From the IMG/VR virus record IMGVR_UViG_3300010352_001202: 64,000 nucleotides of DNA, one strand, 5' to 3'. Below, piece after piece: positions 1 to 64,000 of this stretch. The DNA is from a virus. Its lineage: Duplodnaviria; Caudoviricetes. The notes under the pieces were generated by a model that did no database searches, was not told where the DNA came from, and worked only from the letters and a program-made list of their open reading frames with translations. Both the position numbers and the translations under genes were made by a program. The stretch's first letter is position 1; each line of letters begins with the position of its first letter.

Positions 1-99
1 CATACGGGTGATTTAGCTCTCGCAAGGGAAATTGCGTTAGATCATTTGAATGAGTTTCCAGATTATTACGATAGGCTCGAACAAGTCGAAAAGAAATAA
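1..99 (+). CDS. 3' end of DUF5661-like phage protein (partial)
   Basis: Frame 1 reads HTGDLALAREIALDHLNEFPDYYDRLEQVEKK*; the A.EIA.DHL.E.PDYY..L signature is recognised from memory. Confidence 0.7.
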   Translation, partial: HTGDLALAREIALDHLNEFPDYYDRLEQVEKK

Positions 100-174
100 C
101 TCGCTGTAGTTCAATGGACAGAATAGGGCACTCCTAAGGCTTTGATCACCGTTCGATTCGGTGCAGCGGGACCA
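100..174 (+). tRNA. tRNA-Arg(CCT), CCA encoded
   Basis: Acceptor CTCGCTG/CAGCGGG followed by A-CCA; D arm GTTC-AATGGACA-GAAT; anticodon loop CTCCTAA; T arm CACCG-TTCGATT-CGGTG. Confidence 0.9.
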
Positions 175-180
175 ATAAAG

Positions 181-206
181 AAAAAGGGCACCAAGGTGCC
201 CTTTTT
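181..206. terminator. Bidirectional intrinsic terminator
   Basis: AAAAAGGGCAC-CAAG-GTGCCCTTTTT between the convergent tRNA and a minus-strand gene. Confidence 0.85.
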
Positions 207-221
207 GCTGAGCATAATTTC

Positions 222-638
222 TTATGCTAGGTTTAGATCTGCTTGTCCTAATGCAACAGCAGGTTGTGTTGACCAGCTATAGCTTGTGATGGCGATATTG
301 ATTGGTGCACCAGTTTCCTGAGGAACTGTGTTTGCAACATTAAAAATATCAACACGGAACTGTGCAATCTTTGCGCATGGCAACGGAGCACCACCGAACG
401 GTGTTGCTGTGATAAAGCACTGTCCTGGTAGCAATGCACCTACTGCATTAGCATTTACCATAAACACGATTTCTGATTTTGTTCCATCGCTTACTACATA
501 AGCAGCAGAACCTGTTTGCTTAACAATGTATGCATTGGTAGCAGTTGTATTATCTGCCCAACGAACGCCATTGACACGGATTTGGTTACCAGCTGTAGCT
601 GACGGACCGAACCACTTTTCTTTGATGGGTCTTCCCAT
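222..638 (-). CDS. Hypothetical late (probably virion) protein, MGRPIKEKWFG...
   Basis: ATG at 638 with AAGGAG Shine-Dalgarno; GATAAATA late motif on the minus strand at 682-689. Confidence 0.75.
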   Translation of the reverse strand: MGRPIKEKWFGPSATAGNQIRVNGVRWADNTTATNAYIVKQTGSAAYVVSDGTKSEIVFMVNANAVGALLPGQCFITATPFGGAPLPCAKIAQFRVDIFNVANTVPQETGAPINIAITSYSWSTQPAVALGQADLNLA

Positions 639-734
639 TTTATCTCCTTTGGAATAATATTCCATTATTGTTTTTACATGATATTTATCTCCTTGTCGGT
701 AAATATACAAATAAACGCGCTCAATAGGTATAAA

Positions 735-1556
735 ATGGATTATAAGAAACACTATGAAAGATTGATCGACAAGGCAAAGAATAGATTGCCCCCGAAGGTG
801 AAAGAAGATCATCATATTATTCCGAAGTGTATGAATGGAACAGATGCGCCCGGTAATATCATATCCCTTTCCCCAGAAGAACATTTTGTCGCCCACCAAC
901 TGCTTGTAAAGATATACCCGGGAAATAAGAAACTTATTTCGGCATTATCGATGATGTGCTGTAAGAGTCCGAAAAATAAAAGAAATAATAAATGGTATGG
1001 GAGGATTAGAAAGCAGTTTGCAGAAGCACATTCCGGAGTAGGAAATAACAACGCCAAACTTTCGTCCGAGCAAGTCATTGAGGTATATCATTCTACCGAA
1101 TCATATAAGTTATTATCCGAGAAATACAGTGTAGGAACCTATCAAATAATATCCATAAAAAGAAAACTAACGTATAAGAATGTGACAAGGGATATTTTAG
1201 ATCTGCCGGGATTCTATACAGAAGGTAAAACAACACGTCTCCCTTTGCCTATTGAATTTATTGAAAAGATATTTTACGATTCGGGAGATTATGCTTATTT
1301 CTGGGAAAAATATAAAGCGACAGAAAGAGTCGTCCAAAGCATAAAGAATAAAAAATCATTTAGGAAGATAACATCGGGGTTCGGAACACCTGGTCAGGTA
1401 AGACGTTACGGAATGACGCGCGATGAGGTTGAAGCAGTTTATAATGCGACCGGAACCAACCGTGATGTAGCATTGCGTTTTGGTATACATTACAATACGG
1501 TAAGAAATATCAAAGGTAAGAATTCTCGTGCCTTTGATATCTGGGAGGAATTTTGA
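735..1556 (+). CDS. HNH homing endonuclease with C-terminal HTH repeats
   Basis: EDHHIIPKCMNGTD..GNIISLSPEEHFVAHQLL HNH motif, NAKL motif and repeated helix-turn-helix-like segments; start taken at MDYKKHY. Confidence 0.8.
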   Translation: MDYKKHYERLIDKAKNRLPPKVKEDHHIIPKCMNGTDAPGNIISLSPEEHFVAHQLLVKIYPGNKKLISALSMMCCKSPKNKRNNKWYGRIRKQFAEAHSGVGNNNAKLSSEQVIEVYHSTESYKLLSEKYSVGTYQIISIKRKLTYKNVTRDILDLPGFYTEGKTTRLPLPIEFIEKIFYDSGDYAYFWEKYKATERVVQSIKNKKSFRKITSGFGTPGQVRRYGMTRDEVEAVYNATGTNRDVALRFGIHYNTVRNIKGKNSRAFDIWEEF

Positions 1557-1565
1557 TTTAGCCAT

Positions 1566-1595
1566 TTGACACCTTATATGGTTCGCCGGCATAAT
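1566..1595 (+). promoter_or_regulatory. sigma70-type promoter (probably leaderless transcript)
   Basis: TTGACA-18 nt-CATAAT; ATG at 1601. Confidence 0.65.
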
Positions 1596-1600
1596 TGATT

Positions 1601-1813
1601 ATGGTAAAACAAATCGAGACGTCCAGGAACATTCGAACAACGCTTGACATGCTGCCGGTAACTACCTGGTTAGATAAAAATGTTGTTGATAATAACTGGT
1701 CATGGGTAGTATCGGATACCTACATTCCTGGTTGGGGACATCCGATGATTGTGGAATTTGAGAATCCTGTGACACCTGAATTTCTTACATTATTTAGACT
1801 TATGTTCGGATAA
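1601..1813 (+). CDS. Small hypothetical protein
   Basis: ORF directly behind the promoter; ends ...EFLTLFRLMFG. Confidence 0.6.
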   Translation: MVKQIETSRNIRTTLDMLPVTTWLDKNVVDNNWSWVVSDTYIPGWGHPMIVEFENPVTPEFLTLFRLMFG

Positions 1814-1821
1814 TCCCCGAT

Positions 1822-1850
1822 TTGACACATTGCATGACCGCATGCATAAT
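1822..1850 (+). promoter_or_regulatory. sigma70-type promoter for rIIA-rIIB
   Basis: TTGACA-17 nt-CATAAT. Confidence 0.75.
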
Positions 1851-1882
1851 TGTTAGACAATAAACACAGGAAAACAACAACA

Positions 1883-4051
1883 ATGAAGCTAGATGTCGAA
1901 GTCAACGAAGTAGTATTATCGAATGTGGGAACAACGGGCGAGTTCCGTATTCGTAATTCCGCCAAGGCGTTTAAGATTCTTTCTGACGGCCTATATTCGA
2001 ACAAGATCCGCGCAGTCATTCGCGAACTATCGTGCAACGCATTGGATAGCCATGTAGGCGCCGGCAAAGCAGAAGTTCCGTTTGAAGTACATCTCCCGAC
2101 AATGCTTGAACCGTGGTTTGCGGTAAGAGACTTTGGTTTGGGCCTGGACAACGATCAAGTTGTCAATATCTACACCACCTATTTTGAATCTACCAAGACT
2201 GATTCCAATGCATTCATTGGCGCCCTTGGTTTAGGTTCAAAGTCCCCATTCAGCTACACAGAAAACTTTACTGTTACTGCCATCAAGAATGGAACCAAGC
2301 GCATCTACAGCGCATTTATTAACGACCACGGTGTTCCGTCCATTGCAGAAATGGGCGAAGAACTTACAGACGAAGGAAACGGCGTCGAAGTAAAGTTCAG
2401 CGTTACCGATCGTAGCGATTATAATTCCTTCCGCAACGAAGCACACACGGTGCTGAAGTGGTTTGAACATAAGCCAATCATCACAGGCGTTGAGGGCTTC
2501 CAGCACGGTAAGATTACCTACAAGGATAAGGACATTGTCCCGGGTGTTCATACACGCGGAGAAAACGAAGATTATTACAATCGTGGTAGCTTTGCTATCA
2601 TGGGAAATATTCCGTATCCGTTGAACTATGTTCCGGATGCACAAAAGCACTTCGGCGAACTTGCCAGCCTACTTGATTGTAATCTGGTCCTGGAATTTGA
2701 CATTGGCGAACTTGACTTTGCTGCATCCAGAGAACAGCTTAGTTATATTCCACTCACTATTGCAAGTATCAAACGGAAGCTTGAGCTTCTGAATGCCAAC
2801 CTTGCAAAGCACATTGCGAAAAGTGCAGATGTAATTGAATGTGAATGGAAAAGAGCAGAATACCTTAGAGAGCAGGCACAATCACGGTTGTTCCGCGCAG
2901 CCGTAATTCGTTATGTCACAGATTCGAAGTTTGAGTTGTTTGATGCGTCTAACCATTATGGCAGAAAAGAATTCAAATATCTTACCGCGAAGCTTGCAGA
3001 GCGTGGATTGACCATTACTGCATTCAGCACATATGGTAACGGTTCTACAACGAAGCACAGCGAGAGCCACGAATACACTAACAAGCCTAACGCTACCGGC
3101 GGCCATGAATATATTGGATTTTGGAGCATTCCGGTCGACATGAAGGTAGTTATTGTGCAAAACGATCTGAAAACTGGTTGCCAAGCCAGGGCCAGATATC
3201 ACTTTGCAAATCATTACGGAAAGCAGGCTAGCGTTTTCTGCATCACGCATAGCAGCGACGATCTTGAAGTAAGGCAAGCAGAATATGACTTGCTGATGAA
3301 AGAACTTCACAATCCACCGGTAATCATGAAGGCTAGCGAGCTCGAGAAGAAAGAGCGCGCAAAGCCAATGTCTAGCACAGGCATTGTGGAAATTGGAATC
3401 AAGGCTAACGAACGCGCCGGCCACTCTGGTGCATACATGTGGAGACCGTATCGCGAAGAACTCGACGATAATGTGACCTACTATTATGTTACACTGAATA
3501 ACTGTGATCCTATTGATCAGGAAGGTAACGGCATCAATGTGTTCAACCTGAAGGCGCAGATGGACGAGTGCGGCATTGCAGGAATTCAGAATATCAGAAT
3601 TCTCGGTGTGCGCAAAAATCGAATCAAAGAACTGCAAGATCTGGACAACTGGGTTTGGTTTGAGGATAAGTTGAAAGAAGAAACAGCGAAAATTTCTGAT
3701 GCCCATGTAGCAACACTGGTTGCCGCGGAAATGCTTGATTCTTATTACAATAAAGTGCATACTACGCAAACGATTGCAAATCTTGCAGGACCAGATTCGC
3801 ACTATGCTAAATATGTTAAGGAATATAGTAGCATAAAACGGGCAACCGGTAATGCAACAGCACTCATGACACTTTGCGGTGCCTATGGCAAAGCAGTAGA
3901 AGTGGATAAGGTGAAAAAGAGATTCGAAGATGCTAAGGCAAAGTTGTATGCTACATACCCTTTGCTGAAACATGTACAGACAAACGCGCCTGATATTGTT
4001 GTGGCGCAATACATTAAAATGGTAGACAAACAGGAGAAAGAGAATGAGTAA
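1883..4051 (+). CDS. rIIA: rIIA protein (N-terminal GHKL/HSP90-like ATPase)
   Basis: LYSNKIRAVIRELSCNALDSH, VRDFGLGL, STK..SN..IGALGLGSKSPF; followed by rIIB. Confidence 0.9.
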   Translation: MKLDVEVNEVVLSNVGTTGEFRIRNSAKAFKILSDGLYSNKIRAVIRELSCNALDSHVGAGKAEVPFEVHLPTMLEPWFAVRDFGLGLDNDQVVNIYTTYFESTKTDSNAFIGALGLGSKSPFSYTENFTVTAIKNGTKRIYSAFINDHGVPSIAEMGEELTDEGNGVEVKFSVTDRSDYNSFRNEAHTVLKWFEHKPIITGVEGFQHGKITYKDKDIVPGVHTRGENEDYYNRGSFAIMGNIPYPLNYVPDAQKHFGELASLLDCNLVLEFDIGELDFAASREQLSYIPLTIASIKRKLELLNANLAKHIAKSADVIECEWKRAEYLREQAQSRLFRAAVIRYVTDSKFELFDASNHYGRKEFKYLTAKLAERGLTITAFSTYGNGSTTKHSESHEYTNKPNATGGHEYIGFWSIPVDMKVVIVQNDLKTGCQARARYHFANHYGKQASVFCITHSSDDLEVRQAEYDLLMKELHNPPVIMKASELEKKERAKPMSSTGIVEIGIKANERAGHSGAYMWRPYREELDDNVTYYYVTLNNCDPIDQEGNGINVFNLKAQMDECGIAGIQNIRILGVRKNRIKELQDLDNWVWFEDKLKEETAKISDAHVATLVAAEMLDSYYNKVHTTQTIANLAGPDSHYAKYVKEYSSIKRATGNATALMTLCGAYGKAVEVDKVKKRFEDAKAKLYATYPLLKHVQTNAPDIVVAQYIKMVDKQEKENE

Positions 4052-5069
4052 AGCAGTCCCGTATCTGATCCAAGGCAAGAATATTATCCTTGTGATCAAT
4101 GGCAAAAGTCACACAATTTCCAAGGACACACATATTGCCTACGGCAAGATTGTCGACGCTCTAAAGGCGCAGGATTGGGAAGAGTTGCATAACCTTGTCG
4201 AGCCAGCAAAGGCCATTGTTGATTTTGGCAATGGCAATGTATCGATCGAAGGAAACAAGGTATTCTGGAAAGGCCAGCCGTTCCACAACAGTCTTGCCTC
4301 GCGTATGATTGAAATGTACCAAGACGGATTTCCGATTGACCCGATGGTTCGCTTCATGGAAAACTTGATGGACAACCCATCTAAGCGTTCTGTGGACCAA
4401 GTGTACGGCTTCCTGGAAAAGAACAAGCTTCCAATTACGGAAGATGGTTATTTCCTTGCGTACAAGCGTGTTCGCAGCGATTACAAGGACATTCACTCCG
4501 GCACTATTGATAACAGTGTTGGACAAATTGTCGAGATGGATCGTAATCTGGTCGATGACAATCCGGAATCGCATTGCTCTACCGGTCTTCACTTCTGCAG
4601 CGAAAGCTACCTTGGTGAATTTGGCAGCGCATCGCAGCCTGTCATGATCCTGAAAATTAGCCCTGCTGATGTCGTTAGCATTCCTACCGACTACAACGGT
4701 GCTAAGGGTCGTTGCATGCGATACGAAGTGGTTGCACAAGTCAATGGTAAGCCTGCTGATGCGTTCAGTGCTGTAGTGAATAACGACTATTCGCCGAAGC
4801 CTGCTGCTAAGGTTCCGGAACACAAGACATTGAACCCTGCTGCTGCGTGGCCTTTCGCGACCGGTGCCAATGCTCCTATTGTGGAGACTTTGAGTCCTAC
4901 TCCACGAAAGACTGCACAGTTGTATGACCTGGTTCGTGTTTTTGGCGACTGGGAAGAATATACCGGACTTACGCTCGACGAAGCCCGCGAGCAGAAGGAT
5001 CGTAATGCAAGGCAGAAGAAGGCCCAATTGAAGATTGTTGAAGCTGGCACAAGGAAAGAAGTCCAGTAA
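4044..5069 (+). CDS. rIIB: rIIB protein with C-terminal extension
   Basis: FMENLMDNPS, LPITEDGYFLAYKRV, CSTGLHFCS, P.DVVSIP.DY...KGRC.RYEVV. Confidence 0.9.
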   Translation: MSKAVPYLIQGKNIILVINGKSHTISKDTHIAYGKIVDALKAQDWEELHNLVEPAKAIVDFGNGNVSIEGNKVFWKGQPFHNSLASRMIEMYQDGFPIDPMVRFMENLMDNPSKRSVDQVYGFLEKNKLPITEDGYFLAYKRVRSDYKDIHSGTIDNSVGQIVEMDRNLVDDNPESHCSTGLHFCSESYLGEFGSASQPVMILKISPADVVSIPTDYNGAKGRCMRYEVVAQVNGKPADAFSAVVNNDYSPKPAAKVPEHKTLNPAAAWPFATGANAPIVETLSPTPRKTAQLYDLVRVFGDWEEYTGLTLDEAREQKDRNARQKKAQLKIVEAGTRKEVQ

Positions 5070-5074
5070 GGTTT

Positions 5075-5262
5075 AGTGTGTGGTTTTGTAGGGCCGGTTG
5101 AGTACCTGCGGTCAAGAAATAGCGCCTCTGGATTTATAGCCGTATACGGCTACCATGTGTCTACTAAGGGCGGCCCGGCACTTTCTTCTACAGAAGGAAT
5201 GTAACCGCGGGGGATCCTAAACGCAGGACGGGGAACTTAGGTGGGGAACCTGAGTACACACT
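5075..5262 (+). ncRNA. Large structured RNA with multistem junction and pseudoknot, candidate manA-type motif
   Basis: Closing helix AGTGTGTG 5075-82/TACACACT 5255-62; CCTGCGGT/ACCGCGGG; CGCCT/GGGCG; hairpins TAGCCG-TATA-CGGCTA, TTCTTC-TACA-GAAGGA, TCCT/AGGA and CTTAGGT/ACCTGAG; crossing GCCGG/CCGGC. The family name is from recall only. Confidence 0.65.
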
Positions 5263-5266
5263 TTGG

Positions 5267-5297
5267 ATGGTAGTGGGGCAACTCACTACCATTTTTT
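5267..5297 (+). terminator. Intrinsic terminator / possible attenuator upstream of ugd
   Basis: ATGGTAGTGGG-GCAA-CTCACTACCAT followed by a T-run. Confidence 0.8.
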
Positions 5298-5311
5298 ACG
5301 GAGAAAAAGAA

Positions 5312-6166
5312 ATGTTAAAATTAGGTTTTATAGGATACGGGTTTGTAGGCAAAGCATGTCATTATGCCTTCAAATATAATTCCGAAGCTACAGTGGTTGA
5401 TCCCAAGCATACTCATCTTTCAGTTGCAGAGTTGGTAGATATAAATCCGCATGCTATCTTTGTGTCTATAAATGCGCCTACACTTGATGACAGAACAGTG
5501 GATGCATCTGTAATTTACACGATTTTTAGTCAATTAGTACAGGCAAAGTATGCGGGCATAGTCGTGCTAAAGAGCACATTGCCACCTGAAATAGTAGACG
5601 ATTTATATGTGAAATATGGCCATTCTAAAGTAATGGAAAAGCAGGGACCGTTGCGCTATGTATATTCACCAGAATTCTTAAGAGAAGATCATTGGGAAGA
5701 AGATGCAGTAAATCCACGAATGATTATTCTTGCTGGAGATTGGCATGATTGTAAAGAAGTACAACTCATGTATGAAAGACATTCGCATGTAAAGCATCCA
5801 AAATTTCGATTTGTTGATTATAAAGAAGCAGCATTATTGAAATACACAATCAATGCTTTTTTGGCAAGCAAGGTTGTATTCATGAATCAGATATATCAAC
5901 TTTATAGTGATATACATGGTGGAGGAAAAATACATCCGGAATCATGGGACGATTTTATTCAGATATTGGGCGATGATTATCGTTTAGGATCTAGTCATAT
6001 GGCTGTTCCGGGAAACGACGGACAGTTCGGATACGGTGGTTCGTGCTTTCCAAAAGATGTAAAAGCAATGATCGGATTTGATAAGAATGAGAGATTGACT
6101 GTTCTGCGCGAATCCGAATTAGCCAATACGAAAATTAGGTTGACCGGCGACATAGATCCCGACTAA
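5312..6166 (+). CDS. ugd: UDP-glucose/GDP-mannose dehydrogenase family protein
   Basis: GFIGYGFVG Rossmann motif, VLKSTLPP, YSPEFLRE, KY.INAFLASKV.FMN, catalytic GYGGSCFPKD; GGAG SD. Confidence 0.88.
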   Translation: MLKLGFIGYGFVGKACHYAFKYNSEATVVDPKHTHLSVAELVDINPHAIFVSINAPTLDDRTVDASVIYTIFSQLVQAKYAGIVVLKSTLPPEIVDDLYVKYGHSKVMEKQGPLRYVYSPEFLREDHWEEDAVNPRMIILAGDWHDCKEVQLMYERHSHVKHPKFRFVDYKEAALLKYTINAFLASKVVFMNQIYQLYSDIHGGGKIHPESWDDFIQILGDDYRLGSSHMAVPGNDGQFGYGGSCFPKDVKAMIGFDKNERLTVLRESELANTKIRLTGDIDPD

Positions 6167-6169
6167 AAT
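6140..6169 (+). promoter_or_regulatory. sigma70-type promoter (probably leaderless)
   Basis: TTGACC-18 nt-TAAAAT; ATG at 6175. Confidence 0.55.
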
Positions 6170-6174
6170 GCAGT

Positions 6175-6630
6175 ATGATTAATATTCCTGAAATCAAAAG
6201 AATAATGGCAAATCTTGCCAGAGCAAAGAATGACCCATTGCTCGAATTCGTTATGAATGGCGAACCCGATGCGCTCGAGTTGGAAAGAATTCGCGACGAA
6301 AATCTTCAGCTTTTATTTACAATCACTCGTAAATATAGGGTAAGATACATCTATATTGACAAGACTGAAATCTGCGGTTGCGAAAGTAAGAATGATAACG
6401 GTGGCACTTGGCCTGCGATGTGGGCGATTGCCAAGGCTGTTGGATTTCCTGCTTCCTGCGGAAATCACGATCAATATCAGTGCCACAATTGTGGTATTGT
6501 ATTTCCTAAAGATTCTTACGGAGCATGGGACCTGAAGGAAAAAAGAAAGCTTTCCGATGATGAAGCCGAAAAGTTGAAGTTTCATAGAGTAGCTCATCAT
6601 TTTAGAAGGCAGGATAAGGAGTACGCATGA
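6175..6630 (+). CDS. Hypothetical Cys-containing protein
   Basis: 151-aa ORF coupled to the next gene by an ATGA overlap. Confidence 0.65.
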   Translation: MINIPEIKRIMANLARAKNDPLLEFVMNGEPDALELERIRDENLQLLFTITRKYRVRYIYIDKTEICGCESKNDNGGTWPAMWAIAKAVGFPASCGNHDQYQCHNCGIVFPKDSYGAWDLKEKRKLSDDEAEKLKFHRVAHHFRRQDKEYA

Positions 6631-7001
6631 AATATTTGTTTATCGATGATGAAAGAATGCCAAAGGATGTTACCTGGGTTCTTATTGGTAATGTAGGAAG
6701 CTGGGGTGCGGATTGGGCAATCGTGCGTTCTCTTGAAGAAGCAATTACATGGGTGCTCGACAACGGATTTCCTGATGTGATTAGCTTTGACCACGATTTG
6801 GGAGAAGCGCACTATGCTATGGATTATTCCGATGGTAAAACTGGGTATGATTTTGCCCTGTGGTTGACTGAGCACGATATGGATACAAATACCATGCCGG
6901 AAAACTTCAGCTTCACAGTTCACAGTAAAAACCCTGTGGGCGGGGCCAATATCCAATCACTGCTAAATAACTATATACGGGTAAAGAAGGAAAGAAAATG
7001 A
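6627..7001 (+). CDS. Cyclic-phosphate-processing receiver-like domain protein
   Basis: LFIDDER.P, VRS, ISFDHDLG, KTGYD, VHS.NPVG motifs. Confidence 0.75.
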   Translation: MKYLFIDDERMPKDVTWVLIGNVGSWGADWAIVRSLEEAITWVLDNGFPDVISFDHDLGEAHYAMDYSDGKTGYDFALWLTEHDMDTNTMPENFSFTVHSKNPVGGANIQSLLNNYIRVKKERK

Positions 7002-7138
7002 GCTCAGGTATTTTGAGAAGTTGGTATCTTGCCAAGATGAAAAAGGCAAAAGATCCTGTAGAGTATTTCTATGCGATGCAGGAATTTGTGCTTTACGAGA
7101 TTGGTGTTTTCAACTTCAATCTGTCGAAGTATTTTTAA
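6998..7138 (+). CDS. 46-aa hypothetical protein (not in ORF track)
   Basis: MSSGILRSWYLAKMKK...; ATGA overlap with the upstream stop and an AAGGA SD. Confidence 0.5.
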   Translation: MSSGILRSWYLAKMKKAKDPVEYFYAMQEFVLYEIGVFNFNLSKYF

Positions 7139-7147
7139 TCAGAAATT

Positions 7148-7155
7148 GATAAATA
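7148..7155 (+). promoter_or_regulatory. Late promoter motif GATAAATA
   Basis: T4 TATAAATA-like motif recurring upstream of virion genes throughout the window. Confidence 0.65.
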
Positions 7156-7159
7156 CTCA

Positions 7160-7234
7160 TAACACCCTTAGGACCATTGGTGTTACGCCAACAGGCGTCG
7201 TGGGGAGGTAATTCGCTACTATCTCCCCATTTTC
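7160..7234 (+). ncRNA. Candidate small three-hairpin RNA
   Basis: TAACACC/GGTGTTA, ACGCC/GGCGT and GTGGGGAG/CTCCCCAT stems directly after the late promoter. Confidence 0.45.
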
Positions 7235-7248
7235 GCATCGGAGATGTT

Positions 7249-7416
7249 ATGAGATTGTTTGAATTATTTGAAGCTAAAGCTGATAAAAAGGTTGTCGTCA
7301 AAGCGGCAAAACCTCGTAATTTTGTGGCAAAGAACGCAAAGACATCCGGTGCAGGTGCGCACAAAACTAAGGATAAAAAGCTAAAAAGAGACGAGAAGAG
7401 ACTCGCCGACGAATAA
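7249..7416 (+). CDS. Small basic late protein, candidate internal head protein
   Basis: MRLFELFEA N-terminus; PRNFVAKNA..SGAGAH motif; GGAG SD. Confidence 0.7.
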   Translation: MRLFELFEAKADKKVVVKAAKPRNFVAKNAKTSGAGAHKTKDKKLKRDEKRLADE

Positions 7417-7440
7417 AATCCTTAAGTAACTAATATCCAA

Positions 7441-7471
7441 AAACGCAACTAAACCACATTTAGTTGCGTTT
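7441..7471. terminator. 13-bp hairpin, probable terminator
   Basis: AAACGCAACTAAA-CCACA-TTTAGTTGCGTTT. Confidence 0.6.
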
Positions 7472-7518
7472 CTGTTTTATAAGTAGCTAAAATAGCTAAG
7501 TATCAAAAGGATATTAAG

Positions 7519-8682
7519 ATGGCAAAGAAAAAAACTACCGGTGTACATGTAAGTTGGCCTAAGCCGAGCTTCGCTACCGTTGTTAAAACACATAAACATT
7601 TCAGAACAAACTTTCAAGGAGCAATGATGTACGCTCACTATGAGTTGACTGCCATTGACTTGAAAAAAGAAGTTGTGAAATATTTGAAGCATTTAGATGT
7701 AAAGCATCCTATGCTCGAGCGCATTAAAGATATTGATGAGAATAGATTTGCCACTGTCGGTAAGTATATGTATATTCTTAATCATGGCGCCGATATTCCT
7801 GATGATATCATGACCGGATTAATGCCTGCTATGGAGAAGGTTGTTAATGAGGAAGAAGAAAAGGCCGCAGCGATCAAAAAAGAAGCCGATTATATCGCAT
7901 CTCAGGAGGCAGGTAGTAAGCCTGTTAACGAGAGTCCTAAGATTGTTATCTCTATCCAAGACAGGCTCCGCGAAAGGTCGAGAGAAGTTGCGGGGGAGGT
8001 GGAAGGGTGGTTAGACGACTTTGTGCTGGATAAGAAACTTCCTGCTAAGACTGTAGAGGAATTTGTTAATCTATTCAAATCAAACGAGCTAAAGGCTCCG
8101 CATGCACGCCACATGCATACAATCTTTGAAAGGCGTGCAGCAGAAATAGCAGAGGCAGCAGAAGGTACAAATAAAGACCTCAGCGAAGGCTATTCTAACT
8201 TTACAAAGCCAGAGCTGAAGAAGCTAGATCTATTCCACAAGAATTTATTAAAGGCCTGCGCAATGATGCAGGAAGTTGCTAAGGTTGAAAGAGCACCACG
8301 CAAGAAGAAGCCAGTATCACAGGATAAACTTGTATCTAAGCTCAAGTACAAGAAAGAGGATAGTTCATTAGGAATTGTAAGTTTAAATCCTGTACATATT
8401 CTTGGATCTAAGGAAGTATGGGTGTATAATACAAAAACCAGGAAGCTTGCACAGTACAAGGCAGTTGACGAGCGCGGCCTGCTTGTTAAGGGCGCTAGCC
8501 TAGAGAATTTTTCTACAGATTCTGCAGAAAAAACGCTACGCAAACCTGCCGAAGCACTCGCCGAGTTCAAGAAGGCTAGCAAGGTGAAGCTTAGAACCTT
8601 TTTAAAGGAATTAAGCACATTGGACACACCGGCTGGAGGCAAGCTAAACGAGCATCATGTAATCTTAAGGATTGATAAATGA
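7519..8682 (+). CDS. Hypothetical protein (387 aa, helical, basic C-terminal domain)
   Basis: Long ORF with AAGGA SD. Confidence 0.8.
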   Translation: MAKKKTTGVHVSWPKPSFATVVKTHKHFRTNFQGAMMYAHYELTAIDLKKEVVKYLKHLDVKHPMLERIKDIDENRFATVGKYMYILNHGADIPDDIMTGLMPAMEKVVNEEEEKAAAIKKEADYIASQEAGSKPVNESPKIVISIQDRLRERSREVAGEVEGWLDDFVLDKKLPAKTVEEFVNLFKSNELKAPHARHMHTIFERRAAEIAEAAEGTNKDLSEGYSNFTKPELKKLDLFHKNLLKACAMMQEVAKVERAPRKKKPVSQDKLVSKLKYKKEDSSLGIVSLNPVHILGSKEVWVYNTKTRKLAQYKAVDERGLLVKGASLENFSTDSAEKTLRKPAEALAEFKKASKVKLRTFLKELSTLDTPAGGKLNEHHVILRIDK

Positions 8683-8906
8683 CAGAGGATGACACATTCA
8701 GAATCCTTACAACTCGAATACCATTCTACGAAATGATGAAAATATATCGTTCCGGTATTGGTCCTAAATGGCCAAATAATAGGGGAAACGAGTGGGAAGT
8801 TTTTATGGCAAAATACGGATGGACCTGGGAAGAATTTGTTAAACAGTGGAGAGATTGGAATGGTGGTGTTGGCACCTATTCCGACTTTGAGAAGAGCAAA
8901 AAATGA
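8679..8906 (+). CDS. Small hypothetical protein
   Basis: ATGA overlap with the upstream gene. Confidence 0.55.
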   Translation: MTEDDTFRILTTRIPFYEMMKIYRSGIGPKWPNNRGNEWEVFMAKYGWTWEEFVKQWRDWNGGVGTYSDFEKSKK

Positions 8907-8962
8907 AATTATTTTTAGATACAGAACCAATATGATAAATACTTCCATAGATTGAGGTATAT

Positions 8963-9736
8963 ATGATACACGATAGGCAAGTTATATTAGGTGATAGTAT
9001 AAAAGATATAGATGATAAGAATAGCCAATTGCATAGACTGAAATTGCAGTGCGATGAATGTAATTTAATTTATGGAACAACAGTAGGAAACTGGAAAAAA
9101 AGAAAATCTAAAAATCCAGAATCTTTAGACCTATGCAAATTTTGCCTGAAGAAAGGCGCCCGCAATCCATCATTTGGTAAAGACAGATCAGATGTTATGA
9201 AATATGCCAGGCAATTTCAAAAAATAAATGGAATGTCAGGTAGACACCACTCCGCTGAGACACGAGCATTACAATCTAAGAGTAAGGTAGATTTAATAGC
9301 AGATGGAAAGTTTAATATAAAAAGTTGTAATAGAGGTAGAAAAGCTTATTATGTTTCTACTAAATCTAATACACAATTTCATGCAGACTCTATCTTAGAA
9401 TTAGCAAGAATGATTGAACTAGATAATGATGTAAATGTTGTATCTTGGACAAAATATCACAGAATACGAATACCTTATGTATTCGAAGGTACGAATCATA
9501 ACTATGTTCCTGATTTTTTAATAGAATTTAAGTCTGGTGAAAAAACAATTGAAGAAGTAAAAGGCAGGATTATTCCGCGTGATTTAGAAAAACAAAATGC
9601 CTGCAAGAAATATTGCATTGAAAATAAGTATCTGTATAAAATGTTTACAGGAAAAGATTTGCAGGATATAAAAATGTATAAACAATTATTAAAGGAATCT
9701 AAACATGCTTCTCTTCCTGGACACCGAATTCACTGA
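8963..9736 (+). CDS. Homing-endonuclease-like protein: NUMOD3-like motifs plus TnsA-type PD-(D/E)XK nuclease
   Basis: NPSFGK, GMSGRHHSAETR, DS.LE, IPY......YVPDFLIE...IEEVKG; AT-rich; GATAAATA at 8934. Confidence 0.75.
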   Translation: MIHDRQVILGDSIKDIDDKNSQLHRLKLQCDECNLIYGTTVGNWKKRKSKNPESLDLCKFCLKKGARNPSFGKDRSDVMKYARQFQKINGMSGRHHSAETRALQSKSKVDLIADGKFNIKSCNRGRKAYYVSTKSNTQFHADSILELARMIELDNDVNVVSWTKYHRIRIPYVFEGTNHNYVPDFLIEFKSGEKTIEEVKGRIIPRDLEKQNACKKYCIENKYLYKMFTGKDLQDIKMYKQLLKESKHASLPGHRIH

Positions 9737-10184
9737 TTTACACCACGAAGCAAAGCTTATCAGTATCGCATTGGTTTCGGAAGACGGCAAATCGTTTTAT
9801 GCCGAGCTTGCAGATACCTATGAACGGTGTGAATGTTCCGACTTTGTTATGAATTTTGTTTTGCCTTTCCTGAAGGGTGGCGAATATAAAATGACAGAAT
9901 CAGAATGTGCTCTAAAAATGGCAACATGGATAGAAGAGCAGGGGCATGAATTTATTATTGCTTGTGATAATATTTCGTGGGATCTTCCACATTTGAGAAG
10001 GTTGCTGAATAAGACAACTGTCTGGCCCTCGAATCTTGATAAGAATGATTATTACAAATTCATAATTATGGATGACGATCTTGAACAAATTGTCTTAGAG
10101 AATAATTTTGATGTCCATAATGCGCTCGATGATGCTATGGTAATGATGCTGGCAAACAAGGCAGGAAAAGCTTACGAGTATTGA
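9705..10184 (+). CDS. DEDDh 3'-5' exo(ribo)nuclease
   Basis: FLDTEFT, LISIALV, WD, HNALDDA motifs. Confidence 0.8.
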   Translation: MLLFLDTEFTDLHHEAKLISIALVSEDGKSFYAELADTYERCECSDFVMNFVLPFLKGGEYKMTESECALKMATWIEEQGHEFIIACDNISWDLPHLRRLLNKTTVWPSNLDKNDYYKFIIMDDDLEQIVLENNFDVHNALDDAMVMMLANKAGKAYEY

Positions 10185-10214
10185 TAAATAGTGTATCACT
10201 GGAGTTGATACACT
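10183..10214 (+). promoter_or_regulatory. Late promoter overlapping an RBS hairpin
   Basis: GATAAATA followed by AGTGTATCA/TGATACACT stem with GGAG in the loop. Confidence 0.6.
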
Positions 10215-10215
10215 T

Positions 10216-10968
10216 ATGTCCGCACAAATAACACCAAGAGTTTTGTTAATGAAGCAAATCGAGCTTATGCTCGGTGCGCAAATGGTTGATATTGAGTTAG
10301 ACGTAGATCACTTGAATACTGCTATAACGATTGGTCTTCAGAAATTGCGTCAGCAATCAGACGGAGCTAATCTCGAGAAAGACATTTTCCTACACATTAC
10401 ACGAGACATATCAGAGTATACTCTTCCAGATGAAGTGCAAGAAGTGAGACGTCTATACCGCCGTGGTGTCGGTGCATACACAAACGGTGGAATAAATTTC
10501 GACCCGGTAGATGCTGCATTCTATAATATCTATTTGCTACAACCAAATAGATCAGGTGGTCTAGCAACCTGGGACTTTTATAATCAATTCCTTGAGACAA
10601 CGGAGCGTCTCTTTGCAAGTCAGTATAATTTCACTTGGGATGTGAATAATCACAAATTAACAATTGTTCGTAGGCCTACAGCCGATGAGGAAGTTGTTGT
10701 TCGTGTTTATGCTAAAAAATCCGAAGATGATTTAATGAATGACCCTTATTCCGGTCCCTGGTTGCGTTCGTATGCTTATGCGCAAGCAAAATATATGTTG
10801 GGAGAAGCTAGAGATAAATTCCCTAGCGGATTCCCTGGACCGAGCGGTAATGTTATGTTAAACGGTGCAACACTTAAACAGGAAGCTACCGTTGAAATTG
10901 AAAAACTTGAGAAACAATTATTAGATCTAGTCACAAGTTCGGATGGTTATGGTTTTGTGATTGGCTAA
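10216..10968 (+). CDS. Neck protein, T4 gp13-like
   Basis: LGAQMVDIELD..HL..AI, W.R.YA.A.AK..LG..R.KF...PGP.G...LNG motifs; late promoter. Confidence 0.75.
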   Translation: MSAQITPRVLLMKQIELMLGAQMVDIELDVDHLNTAITIGLQKLRQQSDGANLEKDIFLHITRDISEYTLPDEVQEVRRLYRRGVGAYTNGGINFDPVDAAFYNIYLLQPNRSGGLATWDFYNQFLETTERLFASQYNFTWDVNNHKLTIVRRPTADEEVVVRVYAKKSEDDLMNDPYSGPWLRSYAYAQAKYMLGEARDKFPSGFPGPSGNVMLNGATLKQEATVEIEKLEKQLLDLVTSSDGYGFVIG

Positions 10969-10974
10969 CGAAAA

Positions 10975-11029
10975 TTGCGAACCCCTAAGCAAATCGTGTA
11001 TAACTACATGTAAATATAGCTTAGGGGTT
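10975..11029 (+). promoter_or_regulatory. sigma70-like and late promoter within an 11-bp inverted repeat covering the SD
   Basis: TTGCGA-18-TATAAC; TAAATA 11011-16; AACCCCTAAGC/GCTTAGGGGTT. Confidence 0.55.
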
Positions 11030-11034
11030 TTCTT

Positions 11035-11667
11035 ATGATTATTGGATTGTTAGGTCTGATCAACAGCGGTAAAGGAACAGTTGCTTCACAGTTAGTAGAT
11101 AATTTCAATTTTAGGCAAGACAGTTTCGCTGCCGGGTTGAAAGATGCTTGCGCTGTGATGTTCGATTGGCCTCGTCATTTGCTCGAGGGTGATACAAAAG
11201 AATCAAGAGAGTGGCGAGAAATTGTTGATCCTTGGTGGTCAGAAAAATTGGGCATGCCTAATTTCAGTCCGCGCCTTGCTTTGCAGGTTATTGGAACAGA
11301 CGCACTAAGAAATAATTTCCACGAAGACATCTGGTTCCTGACATTGCAAAACAGGATTAGAAAAAATCCTAACCAGCATGTGGTTATTAGTGATGTACGC
11401 TTTCCAAATGAAATCGATTTCATTCGATCTAATGGTGGCATCCTGGTGAAAATTAATCGTGGCCCTGCTCCCGTATGGTATGAAACAGCATTATTGGCAA
11501 ATAAAGGTAATTCGATTGCTAGGGATGTTATGACGCAAACTTATTCCGGTGCACATTTTAGTGAATGGGCATGGGTTGGCTCGAAAATTGATTTTGAGGT
11601 AAATAATGATGGAAGCCTGGAGTTCCTTGAAGGCCAAGTAAAGGAAATTGTGAGTAAAATTCTCTAG
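11035..11667 (+). CDS. Deoxynucleoside monophosphate kinase (T4 gp1-like)
   Basis: IIGLLGLINSGKGT P-loop, SFA..LKD, PR..LQ..GT, VISDVRFPNE, H.SE. Confidence 0.9.
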   Translation: MIIGLLGLINSGKGTVASQLVDNFNFRQDSFAAGLKDACAVMFDWPRHLLEGDTKESREWREIVDPWWSEKLGMPNFSPRLALQVIGTDALRNNFHEDIWFLTLQNRIRKNPNQHVVISDVRFPNEIDFIRSNGGILVKINRGPAPVWYETALLANKGNSIARDVMTQTYSGAHFSEWAWVGSKIDFEVNNDGSLEFLEGQVKEIVSKIL

Positions 11668-11700
11668 AGCTTCATTTGCCATATATTTAACACCCTTATT

Positions 11701-11708
11701 GATAAATA
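11701..11708 (+). promoter_or_regulatory. Late promoter motif
   Basis: GATAAATA upstream of the sheath gene. Confidence 0.7.
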
Positions 11709-11750
11709 CTCATAACAAGAAGTATAATTCTTCAGAAGGAGTTAAATTAC

Positions 11751-14546
11751 ATGGCTATTCTAGTATCACCAGGCGTAAGTATTTCGGTCATCGACCAGAG
11801 CATTAATGTTGGTGCCGGTCCAGGTACAGTACCGTTAATCTTTATCGCCACACAACAAGATAAGACTGTTCCGGATGGTTCGGAAGTAGCAGTAGGAACA
11901 ACAAAGGCCAATGCTGGAAAAGTTTGGTCTATCACTTCGCAGCGCGATTTGGTACAGACTTTCGGTGATCCTGTCTTCTATGAAGTTAGCGGAACATCCC
12001 TAAATGGTTATCCACTAAACGAATACGGTTTGCTTGCAGCATACTCGTATCTCGGTATTGCTAACCTAGCAAGAGTTGTCCGTTGCGATATCAATACAGT
12101 TCAATTACAACCAACACCAATTCAGCCAACAAGTCCTGCAGCAGCGGGAACATTCTGGTTTGATGAATCAGCATTACCAAACGGTTCTGCTTATGGTTTG
12201 TTTATTCGTTCTGGCACTTTCCCAAATGAAATTTGGACTGTTGTAGCACCGGATTTCATCTATAACTTTGCAACAGGTGTAGCAAACGCTCCAACACCAA
12301 CAGACGGTGTTGACGGAGACCACGCAGTTGTATTCCAGACAGCATCGGGAACATTATCGTTCTGGAGAAAAGTTGGATCTACATGGTCGCAGATTGGTGC
12401 CCGTGCAGCTCAAGTAACTGCTTCGGCCCCATCAGTGGGTGCATTAATTAATGTTGCATCGACAGTAGGCTTAGAAGTTGGTATGGTTCCAGTAGTTGGT
12501 TCCGGTACTGGTGTTTTCGCAGCTAATACAACTATTACTCAAATCAACAATGCAACATCGTTTACTGTTTCTGCAGTACCATCAACACCGTTTGCGGCTG
12601 CTGATGTAATTAATGCATCGTTTGAAGTTGTTATCAACTCTGTATGGCCGGACCTTACATCGACATCGACAACACAAGAATATTGGCTAAAGACATCCTC
12701 AGCAGCGCAAGGTGCAAATCTTGTTCTACGCAGAATGGATACAACACTTGCTCAGTTCTTGCAAGTTGAAGCTCCAATTCTTACAAATGATGCAGCAGCC
12801 AATACATATTACAGCACAAATCCTGCAGGATCGGATGGCCAGATTTACATTGAGCCAGTCCAGTCGGGTTTAAATCCTACTTCTGCACCGAACTCATACG
12901 AGTTTAGAAAGGCAACTGGCGCATCTGGTCCATGGGCTCCATTACAAGTCATTCAAGGTTCTGTAACAGTTCCAACATCTGGCCCAGAAAACGGTCAGCT
13001 ATGGTTCAATTCAGAGCTTGGCGTTGATAGCAACGGTGAAATCACTGTTGATATGTTAATGGCTGATGGAACAGGCGGATGGCAGAATGTATGGCTAGAT
13101 GGTTGGACAGCGTTCAATACAGCAGCAGTTCTACCAGGCGCAATTAAGGTATATGCACAATCTGCAGATCCACGCGACGATGTACCGCCAAAGGTTCTAT
13201 CGTCAGGCGATGTATGGGTTGATACAGATGTAAATCCGTATCCTGTTATTAAGCGTTGGTCGGGTACAGCATGGATTCTAGTCGACAATACAGACCAGAC
13301 AACTCCAAACGGTATCATCTTCACAGATGCTCGTCCAAATCCAGAATATCACATGGGTACATACTCGGGCGAAAATAACGGTAGTGGTATCAATCCTGAC
13401 TTAGACCCAGATGCACCAGATTCGGACTTGTATCCAAAGGGATTCTTACTATGGAATACTCGTTACTCGACAAACAATGTCAAGGAATGGAATTCACCAT
13501 ATGTAGCTAACGGCGTTCCTGCTGAACCAGATAACACAAACAATGGCTCATTGGGTCGTTGGGTAACAACTTCTGGTAATAACCCAGGTGGCGCACCGTA
13601 CATGGGTGCAGCAGCACAGAATATCTGTATCGTTCGTGCAATCCAGGCAGTTATTACAGCCAACGAAGATATTCGCGCAGAAGATCTATACTATAACTTG
13701 ATTGCTGCCCCGGGATATGTTGAAGCTATTGATGAAATGCTTGTATTGAATGAAGACCGTAAGCAGACAGCTTTTGTTGTCGGCGACACTCCATTCACAC
13801 TAGCAGCCAACGGAACTTCGCTACAGAATTGGGCAACCAACAAGAGCGTTGCATACGGTAACGGTGCTGATGGCCTAGTATCGGCAAGTAAGTATTTTGC
13901 TGCATGGTATCCAAGCGGATTGTCGACCAATGTTGACGGAACTGATGTAGTTGTTCCACCATCACACATGGCTCTAAGAACAATTGCTTACAACGACCAG
14001 GTTGCTTATCCTTGGTTTGCTCCAGCTGGTTTACAACGCGGTATTGTCAACAATGCAGCAGCAGTTGGTTATGTCAATGTCGAAGGACAGTTTATTACTG
14101 TTAAGTTGAATGAAGGTCAAAGAGACATTCTTTACATCAACGGTATTAACCCAATTCGTGTAATGCCACAAGGCGGTATTGTTGTGTTCGGTCAAAAGAC
14201 ACGCCAACCATACGCAAGTGCAACAGACCGTATCAATGTAGTTCGTTTAGAAAATTACTTGCGCTACCAGTTGAACTTACTTGCTCAGCCGTTCCTATTC
14301 GAGCCTAACGATACAACAACTCGTAAGGCAGTTAAGGATGCATTTGATAGATTCATGTCAGAACTTATCACATTGCGTGCTCTATACGACTTCTTAGTTG
14401 TTTGCGATCTTACAAACAACACACCAGCTCGTATCGACAGAAACGAACTTTGGATTGATATTGCAATTCAGCCAGTTAAGGCAATTGAATTTATTTACAT
14501 TCCAATCAGAATCAAGAACACAGGCGCCAGCTTATCGGCACCTTGA
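11751..14546 (+). CDS. Contractile tail sheath protein (gp18-like)
   Basis: LVSPGVSISVIDQS N-terminus; YPWFAPAG..RG, RDILY..GINPI, DRINV.RL, FEPND, CD.TNNTP..IDRNEL..DIAIQP.KA.EFIY. Confidence 0.95.
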   Translation: MAILVSPGVSISVIDQSINVGAGPGTVPLIFIATQQDKTVPDGSEVAVGTTKANAGKVWSITSQRDLVQTFGDPVFYEVSGTSLNGYPLNEYGLLAAYSYLGIANLARVVRCDINTVQLQPTPIQPTSPAAAGTFWFDESALPNGSAYGLFIRSGTFPNEIWTVVAPDFIYNFATGVANAPTPTDGVDGDHAVVFQTASGTLSFWRKVGSTWSQIGARAAQVTASAPSVGALINVASTVGLEVGMVPVVGSGTGVFAANTTITQINNATSFTVSAVPSTPFAAADVINASFEVVINSVWPDLTSTSTTQEYWLKTSSAAQGANLVLRRMDTTLAQFLQVEAPILTNDAAANTYYSTNPAGSDGQIYIEPVQSGLNPTSAPNSYEFRKATGASGPWAPLQVIQGSVTVPTSGPENGQLWFNSELGVDSNGEITVDMLMADGTGGWQNVWLDGWTAFNTAAVLPGAIKVYAQSADPRDDVPPKVLSSGDVWVDTDVNPYPVIKRWSGTAWILVDNTDQTTPNGIIFTDARPNPEYHMGTYSGENNGSGINPDLDPDAPDSDLYPKGFLLWNTRYSTNNVKEWNSPYVANGVPAEPDNTNNGSLGRWVTTSGNNPGGAPYMGAAAQNICIVRAIQAVITANEDIRAEDLYYNLIAAPGYVEAIDEMLVLNEDRKQTAFVVGDTPFTLAANGTSLQNWATNKSVAYGNGADGLVSASKYFAAWYPSGLSTNVDGTDVVVPPSHMALRTIAYNDQVAYPWFAPAGLQRGIVNNAAAVGYVNVEGQFITVKLNEGQRDILYINGINPIRVMPQGGIVVFGQKTRQPYASATDRINVVRLENYLRYQLNLLAQPFLFEPNDTTTRKAVKDAFDRFMSELITLRALYDFLVVCDLTNNTPARIDRNELWIDIAIQPVKAIEFIYIPIRIKNTGASLSAP

Positions 14547-14562
14547 TCTTAAACTGATCTAG

Positions 14563-14592
14563 AATATGCCCGGCCAGTCCGGGCATATTTTT
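14563..14592 (+). terminator. Intrinsic terminator
   Basis: AATATGCCCGG-CCAGT-CCGGGCATATT followed by TTT. Confidence 0.8.
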
Positions 14593-14605
14593 GGCTAAAT
14601 ATTTC

Positions 14606-15271
14606 ATGATTGATCTTAGAGAAGATATTAGATATTTGCCATCACAAGAAATAGTAGGATGCTGTACTGCTAGTGCCTCTCTTCTTGTTGCCGAAATGCT
14701 TATCAATCGATCTGGTGCTAATCCTATGCATTTCTCTAGGTTATTTGTTTATTACATGACTAGAAAAATGCAAGGTAGAATAGGGCAGAAAGGTGCAGAG
14801 CTAGGGGCAACCCTAGAGGCAATGAAACAATATGGATGTTGCACAGACAGATTGTGGCCTCTTCGTCCCACAATAGTTGATAAAGAGCCAAATGCAGTTG
14901 CAATGGAAGAGGCAAAGAATTATAAAATCGGAACATATACTAATGTTATAGAACAAGATTTCAATTATTTGTTAAATAAAGGATATCCCATAATTATCGG
15001 GTTAGCCACTGGCAGGCAGTTTTGGAAACTTAACGGCAAGCTTTCAGAACAGGTGTATAAGCCTATAAATGATATTGATAACCGCCCTTCACACGGGCAT
15101 GCAGTTACTATTATTGGATATACAGATGATTATTGGATGGTAGCAAATTCAAGCGGACTCAAGTGGGGCGATAAGGGTTATGGAATTTTACCTTATGCTT
15201 GCAGGCAGGATATAGGCGAAGCGTATATCATAAATGATTTTGCAGGGATACCGTCGGAAAAAAATTTCTGA
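14606..15271 (+). CDS. Papain-family (C1) cysteine peptidase
   Basis: DLR..., Q...GCC (oxyanion Gln and catalytic Cys), FSRLFVYY, GHAVTIIGY, VANS.G..WG.KGY; GCTAAATA just upstream. Confidence 0.85.
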   Translation: MIDLREDIRYLPSQEIVGCCTASASLLVAEMLINRSGANPMHFSRLFVYYMTRKMQGRIGQKGAELGATLEAMKQYGCCTDRLWPLRPTIVDKEPNAVAMEEAKNYKIGTYTNVIEQDFNYLLNKGYPIIIGLATGRQFWKLNGKLSEQVYKPINDIDNRPSHGHAVTIIGYTDDYWMVANSSGLKWGDKGYGILPYACRQDIGEAYIINDFAGIPSEKNF

Positions 15272-15312
15272 TAATTGATAAATAGTATTAGCTTTTATAG
15301 CAGGAGAAAAAG

Positions 15313-15927
15313 ATGGCAAATTTAGCTAAATTCGGTATTCCATTAGATGGAAACAAGCTTGGTATTCTACATCCCAAGCAGAAGTATCGTTTTAGAGTTG
15401 TCTGGCAGAACTTCGGTGAAAACAACGGTTTGCGCGAAATGACTGCTAATGTGGTAACATGTACCAGACCAAAGATTACCTATAACGAAGTACAACTCGA
15501 CTCGTATAACTCTGTAGCATGGATTCAGGGCAAGCACACTTTCGATCCTATCGAAATTACATTGCGCGATGACATTACTAATGCGGTTGTTTCGTCGGTT
15601 GGCGCGCAAGTCCAGAAACAAATGAACCACTTTGAACAGACAAGTGCTGTTGCTGGTATCAACTACAAGTTCGCAATGGAAATCCATTCGCTAGACGGTA
15701 CTGATAATGAGCAATTAGAGTCTTGGGTTCTTGATGGTTGCTGGATCCAGGCTGCTGCCTACGGTGATAACGATTATGCAAGTGGTGATCCAACTATGAT
15801 TACATTGACAATTCGTTTCGACAACGCAACAGAAGTTTCGGGACCAAACACAAACGACGGTACTACAGTCGGTGGAAATCCATATCCAAATGTCGCCAGC
15901 CCAACTGGTGGTACTACATTCGCTTAA
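15313..15927 (+). CDS. Tail tube protein (gp19-like)
   Basis: PKQKYRFRV, GKHTF.PI.ITLRDD, E.W.L.GCW, ITLTIRFDNA; GATAAATA at 15277. Confidence 0.85.
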   Translation: MANLAKFGIPLDGNKLGILHPKQKYRFRVVWQNFGENNGLREMTANVVTCTRPKITYNEVQLDSYNSVAWIQGKHTFDPIEITLRDDITNAVVSSVGAQVQKQMNHFEQTSAVAGINYKFAMEIHSLDGTDNEQLESWVLDGCWIQAAAYGDNDYASGDPTMITLTIRFDNATEVSGPNTNDGTTVGGNPYPNVASPTGGTTFA

Positions 15928-15951
15928 TAGCGGATTTTTGGAGGTGGCTTA

Positions 15952-17220
15952 GTGCCAAGTTTTACTAGTCTAGCAACTTCATTGACTGGCGCAGGGTTCT
16001 TCTTTGAGAAGAGCTCTCGCCATGCTACCTATAATTTCAATCAAGAAGGGCAGAGTTTATACAATAACCAGCCCCGCTTTCCTTTTGAATATTACATCAA
16101 TATCAGTCTTAATAATGTAGGCTCTGCTGCTTCGTTTATTTCTCAATCTTTTAATTCTCCAAACTGGGCACAAATAGCACCGCTTGTAAAATCGGTGGAA
16201 ATGCCATCGATGAAAATTGAGACAACTCCGTTAAACCAATATAACAGAAAAAGACTAAGCCAGACAAAGATAGCATTTGAACCAGTTAAGGTTGTGTTTC
16301 ATGATGTTGCAGACGGCAAAACACTGAAATTCTGGGATATGTATTATAGATACTATTTCGGAGATGGCAACGAACCTGGTAAAAATCAAGCAAAGTCGTC
16401 GCAACAGAAAAATAGTCCATTCTCGGTTGAAACTTTAAAGAAAGGAGCGCAGTCTCTAATTCCGAAGATTAACCCGGCTATTGCTAATCTTCCTGCAAGT
16501 ATTAAAAACATGTTTGATAGTAATGCACCGAGTGGTGCAAACGATCCTAACAGCACAAACGGACAGAAATCTAATTTAGAAAATATTGTCAGCGATACAC
16601 TCGATAGCCATATCTTCGGATTTAATTTACCTCAAGTTCAGAACATTCGTAGTTTAATTCAAACTATAGATATCTATCAAGTTCACGGTGGAAGATTTAA
16701 TCAGGTTACTTTAGTTAATCCCAGAATATCTGCATTTACACACGATGTACTAAATTATGCCACAAGCGATAAGACACTTGAGCTAACATTTACATTTGAA
16801 TATGAATATGCATATTACACGATTCAGAACTTACAGTTAGGTGAATCCGGATCTACAAAAGATCAGTTCGAACACGGCGAATTCCTTGAATTACCTGCAT
16901 TGTCATTTAATGCTGCGTTAAACAATTTTGTTGAGTCTAACAATCCTTTGCTTAATTCCGATAATCCAATCCTTCAACGAATTGGTAAGAATGTTCAATC
17001 TACTATTGGTAGTGTTACTGGCGCATTTGCTTCAAATGCGGTTCGTGGAGCTACTTCGGCCATTGCCGGCGCGTTAGATGGCTCTGTAAATATTATTCCT
17101 CCACCATACATTTCTCCAAATATACCACCCGTTACGGCAAGATCATTTGCATCCACTGCTAATATAAATTCTACAATGTATAGGGATGTTAATAGAATTG
17201 GAGGCAACCCAGGTGGCTAA
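15952..17220 (+). CDS. Tube-like baseplate/tail tube initiator (gp54/gp19-like)
   Basis: LVKSVEMP, NQYNRKR, F.PV.VVFHD, LELTFTFEYE; follows the tube gene; GGAGG SD. Confidence 0.6.
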   Translation: MPSFTSLATSLTGAGFFFEKSSRHATYNFNQEGQSLYNNQPRFPFEYYINISLNNVGSAASFISQSFNSPNWAQIAPLVKSVEMPSMKIETTPLNQYNRKRLSQTKIAFEPVKVVFHDVADGKTLKFWDMYYRYYFGDGNEPGKNQAKSSQQKNSPFSVETLKKGAQSLIPKINPAIANLPASIKNMFDSNAPSGANDPNSTNGQKSNLENIVSDTLDSHIFGFNLPQVQNIRSLIQTIDIYQVHGGRFNQVTLVNPRISAFTHDVLNYATSDKTLELTFTFEYEYAYYTIQNLQLGESGSTKDQFEHGEFLELPALSFNAALNNFVESNNPLLNSDNPILQRIGKNVQSTIGSVTGAFASNAVRGATSAIAGALDGSVNIIPPPYISPNIPPVTARSFASTANINSTMYRDVNRIGGNPGG

Positions 17221-17686
17221 TGCAAATATAGCATCTATCGGCAGATTTAGCTCGCAGATGCTTACTTATTTGGGTACGCAGAAGACAGTAAAGTCTGTCA
17301 ACAATGTTCCTACAAATACCTTCAAATATGCAACGGGTCCTACTACTTTTCCAAGTGCAGGTTCTATCTCCCAGGCAGCATTAGGCGGTGGTGTAGTTGG
17401 AAACTATGCACCAGATACATATAATTCTACAAAATCCTATTTTCTATCAAGGGGAATAGGTCCTCTGTACGCCGATACAATGACAGGGCTTGCTATAGAT
17501 ATGGCAAGCATGCTAGGTATTTCTACAGCGGCCCTTTTAGAACAGGTAACGCCGACTGGACAGTTGATGTTCACAGCAGATGCATACCGTTCGTTTAATC
17601 TATTAAGAGATCCTGGCAACCAAGTCGGGATTGTTACCAGCGTAAATAATAGATATAGTCTACAAGCAAGAGAAATAAGGTCGTAA
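17213..17686 (+). CDS. Hypothetical virion-region protein
   Basis: GTG start with GGAGG SD. Confidence 0.65.
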   Translation: MANANIASIGRFSSQMLTYLGTQKTVKSVNNVPTNTFKYATGPTTFPSAGSISQAALGGGVVGNYAPDTYNSTKSYFLSRGIGPLYADTMTGLAIDMASMLGISTAALLEQVTPTGQLMFTADAYRSFNLLRDPGNQVGIVTSVNNRYSLQAREIRS

Positions 17687-17687
17687 T

Positions 17688-18125
17688 ATGAGTTCCTATG
17701 TACAGGGGCAGTATAAACCTGTCAACCCAAGTAAATATGTAGGGACTTATCCTATATACTTCCGTTCTTCATGGGAATTCAAAGTTATGCAGATGTTCGA
17801 TTCTAATCCGAACATAACTAGCTGGGCCAGCGAATCCATTAAAATTCCTTATCAAAATCCTTTTACCGGTAAATATACCGTGTATGTACCAGATTTCGTG
17901 GTTACTTATGTCGATGCTAAAGGTAGTCAAAAAGCAGAGATTATCGAAGTAAAGCCAGCTAAAGAGACCTTCCTAGAACAGGCAAAGAGTCAAAGAGCTA
18001 AGGCAGCGGTCGCATTGAATACCTATAAATGGGCAGCAGCACATGCGTTTGCTAGGCACCACGGCATGACATTTAGGGTTATGAACGAAAATAATATCTT
18101 CAATAATCCGAAAGGAAAGGCTTGA
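17688..18125 (+). CDS. Head completion nuclease, T4 gp4-like
   Basis: G.YKP.NP.KY.G, RSSWE, WASE...IPY, Y.PDF, IEVKP, N..KW.AA. Confidence 0.85.
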   Translation: MSSYVQGQYKPVNPSKYVGTYPIYFRSSWEFKVMQMFDSNPNITSWASESIKIPYQNPFTGKYTVYVPDFVVTYVDAKGSQKAEIIEVKPAKETFLEQAKSQRAKAAVALNTYKWAAAHAFARHHGMTFRVMNENNIFNNPKGKA

Positions 18126-18628
18126 TGACTAAAAAACTGGAAGAATTTTTTAATTTACCTCCCCGCGATGAGCCGGAGGTAGAAGATCTGCCAACAAAAA
18201 CTCGTGAAGAGTTAATGGTAGAGGCACGAGAAATATATTCAGCTATAACAACCGCAGAGAAAGTTGATATCGCTCTTCCTACTGTAGTAGGATTAGACAC
18301 CCATGATTCAGAAATGGATGATATTGCTGCTAAAGCAGTTAGAACATTTAATGATCTAATTGCCTTGGGAGGTAATGTGCCAGATATGCATGCCGGTAAG
18401 ATCTACGAAGTAGCTGGCCAGATGCTCAAGACTGCACTTGATGCTAAGAATGCCAAAGCAGAGCGTAAACTTAAGATGATTGATCTTCAACTTAAGAAAG
18501 TAAAAGCCGAACAAATTGATATACAGCTAGGGCAAGGTAACAGAAGCCCTGCCGGCGGTGGCGAATTTGACCGTAATGAACTCCTAAAATATATTGTCTC
18601 CAACAAATCAGAAAAGTCTGATAAATAG
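18125..18628 (+). CDS. Putative terminase small subunit (gp16-like)
   Basis: Helical; KIYEVAGQMLK resembles the gp16 (P)RAYEV motif; lies upstream of terL. Confidence 0.5.
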   Translation: MTKKLEEFFNLPPRDEPEVEDLPTKTREELMVEAREIYSAITTAEKVDIALPTVVGLDTHDSEMDDIAAKAVRTFNDLIALGGNVPDMHAGKIYEVAGQMLKTALDAKNAKAERKLKMIDLQLKKVKAEQIDIQLGQGNRSPAGGGEFDRNELLKYIVSNKSEKSDK

Positions 18629-18647
18629 TCGTAACACTGGAGTCAAT

Positions 18648-19316
18648 ATGGACGAAAAGAAAACATTTAGATCATATTTTGCAGAAACAAAAACAGAATA
18701 TAAGTATGTTCTGAAGTTTGCTGTACATGAAATGACTGATGCAATGATTGATGTATTAGAGTCTTCGCTAAAGAAATACGATATCAAGCAGGCATCCTCG
18801 TTTAAGAAAACACCTATTCAAGAAAGTCCTCTCGATTTTCCTAATGTAAAGAACACACCTGTATTCATTTGCAGTATTGTACTTGGATATCCCGGTTCTC
18901 TAGATTTCCTTAGAACATATGTTTGTAACAATCTTGGAATTTCACCGGGACAGTTAGTTGTATACTCTGAAAATGATCCTCGTCAAATTGAGACCGATCT
19001 TTACATTGATAGAAATTCTGCAGAGTACAAGGCAAAATACAAAACCAAGCTGGGAAGCGACTACGAAGAGACAGGCGATAAGAGCCTATACGGTGCAGAC
19101 TATAATATTTCATTCCTGAAGGAACTCGAAAAGGTTAGCAAGGAAAGAAAAGTAACGCAGGTAGAAAATCCTCTAAGTGTTCCGCAAGATATTGATCATT
19201 CCACATTACCTAAGGGCTATGATGGTTTCAATGATCCTAAGAATTTAAAGAAAGACGATGTTGGGTTATTTGGTAGAGTTAAGAAGCCTAACTTGCTAAA
19301 GGTAGGTGTTCTATGA
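18648..19316 (+). CDS. Hypothetical late protein
   Basis: GATAAATA at 18620 and GGAG SD; N-terminal KTFRSYFAE. Confidence 0.75.
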   Translation: MDEKKTFRSYFAETKTEYKYVLKFAVHEMTDAMIDVLESSLKKYDIKQASSFKKTPIQESPLDFPNVKNTPVFICSIVLGYPGSLDFLRTYVCNNLGISPGQLVVYSENDPRQIETDLYIDRNSAEYKAKYKTKLGSDYEETGDKSLYGADYNISFLKELEKVSKERKVTQVENPLSVPQDIDHSTLPKGYDGFNDPKNLKKDDVGLFGRVKKPNLLKVGVL

Positions 19317-20431
19317 ACGATATGAGAAAACTAATAAACCTAATGGAAGGCGTAATGGCCGTTCCCGGATTAAATGAAGCAAGATTTCAGAATGTATCTT
19401 GCTCACAATGCGGCAGAGGATTTGGTCCAGGAGATAGTGGATATTCGCACTGCTCCGATCACAAAGGCAAGACACCTGTAGACGAAGCCACAGAATTACA
19501 CGAAAAGTCAACTTCCGAGAAGCAAGCCCGTTTTATGGCGGCTGCTGCACACGATCCTAAATTCGCCAAGAAAGCAGGTATTGATAGCGGAGTTGCTAAA
19601 GAATTCAACAAGGCCGACACCGGCACAAAACAATTAAGTAACGCGATGAAGAATGTTAACGAAGGCACTGAGTCCGAAATGCAAACTGCAGGAACTGTTG
19701 GGCGCGATCAGGCAGATTCAGAATTTGATGCTTCGCAAGGCAATGCCGAGGAAGTAGACGAATCGCAAGTTTCAGACGGACAAATGAGCAATCCTGCTCC
19801 AGCTGTAGAGGTATTAGCAATGGAAGGTTCAGATTACGATTTAGATTTTATTGCATCGTCGATTAGAAATAATTATGACATGGCAACATCTGAAGAAGAG
19901 TTAAAGAAAATGGTAGCCGGCGAAACAGGTTACGGCCATAACCCAGACTTTGACAATATGTTCCACGGTGCATTAGATCATTTCCTTAATGGCGATGATT
20001 CGGGTATGGGCGACTTTGATGACGGAATGGATGGCGACTTTGATTCAGCAATGGCAAGTGCCGGACATGGATCAGACGAAGATTACGGCGGAGATGATTT
20101 CCCAATGGAAGAAGATCTGAACAACGGATACGATTCAGTTGAGGTTGCAACAGGTAGTGATTTCTTCCCTAACGGTGCTGATAGTCCAGTAGTTAAGGCA
20201 ACAGGCCCGTCTGGAGCACGCCAAGGCGATAATCCAGAACAGAAAAAGATGCAAGTTGCAGAAGTTCATAAAGAACTTGTCTACGGTTATAGAAATTTCC
20301 TAAAGGAATCAGCTTCTTCTAAACCTAAGAAGGGCGAAAAGCCTAAGAAGGCAGAAAAGGCAAAAAAGGGTGAAGATGCCAAGAAACCAGTAAAGGCAAA
20401 AAAAGGTCACAAGCCTAATCTAAAGAAATAA
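19313..20431 (+). CDS. Modular acidic late protein (candidate internal head polyprotein)
   Basis: Short modules (CxxC..HC..H; SEKQARFMAAAAH) separated by hydrophobic-X-E sites; Lys-rich tail. Confidence 0.7.
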   Translation: MNDMRKLINLMEGVMAVPGLNEARFQNVSCSQCGRGFGPGDSGYSHCSDHKGKTPVDEATELHEKSTSEKQARFMAAAAHDPKFAKKAGIDSGVAKEFNKADTGTKQLSNAMKNVNEGTESEMQTAGTVGRDQADSEFDASQGNAEEVDESQVSDGQMSNPAPAVEVLAMEGSDYDLDFIASSIRNNYDMATSEEELKKMVAGETGYGHNPDFDNMFHGALDHFLNGDDSGMGDFDDGMDGDFDSAMASAGHGSDEDYGGDDFPMEEDLNNGYDSVEVATGSDFFPNGADSPVVKATGPSGARQGDNPEQKKMQVAEVHKELVYGYRNFLKESASSKPKKGEKPKKAEKAKKGEDAKKPVKAKKGHKPNLKK

Positions 20432-20432
20432 C

Positions 20433-22007
20433 ATGGCAATCTATCAAGACGATAAGCTCGTCAAGCGTGCGTATACGAAAATATCGTATAGTAAGGAGCA
20501 GATTGACGAGCTCAAGGCGTGCATGGACCCTGTTACGGGTCCTCGATATTTTATTGAAAACTTCATGTATATCCAACACCCGATGCAGGGTAGACAGAAA
20601 ATTCACCTATACGATTTTCAGAGAGAATTAATTGAGAACTACCACAGTTCCAGAAAATCTGTAAACATGGTTAGTCGCCAGATGGGCAAGACCACCGTTG
20701 CTGCAGGATATCTCTTGTGGTATGCTATGTTTGTCGAGGATGCAACAATTCTTATTGCATCTAACAAATACGACGGCGCCCAGGAAATTATGCACAGAGT
20801 AAGATATGCTTACGAATCCGTGCCTGACCATATTCGTGCTGGTGTAAAAGTCTATAACAAGCGTTCAATGGACTTTGATAATAATTCCCGTATCGTTGCA
20901 ACAACCACTACAGAAAATACAGGTCGTGGAATGTCCTTGTCCTTAGTCTACCTGGACGAATTTGCGTTCGTGGAACCAAACATTGCTAAGGAATTCTGGA
21001 CTTCTCTATCTCCTACACTGTCGACCGGTGGTAAGTGTATTATCACTTCTACTCCTAACACCGACGAAGATCAATTTGCTGATATTTGGTTCGGCGCCAA
21101 TAAGCTTGTTGATGCCAACGGTAACGAAACAACTGTAGGTGTAAATGGATTTAAGCCTTATATTGCTACATGGGAAGCTCACCCAGACCGCGATCAGACA
21201 TGGGCCGACGCCGAACTTGCCGGTCTAGGCGAAGATCGTTTCTTGCGCGAACACAAGTGCCAGTTCATTACATTTGAAGAAACACTTATCAACCCAGTTA
21301 AGCTCTCTCAACTCGAATCTAGGCAGCCTATTCGCAAGACAGGCCAAGTTCGCTGGTACGGCGATATTCGTCCAAACCTTACATATGTTGTTTCTCTCGA
21401 TCCTTCAATGGGTACCGGCGGTGACAACGCAGCTATTCAGGTATTGGAACTGCCTACACTTGTTCAGGTAGCAGAATGGAGTAGCAATAGAACTCCAATT
21501 GAAGAACAAGTAAGAACAATGCGCAAGATACTAGAAGAATTGTATCAAGCAGGTAAGCCAGAACTTTACTGGTCTGTGGAAAGTAATTCTCTAGGCGAAG
21601 CTGCTCTTGTTGTTATTAGAGACACAGGAGAAGAAAACTTCCCGGGCACTATGTTGCACGATCCAAAGAATCGTCTTCAGGGCAAGACGGGCCGTCGCGC
21701 AGGATTTGTTACAACTAATAAATCTAAACTTGAAGCATGTGCTAAGTTGAAATTCTTAATTGAATCTGGTAAAATGAAACTTAATTCTAAGGGCATCTTA
21801 TCAGAGTTAAAGGTTTTTGTTTCTAGAGGAAACACATTTGAGGCTCGTATCGGGCAGACAGATGATTTAATCATGGCACTTATATTGGCAGTTCGCATGA
21901 CAGATTATATTTCTACATGGGATGATGGCGCGCAGACAGCTATCAATAGTAATATCGCTATCGGGGAAGACAGCAACTACGATGCACCGATGCCTGTTTT
22001 TATTTGA
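20433..22007 (+). CDS. Terminase large subunit (gp17-like)
   Basis: LYDFQ, SRQMGKTT Walker A, LVYLDEFAFV Walker B, ITSTPN, LDPSMGTGGD, DDLIMAL. Confidence 0.95.
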   Translation: MAIYQDDKLVKRAYTKISYSKEQIDELKACMDPVTGPRYFIENFMYIQHPMQGRQKIHLYDFQRELIENYHSSRKSVNMVSRQMGKTTVAAGYLLWYAMFVEDATILIASNKYDGAQEIMHRVRYAYESVPDHIRAGVKVYNKRSMDFDNNSRIVATTTTENTGRGMSLSLVYLDEFAFVEPNIAKEFWTSLSPTLSTGGKCIITSTPNTDEDQFADIWFGANKLVDANGNETTVGVNGFKPYIATWEAHPDRDQTWADAELAGLGEDRFLREHKCQFITFEETLINPVKLSQLESRQPIRKTGQVRWYGDIRPNLTYVVSLDPSMGTGGDNAAIQVLELPTLVQVAEWSSNRTPIEEQVRTMRKILEELYQAGKPELYWSVESNSLGEAALVVIRDTGEENFPGTMLHDPKNRLQGKTGRRAGFVTTNKSKLEACAKLKFLIESGKMKLNSKGILSELKVFVSRGNTFEARIGQTDDLIMALILAVRMTDYISTWDDGAQTAINSNIAIGEDSNYDAPMPVFI

Positions 22008-22039
22008 TAGCAGATAAATAAGAGAAACAAGGATTTCAT

Positions 22040-23533
22040 ATGGTAGAATTGGATACCCTGGCAGGAAAGATTTTTTCTCTCCTAAAGGGAAATGGTTTAA
22101 AGATAAAGATTTATGACGAGGCAGGAGCAGAAACAACTGACCCTAATGTCGGTCGTCGCTTCTTTGTCACTGAACCAAACATTATGGTTACCATTGACGA
22201 AGATAGTAACAAGATTGAATTCAGCAAAGGTGCAACTGTTGACGATTCGGTAGAACACCTACAAAAAAATATTAGACGCCTTGCTGATGAATTTTTAATG
22301 AACTCTGATATTAAAGTTTTTGGTAAAACAATTCAACCAAGAGATTATGCATATCAGGCAAAACAAAAGAAGAATGATGCAGTTATGGAAAATAATCTAA
22401 GACCCGTAAATCACCACTTGCTCGGCCAGGTTTTAAAGAAGGTTAAGTATTTCGGTAACACATATGATTATCAACTTGCTGATGATTTGGGTATTGGGTT
22501 AGAAGAAATTCGTCCAGTTTTGAATAGACTCGTAACAAGCGGCAAAGTCAAGGCAGGAAAAGATTCGCATGGAGATATTATGTATTCAATAGCAGTTGAC
22601 GAAGCAGTTATGGAAAGTTTCAGCAAGATGTTTGGTTCGCTAAAGACATCTCAGCAGACATTAGAAAATGTTCGCATCCTAGTCCGTCACAAGACTCCTG
22701 TTGATGAAAATGTTCGCGGCGCCCGTTCGCGCCACATCAGCGCAATCTTCCTAGAGTGCAATGGCGAGCGTTTCCGTTTCCCACACAACTATCTACCAGG
22801 CGCAAGAGCAATGGCCCAGCACATGGCCCACGGCGGCACACCAGGCGATAAAGTTGGCGGATATATTACAGAAAGCACAGGAAATTTACTCAAGCTTCAA
22901 TCGTTCAACCGTTATGTCACAACAAACAAGCTAATCAACGAAGATAGTTCTGGTATTGTTGAAACAGTAAAGGAAAACATCGAGACCATTCGTACCGAAT
23001 TGAAGAAGCTTACTGGCGTAAAGACATATGAGACAGTTAAGGCCCGTTTAGAAACTTTTGAACGCGAGGCACTTGCCGAGGACGACACAAGTGGTCTTAA
23101 GGAACTTTTCACTATCCGTCGCTTTGATGAGAAGTTCGAAGAAGTCCTTCCTATTGTTAAGCAACTTGTTCAAGAGCGTGATACATTCCATAAGCGCATT
23201 GAAGAGGCGGCCGCAAATACTGTTATGTTGCGTCGTGAGGCTATAAATACTGTACCGATGTTCGAGTTTGCAGGCGAACATGCTCGTTTAGGATTTAAAC
23301 TCAACGAATTGGCATTAAGAATTGTTGAAAATGATGAACTTGCTGGCTTTGTTAATAAGATTGGCACTAAGCTATGTAAGGAAGGTCAGATTAATGATTT
23401 CGAGAAGGCGGTACTTACGCAAGTTCTTGAGAATGCGCAAGTAGTTGAAAAGACAGAAAGTGCAAGAAAAGAAATTAAAGAATCTGCAGACCTGTCATCT
23501 TTCTTTGATAAATACATTATGAACTTCTATTAA
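22040..23533 (+). CDS. Hypothetical late protein with inserted wHTH-like cassette
   Basis: GATAAATA at 22013; RSR.I.AIF.E..GERF.FP...L.GARAMA.H motif. Confidence 0.8.
   Translation: MVELDTLAGKIFSLLKGNGLKIKIYDEAGAETTDPNVGRRFFVTEPNIMVTIDEDSNKIEFSKGATVDDSVEHLQKNIRRLADEFLMNSDIKVFGKTIQPRDYAYQAKQKKNDAVMENNLRPVNHHLLGQVLKKVKYFGNTYDYQLADDLGIGLEEIRPVLNRLVTSGKVKAGKDSHGDIMYSIAVDEAVMESFSKMFGSLKTSQQTLENVRILVRHKTPVDENVRGARSRHISAIFLECNGERFRFPHNYLPGARAMAQHMAHGGTPGDKVGGYITESTGNLLKLQSFNRYVTTNKLINEDSSGIVETVKENIETIRTELKKLTGVKTYETVKARLETFEREALAEDDTSGLKELFTIRRFDEKFEEVLPIVKQLVQERDTFHKRIEEAAANTVMLRREAINTVPMFEFAGEHARLGFKLNELALRIVENDELAGFVNKIGTKLCKEGQINDFEKAVLTQVLENAQVVEKTESARKEIKESADLSSFFDKYIMNFY
22379..22616 (+). 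repeat. 13-nt direct repeat GCAGTTATGGAAA, copies 225 nt apart
   Basis: Copies at 22379-22391 and 22604-22616, both read A-V-M-E in frame. Confidence 0.85.
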
Positions 23534-23540
23534 GAAGTTC

Positions 23541-23569
23541 TTGACAAACACACAATAAGTTCGTACACT
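23541..23569 (+). promoter_or_regulatory. sigma70-type promoter for the replication operon
   Basis: TTGACA-17 nt-TACACT. Confidence 0.75.
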
Positions 23570-23681
23570 AGACACTGTACGAAATGTAGTCAGTAAGGCG
23601 TGAAAGGGTATAACGCGACCCAAGTAAGCCGTGTCTCGATTAATAGCGTTTTATTAAACTAAAGCATAGGAAAAACAAATC

Positions 23682-24734
23682 ATGTCTAAAACATTAGAAG
23701 AAATTCGCAAGAAGTTACAAGCACTCGAGTCACGCAAAGGTGGCGGCACACAAGGTTTCAGCGGCGATAAGGCAACTTACGCACATTGGAATATCCCAGA
23801 GGGCACATCCGCAATTCAAAGATTTCTCCCAGACGCCAACGAAGATAACACATTCTTCTGGGCTGAGAAGCAAATCATCAAGCTTCCTTTCCCTGGTATC
23901 AAGGGACAAGACGAAAGCAAGCCAGTTATTGTTCAAGTTCCATGTATCGAAATGTTTGACGGTCCAAAGACCTGTCCTGTACTGAACGAAGTCCGTCCTT
24001 GGTGGAAGGATAAGTCTCTTGAAGAGACCGCTCGTAAGTATTGGGTAAAGCGTTCGTATTACATGCAAGGTTTTGTCAAGCAAGATCCAATGAACGAACA
24101 AGATCCTCCAGAAAATCCAATCCGTAAGTACATTATGGGTCCGCAGATTTTCGCAATCATCAAGGCAGCATTACTTGATCCTGATATGACATACAGCCCT
24201 GTTGATTTAATCAACGGTACTGACTTTATCATTTCCAAGACAAGCAAGGGCGGTTTTGCCGACTACGGTACTTCGAAGTGGGCAAGAAAGGAATCCAGCA
24301 TTACTGAAGATATGCAAGCAGCTATCGACAAGTACGGTTTGGTTGATCTTTCGACATACCTACCGAAGCGTCCTACTCCGGAACAACTTGCCATCATCTA
24401 TGAAATGTTCCAAGCATCTCTAGATGGCGAATTGTATGATCCGGCACAGTGGAGCCAGCATTACAAGCCATTCGGCTTCGACGCAGCCGGCGGTGATGAT
24501 CCTGATGCAGGCGAAGGCAAGAAAGTCAACCGCAGCGCACCTGTATCGCGTCCGGCAGTTTCTACTCCTGTAGTACCTAAGGTTACACAACCTGTAGTTA
24601 CAGAAGAGTCAGAAGATCCTCCGTTCGATGTTGATGTTCCTGCTGACGATGCAACACCGGTAGCTACCACAGCAGCACCGGCTGGTAAATCTCCTCAAGA
24701 AATCCTGGCAATGCTCAGAAATCGTAATAAATGA
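23682..24734 (+). CDS. Single-stranded DNA-binding protein (gp32-like)
   Basis: RFLPD, C..M....CPV, RKYW.KRSY, G.DF.I.KTSKGG.ADY.TS.W; acidic/Pro-rich tail; upstream of uvsX. Confidence 0.88.
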   Translation: MSKTLEEIRKKLQALESRKGGGTQGFSGDKATYAHWNIPEGTSAIQRFLPDANEDNTFFWAEKQIIKLPFPGIKGQDESKPVIVQVPCIEMFDGPKTCPVLNEVRPWWKDKSLEETARKYWVKRSYYMQGFVKQDPMNEQDPPENPIRKYIMGPQIFAIIKAALLDPDMTYSPVDLINGTDFIISKTSKGGFADYGTSKWARKESSITEDMQAAIDKYGLVDLSTYLPKRPTPEQLAIIYEMFQASLDGELYDPAQWSQHYKPFGFDAAGGDDPDAGEGKKVNRSAPVSRPAVSTPVVPKVTQPVVTEESEDPPFDVDVPADDATPVATTAAPAGKSPQEILAMLRNRNK

Positions 24735-24738
24735 TAAT

Positions 24739-24764
24739 AGTGGGGTTCGCCCCACTTTAATTTT
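24739..24764 (+). terminator. Intrinsic terminator
   Basis: AGTGGGG-TTCG-CCCCACT followed by TTAATTTT. Confidence 0.7.
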
Positions 24765-25262
24765 ATGAAAAATTCTGCCAGGCAATTTGCTTTAGATAAT
24801 AATCTTTCTACATATATTTCAGAAAAGGCATGTAAGAGAGGTCATTTTGCTCCTAGGAGAGTAAAAGATTCGGCGTGTACTGAATGTGAACAATTGCGCA
24901 AATCATCAGCATATTATGAAAAATATAAAACCGATGAGAATGCATTTCGCAAACAATTTTCTGATTTACGTAATAGAGCAAAAAAGAATAATATACCATT
25001 CTCTATAATTTTTGAAGATATAGAAAAACCGGAATATTGTCCTATTTTAGGAATTAAACTTCATTACGGTATAAATCATTATTCTGATGAATTAAAATGG
25101 CGCAAAAATCCTAATAAAGCAAGTTTTGATAAACTAGATCCATTATTAGGCTATGTACCTGGCAATGTATTCGTAATTAGTCTGCGAGCAAACAGATTAA
25201 AGAATAATTCAACAATTGGCGAGATAGAAAATATACTTGCCTATATGAAAAGGAATAAATGA
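24765..25262 (+). CDS. HNH-like homing endonuclease
   Basis: CKRGH...C.EC zinc motif; CPILG...SFDK.DP..GY.PGNV.VIS.RANRLK; AT-rich. Confidence 0.75.
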   Translation: MKNSARQFALDNNLSTYISEKACKRGHFAPRRVKDSACTECEQLRKSSAYYEKYKTDENAFRKQFSDLRNRAKKNNIPFSIIFEDIEKPEYCPILGIKLHYGINHYSDELKWRKNPNKASFDKLDPLLGYVPGNVFVISLRANRLKNNSTIGEIENILAYMKRNK

Positions 25263-25263
25263 C

Positions 25264-26358
25264 ATGGCCAAGCCATTTGATATTTCTAAGTTCAGAAAAA
25301 ATCTGACAAAAAGCATTACAGGTATTTCTACGGGGTTTAACGATCCCGACATATGGGTTAGCACAGGCTCATATGGTTTAAATTATCTTATCAGCGGGGA
25401 TTTCTTTCGCGGAGTTCCTATGGGTAAGGTTACTGTGTTTGCAGGTGAATCGGGTGCAGGTAAGTCCTACATTGTTTCTGGTAACATTGCAAAGGCTGCG
25501 CAAGAGCAAGGTATTTTCGTTGTTATGATTGACTCTGAAAATGCACTTGACGAAGGTTGGCTAAAGCCGCTTGGCGTAGACACAAGCGAAGAAAAGATGT
25601 TGCGTATCAGCGCATCTATGATTGACGAAGTTGCAAAGATTGTTCACGACTTTGTTACTGAATACAAGACAAATTATCTGGATCTTCCTAGAGCAGAGCG
25701 TCCTAAGATTATGTTCATTATCGACTCGCTTGGTATGCTGCTTACTCCGACTGAAGTAAATCAGTTCGAAGCAGGCGATATGAAGGGAGACATGGGACGC
25801 AAGGCAAAGCAGCTGAAAGCTTTCGTTTCAAACTGTGTAAACATGTTTGGTGATTTGAATATCGGTATGGTTGTTACAAATCACACCTATGCGAGTCAAG
25901 ACATGTTCGATCCCGATGACAAGATTTCCGGCGGTTCAGGCTTCATGTTTGCTTCGAGCATTATCGTTGCAATGAAGAAGTACAAGCTGAAGGAAGACGA
26001 GGACGGTAACAAGGTTACAGAAGTAAAGGGTATCAGAGCAACTTGCAAAGTTGTTAAGACTCGATACGCAAAACCGTTTGAATCAATTAAGATTGATATC
26101 CCTTGGGAATCTGGTATGAACCCGATTTCCGGATTGTTTGACCTGTTTGAGAAATCAGGAGTGTTAACCAAAGAGGGCAATCGTTATAAGTATACATCAA
26201 AGCGCACCGGCGCAGAGATGAAGTATTTCCGCAAGGAATGGAATGACTTGGAGAAGATGAAAGTCATTATGGACGAATTTACAGGCGACGATTTCAAGGT
26301 AGTAATCTCCGATTCTGCCGAAGACGGAATCAATGTGCCTGTAGTATCAGAGGAGTAA
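25264..26358 (+). CDS. uvsX: UvsX/RecA-like recombinase
   Basis: AGESGAGKS Walker A, IDSENAL, IIDSLG, GDMG, TNHTY, SGG.G. Confidence 0.93.
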   Translation: MAKPFDISKFRKNLTKSITGISTGFNDPDIWVSTGSYGLNYLISGDFFRGVPMGKVTVFAGESGAGKSYIVSGNIAKAAQEQGIFVVMIDSENALDEGWLKPLGVDTSEEKMLRISASMIDEVAKIVHDFVTEYKTNYLDLPRAERPKIMFIIDSLGMLLTPTEVNQFEAGDMKGDMGRKAKQLKAFVSNCVNMFGDLNIGMVVTNHTYASQDMFDPDDKISGGSGFMFASSIIVAMKKYKLKEDEDGNKVTEVKGIRATCKVVKTRYAKPFESIKIDIPWESGMNPISGLFDLFEKSGVLTKEGNRYKYTSKRTGAEMKYFRKEWNDLEKMKVIMDEFTGDDFKVVISDSAEDGINVPVVSEE

Positions 26359-26361
26359 GTT

Positions 26362-26610
26362 ATGGTAAACGATAATCATGAACTGTTGTTGGAACTGTGG
26401 GCTAGAATCAAGTCCCATGTGTCTCCAAAAGAAAGATTAGAAGTAGCAGATATTTTTGTTGTTGTATTCGATGAGTTCGGTCTTGTAGATGAAAATCTAT
26501 TAGATGAAGACTTAGATAAAGAAATGCGTGCAGCAGCAAGAAGCCATTTGTCGGAAGAAGTTGACTACGATGAGGAGTATGACGATGACGACAACGGCCA
26601 CGGCTTCTGA
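26362..26610 (+). CDS. Small acidic hypothetical protein
   Basis: GAGGAG SD; operonic. Confidence 0.7.
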   Translation: MVNDNHELLLELWARIKSHVSPKERLEVADIFVVVFDEFGLVDENLLDEDLDKEMRAAARSHLSEEVDYDEEYDDDDNGHGF

Positions 26611-26899
26611 ATTCGGAAAGACATTACTCGAAACGATTAAGAGCAAGGATGTTCTGAACACCATTACGCAAGTCCAGCAGTACAAAGAGAATATGAGAGA
26701 TGTTACTGTGGGTGCTGACTACGTTACCTGGATTTCAGAACCTGTTAATCTGACTTTGGTACATAAGGCCTTAGCAGAAGACTTAGGAGTCCCTCCGCGT
26801 GTTCTAGCAATCAGACGAGCACAGATGTCAAGACCTCAGAGAGCATATCTGTTGGTGCAAGCAATGGAATTAGGAATTAAGAAAGTACACAAATTGTGA
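26585..26899 (+). CDS. Hypothetical protein
   Basis: GAGGAG SD ahead of ATG 26585; start uncertain. Confidence 0.6.
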   Translation: MTTTATASEFGKTLLETIKSKDVLNTITQVQQYKENMRDVTVGADYVTWISEPVNLTLVHKALAEDLGVPPRVLAIRRAQMSRPQRAYLLVQAMELGIKKVHKL

Positions 26900-27357
26900 G
26901 TTCATGGTATTACAAGGTCACAGCAGATCTTTCTAATGTACCTGCCTTTATAGAACACTTCGAGGAAGAGCTGGAGACAGCTCGTATGGAGTTATCTTTA
27001 AAAGGTAAGTCATTGGAAAGGCATGCGGCTGAGTTGCCCGGATTAGTGGAACACAGATATTCGCAGCTACAAGAAATTGAAGCTATTCTAGAATATCTTA
27101 ATATTCAGTTGCGTAAAGACAGATCTATCGAATTTAAAAAGTTCTTAGAGGCGTACAATAAGACGCTGAGTTCGCGAGATGCAGAAAAGTATGTTGATGG
27201 TGTAGCATCAATTGTTGATTCAACATTGTTGATAAATGAAATTGCATTGTTGCGAAATAAGTATCTAGGAATAACAAAGGGCATGGAAGCAAAGAATTTC
27301 ATGACCGGGCATATTATAAAATTAAGGGCGGCCGGATTGGATGATGCGAGTATCTAA
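26896..27357 (+). CDS. uvsY: UvsY recombination mediator
   Basis: Helical; L.SRDAEKYVDG, RN..LGI.KG...K.F....I.KLR.AG; lies between uvsX and uvsW. Confidence 0.75.
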   Translation: MSSWYYKVTADLSNVPAFIEHFEEELETARMELSLKGKSLERHAAELPGLVEHRYSQLQEIEAILEYLNIQLRKDRSIEFKKFLEAYNKTLSSRDAEKYVDGVASIVDSTLLINEIALLRNKYLGITKGMEAKNFMTGHIIKLRAAGLDDASI

Positions 27358-27737
27358 TGGCAACAGAAAACGAAATAGAAAGATGGATTAAATCAAAACC
27401 ATTCCAGTACTGGATATGTAAGTATTTTAGTCATCTATGGATTAAGCCACCGACTCGTTCGGTAGAAGATCATCAAAAAATTCAAATAACAGTTGTTGTA
27501 GGAATTCTTTGTACTCTTTCTGATTATTTTGGCGGAACTCTAGAACACCAGCCAATAGATGTTATTCGCAATGTTTTATATTCAACCGAGGGAAGATATA
27601 GCCCCGGCAGTGTTAAGATTTTAGAAAATAATCTTAATTGGATTAAGACTCACCCACAAGCTGAAAATTGGCAGCGCATCCATGCCAGTGAAGAATTAAC
27701 AGCCATAGAAGACAGGATGTGGAATAAATTATATTAA
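27357..27737 (+). CDS. Hypothetical protein
   Basis: Operonic ORF. Confidence 0.6.
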   Translation: MATENEIERWIKSKPFQYWICKYFSHLWIKPPTRSVEDHQKIQITVVVGILCTLSDYFGGTLEHQPIDVIRNVLYSTEGRYSPGSVKILENNLNWIKTHPQAENWQRIHASEELTAIEDRMWNKLY

Positions 27738-27748
27738 AAGGAGGCAAT

Positions 27749-27949
27749 ATGCCGAGAAATATTCACGAAGATTTACAGAACCATCACGACACCAAATCAC
27801 ATACATTTAACACAACATTTGGTATGAATCCACCATATACAAAAGAGCAGAGTGCAATTATTGATTTAGAAACAAAGGTTGCCGAATTAGAAGCACAATG
27901 TCGTATCATGGTGTCGCATATCGGGGCATTAGAGACAAAATCTAAGTAA
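27749..27949 (+). CDS. Small hypothetical protein
   Basis: AGGAGG SD. Confidence 0.6.
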
Positions 27950-28587
27950 TGTTCTATACCTATGCTTATATAAGATCAAAAGATTCTGCTACAGCAAAGG
28001 CAGGAACTCCGTATTATATAGGCAAAGGCAAAGGCAATCGTGCATACGAATGGCGTAAAAATGTGCCTAAACCCAAAAACAACAATTTTATTATCTTATT
28101 AGAAACTAATCTAACAGAGACAGGTGCATTAGCACTCGAGCGTAGATTGATAAAGTGGTGGGGAAGAAAAGATTTAGGTACGGGTATTCTTCTTAACAGA
28201 ACAGACGGCGGTGAGGGGCTAACTGGCAGACAACCATCGGCCGTTGGTAAGAAACATACAATCGAGACTCGGCAGAAGATGTCACGGATTAGAAAAGAAA
28301 ATCCGTTAACAGAAAAGCAGTTAGATGTTCTTAGAAAAATGGCTGAACATAATAAGGATGGTAAATCGTGGAACAGTGGTGTTTCTACAGGTCCGCGAAC
28401 TTTCGATCAGAATGAGAATAACAGGCAGGCTCAGCTAGCTAGATGGTCTGTAGCTAAAGAACAAAGAGACGAAGAGTATTTTAAAAATCCGACCTATTGT
28501 TGTCACTGTAAACTGGTTCTATCTTTCAGAAAAAGACATAAGCAATATTGCGACAAAACATGTTCCAGCAAGGCTAGACGAAAATGA
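27949..28587 (+). CDS. GIY-YIG-type homing endonuclease with NUMOD3-like motif
   Basis: FYTYAY...PYYIGKG..R, E..LI..WGR, L.N.TDGGEG, GKKHT.ETR.KMS. Confidence 0.8.
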
Positions 28588-30038
28588 AAACAAAATTAGA
28601 AATTGTCGATGAAGTGAATGTTCGCTTCCATGATTTAGATGTTGTATGCCGTCGCAAAATGGTAGAGGCACTAGAATATTTTATTCCATCGGCACAATAC
28701 ACTCCGGCCTACCGGCTGGGACGATGGTCGGGAAAAATGTCGTATGCAGACATCGGCGGTCGTTCATATCTAAATCTATTAGATAAACTCTTACCCATTG
28801 TGCAACAGCACGGTTATGAAATTGAGATCGATGACCAGCGCGAGCAGCATTCTTTTGAATTTGAAAAAGTCGATGAAGATAGCTACAGCCACATTAGCTG
28901 GCCCAAAGGGCATCCACTTGCTGGACAACCTATCAAGATCAAGGAACATCAACTTGATGTAATTAACTCTTACCTTGAGAACATCACAGGCATTAACATT
29001 GCCCCGACAGGCTCGGGAAAGACCCTAATTACGGCGATTCTTAGCCATAAGGCCGAACCTTATGGCCGCACGATAGTTATTGTGCCTACAAAGGATTTAG
29101 TCACACAAACAGAAGAAGATTACATTAACCTTGGATTAGATGTAGGTGTCTATTACGGCGATAGAAAAGAATATCGCAAGACCCACACAATTTGTACATG
29201 GCAAAGCTTAGAAAGCCTAGCAAAGAAATCAAAAGAAACCGAGCTAGAGATTTATATCGAAGATTTCTTCGAGGGCGTGGTGTGCGTCATAGTGGACGAG
29301 GTACACAAGGCGAAAGCCGATGTATTGAGAAAACTGTTATCGACTTATTTGGCTAAAGCACCTATTCGCTGGGGTCTTACTGGTACAATGCCGGAAGAAG
29401 ACTTTGAAAAGGTAGGCGTTATCGCTTGTATCGGCCCTATGCTGGGTAGAATCAATACAAAAGATCTTCAAGATAGCGGAATCCTTGCACAGTTGCATGT
29501 GAATGTGTGGCAACTACAAGACTTAGGTGAAGCAGCATTTGATAACTATCAATCCGAACTGAAATGGTTAACTACTAATCCGGCACGGCTAAAATATCTT
29601 GCCAAGCAAGTGGAAGAAATGGCCGAGACCGGCAACACACTTATATTGGTAGATCGCATTGAGACTGGAGAAAAGTTACAATCACTTATACCGGGCTCGA
29701 TTTTCGTTTCCGGTAAGATGAAGTCAAAGGACAGAAAAGCCGAGTATAAAGAAGTTCAGGAAGTAGACGGGAAGATTATTATTGCTACATATGGTGTAGC
29801 ATCTACAGGCATTAACATCGTCCGTATTTTTAATCTTGTTCTATTTGAAGCAGGTAAGAGCTTTGTGAGAGTAATTCAAAGTATAGGTCGTGGCATTCGT
29901 GTTGCACCAGATAAGGACTTTGTAAACATCTATGATGTTTGCTCGAACTGTAAGTTCTCAAAGAGGCACCTAACAAAGCGCAAGAAGTTCTATACAGAGG
30001 CACAATATCCATTTAGTATTAAGAAGGTGCAGTATTGA
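28584..30038 (+). CDS. uvsW: UvsW-like SF2 helicase
   Basis: [31 protein letters not shown]. Confidence 0.92.
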
Positions 30039-30376
30039 AAACTATTGAAACAGAAATATCTTGGGGATATTTGCCATTAATAGAAATATTTGCAAAAGCA
30101 AATAGTTTAGTTTTGAAATTTGAGCCAAGGTATACAACTGAACCAACTCGTGAATTTATAACAATTCATTATGAGGAAAATTCCGATACTGATATAACGA
30201 TTACCTGGTTGTCGTTTAAGCATCTCGGATTTAACAATATGTTGTGTGATTATTTAATAAGATGTAATGTGGAACCTATGATGATTCCAATAGGAAAAGT
30301 CGTAATGAGAAAAGATCCAGAGCTGGCAGAAAAAGAATGGCAAGAACATAGAAGGAAAATTGGGCTCACAAGATGA
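30035..30376 (+). CDS. Hypothetical protein
   Basis: Overlaps both neighbouring genes. Confidence 0.55.
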   Translation: MKTIETEISWGYLPLIEIFAKANSLVLKFEPRYTTEPTREFITIHYEENSDTDITITWLSFKHLGFNNMLCDYLIRCNVEPMMIPIGKVVMRKDPELAEKEWQEHRRKIGLTR

Positions 30377-30876
30377 ATATTTTAACAAATGAAAACAGGG
30401 CTTACAACTTAGATAAGATCCCGAACGAAATAGAAGACATTAGGTATTGCGTATTAGATTATTCGGATCCTAAGAATCCTGATTACTTTTTTATACCATT
30501 AATCTTCCTGGAAAGCTTTTATGCACCAGCTGTTGTTCTAAAGATAGGCGAATATACTGTACAAATGCCGCTTGATTGGTCTATACTTGTATGCGATGAG
30601 GACTATAGTGATTTAGAGCTAATGCCACTCACAAGTTTAAATGATCGTGGATTTCACACCATGGTTTTTAATCCACTAAGGCATATGGTACCAAGACCAC
30701 AAGAAGTAAACATTACAAATGTCTACGCAGAAGTGAAATGGTATTTCCCTAAGTTAAAGAACGGAAACATTTTAGTTGTTCCTGTAGAAGATAAACCTCA
30801 TCCTAACTGTGTATTATTTGTAAAGGAAGTTAGTAAACTTCCCGATGTGATTGATATGGGAGCACTCTTTGAGTAA
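30373..30876 (+). CDS. Hypothetical beta-rich protein
   Basis: 167-aa ORF with ATGA coupling. Confidence 0.75.
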   Translation: MNILTNENRAYNLDKIPNEIEDIRYCVLDYSDPKNPDYFFIPLIFLESFYAPAVVLKIGEYTVQMPLDWSILVCDEDYSDLELMPLTSLNDRGFHTMVFNPLRHMVPRPQEVNITNVYAEVKWYFPKLKNGNILVVPVEDKPHPNCVLFVKEVSKLPDVIDMGALFE

Positions 30877-31423
30877 CGAAGTAGGTGATTGGATTGAAGG
30901 TTTTTATCAAATGAACCCAGATGCGGTTCGAGTTGATGATGAGCCTAAGAAGAAAAAGAAAGAAAGTACACTGACATTGCAAGTTGAGTTACCTGCAATG
31001 GATTTGCGTAACATGGACTTCTATGCGAAGTTATCTGATGAGCACAAGAAAGAAATCAGCTTATGGGTGCTAATGAGATTCATGAGTTCATCGCAAGGTG
31101 CAACAGAACACCATATAATGATGGTTAATGATGTTGTAAATCATAACTTCAGCAATATTTCCAAGCATCCGGAATTGCAATGGAAGTTATTGGCATTGTG
31201 CGGCACAGGTAAGAAACAATTCCATCCATGGATCGCCCCACCTAGGGGCATCAAAAAGAATAAGTTAGAAGAAGCAGTTCTAAAGCATTACCCGTTACTT
31301 AAAGATAGCGATTTGGAATTATTACTCAAACTAAATACCCAAGCAGATTGGGAAGCATTCTTTAAAGACAACGGATACGACGACAAAACAATTAAGGAAC
31401 TGTTCAACACTAAGGGTAAATAA
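30869..31423 (+). CDS. Hypothetical protein, possibly clamp-loader small subunit (gp62)-like
   Basis: TTG start with GGAG SD; W.LMRFMS..VN...KHP.LQW.LL; the functional guess is weak. Confidence 0.5.
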   Translation: MSNEVGDWIEGFYQMNPDAVRVDDEPKKKKKESTLTLQVELPAMDLRNMDFYAKLSDEHKKEISLWVLMRFMSSSQGATEHHIMMVNDVVNHNFSNISKHPELQWKLLALCGTGKKQFHPWIAPPRGIKKNKLEEAVLKHYPLLKDSDLELLLKLNTQADWEAFFKDNGYDDKTIKELFNTKGK

Positions 31424-31425
31424 CT

Positions 31426-32124
31426 GTGTTGGCAAAAAAGAAAATGGATCAAGACTTCAGCTGTAAGTTTTGCGGAAATAAATTTCATAAGGAAACTACA
31501 CTAGCCACCCATATGTGCGTTAAGAAAAGACGCCATATGGAGCTCGGTGCTTCTGGATCGAGATTTGGTTTCCGTACATTCCAACGATTCTACGAGTTGA
31601 CAACTCAATCAAAGAAACTAAAATCCACAGACGATTTTATCAATAGTCCCTACTATATCGACTTTGTAAAGTTTGGTAATCATCTAGCATTACTAAAGCC
31701 AGTTCATATTGACAAGTATATCGATTTTGTTATTATGAATGGAGTAAAGTTAAAAGATTGGACAAAGGATTTTGTGTATGACCTCTATATTGAGGATCTA
31801 CTCAAAAAAGAACCCGCTGTAAGTGCAACCGAGAGAACCATTACAGAGATAATGGAATGGTGTGATAGGAATACCGTTGAGTTTGATAAATTCTTTTCGA
31901 CAGTAAATGCAAATGAAGCAGCACACCTGATTAGAACAGGCAGAATTAGTCCATGGGTCTTATATCTTAGTTCAACCGGCGAACAGTTAATGTCCCGTTT
32001 TAACGAAGATCATGCCAATATGATTGGCGCTGTAATTGATCCCGGTTTTTGGATGAGAAAGTTTAAGAAGGCAGACGATGATGTTGACTTCATTAAGAAT
32101 ATTTTGGAGCAATCAAAGTTATGA
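31426..32124 (+). CDS. C2H2/C2HC zinc-finger-containing protein
   Basis: FSCKFCGNKFHKETTLATHMC; G.ISPW. Confidence 0.75.
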   Translation: MLAKKKMDQDFSCKFCGNKFHKETTLATHMCVKKRRHMELGASGSRFGFRTFQRFYELTTQSKKLKSTDDFINSPYYIDFVKFGNHLALLKPVHIDKYIDFVIMNGVKLKDWTKDFVYDLYIEDLLKKEPAVSATERTITEIMEWCDRNTVEFDKFFSTVNANEAAHLIRTGRISPWVLYLSSTGEQLMSRFNEDHANMIGAVIDPGFWMRKFKKADDDVDFIKNILEQSKL

Positions 32125-32324
32125 CAAAGACACACAGAAGAAAAGGTAAGGAAGTAGGATCAAAAGATCCAAAGGGTAAATGTGACATGTGTAACCATAG
32201 AAAAGCTACACATTGGTTTGGTATGACAAGCGTTGCATTATGCGACGAGGAAGAGTGCGCAGAACGAAATCAGGTTAACTGGGATCGCATGATAGAAGAC
32301 ATGGAAGATGAAAATGGTTATTGA
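32121..32324 (+). CDS. Small Cys-rich protein
   Basis: CDMC...CDEEEC. Confidence 0.55.
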   Translation: MTKTHRRKGKEVGSKDPKGKCDMCNHRKATHWFGMTSVALCDEEECAERNQVNWDRMIEDMEDENGY

Positions 32325-32520
32325 TATTCTTGATTGGGATATAACTTATACTGAACTTATGCAATGGATTTCCATTACGGGTGCCGAGTTAGTTGCCATT
32401 ACCGGCCTTGGTGGCTTTGGAGCATTTACCGGCTCCGTTGGTCCATGTACAAAGTACGAATTTTATAAAGAGGAAGACTTTGTAATGTTCAAACTTGCTT
32501 TTCAAAAAGAAAAGAAATAA
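32308..32520 (+). CDS. Small hypothetical protein, possibly extended by a -1 frameshift to 32615
   Basis: Ends YEFYKEEDFVMFKLAF; the -1 frame continues VGY...YYAPYIP. Confidence 0.6.
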   Translation: MKMVIDILDWDITYTELMQWISITGAELVAITGLGGFGAFTGSVGPCTKYEFYKEEDFVMFKLAFQKEKK

Positions 32521-32595
32521 CATATAAAGTAGGATATCGAGATAAACAGATATTTGATGTATCTGCTTACTACGCACCCTATATTCCGTATCCAA

Positions 32596-33183
32596 ATGAA
32601 AAAAGTAACAACTGATGTAGATATCGATGTGTTTGGTCGGGATAAAATCCTAGAAGGATTAGAATGTATCTTTGGCCGCATCGATCGTGCTGATAACAAG
32701 TACGATAAGCATAACACTGGTGTATACTTTCAGAATATTCCGCGTGATCCTGTAACTAATATTTCTACAGTCGATCACCGTATTGCCAAAGATTATGGTT
32801 ATTTTAAGATTGACTTTCTTAATGTCAATATGTATGAAAATATTAGGGATGAAGAACATCTCCTAAAACTATTGAATACGGAACCACCCTGGGACTTCTT
32901 CGAATATAAAGAAGTAACAGAACAACTGTTCCACCTTAGTGGTCATAGCAACTTGCTCAGCAAGTACAGACCACAGTCCGTAGAAGACTTAGCTATGATT
33001 TTGGCTATTATCCGACCAGCCAAGGCACACCTGCAGCAGCAAGGCTGGGATAAGATTAGGGATGAGGTGTGGGTTAAAACAGGCGACGAAAACTACCAGT
33101 TTAAGAGATCACATGCAATTAGCTATGCGCTAGCTATTATTGTGAATCTAAATTTACTGATAGAAGAACTATCTAAGGATTAG
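32596..33183 (+). CDS. Minimal DNA polymerase III alpha (DnaE)-like protein
   Basis: DVDID, KHNTGVY, GYFKIDFLN, LAIIRP and YQFKRSHAISYA motifs within 195 aa. Confidence 0.82.
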   Translation: MKKVTTDVDIDVFGRDKILEGLECIFGRIDRADNKYDKHNTGVYFQNIPRDPVTNISTVDHRIAKDYGYFKIDFLNVNMYENIRDEEHLLKLLNTEPPWDFFEYKEVTEQLFHLSGHSNLLSKYRPQSVEDLAMILAIIRPAKAHLQQQGWDKIRDEVWVKTGDENYQFKRSHAISYALAIIVNLNLLIEELSKD

Positions 33184-33551
33184 TCTGTTCGTCTCACTAA
33201 GTGAATCTGACGCTTCTTAATGCGCTTCCTCATAATATTATTAAGGCTTGTTACCGAGCCGAATAATATCTCTACATCTTTATTTACAATTGTTTTCATG
33301 CAGTAACGGAATGGTTGCATCTGTCCCTGCAAGAAAATATTGATAGGTAAAAGTCTATTACTCTCCCACCACCAAGTTTCTCCGTACTCTAAAAAGAGCA
33401 CCTTCTCTTCGGGTGAGCGTATAGATTCGTAGTCATAGAAACTAATAATTTTATCATCAGAATTCTGTATAATGCCGATATACTCGTGAGTTTGGCAGCG
33501 AATTCCGCTTAGAAAGGGAAATTTTTCTTTGATTTCTTCTAGATTAATCAT
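33180..33551 (-). CDS. Hypothetical late protein
   Basis: [27 protein letters not shown]; CATAAATA on the minus strand at 33559-66. Confidence 0.75.
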
Positions 33552-33622
33552 ACCTTGTTATTTATGAACTTTGGGCGGTGTCGAAACTTTTTTTGGCGCT
33601 GATAGTGATAAATATGAATAAT

Positions 33623-34225
33623 ATGTTCTATGTCTATGCCTATCTTCGTAAGTCCGACAATACACCCTACTATATAGGAAAGGGCAAGGAGTCTCGCGCA
33701 TACGAAAAGCATAATGTTTCTGTTCCAAATAGTAGAAATAATATAGTGTTTTTAGAGACTGGTCTTACCGAAATTGGTGCTTTTGCACTTGAACGCAGAA
33801 TGATTAAATGGTACGGACGAAAAGATTTAGGAACCGGTATTCTCCGCAATAGGACAGATGGTGGTGAAGGTAGTGCTGGTAGAATAGTTTCCATTGAATC
33901 GAAAAGGAAACAAGTGCAGACTCGGCGTGAAAACGGAAATTATGTTGTATCAGAGGAAACAAGACAAAAAATTTCCGTAAAAACATCAATATCTACAACA
34001 GGTGTAAAGAAATCTGTAGAACATTCAAAAAATATAGGTTTGGCGAAAATAGGTAATAAAAATCCTATGTTTGGTAAAACTCCTACAGCGGAACACAAAA
34101 TGAAAATTAGTCTTACAATGAGTGGTATTTCTAAGCCACAGATTTCTTGTCCACATTGTAATAAAACAGGTGGTAAACCGGTAATGGCTCGTCACCACTT
34201 TGATAACTGTAAACACAAGGAGTAA
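33623..34225 (+). CDS. GIY-YIG-type homing endonuclease with NUMOD3 motifs
   Basis: FYVYAY...[35 protein letters not shown]...H.DNC; GATAAATA at 33607. Confidence 0.8.
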
Positions 34226-34230
34226 CTAAT

Positions 34231-35103
34231 GTGGATGTTACCTTTAAAAAAATATATTTGTACGATCATGTCTGGCAGCTACTTGCTGTTGGCGACACCT
34301 TTTGTCCTTGCAAGGATACAGGCCCAATGAATAATAATACTCCTTTGAAATGCCATAAGGGTATTGATAACAAACTCATCTTTAGAGCATTGGGCCCGGA
34401 CAGAGTTCCGCTTGATATTTCATGCACTCAGCAAGTGTATGCAAGAATCGTTGATCCGGATAATAGAATGGTTGTTCTTGAGAAACTATGCAGAATAGGA
34501 CCAGCTAAAGGGATTATTACCTGTGAATTAGATTCGGGCGATATTGCTTTACTTCACGCCGGTCTTTATAACTTTGTATTGATTAGAACAGAAGACTTTG
34601 TTTCTAATGTGCCCGGTTATTATGTTGAGAAGCCCTTATATAGTGACATGAATGATAATGTCGCTATGGAAATTGAAATTACAGAACAAGCATTCAAGGC
34701 ACCTAAACCTAGCATTATTATTAATCCGGAAGATTGGATTCCCGATATTATCCTTTCTACCATGACTGCACCTGCACCTTGTTTCTATACTTCCAGAATT
34801 CCTGGCGGCCGTGTTCAAAATCATATTGACTCGGTTCACTCGTTCTCTACATACACTGAAAACTTCACAGGTATTCTCGAAATTTGGGGATCGTTAGAAG
34901 AAACTCCGGATCCGTATCTAAATTCAGCACGATGGTTTAAAATTTATCCATCGTCTATGTCTAATGACATTGAATTTATTCAATATACAGGCACACAGGC
35001 ATGGACCTTCTCTGCAAACTTTATGTGGTTGAAGTTTAGATATTTCCCAAGCACAGAAGTTTTAGATCCCGGTATTATGAGAAAACTTATTGTAAGAACA
35101 TGA
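34231..35103 (+). CDS. Hypothetical virion-type protein
   Basis: GTG start with AAGGAG SD; KGIDN.L.F, F.WL.F.Y. Confidence 0.7.
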   Translation: MDVTFKKIYLYDHVWQLLAVGDTFCPCKDTGPMNNNTPLKCHKGIDNKLIFRALGPDRVPLDISCTQQVYARIVDPDNRMVVLEKLCRIGPAKGIITCELDSGDIALLHAGLYNFVLIRTEDFVSNVPGYYVEKPLYSDMNDNVAMEIEITEQAFKAPKPSIIINPEDWIPDIILSTMTAPAPCFYTSRIPGGRVQNHIDSVHSFSTYTENFTGILEIWGSLEETPDPYLNSARWFKIYPSSMSNDIEFIQYTGTQAWTFSANFMWLKFRYFPSTEVLDPGIMRKLIVRT

Positions 35104-35456
35104 AGGCAGAAGAATTTTTAATAGAATCATCTATTGATGATAATTTTGATTTTGTAATAAAACCTAAGCGGGGAATGTACGCATTTCCGAAGGGTGTGGA
35201 CCAATCTGATAAGAATAATGCAGCAGGATGGCTTGGATTATCTTTCGTTAGCCCCGGTGTATACGAAGTGGCTGATGTTTTAGTTCATCCCGAATATAAA
35301 AGGCAAGGTCTCGCAACAGCAATGTATCAGAAAATGATTGATACGGGTATTAGGCTTGTTCGCTCTAATGAGCAACGGCCCGACGGAAGCGCAATGTGGG
35401 CAGGATTTGCAAAGAAAGGTCTTGCCAGGAATAGAGAATTTGTCGGTAAAAACTAA
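35100..35456 (+). CDS. GNAT acetyltransferase with capsid-targeting-like N-terminus
   Basis: V.VHPEYKRQGLATAMY acetyl-CoA motif; Q.PDG.AMW; starts MKAEEFLIES. Confidence 0.75.
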   Translation: MKAEEFLIESSIDDNFDFVIKPKRGMYAFPKGVDQSDKNNAAGWLGLSFVSPGVYEVADVLVHPEYKRQGLATAMYQKMIDTGIRLVRSNEQRPDGSAMWAGFAKKGLARNREFVGKN

Positions 35457-35458
35457 TA

Positions 35459-35487
35459 TTGATTTTCTGTAGAGAATCTGTTACACT
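35459..35487 (+). promoter_or_regulatory. sigma70-type promoter (leaderless primase mRNA)
   Basis: TTGATT-17-TACACT; ATG at 35494. Confidence 0.65.
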
Positions 35488-35493
35488 TACCGT

Positions 35494-36552
35494 ATGATCC
35501 TAGATGTCTTAAAAGACGCAATCCTTTCCAACCTTGGTACTCTTAAGCAAGCCCCTAAGGGCTGGCATAAGCGTAACTGTATGCTTTGCCACACACAAGG
35601 GCACGGCAGAGATACCCGCAACCGTTTTGGAATCCAGTTTAACCCAAACTCAATCGCACTAAATTGTTTCAATTGCGGATTCTCCGCTGGTTACACAGAA
35701 GGCGAGGAGCTATCTAAACACTTCAAGTTTTTCCTAACCCAATTACACATAGATGACAAATTCATTAAGCAAATCGAATTTGAAATCTTTAAGTCTAAAA
35801 ATAAGATTGATGCATTGCGTGAAGGCGAAAAGGTTGAGGATAAGGAAGGTAAACTCAAAAACTTGTTCCAGAAGTGGAAACCAATGGAGTTGCCCAAGGA
35901 TTCGTTACCTGTATCTCAATGGCTAGAATACGGTTTAGATAATCCCAACTTTCTAAAAGTTGTAAACTATGCACTTGATAGAAAAATATTTGATTTAGAC
36001 AACTTCTACTGGTCACCGCTACGAGAACATAATCTAAATCAAAGATTGATTATACCTTATTACTACAAAAGAAAAATTGTAGGATTTACTTCGCGACTTT
36101 GTTTCAATCCGCCCGACAAGTCTATCCCAAAATACTATCAACAATGCCCCGAAGACTTTGTCTACAATCTTGACAATCAACAAGAGTGGTCTCGTAAATA
36201 TGCACTTGTTACAGAGGGAGTTCTAGATGCCTGGGTTTTAGATGGCATAAGTATATTAGGAGAAGTAGGCCAGGCGAAGATTGATATTATCAACCGATTG
36301 CAGAAAGAAGTTATCGTATGCCCAGACGGTGACAAGAAAGGTTGGGATTTAGTTCAAATTGCAATAGATAACAACTGGGCGGTCTCGTTCCCCAAATGGA
36401 GCATGGAATTCAAAGACCCTGCAAGAGCAGCAGAAAAATACGGAAGGTTACTAACAACTCACTCTGTTATTTCTTCAGCAGTTCACGGCAAGGATAAAAT
36501 ACAATTAAAATGGAACATTGAACAAAATGACAGAGAACGAAAACGCAAGTGA
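35494..36552 (+). CDS. DNA primase (gp61-like)
   Basis: CxxC...CFNC zinc finger; RLIIP; TOPRIM motifs VTEG.LDA and PDGD..G; KD. Confidence 0.88.
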   Translation: MILDVLKDAILSNLGTLKQAPKGWHKRNCMLCHTQGHGRDTRNRFGIQFNPNSIALNCFNCGFSAGYTEGEELSKHFKFFLTQLHIDDKFIKQIEFEIFKSKNKIDALREGEKVEDKEGKLKNLFQKWKPMELPKDSLPVSQWLEYGLDNPNFLKVVNYALDRKIFDLDNFYWSPLREHNLNQRLIIPYYYKRKIVGFTSRLCFNPPDKSIPKYYQQCPEDFVYNLDNQQEWSRKYALVTEGVLDAWVLDGISILGEVGQAKIDIINRLQKEVIVCPDGDKKGWDLVQIAIDNNWAVSFPKWSMEFKDPARAAEKYGRLLTTHSVISSAVHGKDKIQLKWNIEQNDRERKRK

Positions 36553-37972
36553 AATTAATGACTATAGCAAGGACATAGAAGACTTGTTCATTAGTTTCAT
36601 GATGAGCAAGCCGGATCTGTTTGTACGATGCAAGGGTATTCTAAAGTCGCAATATTTTGATGATAAGCAAAACAGAGATACAGTTGCTTTCATTGAAGGG
36701 TATAGTGTTGACTTTTCAGAAATCCCGTCATTGCAACAAATCAGAGCAGTTACCAGAAAAGAAATAGACCTAATGGAGGTCGAGGCTGCAAAGCACGACA
36801 ATTGGTTCTTAAGAGAATTTGAAAAGTTTTGTAGGCATAAGGCACTTAGGGATGCAATTCTTGCATCGCCGGATTTGCTTGATGAGGGCAGATATGGCGA
36901 AGTTGAATCAACTATTAAGGCGGCGGTGCAAATCGCCCTGGTTAAGGACCTTGGAACAGATTATTACGCAAATCCCAAAGCACGACTTGAAGCGATTCGT
37001 GAGGGTAAGGGTCAGGTATCGACGGGCTGGAAAACAGTAGATGAAAAGCTATATGGTGGTCTAAACAAAGGTGAAATTACAATCTTTGCCGGACAATCTG
37101 GTGCTGGTAAATCTCTTTTCTTACAGAACCTTGCAGTCAACTGGGCGCAGGCAGGATTAAATGTAATTTATCTTTCACTAGAACTTAGCGAACCATTGTG
37201 TTCTATGCGTGTGGATGCAATGCACACTGGATTTGAAACTCGCGAAGTAATGCGTAACATCGATGATGTTCACATTAAGGTAAGAGCATCACAACAAAAG
37301 ACTAAAGGTAATCTGCAAGTAAAGCAATTGCCAAACGGCTGTACTTCTAATGATATTCGTGCTTATGTCAAAGAATACGAGATCTTTAAGAAGGTAAAGG
37401 TAGATGCAATTCTTGTAGACTATTTGGATCTAATGATGCCAATGTCTAAGAAGATTTCAGCAGAAAACTTATTCGTTAAGGACAAGTATGTTACTGAAGA
37501 GTTGCGTAACCTTGCAGTAGAGTTACAGGTAGTAACAGTTTCGGCTTCTCAGTTGAATCGTGGTTCTTATGAAGAAATTGAGTTTGACCCAAGCCATATT
37601 GCTGGTGGTATTTCTAAAGTTAACACAGCAGATAATGTCATCGGTATCTTTACAAGTGCTGCAATGAAAGAAGGCGGTAGATATCAAATTCAATTTATGA
37701 AGACGCGTTCTAGTTCGGGCGTAGGATCTAAGGTAGACTTATCCTTTGATAACAAATGTCTTAGAATTACTGACCTGGAAGAAGGCGACGATAATGCTAT
37801 ACAAGCAACTTCTAAGAACATCTATGAGCAATTAAAGAAGAAGAGTGTAGTAAGAGGCGGAGAAAAGGCAGAACCGAGCTCCGGAGACGCAACATCAATG
37901 ACACAGAATAGTGGAAAAGCTAATCCATTGGAAGGTGCGGCCGTGTTAAGAGCTTTTATTAAGAATAGATAG
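36527..37972 (+). CDS. Replicative helicase (gp41/DnaB-like)
   Basis: AGQSGAGKS, SLELSE, VDYLDL, SASQLNR, K.R. Confidence 0.92.
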   Translation: MTENENASEINDYSKDIEDLFISFMMSKPDLFVRCKGILKSQYFDDKQNRDTVAFIEGYSVDFSEIPSLQQIRAVTRKEIDLMEVEAAKHDNWFLREFEKFCRHKALRDAILASPDLLDEGRYGEVESTIKAAVQIALVKDLGTDYYANPKARLEAIREGKGQVSTGWKTVDEKLYGGLNKGEITIFAGQSGAGKSLFLQNLAVNWAQAGLNVIYLSLELSEPLCSMRVDAMHTGFETREVMRNIDDVHIKVRASQQKTKGNLQVKQLPNGCTSNDIRAYVKEYEIFKKVKVDAILVDYLDLMMPMSKKISAENLFVKDKYVTEELRNLAVELQVVTVSASQLNRGSYEEIEFDPSHIAGGISKVNTADNVIGIFTSAAMKEGGRYQIQFMKTRSSSGVGSKVDLSFDNKCLRITDLEEGDDNAIQATSKNIYEQLKKKSVVRGGEKAEPSSGDATSMTQNSGKANPLEGAAVLRAFIKNR

Positions 37973-38004
37973 ATAAATATGCGAAAGTAATTGGAGATAG
38001 CAAA

Positions 38005-38286
38005 TTGCCTATTAATCGCAGAAGCAGGTCTATTTTAGAAGAGATTAGCTCCTATGTTCCTCAAAAGAGCAAGGAAGATCTCATTGAGGCCAGAGCACAA
38101 CATATAATAGTTTCAGCCATCAATTTGCTTGAATCTATTGACGAATCTTTTTCACCAGCGGAAGCAGAAGCACTTAAGAAACGCTTTGTTTCCAGCATCC
38201 GTGGCTCCGACCCTAACCGATTTACCCGTATGGTTAAGAGAATTAAGGGTGGATGTGACGGAGAAGACGAATTCGATGGACACTAA
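38005..38286 (+). CDS. Hypothetical late protein
   Basis: GATAAATA at 37972; TTG start with GGAG SD; RSILEEI. Confidence 0.7.
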   Translation: MPINRRSRSILEEISSYVPQKSKEDLIEARAQHIIVSAINLLESIDESFSPAEAEALKKRFVSSIRGSDPNRFTRMVKRIKGGCDGEDEFDGH

Positions 38287-39520
38287 AGCTTTAACAAAAG
38301 ATTGGATTCAGTATTTAAAAAATAACAGAATTGTTGACCTTAAATCAGATCCGTCCGGTAAACTTAATTACAGAAGAGATGTAACTGCACAAGATTTAGA
38401 AAAATTTCTAGATATAAGCTTTCCCGAAGAAAAAGTATCAAACGCTATCAAGATGGTCCTTGCCAAGAAAGGTGCAGGCAATGGACAGTCAAAACTCCAG
38501 AACAATCCCACACAACAGCAACCCGGCTCGTCACTATCGACATGGTCTCAATCTGAAACAACACCGGGGCAACCTGTACCGCAAGGCCAGCAAAGAATAG
38601 GGTCTAGTGTTCCGCCAGCCTCCCCACAACAACCTGCAGCAAAGAAATCTAAGTATAGTAAGGATGATGCTGAAGATATCGAGTTTAGAGAACCAGGTCA
38701 GAAGAAAGGCAAGGTAAAGGAAGCAATCCGTGATAATCCCGGCGATACATTTAGCGAAGACGATGTTGAAGCAGTATTTAGGTTGTTAACTTCGCCTGGT
38801 GCAGAACAACCAAGTCAAGAAGAGCCAGCCCAGCAGGCCGAAGTATCAACAGAGCAAAAACAGGCTGCACTAAAGAAAATTAAGTATGCCATTAGAGATG
38901 TGTTGTCTCCAAAGCAGAGAAAAACATTCTGGCGCGCACTTAATGACACAAATATTTCCGAATCATTGATTACCACTGCTGATGCAAAGGCATTGCTACA
39001 AGGTGCGGCTAAACTCAGAAGCAAGCCAACACTGGGCGGAAGAATATTCAAAGGTCTGCAGAAAGATAAGATTGAGGTAAACGATCTTCAACAAGCATGG
39101 AAAGAAGCCGGTTTTCCAGATGACACTAGAGACATTGCTGCTATACTAAAGGATCAGTTTGGCTTCTCCGAAGATGAGATAGAGAAAGTATTCTCCAATG
39201 TATTTGATTCCGACGACGAAGATGAAGACAACGATAATGAGCCAGTTGCAAGTCCAGCAATTCAAGGAATGGTTGATCATATTAATGAATTAGGATTAAC
39301 CGACGAAGTCAAGAAGTTTATGGAAAAAGAATTCGGGCAGGAACTAGGGTTACAAGATAATCCAGGTATGTTCAGTAAACTAAAGAAGTTTTTTGGAAAG
39401 AAAGCAGTTGCCGAAGATGTAAGATATATCTTCACTGCAATTATCCAAGAAGAAAGAAAAGATAGATTTGCAATTTTACGACAACAGGAACAAACACACC
39501 TCGGCCGCAGCAAAAAATGA
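38276..39520 (+). CDS. Hypothetical modular late protein
   Basis: 414 aa with Q/P-rich linkers. Confidence 0.7.
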   Translation: MDTKALTKDWIQYLKNNRIVDLKSDPSGKLNYRRDVTAQDLEKFLDISFPEEKVSNAIKMVLAKKGAGNGQSKLQNNPTQQQPGSSLSTWSQSETTPGQPVPQGQQRIGSSVPPASPQQPAAKKSKYSKDDAEDIEFREPGQKKGKVKEAIRDNPGDTFSEDDVEAVFRLLTSPGAEQPSQEEPAQQAEVSTEQKQAALKKIKYAIRDVLSPKQRKTFWRALNDTNISESLITTADAKALLQGAAKLRSKPTLGGRIFKGLQKDKIEVNDLQQAWKEAGFPDDTRDIAAILKDQFGFSEDEIEKVFSNVFDSDDEDEDNDNEPVASPAIQGMVDHINELGLTDEVKKFMEKEFGQELGLQDNPGMFSKLKKFFGKKAVAEDVRYIFTAIIQEERKDRFAILRQQEQTHLGRSKK

Positions 39521-40911
39521 TCATAAATGAAATATCCAAAGGCATCACACACATAGAGGATCTTGGAGTTGACGAGTTTCTTAATGTTCTAATTTATCTT
39601 AATGAATACGAGATTACCGAAAAAGTAGACGGTGCTCAGATTCTATTTGGACTAGACAAAAACGGTTTATATACCTCCCGTGAAACAAAGGGCGGAGTAA
39701 GGGTATATAACCCCGGAGATTATGGTGTAAGTTTTCCAACAACTTACATGAGATCTGCACACAGACTGTTGGAAATGGTATATCCGGATCTAATGGCAGC
39801 TGGCTTAAAACCAGGTGATCAGGTCGAGGCCGAAGTATTGTACGGCGAACTTCCAAATGTTGTACCTTACTCGGAAGATAGAAGCTATCTAATCTTCTTG
39901 CGCACAACCGAGGGTGAAGTAAATATCGACCGTTTGAAAGAGAGACTTGACGGGAGATCACTAGACATAACCCAACGGACTCCAATTACAGACGACGGGC
40001 GAGATATATACACATCGGACGTAACTGTCGAGTGGATGTTCTCTCGCGCACCAAAAATTTCTATAAATGTGGAATCGTTAAGGACTGCGATTGCTCCACA
40101 TGCTGCAAAAATGACAGCCTATCTAAGGGAATCGTCCGGTATTTGCGGCCAACCTAATCATGTCATCGAAAGTATGCCTCTTAATAAAAGGCCCGAATGG
40201 TGCAGGCCGGAAGACTGGAAAGATGTAAAGGAAGAAGCCAAGGCAAAAAGGATCGAATATCAACACATCTTACGTGAAGGCCACATGGCTAAGATTAAGG
40301 AAGTCCTCCTAAATCGCATAGTTCGTAAACAGCGCAGCGAATTCGGTCCTCCTATCGAAGAAGGCGGATGGATTGAAGGTGTAGTTCTTCGACACACCGA
40401 AACCGGCAAAATGGTTAAAATTGTTGACAAGGAAGTTTTTGGTGTACTTCGCGAGTCTGCCTGGAAAGCACGCAATCAGTTAACCGAAAGTGCAAGGAGC
40501 ACAGACGGTAATTTGAGCTTTTTAGGCAATTTAAAGGTAGCACTTGCTACTTCCTTGGGTCATCCCGAGCTAGGCACGATGCAGGCAAAAAACTACCTAA
40601 GAAAAGCAGGAACTATTACTGAAGAGCGTATTGCTAATCTTTCTACAGGCATTAGACTAGATGTTGTAAAAGAATACTGGCTCAATTTACTCGAATGCCA
40701 GACTGAACTTTTAGGATCGGAATTAGATAAATATGAAGAAGAAACGTCCAGTCAAGAAGGACATGTTTGGGAAGGTATTAAGAGGAGAACTCTTGAGACA
40801 TTTGCTTCGACATTCGCACTTCTTGAAGACATGCGTTTTCGTACCAGTCAAGCGGTACAAGTAGAGGATTTGATAACAATACTTGCAGGGAAGCAGTTAG
40901 CTGATATTTGA
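39517..40911 (+). CDS. ATP-dependent RNA-ligase-like nucleotidyltransferase
   Basis: ITHIEDL, motif I TEKVDG, EAEV, motif IV EGVVLR, motif V VKIVDK. Confidence 0.65.
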   Translation: MIINEISKGITHIEDLGVDEFLNVLIYLNEYEITEKVDGAQILFGLDKNGLYTSRETKGGVRVYNPGDYGVSFPTTYMRSAHRLLEMVYPDLMAAGLKPGDQVEAEVLYGELPNVVPYSEDRSYLIFLRTTEGEVNIDRLKERLDGRSLDITQRTPITDDGRDIYTSDVTVEWMFSRAPKISINVESLRTAIAPHAAKMTAYLRESSGICGQPNHVIESMPLNKRPEWCRPEDWKDVKEEAKAKRIEYQHILREGHMAKIKEVLLNRIVRKQRSEFGPPIEEGGWIEGVVLRHTETGKMVKIVDKEVFGVLRESAWKARNQLTESARSTDGNLSFLGNLKVALATSLGHPELGTMQAKNYLRKAGTITEERIANLSTGIRLDVVKEYWLNLLECQTELLGSELDKYEEETSSQEGHVWEGIKRRTLETFASTFALLEDMRFRTSQAVQVEDLITILAGKQLADI

Positions 40912-40912
40912 C

Positions 40913-41134
40913 ATGAGACTAGATGAGATAGTAACATTAAACGATGTTTTGAAGGCAAACCAATATGTAAAATTATTGCATGCCCTAAGCACAAAGGCCG
41001 GTACAGATATCAACATAACTCGTATCAAAAATCAGGTAATTCAATCCTGGAAAAAGGGAATGAAGCATCGTAAACACTACGATGATTTACTTTCAAAAAT
41101 TGATATAAGTCTAAACGATCTTATAGACAAATGA
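40913..41134 (+). CDS. Small hypothetical protein
   Basis: Starts MRLDEI; coupled to the next ORF. Confidence 0.6.
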   Translation: MRLDEIVTLNDVLKANQYVKLLHALSTKAGTDINITRIKNQVIQSWKKGMKHRKHYDDLLSKIDISLNDLIDK

Positions 41135-42009
41135 AACTAAAATACATTGCGCCGCCCGATTCAGAGGGCGGCTCTGCTGTGCCCGGATGCGGAACCATCC
41201 ATATCTCCGAAGTAAAACCTACACTTACCAAATTATCTGATGATTTGGACTTTCCCTTTGACCTAAACGAATATGTACTTGGATCAACTGGTAAGAAAGA
41301 ATACTCAGGTGATATCGATCTTGTGCTCGACGATAAGTGGTGGGGCCACGGAGTAGCAGCACTAAGAGGCGATTTGGAAAACATCTTCGGTAAGCATGCT
41401 GTGGCAAGAAACGGCAGCATGGTACACTTAAGGTACCCGATTGTGGGATATAATCCCGAATTCAAAGAGCACGGTCCGCGCACAGGATATGTCCAAGTTG
41501 ATTTTAATTTGGGAGATACCGCATGGGAGAAGTTTTATCATTACAGTCCCGGAGACGATTCCGAGTATAAAGGCGCACATAGAAATCTTGCCATTGCGGC
41601 TATTTGTGCAGTAGCAGATGTTCAAAGCTCCAGGGAAGTAGATGGATATGATAGACCCGTTGAGCAGATCAGATGGAAGTTTGGACCAAACGGATTTATT
41701 CATGTGCGTCGTGAAAGTACCAAAGAAGAACACACAGGTGTATGGAAAAGAAAACAGAATGATACGGTGCTCGAAGATCCAGTTAAGGATCCTGCCCGTA
41801 TTGCTCGGATCTTATTTCCAGTCGACGGTGTTCCGGATGACCTACATAGTCTAGAAACTATCATAAATGCTGTGGAAAGAAACTACGGGATGACAGATCA
41901 GCAACGTATCTGGAAACGCATGGCCTCTAATTTTACCGACTGGAAAGACGGTAAGAACTTTCTCTATCCTACCGAAATTAGTAAATATTTGTCGTCAAGT
42001 GATAAATAA
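41131..42009 (+). CDS. Pol-beta superfamily nucleotidyltransferase
   Basis: LGSTGKK..SGDIDL.L, VQVDF, S.YKG.HRN. Confidence 0.72.
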   Translation: MKLKYIAPPDSEGGSAVPGCGTIHISEVKPTLTKLSDDLDFPFDLNEYVLGSTGKKEYSGDIDLVLDDKWWGHGVAALRGDLENIFGKHAVARNGSMVHLRYPIVGYNPEFKEHGPRTGYVQVDFNLGDTAWEKFYHYSPGDDSEYKGAHRNLAIAAICAVADVQSSREVDGYDRPVEQIRWKFGPNGFIHVRRESTKEEHTGVWKRKQNDTVLEDPVKDPARIARILFPVDGVPDDLHSLETIINAVERNYGMTDQQRIWKRMASNFTDWKDGKNFLYPTEISKYLSSSDK

Positions 42010-42056
42010 GTTTATGAATAGGATAAACCTATCAAAAATTTAAGGAGTTATTCAAA

Positions 42057-42641
42057 ATGACAACAAAAGTAAATGGCGCCGCTTACTCGGGCGTATGGTT
42101 TGAAAAGAAGGTTGCTTTCGTTAAGCTTACTTTCAGCAAGGATATCGCAGCTCTTGCAGCAGCTGATTTGTTTGTTCTCGGAACAGCAACACCAGCAGGC
42201 GCAGGTACTGTAGCTTCGTCGCTTTTCGGCGTAGTCGAAAGCGCAATGGTTCAAGCTCTTAAGACACTTGAAACAAAGGCAACAGTTCTTGCAATCAGCA
42301 AGTATGATGCAACAGCATTCAGCGTTGATGTTATCCTCGGCAATGCAGAAGGTTGGTTCTCGGATGCAGCTGGCTTGATCGCTTCTGGTCTTCCAGTTCT
42401 TGGCGCACAAGCAGTTGTTACAACAGCTGGTGCAGCACCAACAAATGTACTTGGCGCTCTTGTTTCTGTTGGCCCAGCCGCAGTTACATTTGACATGGAA
42501 TTTGCATACATGGATGGCACATTGCCAATCGGTACACTAGCGAACGGTGCATTGGCACTCGGCCCTGGTGCTACATCTGGTGCAACACCAACAAACAGCC
42601 CAACTGGTACAGCTGGTTACTACCCAACACCGGGAGTTTAA
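42057..42641 (+). CDS. Virion structural protein (paralog 1)
   Basis: GATAAATA at 42001; AAGGAG SD; Ala/Gly/Thr-rich; own terminator. Confidence 0.7.
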   Translation: MTTKVNGAAYSGVWFEKKVAFVKLTFSKDIAALAAADLFVLGTATPAGAGTVASSLFGVVESAMVQALKTLETKATVLAISKYDATAFSVDVILGNAEGWFSDAAGLIASGLPVLGAQAVVTTAGAAPTNVLGALVSVGPAAVTFDMEFAYMDGTLPIGTLANGALALGPGATSGATPTNSPTGTAGYYPTPGV

Positions 42642-42662
42642 TCCGAATAGGATTAGCGGCAG

Positions 42663-42687
42663 AAAAGGCGCCTTCGGGCGCTTTTTT
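42663..42687 (+). terminator. Intrinsic terminator
   Basis: AAAAGGCGCC-TTCG-GGCGCTTTTTT. Confidence 0.85.
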
Positions 42688-42742
42688 GTTGGCTTAAATT
42701 TCTAACTCTTGATAAATACTACAACTTGTAGGAGATTACAAA

Positions 42743-43279
42743 ATGGTTTTTAAAGTAAATGGTGGCATCATCAATAGTCAGACACTGACTGGTAGCCTAA
42801 GATTTTTCAAAATGACAGGCCCCTTTGCTTGGACTGTTTCTGATGGTTCAGTTAACTTGCCAGTAAAGGTTCATGGTGGTCCTGGTGCTGGTACAACATC
42901 TTATTTCGTAGTTGGCGAAGATGCTCCTGTCCCTAACAGTGCGGCAGCCATTGCCCTTGCAGAAATTAGTAAGCAATGCGATATTGTCCTAATCAGTATT
43001 CAACCTGCATTGTATGGTGCAACAACACAAATTCAATTTGCGTGCTCTGCTTCGGCATTTGGATGGGGTGCAGATACACCTCCGTATGATGTTCCTCCAG
43101 CTAATGCACCGGAAGATTTAGCAGCAGCCGCACCACAGATGCAGGCAGCAGTTCAGGCATTAGGAAATCAAACAGTTTATGTTTCCGTCGGCGCACCTAG
43201 TCAGTCGGCTATTCCTGTAACAGCGGTTGCTAACCTTGGTGCAGTAACAATTGTTGAAGTTCCGTTCAAATTAGCATAA
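42743..43279 (+). CDS. Virion structural protein (paralog 2)
   Basis: GATAAATA at 42711; KVNGG...Q.LTGSL. Confidence 0.7.
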   Translation: MVFKVNGGIINSQTLTGSLRFFKMTGPFAWTVSDGSVNLPVKVHGGPGAGTTSYFVVGEDAPVPNSAAAIALAEISKQCDIVLISIQPALYGATTQIQFACSASAFGWGADTPPYDVPPANAPEDLAAAAPQMQAAVQALGNQTVYVSVGAPSQSAIPVTAVANLGAVTIVEVPFKLA

Positions 43280-43292
43280 TTTATGCTATTCT

Positions 43293-43324
43293 AAAAGAAG
43301 GCACCCTATGGGTGCTTTTCTTTT
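43293..43324 (+). terminator. Intrinsic terminator
   Basis: AAAAGAAGGCACC-CTATG-GGTGCTTTTCTTTT. Confidence 0.8.
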
Positions 43325-43378
43325 GATCAAGGATAGTGTTTTCTTGATAAATACAAGAAATATTCAAGGAATAGCAAT

Positions 43379-44299
43379 ATGCCAGTAAGAACAACGGGCG
43401 GTGTATTTGATGAGCAGGTGCTTACAGGCTCCTTAGCTCATTATGTCATCTGCGGCGCCGATTTTAGCGGCGCAATTAATAGTTATGGGCAACCAGTTCC
43501 TTTTTCTGCTGCCGAAATTATTTTTACGAAAATATCGGAAGGTGCATACATAAACATAATGAACCCAAACGAATGTAATCTTTCTTTTGCTCTTGAAGCA
43601 GGAAGATCTGTATGGGATGAAATTAGTTTAACAGCAATGGTTCAAGCCTTAGGACCGGATGTTGGAACAGATCATGTGGATTGTTCCGTCTGTACAGTTA
43701 AGAGAGTTCCCTATGTGTGGGGATGCGGTACAGGAGCAACATCATTTCTTGATTTAACAGATACTCCCGATACATATGTAGGCGCAGCCAATTATGTTGT
43801 AACCGTAAATCCTACAGAAACAGGACTTGTTTTTAGTCCGGTAGGTATTGTTTCAAATGCATTCTCGTTTGTTGCATCTCCATTGCAACCGACATTAACT
43901 GCCGTAGGCAATGATACTCTAACTTTAATTGCTGGTTCGAATACAATTATAACAACCAATGCACTTGCTAAGAGTGTTACAATTTCGTCGACAGCAGGAA
44001 CAGATTATATTCCTGTACCACCAGGAACAGCCCTACAAATCAGTACCAAATACTTTGTAACTGCCGCAGGAACAGTAACATTGCCTCCACTTACAGGCTC
44101 TGGATATACAGCGGGAAGATCTGTTGTTGTAACTAAGGCTATCGGGTCGACAGTTTTTATTAATGTCGGAAATATAGCAGATATTATTTCTACAGACTTA
44201 GGTAATACAAATTCAATCGAATTTGACGCCACACAAGAATGTATATTTGTAAACAATGCTGCCGGTGCCTGGGAACTCCAGATTGGTTCTGTTAACTAA
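43379..44299 (+). CDS. Virion structural/fibre protein (paralog 3 with C-terminal extension)
   Basis: GATAAATA at 43346; RTTGG...Q.LTGSL; FLDLTDTP.TY.G fibre-type motif. Confidence 0.7.
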   Translation: MPVRTTGGVFDEQVLTGSLAHYVICGADFSGAINSYGQPVPFSAAEIIFTKISEGAYINIMNPNECNLSFALEAGRSVWDEISLTAMVQALGPDVGTDHVDCSVCTVKRVPYVWGCGTGATSFLDLTDTPDTYVGAANYVVTVNPTETGLVFSPVGIVSNAFSFVASPLQPTLTAVGNDTLTLIAGSNTIITTNALAKSVTISSTAGTDYIPVPPGTALQISTKYFVTAAGTVTLPPLTGSGYTAGRSVVVTKAIGSTVFINVGNIADIISTDLGNTNSIEFDATQECIFVNNAAGAWELQIGSVN

Positions 44300-44335
44300 T
44301 AAAACCCTGGTAAATAGCTAAGATAAGGATAAGAA

Positions 44336-44836
44336 ATGCCAAGACAAATACACGGTGCAGCAACATCGATGCAGAATTTAACAGCAGACTTGCAATATTA
44401 TGTCTGCTATGCATCTTCGCCTGGTGCATTTACAAATCCTAATCCCAATCCTCCTCCGTCAGAAGAATTAGCAAGACTGGTTAATATTCAAGTTACAGGT
44501 AGTCCGCTAGATCAAAGCCAAAAGAATTTCGAAGTATTCCTAATGAGCATAGGATTAAGAGCAATGCCTGTTGTCCTAACTGATCCTGCTCCTGTATTAG
44601 AATTAGCAGATTACACATTAGAGCTTTCAGGTGAGGGCTTTATATGGAAATTTGCAGTAGAAAGAGGTGTTCAGTTTTATAACTTTACACCATATGGAAC
44701 ACCCGGCCCTGTTGGGCTTCTGATAGATGACCTCAATGGTGTTGTTATCCCGAGTGGTGTTAGAATTACAACAGTGACAGGTAGCCCGACGGGCTGGAAC
44801 CAGAATGTTGCCTTCTCGAGGATGGATTCGTTATGA
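44336..44836 (+). CDS. Virion structural protein (paralog 4)
   Basis: GGTAAATA at 44309; QIHG....Q.LTADL. Confidence 0.65.
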   Translation: MPRQIHGAATSMQNLTADLQYYVCYASSPGAFTNPNPNPPPSEELARLVNIQVTGSPLDQSQKNFEVFLMSIGLRAMPVVLTDPAPVLELADYTLELSGEGFIWKFAVERGVQFYNFTPYGTPGPVGLLIDDLNGVVIPSGVRITTVTGSPTGWNQNVAFSRMDSL

Positions 44837-45615
44837 AAGAAGATAGAGTTATTAGATCGCTTATGTACGGCGATGTCGTAAAAAGAATTGCAGAAGAACG
44901 AAATATTGGGCTAACAGAGGCGCGAATGCTTCTATCCCAGATGTCTTTTACAGAATATCACAAGCAGGTAGTAGAAGCCAGTGCTGACATTACACCACCG
45001 TCTGGGAACACAATCGGACCTAATTCGGGTGGCAGCACACAAATGCAGAAAGCCAATGGGCCCACCAAAGTAAAATCTATTTGGCCCGGGCAAGGTGCTC
45101 CAGTCGAAGTAGGAATGACAGTAGGTATTAAAGATCAGAACGGGCTACCTGTTCCTGGACAAATTTCACAGGTCGATGCAGGATCTAAAGGCGTTAAGGT
45201 TAAGAATCCGTCGACAGGACAAGACGAATGGCGCAATACCGACGAATTAGAACCATTTATGGCGCAAGGCCAAGATCAGCAACAAACCATTCAACCTGGC
45301 ACACAGCCGCGTCAGCAAGGGCAGCAAGGCGCCGACCTAACACGCCTACAAGAATTAGCCGGAATTAGGGAGAATTGCAGTGCTGGTGCAACAGGATCCG
45401 GTGGAATTGCTGTCGCAGCAATGCCTATGGGCAAAATGAAGCGCAGGCAAGAAACAGACGAACAAGCTCCGCCAGTTGAATATACTCCAAAAGAGCCAGC
45501 AAAGACTATTGTCGGAGATACAAAACCAGCGCAGGCGTCGGGAAAGCTATCAGCAGATTTGGCAGCCCGCGGAAAGAAAACAGCAGCAAGGACAAATAAC
45601 GGATTTAAGAGATGA
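44833..45615 (+). CDS. Hypothetical late protein
   Basis: RLQELAGI and E..SAGAT..GGIA motifs; SH3/KOW-like beta segment. Confidence 0.7.
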   Translation: MKEDRVIRSLMYGDVVKRIAEERNIGLTEARMLLSQMSFTEYHKQVVEASADITPPSGNTIGPNSGGSTQMQKANGPTKVKSIWPGQGAPVEVGMTVGIKDQNGLPVPGQISQVDAGSKGVKVKNPSTGQDEWRNTDELEPFMAQGQDQQQTIQPGTQPRQQGQQGADLTRLQELAGIRENCSAGATGSGGIAVAAMPMGKMKRRQETDEQAPPVEYTPKEPAKTIVGDTKPAQASGKLSADLAARGKKTAARTNNGFKR

Positions 45616-46061
45616 GTAGAACATCCTTATTAGACAAATTAGATAGAGTAACAGATAAGGCAGCAACTGTTGCCATTTCTCGTGGCTATCCTATTCCTAT
45701 GTCTAGTAAGTCTACTATGGTAGGTGGGGTGTTTGTTACAAAGAACGATATGGGTTTATATGATATTGTTTCAATCGATAAGCATGTATTGTACGAAAAT
45801 ATATCTGTGTTTGATGTAGCAGTTATTATTGCACAAAGGTATAATGCTGGTGAGACTAGCATTATAAAACAAGTGCTGGCATTAGAAGAAAGATTTTCAA
45901 AATACCATACAGATATGATTCACTACTTACATTGTCTTAAGGGTGCGAAAAAGCGCCACGATATTGAGCGTATGGCAATCTTAGAAGATAAATTTCAAGT
46001 ATCTGAGACACTGGCCAAGAATGCACGGGATCGCATCTCCATTTTCAAGAGAGTGAAATAG
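45612..46061 (+). CDS. Hypothetical protein
   Basis: ATGA-coupled ORF. Confidence 0.7.
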   Translation: MSRTSLLDKLDRVTDKAATVAISRGYPIPMSSKSTMVGGVFVTKNDMGLYDIVSIDKHVLYENISVFDVAVIIAQRYNAGETSIIKQVLALEERFSKYHTDMIHYLHCLKGAKKRHDIERMAILEDKFQVSETLAKNARDRISIFKRVK

Positions 46062-46110
46062 CCTGTATAATGATAAATACTAGAAATAAAACTTAATAGG
46101 AACGGTTTAT

Positions 46111-47529
46111 ATGCTTTTAAACGATATTGGTAAATCACCTGATGCCACTTTCAGGAGGATAAATCAGCACCTTGAAACTAATTATGGCTTTAAGATCTCC
46201 GAAAGTGTTAGCGACCAAGACTTGGTTACTATCATGGAACAAATCGAAGAAGAGATTACCGACCTAAAGATCAATGGAGACGATGCTAAAGCTTCTCCAG
46301 AAATTTCTAAGAGACTGCTTGTTTTAGAGGGAATTAGAAATCTAAGAGAATATGCAATTATGCAATTTCAATCACCCGAGCTTGAAAAAGTTGTCGGCGA
46401 TATGGTTGATTTCGTAGTTAATGATTTTAAGATTTGTGGAACCCATCACGGCGCATTTGAAGAATCTGTTAGAGATGCTATGAAGCAATACCGTTCAAGC
46501 AAATATCGCTTTCCAGATGATATTATTGAGCAACGTGTCAGACAAGGTGCGATGACAAGATTGCAGACAAAAGCTTCCCAAAGTGAAGAAGTAGGCAATC
46601 CATTAATGGCTCCTCCGATGTTTGAAGATACAGACGAAGATGTAATGCAGGATGACGATCAAATGAAAGAAACAGATTTAGAAGAAGCCGGGGGCGGCCG
46701 TGGCGATGAAGTCGACTGGGCTGGTCAAGGTTCTCATGTTCGTAGTTCTAACAGAGAATTACCTAGACAGCTAAGTACACGTGGTGCAAGTCGTGCTGCG
46801 GGCGGCGATTATGATTTCGCTATGCAGAATGATCCGAACCAAACTGATGCCGATGGTAATCCTGTAAAAATGGTTAGAGATAAGCACGGTCGCATGGTAC
46901 CAGATCCATGGGCAGCACAACAAGCAGCAAGAAAAAAAGGAATTGTAATGAAAGAGCATGCAAATTTAGTGAAGAATCTTCGCCGCCTTCTAGAAACAGA
47001 AGTCAGTCAGGCTGAAGTTATGATGGCAGCCAAGGGCTTTGCTCAAGAGTTGCAAGAAATGGTTGAAAAGATTGGTCGTTTACAAAACGAAGATCTTCCT
47101 CCTGTAACAGATCAGATGCGCGAAACATATGGTATGGAATCTGCTTCGGCATTCCAGACACAAATTTACGGCGCTCTCCAGAGCGTTATGGATGCACTAT
47201 ACACAGCTAAGGGTCAAGTCGACGACGCAGTCGGTAACATGGCTTCTACTGGTCAGTTCGATGCATCAGTTGACATGGAAAAAGATCCAGCAATGGGCGG
47301 TATGGATGGTATGGATGACACAATGGCTATGGATGCAGATGCAGGCATTGATGCCGATCTTGATAACATTGCCGGTGACATGGATGCAGAAGATGAATTT
47401 GGCAGCGCCGAAGAGGAAGAACCACTAGGTCGTTCCATGAAGACAGAGTCCTTACAGCGTAAGGTTATGGAAATGCAGAAGCTTGTTGCTAAGGCAAGAA
47501 AGCTTAAAGAAGCTAAGAAGCGTGCATGA
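46111..47529 (+). CDS. Acidic helical late protein (candidate prohead core/scaffold-type)
   Basis: GATAAATA at 46072; LLETEV.QAEV.MAAK; acidic tail EEPLGR. Confidence 0.7.
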   Translation: MLLNDIGKSPDATFRRINQHLETNYGFKISESVSDQDLVTIMEQIEEEITDLKINGDDAKASPEISKRLLVLEGIRNLREYAIMQFQSPELEKVVGDMVDFVVNDFKICGTHHGAFEESVRDAMKQYRSSKYRFPDDIIEQRVRQGAMTRLQTKASQSEEVGNPLMAPPMFEDTDEDVMQDDDQMKETDLEEAGGGRGDEVDWAGQGSHVRSSNRELPRQLSTRGASRAAGGDYDFAMQNDPNQTDADGNPVKMVRDKHGRMVPDPWAAQQAARKKGIVMKEHANLVKNLRRLLETEVSQAEVMMAAKGFAQELQEMVEKIGRLQNEDLPPVTDQMRETYGMESASAFQTQIYGALQSVMDALYTAKGQVDDAVGNMASTGQFDASVDMEKDPAMGGMDGMDDTMAMDADAGIDADLDNIAGDMDAEDEFGSAEEEEPLGRSMKTESLQRKVMEMQKLVAKARKLKEAKKRA

Positions 47530-47843
47530 GAGCCAGAGAAATCCTTCAGGAAGACTACAACGCTAACCTACAAGCAGATCTAAATAATTTACTTGTAGGT
47601 GCTAAGGGTAGTGGTGCCACCCAAATCAAAACCGAAGATCTGGTAAACCAGATGTACGGTATGGGTTATTCCGTTGATGCAAATAGTATCATGGCATTGC
47701 TAAGTCAGAACCCTCTTGTAGCTCAGGCAACTCCTATGATGATTAACTTATCTCCGCCGGAGGGCTCTGAAGCTGTCGGTTCGGGGCAAGATAGTGCAGC
47801 ACAGGTAAGTGATATGGCCCAGAGTGCCACAAAGATAGGATAA
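47526..47843 (+). CDS. Hypothetical late protein
   Basis: Starts MRAREILQE. Confidence 0.7.
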   Translation: MRAREILQEDYNANLQADLNNLLVGAKGSGATQIKTEDLVNQMYGMGYSVDANSIMALLSQNPLVAQATPMMINLSPPEGSEAVGSGQDSAAQVSDMAQSATKIG

Positions 47844-47849
47844 TAAGAA

Positions 47850-49022
47850 ATGTCAGATTGCTGCACACCGGGTACGGGTTTTCCAACTGCTCCACAGATG
47901 GAGCAAATTGCAACTAATCTTCCTGTAGTATGGGAAGAAATTTGCATGATTCAGCAAGCCATATTGGCTGCTTCGAGTCTATGTTCGCCTTCCGGTGGCC
48001 AGATGTGTACAACTGTTGGTGGCAACACACCGATGACATTTGTTTCTGGTTTAAGTTCAGTAACTGTAGTAAATGGTGGATCTGGCTATTTCAATGATCT
48101 CCCTGCGGTCAATTTCGTACCTCCTGTAGGATCATCACCCAGCGTTTTAGCTACAGCCAATGTGGTAACAAATGGTAGTAATATCCTAAGCATTACAATG
48201 ACAAATCCGGGTGCAGGATATCAGCCTGTCCCTGCAACAATGGCAGTAAGTTCATTAGCCGGGGTTGGTGCAGTTCTCGAGCCGTTAGTAAACGGCGCTG
48301 GCGAAATTGTTGCAATCAACATTGTTAACGGTGGATCGGGATATACAGCATTAGATACTGTCACAGCCACAAGAGCAGTATTACCTAACATCGCGTATGT
48401 TGATGCAATTTTTAAGATTACAACATTAAGTCTTACAGGTGAAATTATTGCTATTGCAATTTTAGAGCCAGGTTCGGGATATCAGAACAGTGTTACCGAA
48501 GCACAGATTGTTTCTACATTAAATCCTTTAGTAGCATATCCACTAGGTTCTGGATTCACGGGTACTGTGCTAACAGATCCACTAGGCGCAATTACACAAG
48601 TCCTTGTTGATAACATAGGCGCAGGATACGCTACTTTTCCACCTTATTTGGTGATTACTGACCCAGGAACAGGTGCAACAACATCTGTGACACTTAGCGG
48701 AACATCGGTTGCGTCAATTGCAGTAACTTCACCGGGAACTCAATACACACCTGCAGCAACAGGTATTGTTATGAATCCTTCTACAGCGGCATTGCCTAAT
48801 CCACCCGTAACATCGGCTGTTGTTACTTTGAATGTGAACACAAATACATTCGGAACCACCCCTGGATTATATTGGCAAGTTTGGGCAGGTACTGTTACAA
48901 ACAAACCAATTCAGATGCAAATGAATCAAGTATTGTCGTACTTTAAAGGTCTCGGCTATACGATTCAAATTCAATCAAACCCTGCAACAGGGTCTACTAT
49001 ACAATGGAAGATTTGCTGGTAA
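47850..49022 (+). CDS. Virion structural protein with repeated (N/P)GSGY beta motifs
   Basis: Several I.I.NGGSGY/PGAGY repeats typical of T4-like baseplate/tail proteins. Confidence 0.75.
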   Translation: MSDCCTPGTGFPTAPQMEQIATNLPVVWEEICMIQQAILAASSLCSPSGGQMCTTVGGNTPMTFVSGLSSVTVVNGGSGYFNDLPAVNFVPPVGSSPSVLATANVVTNGSNILSITMTNPGAGYQPVPATMAVSSLAGVGAVLEPLVNGAGEIVAINIVNGGSGYTALDTVTATRAVLPNIAYVDAIFKITTLSLTGEIIAIAILEPGSGYQNSVTEAQIVSTLNPLVAYPLGSGFTGTVLTDPLGAITQVLVDNIGAGYATFPPYLVITDPGTGATTSVTLSGTSVASIAVTSPGTQYTPAATGIVMNPSTAALPNPPVTSAVVTLNVNTNTFGTTPGLYWQVWAGTVTNKPIQMQMNQVLSYFKGLGYTIQIQSNPATGSTIQWKICW

Positions 49023-49026
49023 AGTT

Positions 49027-49055
49027 TTGACTTGTGATACTCTTTATGTTACACT
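49027..49055 (+). promoter_or_regulatory. sigma70-type promoter (leaderless)
   Basis: TTGACT-17-TACACT; ATG at 49062. Confidence 0.7.
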
Positions 49056-49061
49056 TTGTCA

Positions 49062-49727
49062 ATGATTATACAACAGAAATTTAACTATCAGCCACTGCAA
49101 AGAATCGATACCGAAAACGGTCGTCGTTATATTGTCGATGGCGGTAGGCCGCTTCCAAGCGTAACAACAATTCTCTCTAAAACAAAAGATATGACTCACC
49201 TGCAAGAGTGGGTTGATCGCGTTGGCGAAGCTGAAGCAGAGAGAATAAAACACGAAGCAAGCGATCTAGGTAGCGGGATGCACCAAAATCTCGAGAACTA
49301 TATTCTTGGGAAAGACATGGCTGGCACCTTTATGGCCAAAGCACTCGCAAAGGTAATCATTAAGCAAGGCCTTTCCAAGGTAAGCGAAGTATGGGGCACA
49401 GAGGTTGCCTTATATACAAAAGATCTATACGCAGGTACTACTGACCTTATAGGGATTCATGATGGTATTCCGTCTATAATGGACTTTAAAAACAGTTTGC
49501 GACCCAAAGAGCGAGACTGGATCGAAGATTATTTTATGCAATTGGCGGCGTATGCACTATCTCATAATGAAATGTACGGTACAAGTATAAATCGAGGTGT
49601 TGTAATGATTGCTACTAGAGATGCTAAATATCAAGAGTTTGTAATCGAAGGTGCTGAATTTAAACATTACGAGACCATGTGGGCCAACAAAGTGTGCGCC
49701 TATTACGATCAGTACGGTATGGCATAA
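49062..49727 (+). CDS. PD-(D/E)XK exonuclease (RecB/MGME1-like)
   Basis: LPSVTTIL, G..MH..LE, E..LY..YAGTTDL, DFK, QL.AY. Confidence 0.85.
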   Translation: MIIQQKFNYQPLQRIDTENGRRYIVDGGRPLPSVTTILSKTKDMTHLQEWVDRVGEAEAERIKHEASDLGSGMHQNLENYILGKDMAGTFMAKALAKVIIKQGLSKVSEVWGTEVALYTKDLYAGTTDLIGIHDGIPSIMDFKNSLRPKERDWIEDYFMQLAAYALSHNEMYGTSINRGVVMIATRDAKYQEFVIEGAEFKHYETMWANKVCAYYDQYGMA

Positions 49728-49755
49728 ATAAAGCACACATCAGAAGGATAAGGTA

Positions 49756-50376
49756 ATGGCATCACCGGTAATTGTTTCAAGAATTCAGAATAGAAGAGGC
49801 ACACAGTCTCAGTTCGACTCGTTATATCCGTTTGGATATACCGGTATCGGTGGCGTAGATATAAATGTTTGGCCAAACATTTTATTACCTGGAGAAATGG
49901 CATTATGTGTGGATTCCCGCAGAGTGTTTATAGGTAATATAAATGGCGAATATGTCGAAATTCAAACAACATTAGATGGTATTCCTCCGCTAACTATAAT
50001 CTTACCACCTGCGGCAGTTTTTACTGTTATACCAGCATTAACATATGTTGCTACTCCATTCTTCAACATTGTGTACGATATTACAGACTCCATTAGCCCT
50101 GATTGGAATTCGGTAGGTGTTAATTTTTCCCGAAACGGAGAATTGCAAATTACTGCTGTAGATCCATTAACACCTATGCCGCCACCGGTATTTCCGTTCC
50201 CACCAATGACGCCCGTAACATTGACTGATACAGGCACTGAAATAAACACTTTGCTTCCGAAAGAAATAAGTTTTATGGCACAATATAATGGTTCTAATAT
50301 TGAAATTTTATACATGCACGATTTTGTCGACCCGCTGACATTAAACACAACATCAATCCACTGGCTGCCATTCTAA
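49756..50376 (+). CDS. Virion structural protein
   Basis: SRIQNRRG...L.PGE.A...D.RRVFIGN fibre N-terminal motif; CATAAATA at 49723. Confidence 0.7.
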   Translation: MASPVIVSRIQNRRGTQSQFDSLYPFGYTGIGGVDINVWPNILLPGEMALCVDSRRVFIGNINGEYVEIQTTLDGIPPLTIILPPAAVFTVIPALTYVATPFFNIVYDITDSISPDWNSVGVNFSRNGELQITAVDPLTPMPPPVFPFPPMTPVTLTDTGTEINTLLPKEISFMAQYNGSNIEILYMHDFVDPLTLNTTSIHWLPF

Positions 50377-50385
50377 GCAAATAAT

Positions 50386-50823
50386 ATGATTTGGAATTCT
50401 ATTCCTAACGAGGAGCGCCTTCGCCTCTGGAAAAAATTAAGAGAAGAACTTATTACTCTTAACCCCGAAGCACAATTAATGGAAGTTGCTAAATTTTGTG
50501 CGGCAATGCCCATTGGATCACGATCACTGGACTATTATTCTCCTGCTGATTGGCCAACACCGTGGGAAATTCTATTTCACGGATCTTTCTGTACAAGCTC
50601 TATAAGTTTGCTAATTTTCTATACACTGACAATGATACCTACTCCTAGGTATATTGAATTGCACCTAGTAGAAGATGAAGACGGTATTTATCTTATGCCG
50701 GTAGTTGATAATATATTTGTTTTAAACTACCAGCTAGGCTCGGTAAATAACTATCCTGAAATAAGCGATAACTTTAGATTGATACAGAAATACACAAAAG
50801 AACAAGTCAAAACAATCAACTAA
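50386..50823 (+). CDS. Hypothetical protein
   Basis: RL..WK.LR, WPTPWE. Confidence 0.7.
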   Translation: MIWNSIPNEERLRLWKKLREELITLNPEAQLMEVAKFCAAMPIGSRSLDYYSPADWPTPWEILFHGSFCTSSISLLIFYTLTMIPTPRYIELHLVEDEDGIYLMPVVDNIFVLNYQLGSVNNYPEISDNFRLIQKYTKEQVKTIN

Positions 50824-50875
50824 CAATAAATCAATCCGGGCATTAGTCCCGGTGTATACAAACATTGGAGATAAA

Positions 50876-52765
50876 ATGCTATACGAAACCTACATTGCAA
50901 AATCAAGATATGCACGCTACATAGACTCAAAGAAGCGCCGTGAAAACTGGGATGAGACTGTTGCTCGTTATTTTGATTTTATGGAGAATCATTTAAAGCA
51001 GAAACATAATTATATCTTAACTCCCGAGTTAAGAAACGAATTACAGAGTGCAGTCACAAACAATGAAGTTATGCCTTCTATGCGTGCTCTTATGACAGCA
51101 GGCAAGGCACTCGAAAGAGATAACACTGCTGGTTACAACTGTTCATATCTCCCAGTTGATGACCCAAAGGCTTTCGATGAAGCAATGTTTATTCTGCTAT
51201 GTGGCACTGGTGTGGGTTTCAGTGTAGAGCGTCAATACATTAGTAAGCTTCCTGAAGTTCCGGATCGTATCTATGACAGCGAATCTATTATTGTTGTTTC
51301 AGACAGTAAAGAAGGTTGGGCAAAGGCACTTCGCCAGGTTATTGCAATGTTGTATTCTGGCGAAGCTCCTCGTTGGGATGTTAGTAAGGTTCGCCCAGCA
51401 GGCGCCCGTTTAAAGGTTTTTGGCGGCCGTGCATCGGGTCCAGAACCTTTGATTGACTTATTCAAGTTTGTTATTAAGACATTTAAGAATGCACAGGGAA
51501 GAAAGCTTAACAGTATTGAATGTCACGACATTATGTGTAAGGTTGGTGAAGTGGTTGTTGTGGGTGGCGTGCGCAGATCTGCTATGATCTCCCTGTCAAA
51601 CCTTTCTGACGATCGTATGCGTAATGCTAAGAGTGGTGCATGGTGGGAAACACAAGGTCAGCGTGCCCTTGCGAATAACAGTGCATGCCACACCGAGCGC
51701 CCCGATGTGGGAATTTTCATGCAAGAATGGCTTTCTCTCTACGAATCCAAGTCCGGCGAACGCGGAATCTTTAATCGTGAAGCTGCAAAGAATATTGTAA
51801 AGAAGAGCGGTCGTCGTAATCCGGATTTTGACTTTGGTACAAATCCTTGTGCGGAAATTATCCTACGACCTTACCAGTTCTGTAATCTAACAGAAATTAT
51901 TGTCCGTGCATCTGACACACTTGAAGATCTATTGCGTAAGGCAAGAATTGCTACTATCCTCGGCACATTCCAGTCGACGCTAACACACTTCCCTTATCTA
52001 CGCAAAATTTGGCGAGATAACACCGAAGCGGAGCGTTTGCTAGGTGTGTCCATGACAGGTATCTTGGATAATCACTTCCTAAATAATCCTAACGATCCAG
52101 AATTGCCTGCTCGTTTAGAAGCACTCAAGGCAGCTACTGTTGCAGTCAATGCTGAATTTGCTGCTATTCTTGATATTCCGGTTGCCGCCGCTATTACTGC
52201 TGTAAAACCGTCTGGAACAGTTTCTCAATTAACAGATACAGCAAGTGGAATTCACCCACGCCATGCTGCCTATTACTATCGTCGTATTCGCGGTGATGTG
52301 AAAGATCCGCTAACAAGAGCAATGATGGTTGCTGGTGTCCCTAGCGAACCTGATGTTATGAAGCCTGGAAGCACAATGGTATTTACTTTCCCTAAGAAAG
52401 CTCCAGAGGGTGCAGTTCTTAGACAAGATCTTGATGCCATTAAGCACTTGAATTTATGGCTTGTTTATCAAAGACACTACTGTGAGCATAAGCCATCTGT
52501 AACTATTTCAGTATCGGAAAAAGAATGGCCAGCAGTAGGTGCATTTGTATGGGAATACTTTGATGAAATGTCGGGTGTATCATTCCTACCGTACGACGGC
52601 GGCACATATAAGCAAGCTCCTTACGAGGATTGCACTAAAGAAGAGTATGAGGCTCTATTAGCACAGATGCCTAAGTCTATTGATTGGGATGCAATTGTTG
52701 AGCTCGAGGATAATGTCGAAGGCGCACAAATGTTGGCCTGTACAGCAGGGCAATGCGAAATTTAA
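50876..52765 (+). CDS. nrdJ: Class II (B12-dependent) ribonucleotide reductase
   Basis: YNCSY, GTGVGFSVE, GGVRRSA, GTNPCAEI, CNL, KPSGTVSQL, C-terminal CTAGQC; no beta subunit adjacent. Confidence 0.9.
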   Translation: MLYETYIAKSRYARYIDSKKRRENWDETVARYFDFMENHLKQKHNYILTPELRNELQSAVTNNEVMPSMRALMTAGKALERDNTAGYNCSYLPVDDPKAFDEAMFILLCGTGVGFSVERQYISKLPEVPDRIYDSESIIVVSDSKEGWAKALRQVIAMLYSGEAPRWDVSKVRPAGARLKVFGGRASGPEPLIDLFKFVIKTFKNAQGRKLNSIECHDIMCKVGEVVVVGGVRRSAMISLSNLSDDRMRNAKSGAWWETQGQRALANNSACHTERPDVGIFMQEWLSLYESKSGERGIFNREAAKNIVKKSGRRNPDFDFGTNPCAEIILRPYQFCNLTEIIVRASDTLEDLLRKARIATILGTFQSTLTHFPYLRKIWRDNTEAERLLGVSMTGILDNHFLNNPNDPELPARLEALKAATVAVNAEFAAILDIPVAAAITAVKPSGTVSQLTDTASGIHPRHAAYYYRRIRGDVKDPLTRAMMVAGVPSEPDVMKPGSTMVFTFPKKAPEGAVLRQDLDAIKHLNLWLVYQRHYCEHKPSVTISVSEKEWPAVGAFVWEYFDEMSGVSFLPYDGGTYKQAPYEDCTKEEYEALLAQMPKSIDWDAIVELEDNVEGAQMLACTAGQCEI

Positions 52766-52774
52766 TGCGAATAT

Positions 52775-52803
52775 TTGTATTCCATATACTAACCGCATAT
52801 AAT
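52775..52803 (+). promoter_or_regulatory. sigma70-type promoter
   Basis: TTGTAT-17-TATAAT. Confidence 0.6.
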
Positions 52804-52829
52804 AACGAAAACGCCTAAAAAGGGAACAT

Positions 52830-53138
52830 ATGTTAACACAGAAACAAAAAGAGACACCGTATGTTTGGGTCTTTAAGCTTGCAACAGGAGAAGAAATAAT
52901 TGCCAGAGTAACTGAGGAAACAGATACTCATTATCAGATTAAGGCACCGTTGCAAATGGTTATGGGCCAGCGTGGTCCACAATTCGGCCCATTTATTATG
53001 ATGGCCAATCCAGACAAGCTGAAGATTAACAAAGCTCATGTGGTAGCTGATGCGGGTCCTGTAGCAGAGTTGGAAGGGCAATATGAAAGTATTACAACTG
53101 GTATTGCTCTTCCGCAAAAAAGTTCCATAATTACCTAA
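52830..53138 (+). CDS. Hypothetical protein (Sm-like fold suspected)
   Basis: FKL.TGEEIIA, Y...TTGI..P. Confidence 0.7.
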   Translation: MLTQKQKETPYVWVFKLATGEEIIARVTEETDTHYQIKAPLQMVMGQRGPQFGPFIMMANPDKLKINKAHVVADAGPVAELEGQYESITTGIALPQKSSIIT

Positions 53139-53157
53139 CAACACACAAGGAAATAAT

Positions 53158-53355
53158 ATGCCAACAAGATCAGCACCAAAGACGCCGTATGAAATTCGTT
53201 TAGAACTATTGCAACTCGCACAAGTAATTCTCAACGAAAAGCACAAAGCAATTGGAGTAGAGAACGGTAACAACCAGACAACTGCTCCTATTACTGAAGA
53301 AATTATTGCAGAAGCAAATAAGATGAATGCATTCATCTCTACAGCCAACCATTAA
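53158..53355 (+). CDS. Small hypothetical protein
   Basis: KTPYEIRLELL...EII..A....FIS; AAGGA SD. Confidence 0.7.
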   Translation: MPTRSAPKTPYEIRLELLQLAQVILNEKHKAIGVENGNNQTTAPITEEIIAEANKMNAFISTANH

Positions 53356-53358
53356 TAT

Positions 53359-53388
53359 TTGACAGTCCGGTTAGATGCATAGTAATAT
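53359..53388 (+). promoter_or_regulatory. sigma70-type promoter (leaderless)
   Basis: TTGACA-18-TAATAT; ATG at 53395. Confidence 0.6.
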
Positions 53389-53394
53389 GCGTCA

Positions 53395-54189
53395 ATGCCG
53401 GATTCTCATATGTATAAACAAATCAAAAAAGTATTTAGAAGATTTAGTTCCTGGATGCATTATGATCCGCCAGGGTCAATGACATCTAAAGGATGGCGTC
53501 TCTTTGACGAGGAATATAAGAGAGTTGCTCCTATCCGACACTGGATTTCAAAAGATTTGAGACATGCAGTTGTTTATCCAATTAAGTGGAAATATCAAGC
53601 TATCACAAATTGGATTCGATATCGTACATATGATAGATATCATGTGTTGAAGACTGGGTTAGAACCCGGATATTACGAAGTTGAAAAGCTTATGCTGCAT
53701 GTCAACTTTAATATGCTTAAGGATTTTGTAGAAGACGAGCTTGCATGGAGTCGTTATCTGTGGACCGAACGCGACGAAACTGCAACATGGTGCGAAAAGC
53801 ACATGCCTTTCTATTACTTCTTCAAACCATTCAGACGGCCTGATTTAGGAATAAAACACCTGGAATGGGCATCTACCTTAGATGATCCTAACCTTCCGCC
53901 ACACGAAAGATGCGATCACCAGGCAGTTGCAGCCCGTGAGATGCTTATACTATATAAGTGGTGGGTAGAAGGTAGACCCAGCCGTAAGGAAGAAGCTATT
54001 CCTGAATATGACCACCAAGGTATGGGAATTATGGGATGCCTTGATGATGACTTCGACCAAAATGCTCCTGATTTTATTGCACACAGAGAAGCAATGGACA
54101 GGAATAGTAATCTCGAAGAAACATGGAGCAACGAAGACGAAGAAATGCTTATTCGTCTTATGAAAGTAAGAAGACAGATGTGGACTTAA
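53395..54189 (+). CDS. Hypothetical Trp-rich protein
   Basis: 264 aa; LY.WW...RP.R, EDEEMLIRL.KVR..MWT. Confidence 0.75.
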   Translation: MPDSHMYKQIKKVFRRFSSWMHYDPPGSMTSKGWRLFDEEYKRVAPIRHWISKDLRHAVVYPIKWKYQAITNWIRYRTYDRYHVLKTGLEPGYYEVEKLMLHVNFNMLKDFVEDELAWSRYLWTERDETATWCEKHMPFYYFFKPFRRPDLGIKHLEWASTLDDPNLPPHERCDHQAVAAREMLILYKWWVEGRPSRKEEAIPEYDHQGMGIMGCLDDDFDQNAPDFIAHREAMDRNSNLEETWSNEDEEMLIRLMKVRRQMWT

Positions 54190-54545
54190 AGAAACAAAAT
54201 TTAGAAGCAGATTTAAAAGATGACAAGATAGTCATTACATATTGCGCTGAGAAGAATGTAGCACTTGAGTTCTATGCTGCCTTGTGTAATGTTGATTGGT
54301 ATGTCTACGAAGATAAACCCGAAGATGAACGAATAATAGACATCTTATCGGGCAATAAACCGATTCTTTGGTCCTGTTCCTGGCGCTATGCTGGTGGTAT
54401 CATTGCTGATATCAGGAACAACAACTATAATATGAGTGAAACCTACATGGACTTTTACTGTGGAGGTAACGAGGGGTATGTATCCCCATTAGTTCAAGAA
54501 TGCTTAGAGAGAATGGGTTGGAGACCCATAACATATAATGTCTAG
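54180..54545 (+). CDS. Hypothetical protein
   Basis: Y.ALCN..W, WSCSWR.AGGIIA, YMDFYC.G.EG.V; GTG start inferred. Confidence 0.7.
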   Translation: MDLKKQNLEADLKDDKIVITYCAEKNVALEFYAALCNVDWYVYEDKPEDERIIDILSGNKPILWSCSWRYAGGIIADIRNNNYNMSETYMDFYCGGNEGYVSPLVQECLERMGWRPITYNV

Positions 54546-55299
54546 TTTATCAAATCATGTCAGAGATAATTTTGCAGGGATGTTAGTATTCGCCGATGTT
54601 CACGGCGATATCGAATCCTTGATGCGTGCCTACCACTATGCAGAATCGCACGATTACTTCTTCGCATCTCTCGGTGATTTGGTTGACCGTAGCTCTTTTC
54701 CATTCGAGACAGTTAAAAAGATGCACGAGGTTGTAAAAGCTGGTAAGGGTGCATTCACAATCGGTAACCACGATGATAAATTCCATAGACTCGGTAAGGG
54801 TGCTAAGGTAAGTCTCTCTGTGGATGCACGCAGGACATTAGCGGATGTTGGCCCCGAAAGGCATGACGAATTTATGCAGTTGTATGCCGATCTCATGGAT
54901 ACGCCGAACTACTCTGCTTACTTCCATAAGTTCGATGATATCACATTGGTGCATGCTGCCAGTCATCCGTGCATGTGGGAGGATACTGACCGATTTGGAA
55001 ATACAGCCAAGTCGCGAGCCTTATACGGCGAAACCAACGGAGACAAATACCCCGATGGATACCCCGTGAGGTTGTACAGTTGGATAGACGAAGTACCGAT
55101 GGGGGAAACGGTTATAGTTGGACATGATAGATGTCCCATCTTCAATGTTCCTATAACTTCCCCAATGGTGAAGTTAAACAAGAACGGCGGTAAGGTAATC
55201 TTCTTAGACACCGGCGGTGGCAAGGGTGGATTCTTATCTGGGGCAGTTGTGCTCCACGATAAGAAGTTTAAGGTTGATAGATTTGTGGAGTTCAAATGA
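54538..55299 (+). CDS. Calcineurin-like metallophosphoesterase, Pnkp/PrpE-like
   Basis: DVHG, LGDLVDR, GNHD, VHA, ALYGETNG...GYPVR, VGH, LDTG. Confidence 0.85.
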   Translation: MSSLSNHVRDNFAGMLVFADVHGDIESLMRAYHYAESHDYFFASLGDLVDRSSFPFETVKKMHEVVKAGKGAFTIGNHDDKFHRLGKGAKVSLSVDARRTLADVGPERHDEFMQLYADLMDTPNYSAYFHKFDDITLVHAASHPCMWEDTDRFGNTAKSRALYGETNGDKYPDGYPVRLYSWIDEVPMGETVIVGHDRCPIFNVPITSPMVKLNKNGGKVIFLDTGGGKGGFLSGAVVLHDKKFKVDRFVEFK

Positions 55300-55640
55300 A
55301 ACATAAGTACGAAGTAACTGATAGTAGCACAATCAACTCACTGGAGTATGATTTCGAGAAGGCAAAGCTTGTCATTGAGTTTAAAGCCGGCAGCAAATAT
55401 ATCTATTCTGCTGTTCCCGAAGATGTGGCCAGGGAACTGTTCCTTGCCGAATCCAAGGGTAAGCATTTTGCTGCACATATCAAGGACAAGTTTGTTACCG
55501 AGAAGGTCGGTGCTACGCTAAACAAGCCTGCTGCATGGAAAGCTCCTAAGGCAGTACCAGCAGCACCTGTTAAGGCGTATCCTGCACCTAAAGCACAACC
55601 TGCGGCATATTGGCCGTTTCCATTAGGTAACAAGCCATAA
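55296..55640 (+). CDS. KTSC domain protein with Pro/Ala/Lys-rich tail
   Basis: SS.I....YD.....L.IEF..G..Y.Y..VP......L..AESKG.HF...IK. Confidence 0.85.
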   Translation: MKHKYEVTDSSTINSLEYDFEKAKLVIEFKAGSKYIYSAVPEDVARELFLAESKGKHFAAHIKDKFVTEKVGATLNKPAAWKAPKAVPAAPVKAYPAPKAQPAAYWPFPLGNKP

Positions 55641-56107
55641 TGGGCGATGTGGTAATTGGAGTTACTGCCGGTAGCTTCGACCTAACCCACGCCGGCCATT
55701 ACTTGATGTTTGAAGAATGCAAAGGTCAGTGCGATTACCTTATCGTTCTATTGCAAACCAATCCGCATCTTGATAGACCTGATAAGAATACTCCTGTACA
55801 AAGTACACATGAGAGGTACTTACAGGTTCGGGCTTGCAAATATATCGACGAGGTAATTGTTTACGAGACTGAGGCAGACCTGTATAATTTACTTTGCTCA
55901 ATTAAATTTGACAAGAGATTTATTGGTTCAGACTGGGAAGGTAAACCCTACACAGGGCATAATATTCCCGGTATGAATTCGAAGGTAGTCTTTAATTCAC
56001 GGAATCACGGATTTTCAACATCAGGTCTTAGAAAAAGAGTTTACGAGGCAGAAAATGCAAAACACACCAACACCGAAAAATGTCCCACCTCCGGTACCAA
56101 TCCCTGA
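55640..56107 (+). CDS. Cytidylyltransferase (TagD-like)
   Basis: GSFDLTHAGH, ER...V.ACKYIDEV, G.DW, R.H.FSTS. Confidence 0.85.
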   Translation: MGDVVIGVTAGSFDLTHAGHYLMFEECKGQCDYLIVLLQTNPHLDRPDKNTPVQSTHERYLQVRACKYIDEVIVYETEADLYNLLCSIKFDKRFIGSDWEGKPYTGHNIPGMNSKVVFNSRNHGFSTSGLRKRVYEAENAKHTNTEKCPTSGTNP

Positions 56108-56204
56108 GGAAGATTTCGACGACTATCTTGAATGGACTCCCGAGGAAGAGGAAGCATTCCTAAGCATCCTCGACGAATCCGAAGATAGCAGGAGCGACAA
56201 GTGA
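56055..56204 (+). CDS. 49-aa acidic microprotein (not in ORF track)
   Basis: MQNTPTPKNVPPPVPIPEEDFDDYLEWTPEEEEAFLSILDESEDSRSDK; GAGG SD; GTGA overlap with the next gene. Confidence 0.5.
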   Translation: MQNTPTPKNVPPPVPIPEEDFDDYLEWTPEEEEAFLSILDESEDSRSDK

Positions 56205-56476
56205 GATTTATTCAGTTTGCCAAATGGTGGCGGAGACAGCGCGACACTGCCGGAAAAGTGCTGACTCTTGTTATCAGTTGGTTATTCATCAGCCTAGCAA
56301 CAATGCCGTTTATCGGTGTCGGCGGGCTGGCTCTTTTCCTGGGCGGTCTGCTTGCCGGTGCAATTCTTTATCTGCTCGGTAGCATGATTATGGCAGGATG
56401 GGAAGCCTGGAAAGAATTTTCCGCGACACATCCTACATCGCAGGAGTTACTCGTCCGCAAATTGCGTGGCGATTGA
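56201..56476 (+). CDS. Small membrane protein (2 TM)
   Basis: Two hydrophobic stretches; AGGAG SD. Confidence 0.6.
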   Translation: MRFIQFAKWWRRQRDTAGKVLTLVISWLFISLATMPFIGVGGLALFLGGLLAGAILYLLGSMIMAGWEAWKEFSATHPTSQELLVRKLRGD

Positions 56477-56514
56477 CCTAAAAGTGGCCGATAGTTTATA
56501 CTAAAGGCTAAATA
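56473..56514 (+). promoter_or_regulatory. sigma70-type promoter plus late-type motif for the NAD operon
   Basis: TTGACC-18-TATACT; GCTAAATA 56507-14. Confidence 0.6.
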
Positions 56515-56562
56515 CAAACGCAGAGACAGACTCTGCACTTCAACATTATTTGGGAGCCAAAT

Positions 56563-57618
56563 ATGACAAAACGATACAAGCGTGTCGTCCTCATCGGACG
56601 ATTTCAATGCCCACACAACGGGCACCTAGCCAACTTCCTTCAAGCACTGAATATTGCCGACAAGGTGATTATTCTCGTGGGTAGTTCCTACCAGCCCCGC
56701 ACTCCGAAAAATCCTTTCAGGTACGCCGAACGCAGTGAAATGATCACTGATGCAATTCTTGCCGTTCGTCCGGATGCTGACTTCGAGGTATATCCGTTGC
56801 GTGATTACAAGTATAGCAACAACGACTGGATTTCCGCAGTTCAGGAACGAGTAAAGCGCGACAGTCCTGATGTCGAAGATAAAGACATCGCCATCATGGG
56901 ATATGATAAGGACGATACGAGTTGGTACAACCACGCATTTCCGGAATGGGACTTTGTTCCGCTGAATGGATTTGTTGAACATGGTTCTAAACCCATCGAT
57001 GCAACAAAGGTTCGCGAACTGTACTTCGAAGGTCACCTGGACTATATTCAAAGCACAATTCCGAAAACCACATTTGAATACTTGAAAGAATTCAGGAAGA
57101 CCGAATTCTACAATGCTCTTGTGGATGAATTTGTGTTCTATAGGGATTACCACAAGAAGTGGGAACCCGCACCCTTTACGCCGACTTTCCAGACTGTGGA
57201 TGCTGTGGTTATCCAAGGCGGTCACATTCTGCTCATCCAGCGTGGCCATTCGCCTGGTAAGGGATTGTGGGCACTGCCCGGGGGCTTCCTGAACCCACGC
57301 GAAACTCTTGAAGAAGGTTGCGTCCGTGAACTAATGGAAGAAACCAAGATCAAGGTTCCGGAAATTGTTCTTCGCAAGGCAATGACTTATTCCAAGCGAT
57401 TTGATCATCCGGATCGCGATCTTCGCGGTCGTACCATCACCGAAGCATTCCTATTTGAACTTACGGGTGGCGACGGTAAGCTTCCGCGAGTTAAGGGAGC
57501 CGATGATGCAAAGGTCGCAAAATGGTTTAAGCTTGCCGAAATTGATGATATGGAAGAACTCATCTATGGAGATCATAAGCATATCATCGATACGCTGAAA
57601 GCACGAGCAAGAAAATGA
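56563..57618 (+). CDS. nadM: Bifunctional NMN adenylyltransferase / Nudix (ADP-ribose pyrophosphatase)
   Basis: IGRFQ.PH.GH, KNPF...ER, ATKVR; Nudix box GG....ETLEEG..REL.EET. Confidence 0.92.
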   Translation: MTKRYKRVVLIGRFQCPHNGHLANFLQALNIADKVIILVGSSYQPRTPKNPFRYAERSEMITDAILAVRPDADFEVYPLRDYKYSNNDWISAVQERVKRDSPDVEDKDIAIMGYDKDDTSWYNHAFPEWDFVPLNGFVEHGSKPIDATKVRELYFEGHLDYIQSTIPKTTFEYLKEFRKTEFYNALVDEFVFYRDYHKKWEPAPFTPTFQTVDAVVIQGGHILLIQRGHSPGKGLWALPGGFLNPRETLEEGCVRELMEETKIKVPEIVLRKAMTYSKRFDHPDRDLRGRTITEAFLFELTGGDGKLPRVKGADDAKVAKWFKLAEIDDMEELIYGDHKHIIDTLKARARK

Positions 57619-57848
57619 CCGTATATGTTCGATACCAGATCAACGGAAGGCTTCAAAGATACATGCTTTCCTACTGGCTAGAACAAAGCGGAATAAAGGA
57701 AGTTGATTACTTCGAAGGCGGGTGGATGGATAATCAAGTACAATCTATTCACCCACATCTGAAGTTTGAAACAGAAGAGGATGCCACTGCATTTATTTTG
57801 GTACACGGTGGCACCTGTAGTAAAGAATTACCAAAAAAAGGCGAATAA
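57615..57848 (+). CDS. Small hypothetical protein
   Basis: Ends KFETEEDATAFILVHGG... Confidence 0.6.
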   Translation: MTVYVRYQINGRLQRYMLSYWLEQSGIKEVDYFEGGWMDNQVQSIHPHLKFETEEDATAFILVHGGTCSKELPKKGE

Positions 57849-57858
57849 GGAGTTTATT

Positions 57859-58209
57859 ATGCCCTGCAGAGACTTTTATGACGATCATCCGGAAGCATAC
57901 TTTCGCGATGTTACAGAACCCGCACTTAAGAAGCAAATCAGTTTTGCCGAAAGTGCATTATGTGCGGCACTTCGCGCACTAGAACATGTCGATGGTTTAG
58001 TGCAAACTGTGACACCAAAGACAGGTGAGTTTTATGACTGGCTGAATTATAGTGAAGCCGGCATTACCAAAAAGGAACTTATTACCTGGCATAAGGCTCA
58101 CAAGGTGCTGGATAAAGCTCATCGAGAAAAAGCCAGGCAGGAAAAGGTTAAGCAAGATGCCCTTAATAAATTAAACGATGAGGAAAAGCGTGCTCTTGGC
58201 TTAAAATGA
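57859..58209 (+). CDS. Hypothetical protein
   Basis: MPCRD..., W...H...D, AL.KL..EEK.ALGL; AAGGAG SD. Confidence 0.7.
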   Translation: MPCRDFYDDHPEAYFRDVTEPALKKQISFAESALCAALRALEHVDGLVQTVTPKTGEFYDWLNYSEAGITKKELITWHKAHKVLDKAHREKARQEKVKQDALNKLNDEEKRALGLK

Positions 58210-58457
58210 TCATATTTGAATTTTCTGAGGTATTAGTGGCATCGGGAAAGGTCCCTGGAGCAATTTGCCAGGTGACCGGCCGGGTTCCAGAAGTGGGTGA
58301 ACTTAAATATTTTCAATTTGCTGAAAGAGTGTATACACTCGATGGAACAACAGCGAAGATGGCGAAGAATAGATTTACTGGACAACTCGAGGATTTCGAG
58401 TTGACAAGGGAAGATGTGGTGGCCTTGGTTTTGAAGGCTATCCCGTTGAAGTCCTAA
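58206..58457 (+). CDS. Small hypothetical protein
   Basis: ATGA-coupled ORF. Confidence 0.55.
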   Translation: MIIFEFSEVLVASGKVPGAICQVTGRVPEVGELKYFQFAERVYTLDGTTAKMAKNRFTGQLEDFELTREDVVALVLKAIPLKS

Positions 58458-58492
58458 CATGGAGTTAGGCAACAGTTGATAAGGAGTTTATC

Positions 58493-59875
58493 ATGAAATT
58501 TGCAAAAAACATTATTCTCAATAGCGATAGTTACAAGTACAGTCAATGGGTGCAATACCCTGCCGGAACGGAGTATGTTTACTCATACATCGAATCCAGA
58601 GGCGGAAAATACGACAAGCTGGTATTCCTAGGCCTGCAAGCCTTCCTGCGCGAATATCTGACCACACCGGTCACTCGCGCAATGGTTGATCAGGCTGAGG
58701 CAATCATGAAAGTTCACGGCGAGCCCTTTAACCGCGAAGGTTGGGATTACATCGTGAAAGAACATGGTGGTATACTGCCTGTTGAAATCAAGTCGGTGGA
58801 TGAAGGCTCGGTAATGTATTTAAAGAATGTGCTGGTGTCGATTGTGAATACCGACCCCAAGTGCTTCTGGCTTACAAGCTTCTTGGAAACTGCATTGCTT
58901 CGTGCAATCTGGTATCCTACTACGGTTGCCAGCAACAGCTACAAGAGTAAAGAAATCATCCTTGAATTCTTGAACCGCAATGGCGATCCTTCGCTTATTG
59001 ACTTCAAGTTGCACGACTTTGGCGCTCGTGGAGTATCGAGCCTGGAAAGTGCTGCATTGGGTGGTATGGCGCACTTGGTAAACTTCCTGGGCACAGACAC
59101 CGTGTCTGGTATCCTAGCAGCTATGGAATATTACGACGCAGAAGTTTGCGGCTTTAGTATTCCTGCCATGGAACACAGCACAGTTACAAGCTGGGGCCGT
59201 GAACATGAGGTGGATGCGTATCGCAATATGCTGAAGATTTACGGCAAACCCGGCATGCCGGTCGCGTTTGTTAGCGACAGCTACGACATCTACGAAGCCT
59301 GCAAGAAGTGGGGAACAGAGCTGAAGCAAGAAGTTATTGACAGCGGTGCGGTAGTTGTTGTCCGTCCGGACAGTGGCGATCCAGTGCAAGTTGTAAATGA
59401 CTGCTTGAAGATCCTTGACAAATATTACGGACATACCGTTAACGAGAAGGGCTTCCGAGTCCTGAACAATGTTCGCATTATCCAGGGTGATGGTATTGAT
59501 CATGTTATGATTCGTGCTATCCTGACAGTAATGGAACTAAATGGTTACAGTGCCGACAATGTTGCATTTGGACAAGGCGGTGCATTGCTCCAGCAAGTTA
59601 ACCGCGATACTCTTGAGTTTGCGATGAAGTGCTCGGCAGCAGTGATTGCTGGACAGTGGGTTGATGTATACAAGGATCCTATTACTTCTTCTGCCAAGAA
59701 GAGTAAGAAAGGTCGCTTGATGCTTGTGCGTGATGCCGATGGTAAGTTTGTTACCAAGAGGCTTGAGTACAACACAGAGGTAGACCTTCTGAAGACTCGC
59801 TGGATCAACGGTAAGTTCTGCAACCAGACTACATTCGACCAGGTTCGTGCCAGAGCTAAGGAGGGCGTTCACTAA
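58493..59875 (+). CDS. nadV: Nicotinamide phosphoribosyltransferase
   Basis: DSYKYS, YIESRGG, LHDFGARG, SIPA.EHS, VSDSYD, VRPDSGDP, IQGDG, G.GG.LLQ. Confidence 0.93.
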   Translation: MKFAKNIILNSDSYKYSQWVQYPAGTEYVYSYIESRGGKYDKLVFLGLQAFLREYLTTPVTRAMVDQAEAIMKVHGEPFNREGWDYIVKEHGGILPVEIKSVDEGSVMYLKNVLVSIVNTDPKCFWLTSFLETALLRAIWYPTTVASNSYKSKEIILEFLNRNGDPSLIDFKLHDFGARGVSSLESAALGGMAHLVNFLGTDTVSGILAAMEYYDAEVCGFSIPAMEHSTVTSWGREHEVDAYRNMLKIYGKPGMPVAFVSDSYDIYEACKKWGTELKQEVIDSGAVVVVRPDSGDPVQVVNDCLKILDKYYGHTVNEKGFRVLNNVRIIQGDGIDHVMIRAILTVMELNGYSADNVAFGQGGALLQQVNRDTLEFAMKCSAAVIAGQWVDVYKDPITSSAKKSKKGRLMLVRDADGKFVTKRLEYNTEVDLLKTRWINGKFCNQTTFDQVRARAKEGVH

Positions 59876-59901
59876 ATAAGCACATACTTAATGAGGTGAA
59901 C

Positions 59902-61008
59902 ATGACAACAAAAATCGCAGTTTTAGGTGCAGGTCAAATTGGTAGAGCAGTATACAAGATTTTAACCGATCTTAGGGAAAACGATACTAGTGGACTGTAC
60001 AGCGATAATGAAGTATTTGTTGTCGACTCTAGCGAAGAGAATATTTCAAAGTTGGTATATGGTTCACACTATGTGATGAACCTTACCGACGGAGATGTAT
60101 CAGAGTTAACCAGCTTGCTGGTGGAACAAGGGGTGACGCATGTCATAAATGCGTTGCCCTTTTTCTTGAATGAAAAGGTGGCGTCTGCAGCCGTCAAAGC
60201 AAAGTGTGCCTATATCGATTTCACTGAAGACGATGTAATGGCAGATCGTGTACAAAAATTGTATGAAGGTACAGGTTTAACCTGCGCTGTAAAGTGCGGG
60301 TTGGCACCAGGCTTCATCAACTATGTTGGTTACAACCTAGTTGGCAGAATAGATATACCTGACTCACTTTTGGTAAGTGTTGGTGCTCTGCCCCGTACAG
60401 TTTCGTATCCGTTCACTCATCCTGAACAGTCGTATAACCTAACCTGGAGTGTTGATGGGTTGGTTAACGAGTACATTCGTCCATGCCGTGTAAGAAAGGA
60501 CGGTAAGGAAATGGAGATTCAGGCGTTAGATGGATTGTCCAAGGTGGTTATTGACGGATCGGAGTATGAAGCAGCCTATACTTCTGGTGGTGTTGGAAGT
60601 CTGGTCCGTGACCTTGCATATGTTCCTAATGTTCATTATATGACATTGCGTTATCCAGGTCATTACAAATATGTCAGATCCGTTGTTCATGAAACACACG
60701 GTGACTTTGAGAAGATGAAGAAAATCTTTCTTTCTAAATTCCCTACAACAGATGACGATGTAATTGTTGTTTATTCCAATGCTCTTGGAACAAATAAAGA
60801 CGGCACACTTGTCCGTAGAAGTTATTCCGACAAATTCTACGGTGTCGATGGCTTGACCGCAATTCAATCCACGACAGCAGGTTCCGGTGTCGCTATTCTC
60901 GAACTAATGCTTGACGGAAAACTATCCGGAACAGTAAATCACACAGATGTTGACTTAAATTCTTTCACCAATACTATCGCTTTTAAGACATATTACAAGT
61001 CTAGGTAA
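59902..61008 (+). CDS. Saccharopine dehydrogenase / lysine 6-dehydrogenase-like oxidoreductase
   Basis: VLGAGQIG, INALPF, Y.DFTED, CGLAPG, VGALP, YNLTWS.DGL.NEY, TSGG, TLRYPGH. Confidence 0.85.
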   Translation: MTTKIAVLGAGQIGRAVYKILTDLRENDTSGLYSDNEVFVVDSSEENISKLVYGSHYVMNLTDGDVSELTSLLVEQGVTHVINALPFFLNEKVASAAVKAKCAYIDFTEDDVMADRVQKLYEGTGLTCAVKCGLAPGFINYVGYNLVGRIDIPDSLLVSVGALPRTVSYPFTHPEQSYNLTWSVDGLVNEYIRPCRVRKDGKEMEIQALDGLSKVVIDGSEYEAAYTSGGVGSLVRDLAYVPNVHYMTLRYPGHYKYVRSVVHETHGDFEKMKKIFLSKFPTTDDDVIVVYSNALGTNKDGTLVRRSYSDKFYGVDGLTAIQSTTAGSGVAILELMLDGKLSGTVNHTDVDLNSFTNTIAFKTYYKSR

Positions 61009-61040
61009 TAAGTATTCTAACTGTACTTTAGTCTGATATT

Positions 61041-61048
61041 GATAAATA
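61041..61048 (+). promoter_or_regulatory. Late promoter motif
   Basis: GATAAATA upstream of prkA, inside an inverted repeat. Confidence 0.6.
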
Positions 61049-61105
61049 TCCATAAGTACAGATACAGAAGACTGAAACCAACCAGAGCATAGCAGGAGAG
61101 AATTA

Positions 61106-63046
61106 ATGTCTGATCTTTTTAAAGCATTGACCGAAGAGCAAAATGCATTTCGCCAAGAAGTTTACACAGTTAAGGAATATTTAGAATTGTGTAAAACCGA
61201 TAATATGTGCTATGCTTCAGCAGCAGAGCGGATGTTAACAGCAATTGGCGAACCCGAATTAGTAAATACCCACACAGATCCGCGCCTAAGCCGGATTTTC
61301 TATAACAGAACCATCAAGCGTTATCCAGCGTTCAACGACTTCTACGGTATGGAAGAAGCAATCGAACGCATTGTTGGATACTTCAAACACTCTGCACAGG
61401 GATTGGAAGAAAAGAAACAAATCCTTTATTTGCTAGGACCAGTCGGTGGCGGTAAGAGTTCGCTTGCAGAAAGATTGAAAGAATTAATTCAAGAGTGCCC
61501 AATTTATGTGCTTGCCGATAAAGACGGGCACATGAGTCCTGTGTTCGAAACACCATTAGGTCTATTCGGTAAGAATGAGTTTGGTGCTATCCTTGAAAAA
61601 GAATACAATATTCCACGCCGCTATCTAACAGATGTAATGAGCCCGTGGGCCGTAAAGCGCCTTAAGGAATATGGCGGAGATAAGACTAAATTCATGGTTG
61701 TTAAGGTATATCCTAGCAAGCTCGAACAACTAGGTGTCATTAAAACTGAACCAGGCGATGATAACAATCAAGACATTAGTAACTTGGTTGGTAAGACAAA
61801 TATTCGCATGCTGGAACACTTTGACCAGAACGATCCAGATAGTTATTCGTTCTCCGGAGCATTGTGCCGTGGCAATCAGGGTGTTGTTGAGTTTGTTGAA
61901 ATGTTTAAGGCACCTATTAAGATGCTTCACCCGTTGCTTACAGCTACACAAGAAGGAAACTATGTAGGAACCGAAGGCATTAGTGCTATTCCGTTCAATG
62001 GTGTTGTTCTTGCTCACAGTAATGAAAGCGAATGGCAAACATTCAAGAACAATAAGACAAACGAAGCGTTTATCGACCGTGTCTATGTTGTTAAGGTTCC
62101 GTATTGCTTGCGTATCACAGACGAACAAAACATCTACTCTAAGATGTTAGAGAACTCGAGCCTGTCTAAGGCACCGTGTGCTACAGAGACATTGAATATT
62201 TTGTCCAAATTCTGTGTACTAACACGCCTTGCAGAGCATGAGAACTCAAATGCCTTCAGCAAGATGAGAGTTTACGACGGCGAAGCCATTAAGGATAGTG
62301 ATCCTAAGGCAAAGAGCTTACAAGAATATAGAGACGCAGCAGGTGTTGACGAAGGCATGAGCGGTATTAGCACTCGTTTTGCATTCAAGATTCTATCAAA
62401 GACATTCAACTTTGATCCTAACGAAATTTCTGCAGATCCGGTACATTTAATGTTTGTACTTGAAGAAGCTATTAAGCAGGAGCAATTTGGCGAAGATAAG
62501 CAAGAAAAGTACATTAACTTCATCAAAGAATTCCTAGCACCTAAGTATTCTGAGCAATTAGGTACAGAAATCCAAAAGGCATACCTCGAAAGCTACAGCG
62601 ACTATGGTCAGAACCTGTTTAATCGCTATGTTGAGTATGCAGATGCATGGATTCAGGAGATTGACTACAAAGATCCCGATACAGGCAACTTGTTTGATAG
62701 AAATATCCTAAATAAAGAGCTTGAAAAGATTGAAAAGCCTGCCGGTATTGCAAATCCTAAGGATTTCAGAAACGAAGTTGTCAACTTTGTTATTAGAGCA
62801 ACAGCTAAGAACAAGGGAAATATGGTTAAGTGGACATCTTATGAGAAATTACGCGAAGTAATTGAAAAGAAGATGTTTGCTAGCACCGAAGAACTACTTC
62901 CTATTATTAGTTTCAGTGCAAAGAGCAGCACCGACGATCAAAAGAAGCACGACGAATTTGTAAAGAGAATGATGGAGAAGGGTTATACCGAAAAACAAGT
63001 AAAGAGGCTTGTCGAATGGTATATGAGAACCCAGAAGAGCTCATAA
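61106..63046 (+). CDS. prkA: PrkA/YeaG AAA+ serine protein kinase family
   Basis: AQGLEEKKQILYLLGPVGGGKSS, TEPGD.NNQDIS, EFVEMFKAPIK.LHPLLTATQE, AHSNESEW. Confidence 0.93.
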   Translation: MSDLFKALTEEQNAFRQEVYTVKEYLELCKTDNMCYASAAERMLTAIGEPELVNTHTDPRLSRIFYNRTIKRYPAFNDFYGMEEAIERIVGYFKHSAQGLEEKKQILYLLGPVGGGKSSLAERLKELIQECPIYVLADKDGHMSPVFETPLGLFGKNEFGAILEKEYNIPRRYLTDVMSPWAVKRLKEYGGDKTKFMVVKVYPSKLEQLGVIKTEPGDDNNQDISNLVGKTNIRMLEHFDQNDPDSYSFSGALCRGNQGVVEFVEMFKAPIKMLHPLLTATQEGNYVGTEGISAIPFNGVVLAHSNESEWQTFKNNKTNEAFIDRVYVVKVPYCLRITDEQNIYSKMLENSSLSKAPCATETLNILSKFCVLTRLAEHENSNAFSKMRVYDGEAIKDSDPKAKSLQEYRDAAGVDEGMSGISTRFAFKILSKTFNFDPNEISADPVHLMFVLEEAIKQEQFGEDKQEKYINFIKEFLAPKYSEQLGTEIQKAYLESYSDYGQNLFNRYVEYADAWIQEIDYKDPDTGNLFDRNILNKELEKIEKPAGIANPKDFRNEVVNFVIRATAKNKGNMVKWTSYEKLREVIEKKMFASTEELLPIISFSAKSSTDDQKKHDEFVKRMMEKGYTEKQVKRLVEWYMRTQKSS

Positions 63047-63058
63047 GGATAACACCTA

Positions 63059-64000
63059 ATGAGCAACTATACTATCATTGATAGAAGAGTTAACCCAAAG
63101 GGTAAGAATCTTTCGAATAGACAAAGATTCTTACACCGTACTAGAGAATGGGTTAAACAAAAGGTTCGTGAAAAGAGTGTAAACCGAAACATAACATCTA
63201 CAGACGGAGAATCAATCTCCGTTTCTCAGGATGATATTGCTGAACCTGTATTTGATTATAATCGCAAGGTAGGAGACTGGGATAGGGTATTACCTGGTAA
63301 TAAGGAATACATATCGGGCGATAAAATCAAGCGCGGCGAAGGTGGCTCGGGCAGAGGTAAAAGTGCCAGCGATAGTGGTGACGGCGAAGATGATTTTACC
63401 TTTACTATTTCTAAAGAAGAGTATCTAGATATACTTTTTGAAGATTTAGAACTACCCGATCTGGTAAAACAAAGCGAAACCGCAGCAGTTACCTTCGCAA
63501 GAAAGAGAACCGGCTTCTCAACATCGGGCTCTCCTAACAATCTTGATCTAGAACGCAGTTTTAGAAATGCATTGGGTAGAAGAATTGCACTAGCTTTCCC
63601 TATTGATCGAAAAATCAAAGCAAAAGAAGAAGAATTACTTACTGCCGCCGATGCAGAGAAGTTAATTATCGAAGCAGAGCTTGCCTTACTCCGTTCTAGA
63701 CGCGCCGCGGTAACATTCATTGATCAAATGGATGTTAGATACAAGAGATTTTCTAAAACACCTGTACCTAATTGCCAGGCAGTTGTTTTTTGCCTCATGG
63801 ATGTATCGGGAAGTATGGGAGAAAAGGAAAAAGAGACAGCTAAACGCTTTTTCTTATTGCTTTATTTGTTCTTACTTAGAAAATATCAAAAAGTTGAGAT
63901 TGTTTTCGTTAGGCATACTACAGATGCATCTGAATGTACAGAGGAAGAGTTCTTCTACGGTAAAGAAACTGGCGGAACAATGGTTAGTACAGGTGTAAAG
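63059..64000 (+). CDS. yeaH: YeaH/YhbH (DUF444) vWA protein, truncated by the window end
   Basis: IIDRR.NPKGK...NRQRF, PGNKEY..GD.I.R, FEDLELP, MDVSGSM, FVRH, ETGGT.VS; missed by the ORF track because it is open-ended. Confidence 0.92.
   Translation, partial: MSNYTIIDRRVNPKGKNLSNRQRFLHRTREWVKQKVREKSVNRNITSTDGESISVSQDDIAEPVFDYNRKVGDWDRVLPGNKEYISGDKIKRGEGGSGRGKSASDSGDGEDDFTFTISKEEYLDILFEDLELPDLVKQSETAAVTFARKRTGFSTSGSPNNLDLERSFRNALGRRIALAFPIDRKIKAKEEELLTAADAEKLIIEAELALLRSRRAAVTFIDQMDVRYKRFSKTPVPNCQAVVFCLMDVSGSMGEKEKETAKRFFLLLYLFLLRKYQKVEIVFVRHTTDASECTEEEFFYGKETGGTMVSTGVK

Follow-up and report, generated by a model that had tools for sequence, protein, structure and literature searches.

A new family of structured RNA downstream of the rII genes in uncultured T4-like jumbo phages, with loop sequences that suggest self-association

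The DNA analysed here, a stretch of 64,000 nucleotides that we refer to as the window, comes in this region from a T4-related phage (giant, T4-like and uncultured) and contains a gap of 242 nt between rIIB and an ORF related to UDP-glucose dehydrogenases (Ugd-like). No ORF of at least 50 aa lies inside the gap, and the segment 5074-5264 is GC-rich, as a preliminary description of the locus had stated (52% GC, versus about 42% in the flanks). That description read the segment as a pseudoknotted RNA, either of the manA type or new, in which a terminator and an internal antiterminator would gate the dehydrogenase gene; as a fallback, it considered a stand-alone non-coding RNA with its own terminator. 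The locus therefore raises the question of what kind of RNA is encoded here, and whether it serves the gene that follows it or acts on its own. The features of the region, in window coordinates, are as follows.

100-171: tRNA gene (47.3 bits with the Rfam tRNA model), some 1.7 kb before the start of rIIA
1850-4051: rIIA
4044-5069, + strand: rIIB (PHROG RIIB, E 1e-78; blastn matches to annotated rIIB genes, among them that of Xoo-sp13)
5075-5262, + strand: structured RNA core, about 190 nt, six helices, closed by P1
5265-5297, + strand: intrinsic terminator, hairpin 5265-77/5282-94 (Watson-Crick core 5267-75/5284-92), T6 at 5292-5297, -18.7 kcal/mol
5300-5303 and 5312-6166, + strand: Shine-Dalgarno sequence GGAG and Ugd-like ORF of 284 aa, a neighbour that lies outside the RNA
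6175-6630: orf151, an ORF of 151 aa with no family match
6627-7001: gene for cREC (cyclic-phosphate-processing receiver)
8963-9736: free-standing gene of homing-endonuclease type (TnsA-like/NUMOD3)

The stop codon of rIIB occupies positions 5067-5069, and the first base pair of the RNA forms 5-6 nt downstream of it. On the other side, the Ugd-like ORF matches the Pfam family UDPG_MGDP_dh_N and the central domain only (UDP-glucose/GDP-mannose dehydrogenase family; NAD-binding and central domains), and its product aligns to residues ~80-300 of solved enzymes that are 390-495 aa in length. The C-terminal UDP-sugar-binding domain is thus missing, and the substrate of this truncated protein is therefore not fixed by the name of its family. 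The segment 5312-7001, which carries the Ugd-like ORF, orf151 and cREC between the RNA and a further gene, orf387, is an accessory island in which each of the 3 genes is present or absent independently among relatives. Genes that appear GIY-YIG-like when their translations are inspected by eye occur in the same syntenic region of 2 related loci (L047, ~12006-12746; L001, 1-612), and in L047 one gene of homing-endonuclease type directly follows the terminator of the RNA.

Homologs of the RNA were collected from loci recruited through the Ugd-like protein, from 3 pattern scans of IMG/VR and one of JGI metagenomes, and with a covariance model, R1. In the loci recruited through the protein, the element was alignable and compensatory changes were already evident. 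The collection comprises 59 distinct full-length homologs, all of them from contigs of uncultured T4-related jumbo phages (IMG/VR and JGI). Model R1 gave a single match in the 64-kb window (201.8 bits), and it found one copy in each of 3 complete genomes (365-385 kb) and 2 partial genomes. We aligned 27 sequences with MAFFT, without fitting the alignment to any structure, derived a consensus fold with RNAalifold, and judged covariation against 500 column shuffles and against controls in which the 3' partner of each helix was slid out of register. The fold so obtained consists of the following elements, all within the + strand RNA.

5076-81/5256-61, plus A5075-U5262: P1, 100% paired, double changes at 5 of 6 pairs
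5082-86/5091-95: P2 hairpin (5082-85/5092-95 when 5086-5091 is taken as loop L2, UUGUAG), double changes at 4 of 5 pairs
5105-10/5222-27: P3, CCUGCG/CGCAGG here, CCUAUA/UAUAGG and CCUGCA/UGCAGG in homologs
5111-13/5169-71: P3a
5119-5164: P4 arm (5119-25/5157-64, 5129-31/5153-55 and 5137-42/5147-52), covariation in all 3 segments
5143-5146: L4, the UAUA tetraloop at the apex of P4
5175-5208: P5 arm (5175-78/5205-08 and 5180-87/5194-5202), 99.7% paired, 6 pairs with double changes
5188-5193: L5, the CUACAG loop of P5
5209-5234: G-rich joining strands (CGGRGG..., ACGGGGAA) that flank the 3' strand of P3 (5222-27), invariant in the 27 sequences
5235-42/5248-55: P6 hairpin, 99% paired, with an invariant GGGG loop at 5243-47

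Across the 58 base pairs of P1 through P6, 98.9% of the alignment cells are paired and double compensatory changes occur at 37 pairs. None of the 500 column shuffles reached the real alignment on any of 5 measures, and when the 3' partners were slid, pairing fell to 34-48%. We counted 180 G-U cells and 6 A-C cells, an excess which indicates that the molecule that folds is the + strand RNA, and not the DNA or an antisense transcript. There are 54 invariant positions among the 27 sequences, concentrated in the junctions, and the internal region of P5, GCACUU...AAUGUAAC, is likewise invariant. P6 is a tolerated site of expansion, since 8 homologs (L042, L065, L058, L069, L047, L079, L077 and L078) have an insertion of 20-30 nt there, with an extra hairpin, and keep the GGGG sequence.

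Three invariant single-stranded stretches in the RNA are G-rich: CGGRGG at 5207-5213, CGGGGAA at 5229-5235 and the loop GGGGW at 5243-5247. A search of the 27-sequence alignment for a C-rich pairing partner of these strands found none, the strands themselves being invariant. Possibly, they are candidates for a G-quadruplex or form a putative binding site. An all-against-all scan of alignment columns for additional pseudoknots was too noisy to use. The minimum free energy fold of the single sequence (z = -2.1), which pairs CCUGCGG with CCGCGGG, was contradicted by the homologs. We also considered a small ORF starting at AUG/ACG in J5/3 and rejected it, since a stop codon interrupts the frame in L002 and the changes among homologs, judged by eye, are compensatory. 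A comparison by eye with Ro60-like 'docking module' RNAs showed only a superficial likeness in the AG.../...CU closing helix, and no GCAA module.

These results bear unevenly on the fold that had been proposed from the one sequence. Its closing helix, 5075-82/5255-62, was 95% paired in the 27 homologs, with double changes at 6 of 8 pairs, and the local hairpins it called for are present. In contrast, 3 other helices lacked convincing covariation and do not belong to the consensus: 5105-12/5204-11 (75% paired, with 4 pairs that break), 5123-27/5168-72 (76% paired) and the crossing helix 5093-97/5175-79 (69% paired, with one of its pairs found in 1 of 27 sequences). The strands of these helices are instead parts of P3 (5105-10/5222-27), P3a (5111-13/5169-71), P2 (5082-86/5091-95) and P5 (5175-78/5205-08), all of which covary.

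We searched for relationships to RNA families already catalogued. With cmscan against Rfam, the whole window at gathering thresholds yielded the tRNA only, the segment 4950-5450 at E<=10 yielded only 2 chance matches to eukaryotic families, and 5 homolog loci at E<=5 yielded nothing on the element. The assignment to a manA- or wcaG-type RNA is thus not borne out, as no Rfam 15 family matched the element even at E<=10. The alternative that had been offered with it, a new complex RNA, agrees both with this result and with the conservation of the paired positions described above. We conclude that the RNA at 5075-5262 is a previously uncatalogued family, outside manA, wcaG and any other Rfam 15 family. 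The conserved 13-mers of the RNA were not found in the papers searched. A 2023 catalogue of candidate RNAs from IMG/VR holds 8,495 entries with lengths up to 151 nt (PMC10690425), and a fragment of the present RNA might be among its unnamed entries.

A tertiary interaction is visible in the alignment. L2 (5086-91) is complementary to L5 (5188-93) through at least 5 contiguous base pairs in 25 of the 27 sequences, and the two loops switch together, from UUGUAG/CUACAA to UUAUAG/CUAUAA, UGGUAA/UUACCA and UAGUAG/CUACUA. There is also a matched insertion, UUGAUAG/CUAUCAA, in which an extra A in L2 is answered by an extra U in L5. On the raw MAFFT columns the L2-L5 pairing was 94% paired, as compared with 31-63% when slid. 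A covarying loop-loop pairing between L2 and L5 therefore exists, and in this broad sense the RNA is pseudoknotted as had been proposed, although not through the suggested GCCGG/CCGGC crossing helix. The pairing may join the loops of one molecule or, equally, those of two, as covariation is blind to the difference.

A different kind of constraint is apparent at the tip of P4. Of 64 distinct sequences, 63 have an L4 tetraloop that is complementary to itself, with 8 different palindromes among them (UCGA in 30, UGCA in 14, UUAA in 7, GUAC in 4, ACGU in 3, UAUA in 2, CCGG in 2 and CUAG in 1), and the loop varies between RNAs that are 80-86% identical elsewhere. In 19 sequences the pair that closes L4 is a G-U pair, which argues that the constraint acts on pairing by RNA and is not that of a DNA palindrome. 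Neighbouring bases of such a loop are unable to pair with each other inside one hairpin. In the OLE (L9.3) and GOLLD (L21a) RNAs, switching from palindrome to palindrome supported symmetric intermolecular kissing loops (PMC12286853). L4 shows the same behaviour that was relied upon for OLE and GOLLD, namely self-complementarity that is kept while the sequence changes. With RNAcofold, an extended P4 duplex dimer lay 13 kcal/mol below two monomers, a difference expected for any palindromic hairpin and by itself no evidence of dimerisation. For a kissing complex of the classic kind, a loop of 4 nt is small. L4 would be under the same constraint if P4 formed a strand-exchanged duplex. Taken together, the L4 palindromes and the L2-L5 pairing suggest that the RNA associates with itself. 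We put the chance that it dimerises or forms larger species at about even. A more specific proposal, that a two-fold L4-L4' contact and a head-to-tail intermolecular L2-L5' contact would together build a closed RNA-only assembly (a ring or cage) early in infection, is possible, and we hold it with considerable doubt.

The RNA is followed by a strong terminator, which, as had been noted, ends 14 nt before the ATG of the Ugd-like ORF at 5312 and leaves no room for a promoter in this window; only the GGAG at 5300-5303 intervenes. A simple terminator scan of the window did not have the 5265-5297 hairpin in its list. Among homologs with enough downstream sequence, 57 of 58 have a hairpin of -10 kcal/mol or lower followed by a run of at least 4 T residues after the RNA, and the stems are unrelated in sequence, so that the terminator is itself a conserved feature of the unit. 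It starts 2-6 nt past P1 and does not overlap it. The distance from the T-run to the next gene ranges from 9 to ~100 nt. In the window and ~15 relatives the next gene starts 9-14 nt past the T-run, a distance too short for a promoter (~15 of the 35 homologs that adjoin a Ugd-like gene, with only a Shine-Dalgarno sequence between), and such tight spacing is a placement also expected of a cis-acting regulator. In several other relatives, promoter-like sequences lie in the spacer 3' of the terminator: TTGACA-17-TACAAT in L029, GATAAATA in L002 and L003, and GGTATAAT in L047. A conserved spacer of ~55 nt (…AATGTTTACGCC…CTAACGCCACGACTTA…), flanked by an inverted repeat, separates the terminator from the Ugd-like gene in L003 (2902-2960), L008, L013 and L057, and may represent a further small element or contain a promoter.

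The proposed antiterminator consisted of CTACCAT at 5150-56, which is indeed complementary to ATGGTAG at 5267-73 in the 5' arm of the terminator, a match above chance in this window (4 of 200 shuffles equal it). However, the complement is absent from that site in 31 homologs, where the best complements of the terminator arm are 4-7 nt long, lie at varying places and do not exceed those in shuffled sequences; as a feature of the family, the antiterminator falls away. L010 has a terminator stem nearly identical to that of the window, without the CTACCAT partner, and positions 5150-56 are the 3' strand of the covarying helix at the tip of P4.

All homologs occupy the same locus, in which the order is rIIA, rIIB, an optional gene (orf130), the RNA, then the Ugd-like gene, orf151 and cREC, each of them optional, and orf387, followed by an RNase H-like exonuclease and onward to a dNMP kinase and the tail sheath gene. 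The first recognizable gene 3' of the RNA, among 58 homologs that come from one clade and are not independent, is the Ugd-like gene in 35, cREC in 10, orf151 in 8, orf387 in 4 and another gene in 1. Because all loci are syntenic and belong to one clade, gene context offers no independent clue to function. The RNA starts ~0-7 nt past the stop codon of either rIIB or orf130. The latter, of 130 aa, has no Pfam or PHROG family match; where it intervenes (L010, L012, L013, L017, L021 and others), the stop codon of rIIB has after it a short hairpin that is rich in GC and often accompanied by a T-run, and the full RNA stays 3' of orf130. No promoter or other motif upstream of the RNA was found to be shared across the rIIB and orf130 contexts. 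One relative, L095, whose rIIB is 71% identical, has orf130 and then cREC after 33 nt, with neither the RNA nor its terminator (L095 3480-4000). It is a natural deletion or a variant that never acquired the RNA, and the RNA is therefore dispensable.

Beyond this clade the RNA was not detected. A blastn search with the RNA against 50,697 cultured-phage records gave no match, nor did model R1 against PA5oct, Phosso and Xoo-sp13, the cultured jumbo phages that come closest in tail sheath or rIIB; the same search found the RNA in 5 of 5 related viral records. Xoo-sp13 has a gap of only 100 nt after rIIB. A pattern scan of 185,579 prokaryote genomes gave 5 matches, of which none was confirmed by the covariance model, and which we attribute to chance. 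The family is known so far from one uncultured clade of T4-like jumbo phages.

We consider it moderately probable that this is a stand-alone structured RNA which forms the 3' terminus of the rII transcript, is made early and probably associates with itself. The evidence favours, in other words, the fallback reading of the preliminary description, a non-coding RNA with its own terminator, given that the terminator is nearly universal and the next gene is variable. By this account the RNA would be made as the 3'-terminal segment of an early rII transcript, and would either stay attached to it or be cut off; the hairpin and U-tract would simply be its 3' end. It may be a small RNA of the 3'-UTR-derived or terminator-sharing kind, which would have no promoter of its own and a processed 5' end; the RNA abuts a stop codon, and no motif is common to its 2 upstream contexts. 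In T4, the rII genes are early or middle genes, which is why early synthesis is probable. The mature RNA would act in trans as a self-associating particle, in which a symmetric L4-L4' contact, whether a kiss or a strand-exchanged duplex, would give at least a dimer, and L2-L5, if intermolecular, would give higher oligomers. As there is no promoter room before the Ugd-like gene in the window, we infer that this gene must depend on read-through of the terminator, and it would be reached in that way without being gated by the RNA. The transcription, 5' end and abundance of the RNA are here deduced from sequence.

That the RNA might instead be a riboswitch or other cis-acting regulator, whose fold senses a ligand or factor and modulates read-through into the Ugd-like gene, orf151 and cREC, is unlikely in our estimation, and it retains this standing because the fold has the complexity of an aptamer and many copies lie close to the next gene. 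The 54 invariant positions, mostly in junctions, would suit such a function, although they attest to a conserved fold and not to the binding of a ligand; the constant placement of the terminator just past P1, the ~15 homologs with the Shine-Dalgarno sequence alone before the next gene, and the relation of the neighbouring genes to NAD and ADP-ribose all point the same way. Against this, there is no conserved alternative pairing, as L010 illustrates with its nearly unchanged terminator stem and missing CTACCAT, and P1 and the terminator share no nucleotides. Moreover, the downstream gene differs between loci, several relatives have promoter-like spacers after the terminator, and the RNA abuts an upstream stop codon, not a promoter. 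The claim that the RNA gates the dehydrogenase gene is made unlikely by the same observations. A cis-acting role in the other direction, as a 3'-UTR element of the rII message that blocks 3' exonucleases or is linked to the end of translation at the adjoining stop codon, would account for the start of the RNA within ~0-7 nt of that codon in every locus and for its possession of the transcript's terminator. Yet protection of the 3' end would need no more than the terminator hairpin, the full RNA is kept after orf130 even where rIIB receives a simple GC hairpin of its own, and 6 covarying helices with 54 invariant bases far exceed such a need; we regard this role as quite improbable.

The remaining alternatives also have the RNA act as a molecule in its own right. 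A monomeric protein-binding RNA, made early as a scaffold for an RNP or as a decoy for a protein of either host or phage, would use the G-rich junctions as its binding site, and the palindrome would be incidental. The 3 G-rich stretches, which are single-stranded and invariant, are in keeping with this, as are the GCACUU/AAUGUAAC internal loop, likewise invariant, and the location beside rII and a variable accessory island of the type typical of host-conflict genes. It leaves unexplained why 8 different tip sequences should all be self-complementary, and no protein gene that co-varies with the RNA was found; orf130, the Ugd-like gene, orf151 and cREC are each missing from some RNA-bearing loci. 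On balance this proposal seems rather unlikely. We think it very improbable indeed that the RNA is self-cleaving or otherwise catalytic and detaches at its 5' edge from the rII message. Its size and conservation are comparable to those of large ribozymes, the upstream ORF ends where the RNA begins, and a gene for a cyclic-phosphate-processing protein lies nearby; however, the RNA matches no Rfam ribozyme family, and cREC is missing from several loci that have the RNA. The cREC and NAD-type genes are known as parts of jumbo-phage systems for RNA repair and NAD conflict (PMC7824862, PMC9503650). As each of them is missing from some RNA-bearing loci, we claim no functional link between them and the RNA.

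Comparison with known systems brings out both what is shared and what is not. The HIV-1 dimerisation initiation site and the GACG tetraloop hairpins of MoMuLV have self-complementary loops that pair with their twins, with an extended duplex as a further possibility; those are dimerisation signals of retroviral genomes, whereas L4 caps one arm of a small non-coding RNA in a DNA phage. The pRNA of phi29 is the classic phage case in which covarying loops pair between molecules. It is a phage RNA of similar size (RF00044; PMC12990946), whose 2 covarying loops form a ring in this way, and by analogy L2 and L5 could work as its loops do; the present RNA has no homology to it (no Rfam match) and shows no sign of a role in a motor, in contrast to pRNA, which belongs to the packaging motor of small podophages. 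Riboswitches that terminate transcription likewise have a conserved fold, then an intrinsic terminator and then, as in this window, a gene without its own promoter; they differ from the present case, in which there is no conserved antiterminator, P1 and terminator do not overlap, the next gene varies and relatives have promoter-like spacers. The manA RNA (RF01745; cyanophages and Photobacterium), long an orphan riboswitch candidate located upstream of sugar and nucleotide genes, is also phage-borne, ornate, multi-hairpin and under 200 nt. A 2026 preprint (bioRxiv 10.64898/2026.07.01.735769) reports that RNAs of that family, each shorter than 200 nt, assemble by intermolecular kissing loops into decamers and 60-mers made of RNA only. 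OLE, GOLLD and ROOL are homo-oligomers by cryo-EM; OLE and GOLLD have a palindrome-switching loop tetranucleotide such as we describe for L4, and GOLLD and ROOL, like the present RNA, are often associated with phages (PMC12286853). Among known RNAs, it is these ornate orphans that the present one would most resemble in its way of working. Our RNA matches neither manA in sequence or structure (Rfam, E<=10), from which it also differs in helix layout and in that it lies just 3' of a gene and brings its own terminator, nor the OLE, GOLLD and ROOL RNAs, which at 580-800+ nt are far longer than its ~190 nt and unrelated in sequence (no Rfam match); the assembly of our RNA is a prediction.

Phage and bacterial ornate orphan RNAs still pose an open problem, and cryo-EM studies of 2025-26 found several of them, including manA, to be RNA-only assemblies and not riboswitches (PMC12286853; bioRxiv 10.64898/2026.07.01.735769). 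The element described here constitutes a compact new family, independent and very well supported, and our observations correct the tempting but wrong label of a riboswitch gating UDP-glucose dehydrogenase. The alignments A4-A6 and model R1 provide the basis for a new RNA family entry, and L095 is useful as a natural control that does not have the RNA. Two candidate interface elements are legible in the sequence, the palindrome-switching tip and the covarying loop pair with its matched insertions, which makes this compact RNA an inexpensive and directly testable case. If the closed assembly should prove true, an independent family would join the phenomenon seen with manA, ROOL and GOLLD, and its interfaces would be readable from covariation.

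What the first reader, a model, noticed from the sequence alone, without database searches (positions are those of the whole stretch)
32596..33183. Miniature C-family (DnaE-like) polymerase with all catalytic motifs in ~195 aa
Seen: in order, DVDID, KHNTGVY, GYFKIDFLN, LAIIRP and YQFKRSHAISYA, ending in a clean stop that overlaps a convergent gene. Established: in DnaE these correspond to PDIDxD (two catalytic Asp), HAxGV, GLxKxDFLG (third Asp), ALYRPG and YGFNKSHAxxY, in a protein of over 1000 aa. Here the PHP, thumb, clamp-binding, HhH and OB regions are missing and the spacers between motifs are collapsed, which looks like deliberate miniaturisation rather than a terminal fragment. It ends the uvsW operon and lies just upstream of primase-helicase. 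Inference: a stand-alone palm+fingers nucleotidyltransferase (primer extender, terminal transferase or signal synthase), or the catalytic subunit of a split polymerase whose other parts may be neighbouring unknowns (30373, 30869, 31426 zinc finger, 33180).
Basis: partly seen in the sequence, partly recalled or inferred. Interest (0 to 1): 0.82.

Follow-up and report, generated by a model that had tools for sequence, protein, structure and literature searches.

The report
Half of a split mini-DnaE polymerase
This 195-residue phage gene is real and conserved, but it is only the metal-binding half of a two-gene "minimal DNA polymerase III alpha" that was described by computation in 2021 for T4-like giant phages; its other half is not in this window (it lies about 60 kb away in close relatives).

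Summary
ORF 32596-33183 (+) carries the DnaE palm and finger motifs in order, and they are far beyond chance: phrog_11778 E 1e-64, and a pLDDT 95.8 model that matches only C-family polymerases (Z 6.3-9.8, E. coli alpha 397-784).

The reading is only partly right. The ORF does not hold all catalytic motifs. The nucleotide-binding G-R-G-S loop sits on a separate ~178-aa protein, the N-unit. The N-unit ends where E. coli alpha reaches N393, and this ORF starts at about E395.

The N-unit is not a neighbour. It is absent from the window and lies about 60 kb away in a complete 369-kb relative, which also has a T4-type family B polymerase.

The two halves co-occur in about 94-96 isolate phages. A natural fused 375-aa form exists. 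A complex model scores 0.86 against 0.01 for the best control. The gene is under strong purifying selection (median omega 0.08).

This is the C-terminal unit of the split minimal Pol III alpha of group 2.2 jumbo phages (Iyer et al. 2021, PMC7824862), here in a new activated-sludge phage. This scan reached the same reading on another genome. Activity has never been assayed.

The parts
32596..33183 (+). C-terminal (metal- and template-binding) unit of the split minimal Pol III alpha, 195 aa (P0001)
   Evidence: phrog_11778 E 1e-64. AF2 pLDDT 95.8. VIA-align Z 9.8-6.3 to PolC/DnaE only, spanning E. coli alpha 397-784. Omega about 0.08.
32614..32628 (+). DVDID, residues 7-11: first two metal-binding Asp (D7, D9), equivalent to E. 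coli D401/D403, plus D11 (D405)
   Evidence: D7 and D9 invariant and D11 at least 90% conserved in 80 diverse homologues. Motif mapping. VIA range starts at E. coli 397-401.
32707..32727 (+). KHNTGVY, residues 38-44, equivalent to E. coli K510-HAGGV; about 85-90 residues of E. coli alpha (by position the thumb) are missing just before it
   Evidence: H39 and G42 at least 90% conserved. Pairwise alignment. 49 residues here span what takes 138 in E. coli.
32806..32814 (+). K71-I-D73: third catalytic Asp and the conserved Lys, equivalent to E. coli K553/D555
   Evidence: K71 and D73 invariant. HMMER and hhalign alignments to E. coli alpha.
33001..33018 (+). LAIIRP, residues 136-141, equivalent to E. 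coli ALFRPG 636-641; after it about 87 residues of the E. coli fingers (642-742) have no counterpart
   Evidence: P141 invariant and R140 at least 90% conserved. Alignment.
33094..33129 (+). YQFKRSHAISYA, residues 167-178, equivalent to E. coli YGFNKSHSAAYA 754-765 (finger motif)
   Evidence: K170, H173 and A178 at least 90% conserved. HMMER second domain aligns to E. coli 743-768.
33180..33551 (-). Convergent 123-aa ORF (phrog_11637, function unknown), tightly linked to the C-unit; candidate accessory, not shown
   Evidence: phrog_11637 E 8.5e-32. An ORF of similar size sits in the same convergent position in Atu_ph07, Ettore and GAP32; tblastn confirms the homology for Ettore and GAP32. It is also next to the natural fused form (tblastn E 9e-6).
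28584..32124 (+). Context, same strand upstream: UvsW helicase (28584-30038), then conserved unknowns phrog_11279 (30373-30876), phrog_11758 (30851-31423) and the C2H2 zinc-finger protein phrog_11058 (31426-32124)
   Evidence: The same gene order is seen.
35494..37972 (+). Context downstream: DnaG-type primase (35494-36552) and DnaB/gp41-type helicase (36518-37972)
   Evidence: searches (DnaB_C; phrog_6444, weak), and synteny.

Best explanation
ORF 32596-33183 encodes the C-terminal unit of the two-gene 'minimal DNA polymerase III alpha' of T4-like (group 2.2) jumbo phages.

What this unit supplies. It carries the three metal-binding carboxylates (D7, D9, D73), the conserved K71, and a stub of the fingers ending in the FKxSHAxxYA helix.

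What it lacks. The other half of the Pol-beta-like nucleotidyltransferase fold is missing: the palm helices and the G-R-G-S loop that holds the triphosphate of the incoming nucleotide. That half is a separate ~178-aa protein, the N-unit. It is probably P0151 in this phage and is encoded outside the window, next to the clamp-loader genes.

How it most likely works. The two proteins associate non-covalently across the break (E. coli N393 | E395). Together they rebuild one active site of about 290 core residues, with no PHP, thumb, clamp-binding, HhH or OB domains.

What is shown: homology, fold, conservation, the position of the split, co-occurrence of the halves, and the existence of a fused form.

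What is inferred:
- The heterodimer forms in vivo (about 0.8).
- It is catalytically active (about 0.75).
- It synthesises DNA on a template as an accessory to the phage's family B replicase, for example short-patch, primer-extension or recombination-linked synthesis (about 0.5). This is suggested by its place between uvsW and primase-helicase.
For: Family membership:
- phrog_11778 full-length, E 1e-64.
- 96 isolate jumbo phages (PA5oct, Atu_ph07, RaK2, GAP32, 121Q and others) carry a same-sized homologue, in the same uvsW ... C-unit - convergent ORF ... primase-helicase order.
- The family is described in PMC7824862, sections 3.4.1 and 3.5.

Fold:
- C-unit matches E. coli alpha 397-784, Mtb DnaE1 415-811 and PolC 967-1299, Z up to 9.8.
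- N-unit residues 82-178 match E. coli 278-393, Mtb 307-413 and PolC 824-964, Z up to 12.4. The two ranges abut.
- hhalign puts the last N-unit residue on E. coli N393 and its G146-R-G-S149 on G361-S364.
- D7/D9 map to D401/D403.

The two halves belong together:
- The N-unit passes Pfam PF07733 (34.3 against a cut-off of 23.9 bits).
- All 80 IMG/VR N-units end in ...[FY][LIM][KR] (...FL[KR] in 70 of them), then stop.
- The N-unit is in 94 phage records and the C-unit in 96, with near-identical genus counts. The fused query finds 186 places in 96 records, never joined.
- A natural fused protein, P0335 (375 aa), matches PF07733 positions 12-121 across the junction. It sits beside the same convergent ORF.
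- Complex model: ipSAE 0.86 against a best control of 0.01. That mark was reached by 58 of 80 solved complexes and 2 of 110 mismatched pairs. Runs agree in at least 89% of contacts and partner pLDDT is at least 84. The interface joins the DxDxD strand to the GRGSS loop.

Selection and context:
- Catalytic residues are invariant. Median omega is 0.077, maximum 0.22.
- A complete 369-kb relative has exactly one C-unit, one N-unit 60 kb away and a 1000-aa PolB frame.
- P0001 and P0151 both list a longest contig of 388,165 bp.
Against: - No biochemical or genetic test of any family member was found in the searchable literature. Activity, substrate and role are all inferred.
- The cognate N-unit could not be read on the same DNA as the window.
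- The complex model can pass from memory of single-chain DnaE/PolC structures, so it shows likeness more than binding.
- The mini enzyme lacks the thumb. It also lacks E. coli finger segment 642-742, which includes the LRRAMGKKK stretch. From memory, that stretch helps hold the incoming dNTP. It has no evident duplex-binding or clamp-binding element either. A processive or even templated polymerase activity is therefore not assured.
- The C-unit folds confidently on its own in silico.
Confidence: 0.8

Rival explanations
1. The split enzyme is active, but it is not a templated DNA polymerase. It could be a template-independent terminal transferase, an NTP-using primer maker or extender, or a nucleotide-signal or DNA-modification nucleotidyltransferase.
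For: Thumb, finger segment 642-742, HhH, OB and clamp-binding parts are all absent. So most DNA-holding surfaces of C-family polymerases are gone. Pol-beta-fold nucleotidyltransferases perform many non-polymerase reactions (established knowledge). The phage already has a full family B replicase in relatives.
Against: The finger motif FKxSHAxxYA and the RP motif, which in DnaE lie on the template/nascent-base-pair side, are retained and highly conserved. The closest folds are replicative C-family polymerases only. Both genes sit in replication and recombination modules: uvsW/primase/helicase, and clamp loader.
Confidence: 0.2
2. A stand-alone miniature polymerase or nucleotidyltransferase that needs no partner.
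For: The three acidic residues and K71 all lie on this ORF. AF2 folds it alone at pLDDT 95.8.
Against: The G-R-G-S loop and preceding palm helices are on another protein, whose end abuts this ORF's start in DnaE numbering. The halves co-occur in 94 and 96 phage records with near-identical genus counts. A fused natural form exists. The complex model scores 0.86 against 0.01 for the best control; that mark was reached by 58 of 80 solved complexes and 2 of 110 mismatched pairs, runs agree in at least 89% of contacts and partner pLDDT is at least 84, and the pass may come from memory of single-chain DnaE/PolC structures.
Confidence: 0.05
3. A catalytically dead structural or regulatory protein derived from a polymerase, for example a replisome adaptor.
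For: Many parts of the ancestral enzyme have been lost. No assay exists.
Against: D7, D9, K71 and D73 are invariant across 80 sequences that share only 28-60% identity with the window's protein. G-R-G-S is invariant in 57 N-units. Such invariance is not expected of an inactive scaffold.
Confidence: 0.04
4. A recent remnant or pseudogene of a full-length DnaE.
For: It is a short piece of a normally >1000-aa protein.
Against: 350 clusters at 50% identity match at E <= 0.001, and the best 150 listed are about 190-215 aa or shorter fragments, apart from one 375-aa fused form. A search for longer relatives found only two apparent chimeras. Start and stop positions are conserved. Median omega is 0.077 with saturated synonymous sites. 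The DnaE-like profile finds no other pieces in a complete relative.
Confidence: 0.01

Closest known systems
Split minimal DNA polymerase III alpha of group 2.2 jumbo phages, C-terminal unit (Iyer, Anantharaman, Krishnan, Burroughs, Aravind 2021, Viruses 13:63, PMC7824862; PHROG phrog_11778; partner N-unit phrog_11127)
   Same: Same size and same motifs, with a full-length profile match. Same gene neighbourhood as in PA5oct-like phages, GAP32 and Atu_ph07. The partner N-unit is encoded far away. The enzyme accompanies a T4-type replication set.
   Different: Only 51% identical to the nearest isolate protein (PA5oct group). It comes from an uncultured activated-sludge phage. Here a GIY-YIG-type homing endonuclease and a GNAT gene are inserted in the module. 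The partner could not be read on the window itself.
Bacterial DnaE / Pol III alpha (E. coli 2HNH, T. aquaticus 2HPI/3E0D, M. tuberculosis DnaE1 5LEW) and PolC (3F2B)
   Same: Same Pol-beta-like palm with the DxD ... KxD catalytic set and the HxxGV strand. Same RP and FxKSHxxxYA finger motifs. These are the only significant structural matches (Z 6.3-9.8).
   Different: 195 residues stand for E. coli 397-784. The polypeptide is broken after the equivalent of N393. There is no PHP domain and no thumb (about 89 residues missing between D401 and residue 539). Finger segment 642-742 is missing, as is everything beyond about residue 784 (distal fingers, clamp-binding motif, HhH, OB, tau-binding). No Pfam DnaE domain reaches its cut-off on this ORF.
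Natural single-chain form P0335 (375 aa, metagenome scaffold, locus L065)
   Same: Its C-half is 36% identical to this ORF and keeps the same motifs. It is followed by the same convergent phrog_11637-like ORF.
   Different: N-unit and C-unit are fused in one frame through a short linker. It was seen once among the best 150 of 350 representative clusters, on a 2.4-kb scaffold.

Membership tests
Split minimal Pol III alpha of group 2.2 jumbo phages, C-terminal unit (phrog_11778) | Full-length match to the family profile, at the family's length (~190-215 aa) | tested here: met
   phrog_11778 E 1.1e-64, residues 2-191 on profile 3-194 of 197. The best 150 representative relatives are about 190-215 aa or shorter fragments, apart from one 375-aa fused form.
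Split minimal Pol III alpha of group 2.2 jumbo phages, C-terminal unit (phrog_11778) | Mg-binding acidic residues of the C-family palm (DxD plus a third D) and template-side finger motifs | tested here: met
   D7, D9, K71 and D73 invariant; R140, K170 and H173 at least 90% conserved. Aligned to E. coli D401/D403, K553/D555, R639/P640 and 756-765.
Split minimal Pol III alpha of group 2.2 jumbo phages, C-terminal unit (phrog_11778) | A separate N-terminal NTP-binding unit encoded at a distant locus of the same genome | tested here: inconclusive
   Not in the 64-kb window. Present 60 kb away in a complete 369-kb relative whose C-unit is 76% identical, and in G002, Ettore, GAP32 and Atu_ph07. P0151 shares the 388,165-bp longest contig with P0001, but the contig itself could not be read.
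Split minimal Pol III alpha of group 2.2 jumbo phages, C-terminal unit (phrog_11778) | Accompanies a T4-type replication set with a family B polymerase | tested here: inconclusive
   The window holds gp32, UvsX, UvsY, UvsW, primase and a DnaB-type helicase. PolB is not in the window. A 989-1013-aa PolB frame is present in G001, G002 and GAP32, and an 825-aa frame plus a further piece in Ettore.
Split minimal Pol III alpha of group 2.2 jumbo phages, C-terminal unit (phrog_11778) | The two units reconstitute one enzyme | not testable with these tools
   Supported only indirectly: abutting structural ranges, a fused natural form and a complex model at 0.86 against a best control of 0.01 (that mark was reached by 58 of 80 solved complexes and 2 of 110 mismatched pairs; runs agree in at least 89% of contacts; partner pLDDT at least 84), which may pass from memory.
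Bacterial replicative C-family polymerase (DnaE / Pol III alpha, PolC) | Pol-beta-like palm with the catalytic triad on one polypeptide, together with the GS nucleotide-binding loop | tested here: not met
   The triad is present, but the GS loop (E. coli G363/S364) is on another protein.
Bacterial replicative C-family polymerase (DnaE / Pol III alpha, PolC) | N-terminal PHP domain | tested here: not met
   The ORF begins at the equivalent of E. coli about 395. The DnaE-like profile finds no PHP piece anywhere in a complete relative.
Bacterial replicative C-family polymerase (DnaE / Pol III alpha, PolC) | Thumb domain and complete fingers | tested here: not met
   49 residues span E. coli 401-539, and about 15 span 641-743.
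Bacterial replicative C-family polymerase (DnaE / Pol III alpha, PolC) | Clamp-binding, HhH, OB and tau-binding C-terminal region | tested here: not met
   The protein ends at the equivalent of E. coli about 784.
Bacterial replicative C-family polymerase (DnaE / Pol III alpha, PolC) | Pfam DNA_pol3_alpha (PF07733) or DNA_pol3_finger (PF17657) above the gathering score | tested here: not met
   Only PF17657, at 15.4 bits against a cut-off of 22.
Bacterial replicative C-family polymerase (DnaE / Pol III alpha, PolC) | Template-directed DNA polymerase activity | not testable with these tools
   No assay of any family member was found.

The most novel reading that the evidence does not exclude
The N-unit/C-unit pair, of about 373 residues in all and about 290 core residues, is a working C-family DNA polymerase and by far the smallest known. 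It would serve as a second, dedicated polymerase in a T4-type replisome, for example taking over from primase or acting in UvsW/UvsX-linked recombination-dependent synthesis. Clade-specific linked proteins (the convergent phrog_11637 ORF, the zinc-finger phrog_11058 protein, and the small ORF that always follows the N-unit) might replace the lost thumb and DNA-binding domains. [quoted passage not shown]
Probability: 0.3. Interest if true: 0.75.

Novelty: new member of a known kind. Interest (0 to 1): 0.33.

Why it matters
C-family polymerases are the main bacterial replicases and always exceed 900 residues. A two-piece core of about 290 residues has been kept under strong selection in hundreds of lineages of large T4-like phages that already own a family B replicase. 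Either these replisomes use a second polymerase of unknown role, or the C-family active site has been put to a new use. The family has been known from computation since 2021 and remains untested at the bench. This window adds a divergent environmental member. The work here also adds the exact break point (E. coli N393 | E395), a natural fused form, a confident heterodimer model and measured purifying selection. Together these make the bench test straightforward to design.

Tried and rejected
- Searched the window for the N-unit by tblastn with the Ettore and GAP32 N-units and by the G-x-GRGS motif in six frames: nothing.
- No whole genome is held for the window, so the 388-kb contig could not be scanned. 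The link to P0151 rests on equal contig length.
- phmmer of the single sequence against the PDB: no hit. Only the 80-sequence profile reached DnaE.
- megablast of the locus against isolate phages: no match.
- Search for longer (fused or full-length) relatives: only two apparent chimeras, with TolB-like or methyltransferase domains.
They were left out and the job was resent.
- Neighbouring unknowns as the missing DnaE parts: Pfam gives only a sub-threshold C2H2 zinc finger for 31426-32124, and PHROGs gives unknown-function families. The Atlas look-ups gave only own-family viral clusters or nothing.
- No DnaQ-like exonuclease gene was seen just upstream of uvsW here, unlike GAP32.
- Promoter and terminator scan around the gene: no more than in shuffled sequence.
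- Sequencing runs: no RNA holder listed. Full holders are two activated-sludge DNA runs that may be the source.
- The PA5oct omics paper does not mention these genes.
- N-unit residues 1-81 had no structural match in the second-look search, which is not evidence of a new fold.

Full report
**1. The observation**

ORF 32596-33183 (+) translates to a 195-aa protein, P0001. Its stop overlaps by 4 nt the stop of a convergent 123-aa ORF at 33180-33551 (-). A longer TTG-started frame from 32554 exists, but every relative begins MKKVTTDVD, so the ATG at 32596 is the start.

- DVDID, residues 7-11
- KHNTGVY, residues 38-44
- GYFKIDFLN, residues 68-76
- LAIIRP, residues 136-141
- YQFKRSHAISYA, residues 167-178

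**2. It is not chance**

- Pfam alone is nearly blind to it: DNA_pol3_finger at 15.4 bits, below the cut-off of 22.
- PHROGs matches phrog_11778 'DNA polymerase' over its full length at E 1e-64, and the 1190-position DnaE-like phrog_405 at E 2e-7.
- A profile of 80 diverse homologues (28-60% identical to P0001) hits only DnaE chains in the PDB at E 1e-5. It aligns K71-x-D73 to E. coli K553/D555, R140-P141 to 639-640, and the FKxSHA motif to 756-761.
- AlphaFold2 gives pLDDT 95.8.
- Foldseek's 13 best matches are all DnaE, with PolC at rank 15.
- VIA-align gives Z 6.3-9.8 with 184-194 of 195 residues aligned. The match spans E. coli alpha 397-784, Mtb DnaE1 415-811 and PolC 967-1299. The next, unrelated fold has Z 3.9.
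- D7, D9, K71, D73 and P141 are invariant. D11, H39, G42, R140, K170 and H173 are at least 90% conserved.

**3. It is a family of its own, under selection**

- An exhaustive search of 1.84 billion representatives finds 350 clusters at E <= 0.001. The best 150 listed are about 190-215 aa or shorter fragments, with one exception of 375 aa.
- A search for longer relatives finds only two apparent chimeras.
- Against 31 IMG/VR relatives, non-synonymous difference is 0.10-0.16 while synonymous sites are saturated (pS 0.66-0.94). In the 143 pairs with measurable dS, median omega is 0.077 and the maximum is 0.22.
- The remnant reading is therefore excluded.

**4. It is half an enzyme**

The DnaE-like PHROG profile hits a second small ORF, far from the first, in Ettore (a PA5oct-like phage), GAP32 and Atu_ph07. 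That ORF matches profile positions about 360-430, just before the stretch matched by P0001. This is the N-unit.

- It is about 170-180 aa, carries an invariant G-x-G-R-G-S motif, and passes Pfam PF07733 (34.3 bits against a cut-off of 23.9).
- All 80 IMG/VR N-units that I extracted end in ...[FY][LIM][KR] (...FL[KR] in 70 of them), followed directly by a stop.
- Its AF2 model has pLDDT 90.1. Residues 82-178 align to E. coli alpha 278-393, Mtb 307-413 and PolC 824-964, with Z up to 12.4.
- These ranges abut those of the C-unit in every structure.
- hhalign puts the last N-unit residue on E. coli N393, and G146-R-G-S149 on G361-R362-G363-S364.
- D7 and D9 of the C-unit fall on D401 and D403.
- The polypeptide is thus broken between about N393 and E395 of E. 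coli alpha. That is inside the nucleotidyltransferase fold, between the nucleotide-binding loop and the strand carrying the first two metal ligands.

**5. The halves belong together**

- In isolate phages the C-unit is in 96 records and the N-unit in 94, with near-identical genus counts. The fused query finds 186 places in 96 records, never joined.
- The one 375-aa relative, P0335, is a natural in-frame fusion of an N-unit and a C-unit. Pfam PF07733 runs across the junction at 59.6 bits.
- On its 2.4-kb scaffold, P0335 is followed by the same convergent ORF family as the window's gene (tblastn E 9e-6).
- A complex model of P0001 with P0151 scored ipSAE 0.86, 0.86 and 0.85 against a best control of 0.01. 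That mark was reached by 58 of 80 solved complexes and 2 of 110 mismatched pairs. Runs agree in at least 89% of contacts, and partner pLDDT is at least 84.
- The interface joins the DxDxD strand (C-unit 6-13) to the GRGSS loop (N-unit 139-152).
- Because DnaE and PolC are solved as single chains, this pass may come from memory. It shows likeness, not binding.

**6. Where the partner is**

- It is not in the window.
- In a complete 369-kb relative with terminal repeats, whose C-unit is 76% identical, the C-unit is at 187.6 kb, the N-unit at 127.5 kb and a 1000-aa family B polymerase frame near 100 kb. The DnaE-like profile finds no other piece.
- P0151, a 178-aa N-unit, shares with P0001 a longest contig of exactly 388,165 bp. 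It is probably the cognate partner.
- On another contig P0151 lies next to a homing endonuclease, a small conserved ORF and the clamp loader.
They show no detectable DnaE likeness. They may be accessories, but nothing shows it.

**7. What is missing relative to DnaE**

- N-unit 82-178 plus the C-unit cover E. coli 278-784 in about 290 residues.
- Between D401 and residue 539, the C-unit has 49 residues where E. coli has 138. By position this is the thumb (domain borders are from memory of Lamers et al. 2006).
- Between 641 and 743 it has about 15 residues where E. coli has 102. The lost stretch includes ILYQEQ and LRRAMGKKK.
- PHP and everything beyond about residue 784 are absent.
- A processive replicase is therefore unlikely without helpers.

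**8. What is known**

Iyer et al. 2021 (PMC7824862) describe exactly this enzyme in group 2.2 jumbo phages. They call it a phage-specific minimal Pol III alpha, split into an N-terminal NTP-binding protein and a C-terminal Mg- and template-binding protein that are encoded by distant genes, alongside a family B polymerase. They suggest a role in synthesis of one strand or in repair, and see it as a model of the ancestral enzyme.

Weinheimer and Aylward 2022 list PF07733 as the marker of a large jumbo-phage cluster. GenBank and PHROGs already label both units as DNA polymerase. I found no assay of either unit. An earlier report of this scan reached the same reading on another genome.

**9. Context and verdict**

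The window is part of an uncultured T4-like jumbo myovirus from activated sludge. It holds rIIA and rIIB, tail sheath and tube, large terminase, gp32, UvsX, UvsY, UvsW, primase, a DnaB-type helicase, ribonucleotide reductase and NAMPT.

- The stand-alone reading is rejected.
- The split-enzyme reading is supported, but with a distant partner rather than a neighbouring one.
- This is a new member of a known, computationally described and biochemically untested family.

Noticed in passing
L065:1066-2193 (+), protein P0335: A natural single-chain (fused N-unit plus C-unit) minimal Pol III alpha of 375 aa, followed by the same convergent phrog_11637-like ORF. It is the only fused form among the 150 best representative clusters. 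The 2021 description speaks only of split forms.
   Followed up: partly
window 27949-28587 (+) and 33578-34225 (+); also 678-1556 (+): Two clearly paralogous GIY-YIG-type homing endonuclease genes (both with ...YAYxR...[14 protein letters not shown]...[18 protein letters not shown]) flank the uvsW-to-C-unit block. They sit at places where Ettore, GAP32 and Atu_ph07 have none. A third homing endonuclease lies at 678-1556. Another one overlaps the start of the N-unit gene on contig L063.
   Followed up: partly
L048:1124-1468 (-), L047:1130-1477 (-), L005:1738-2079 (+), L004:1781-2155 (+), L006:1081-1491 (-), L063:6588-6929 (+): A small ORF of 113-136 aa directly follows the N-unit gene in every genome examined. 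It has a conserved N-terminal stretch (...YRG..[IV]DM....(about 14 residues)..G..xxNA[RK]GD). PHROGs gives only a weak unknown-function hit. It is a possible further subunit.
   Followed up: partly
P0151 residues 1-81 (N-unit, outside the window): The first ~80 residues of the N-unit are confidently modelled but matched no solved structure in the second-look search. They stand where DnaE has its PHP domain.
   Followed up: partly
window 35100-35456 (+): A GNAT acetyltransferase gene (Pfam Acetyltransf_1 in the contig's precomputed hits) sits between the virion-protein-like gene and the primase. It is not seen at that place in the three reference phages.
   Followed up: no
window 32469-32615: Another first-reader note proposes a -1 frame extension of ORF 32308-32520 running into the start of this gene. 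I did not test it. The 75-nt gap before the ATG at 32596 shows no strong ribosome-binding site by eye.
   Followed up: no
window 58493-59875 (+) and 50852-52765 (+): The phage encodes a nicotinamide phosphoribosyltransferase (phrog_448, E 8.5e-158) and a ribonucleotide reductase large subunit. Both are auxiliary nucleotide and NAD metabolism genes typical of large phages.
   Followed up: no
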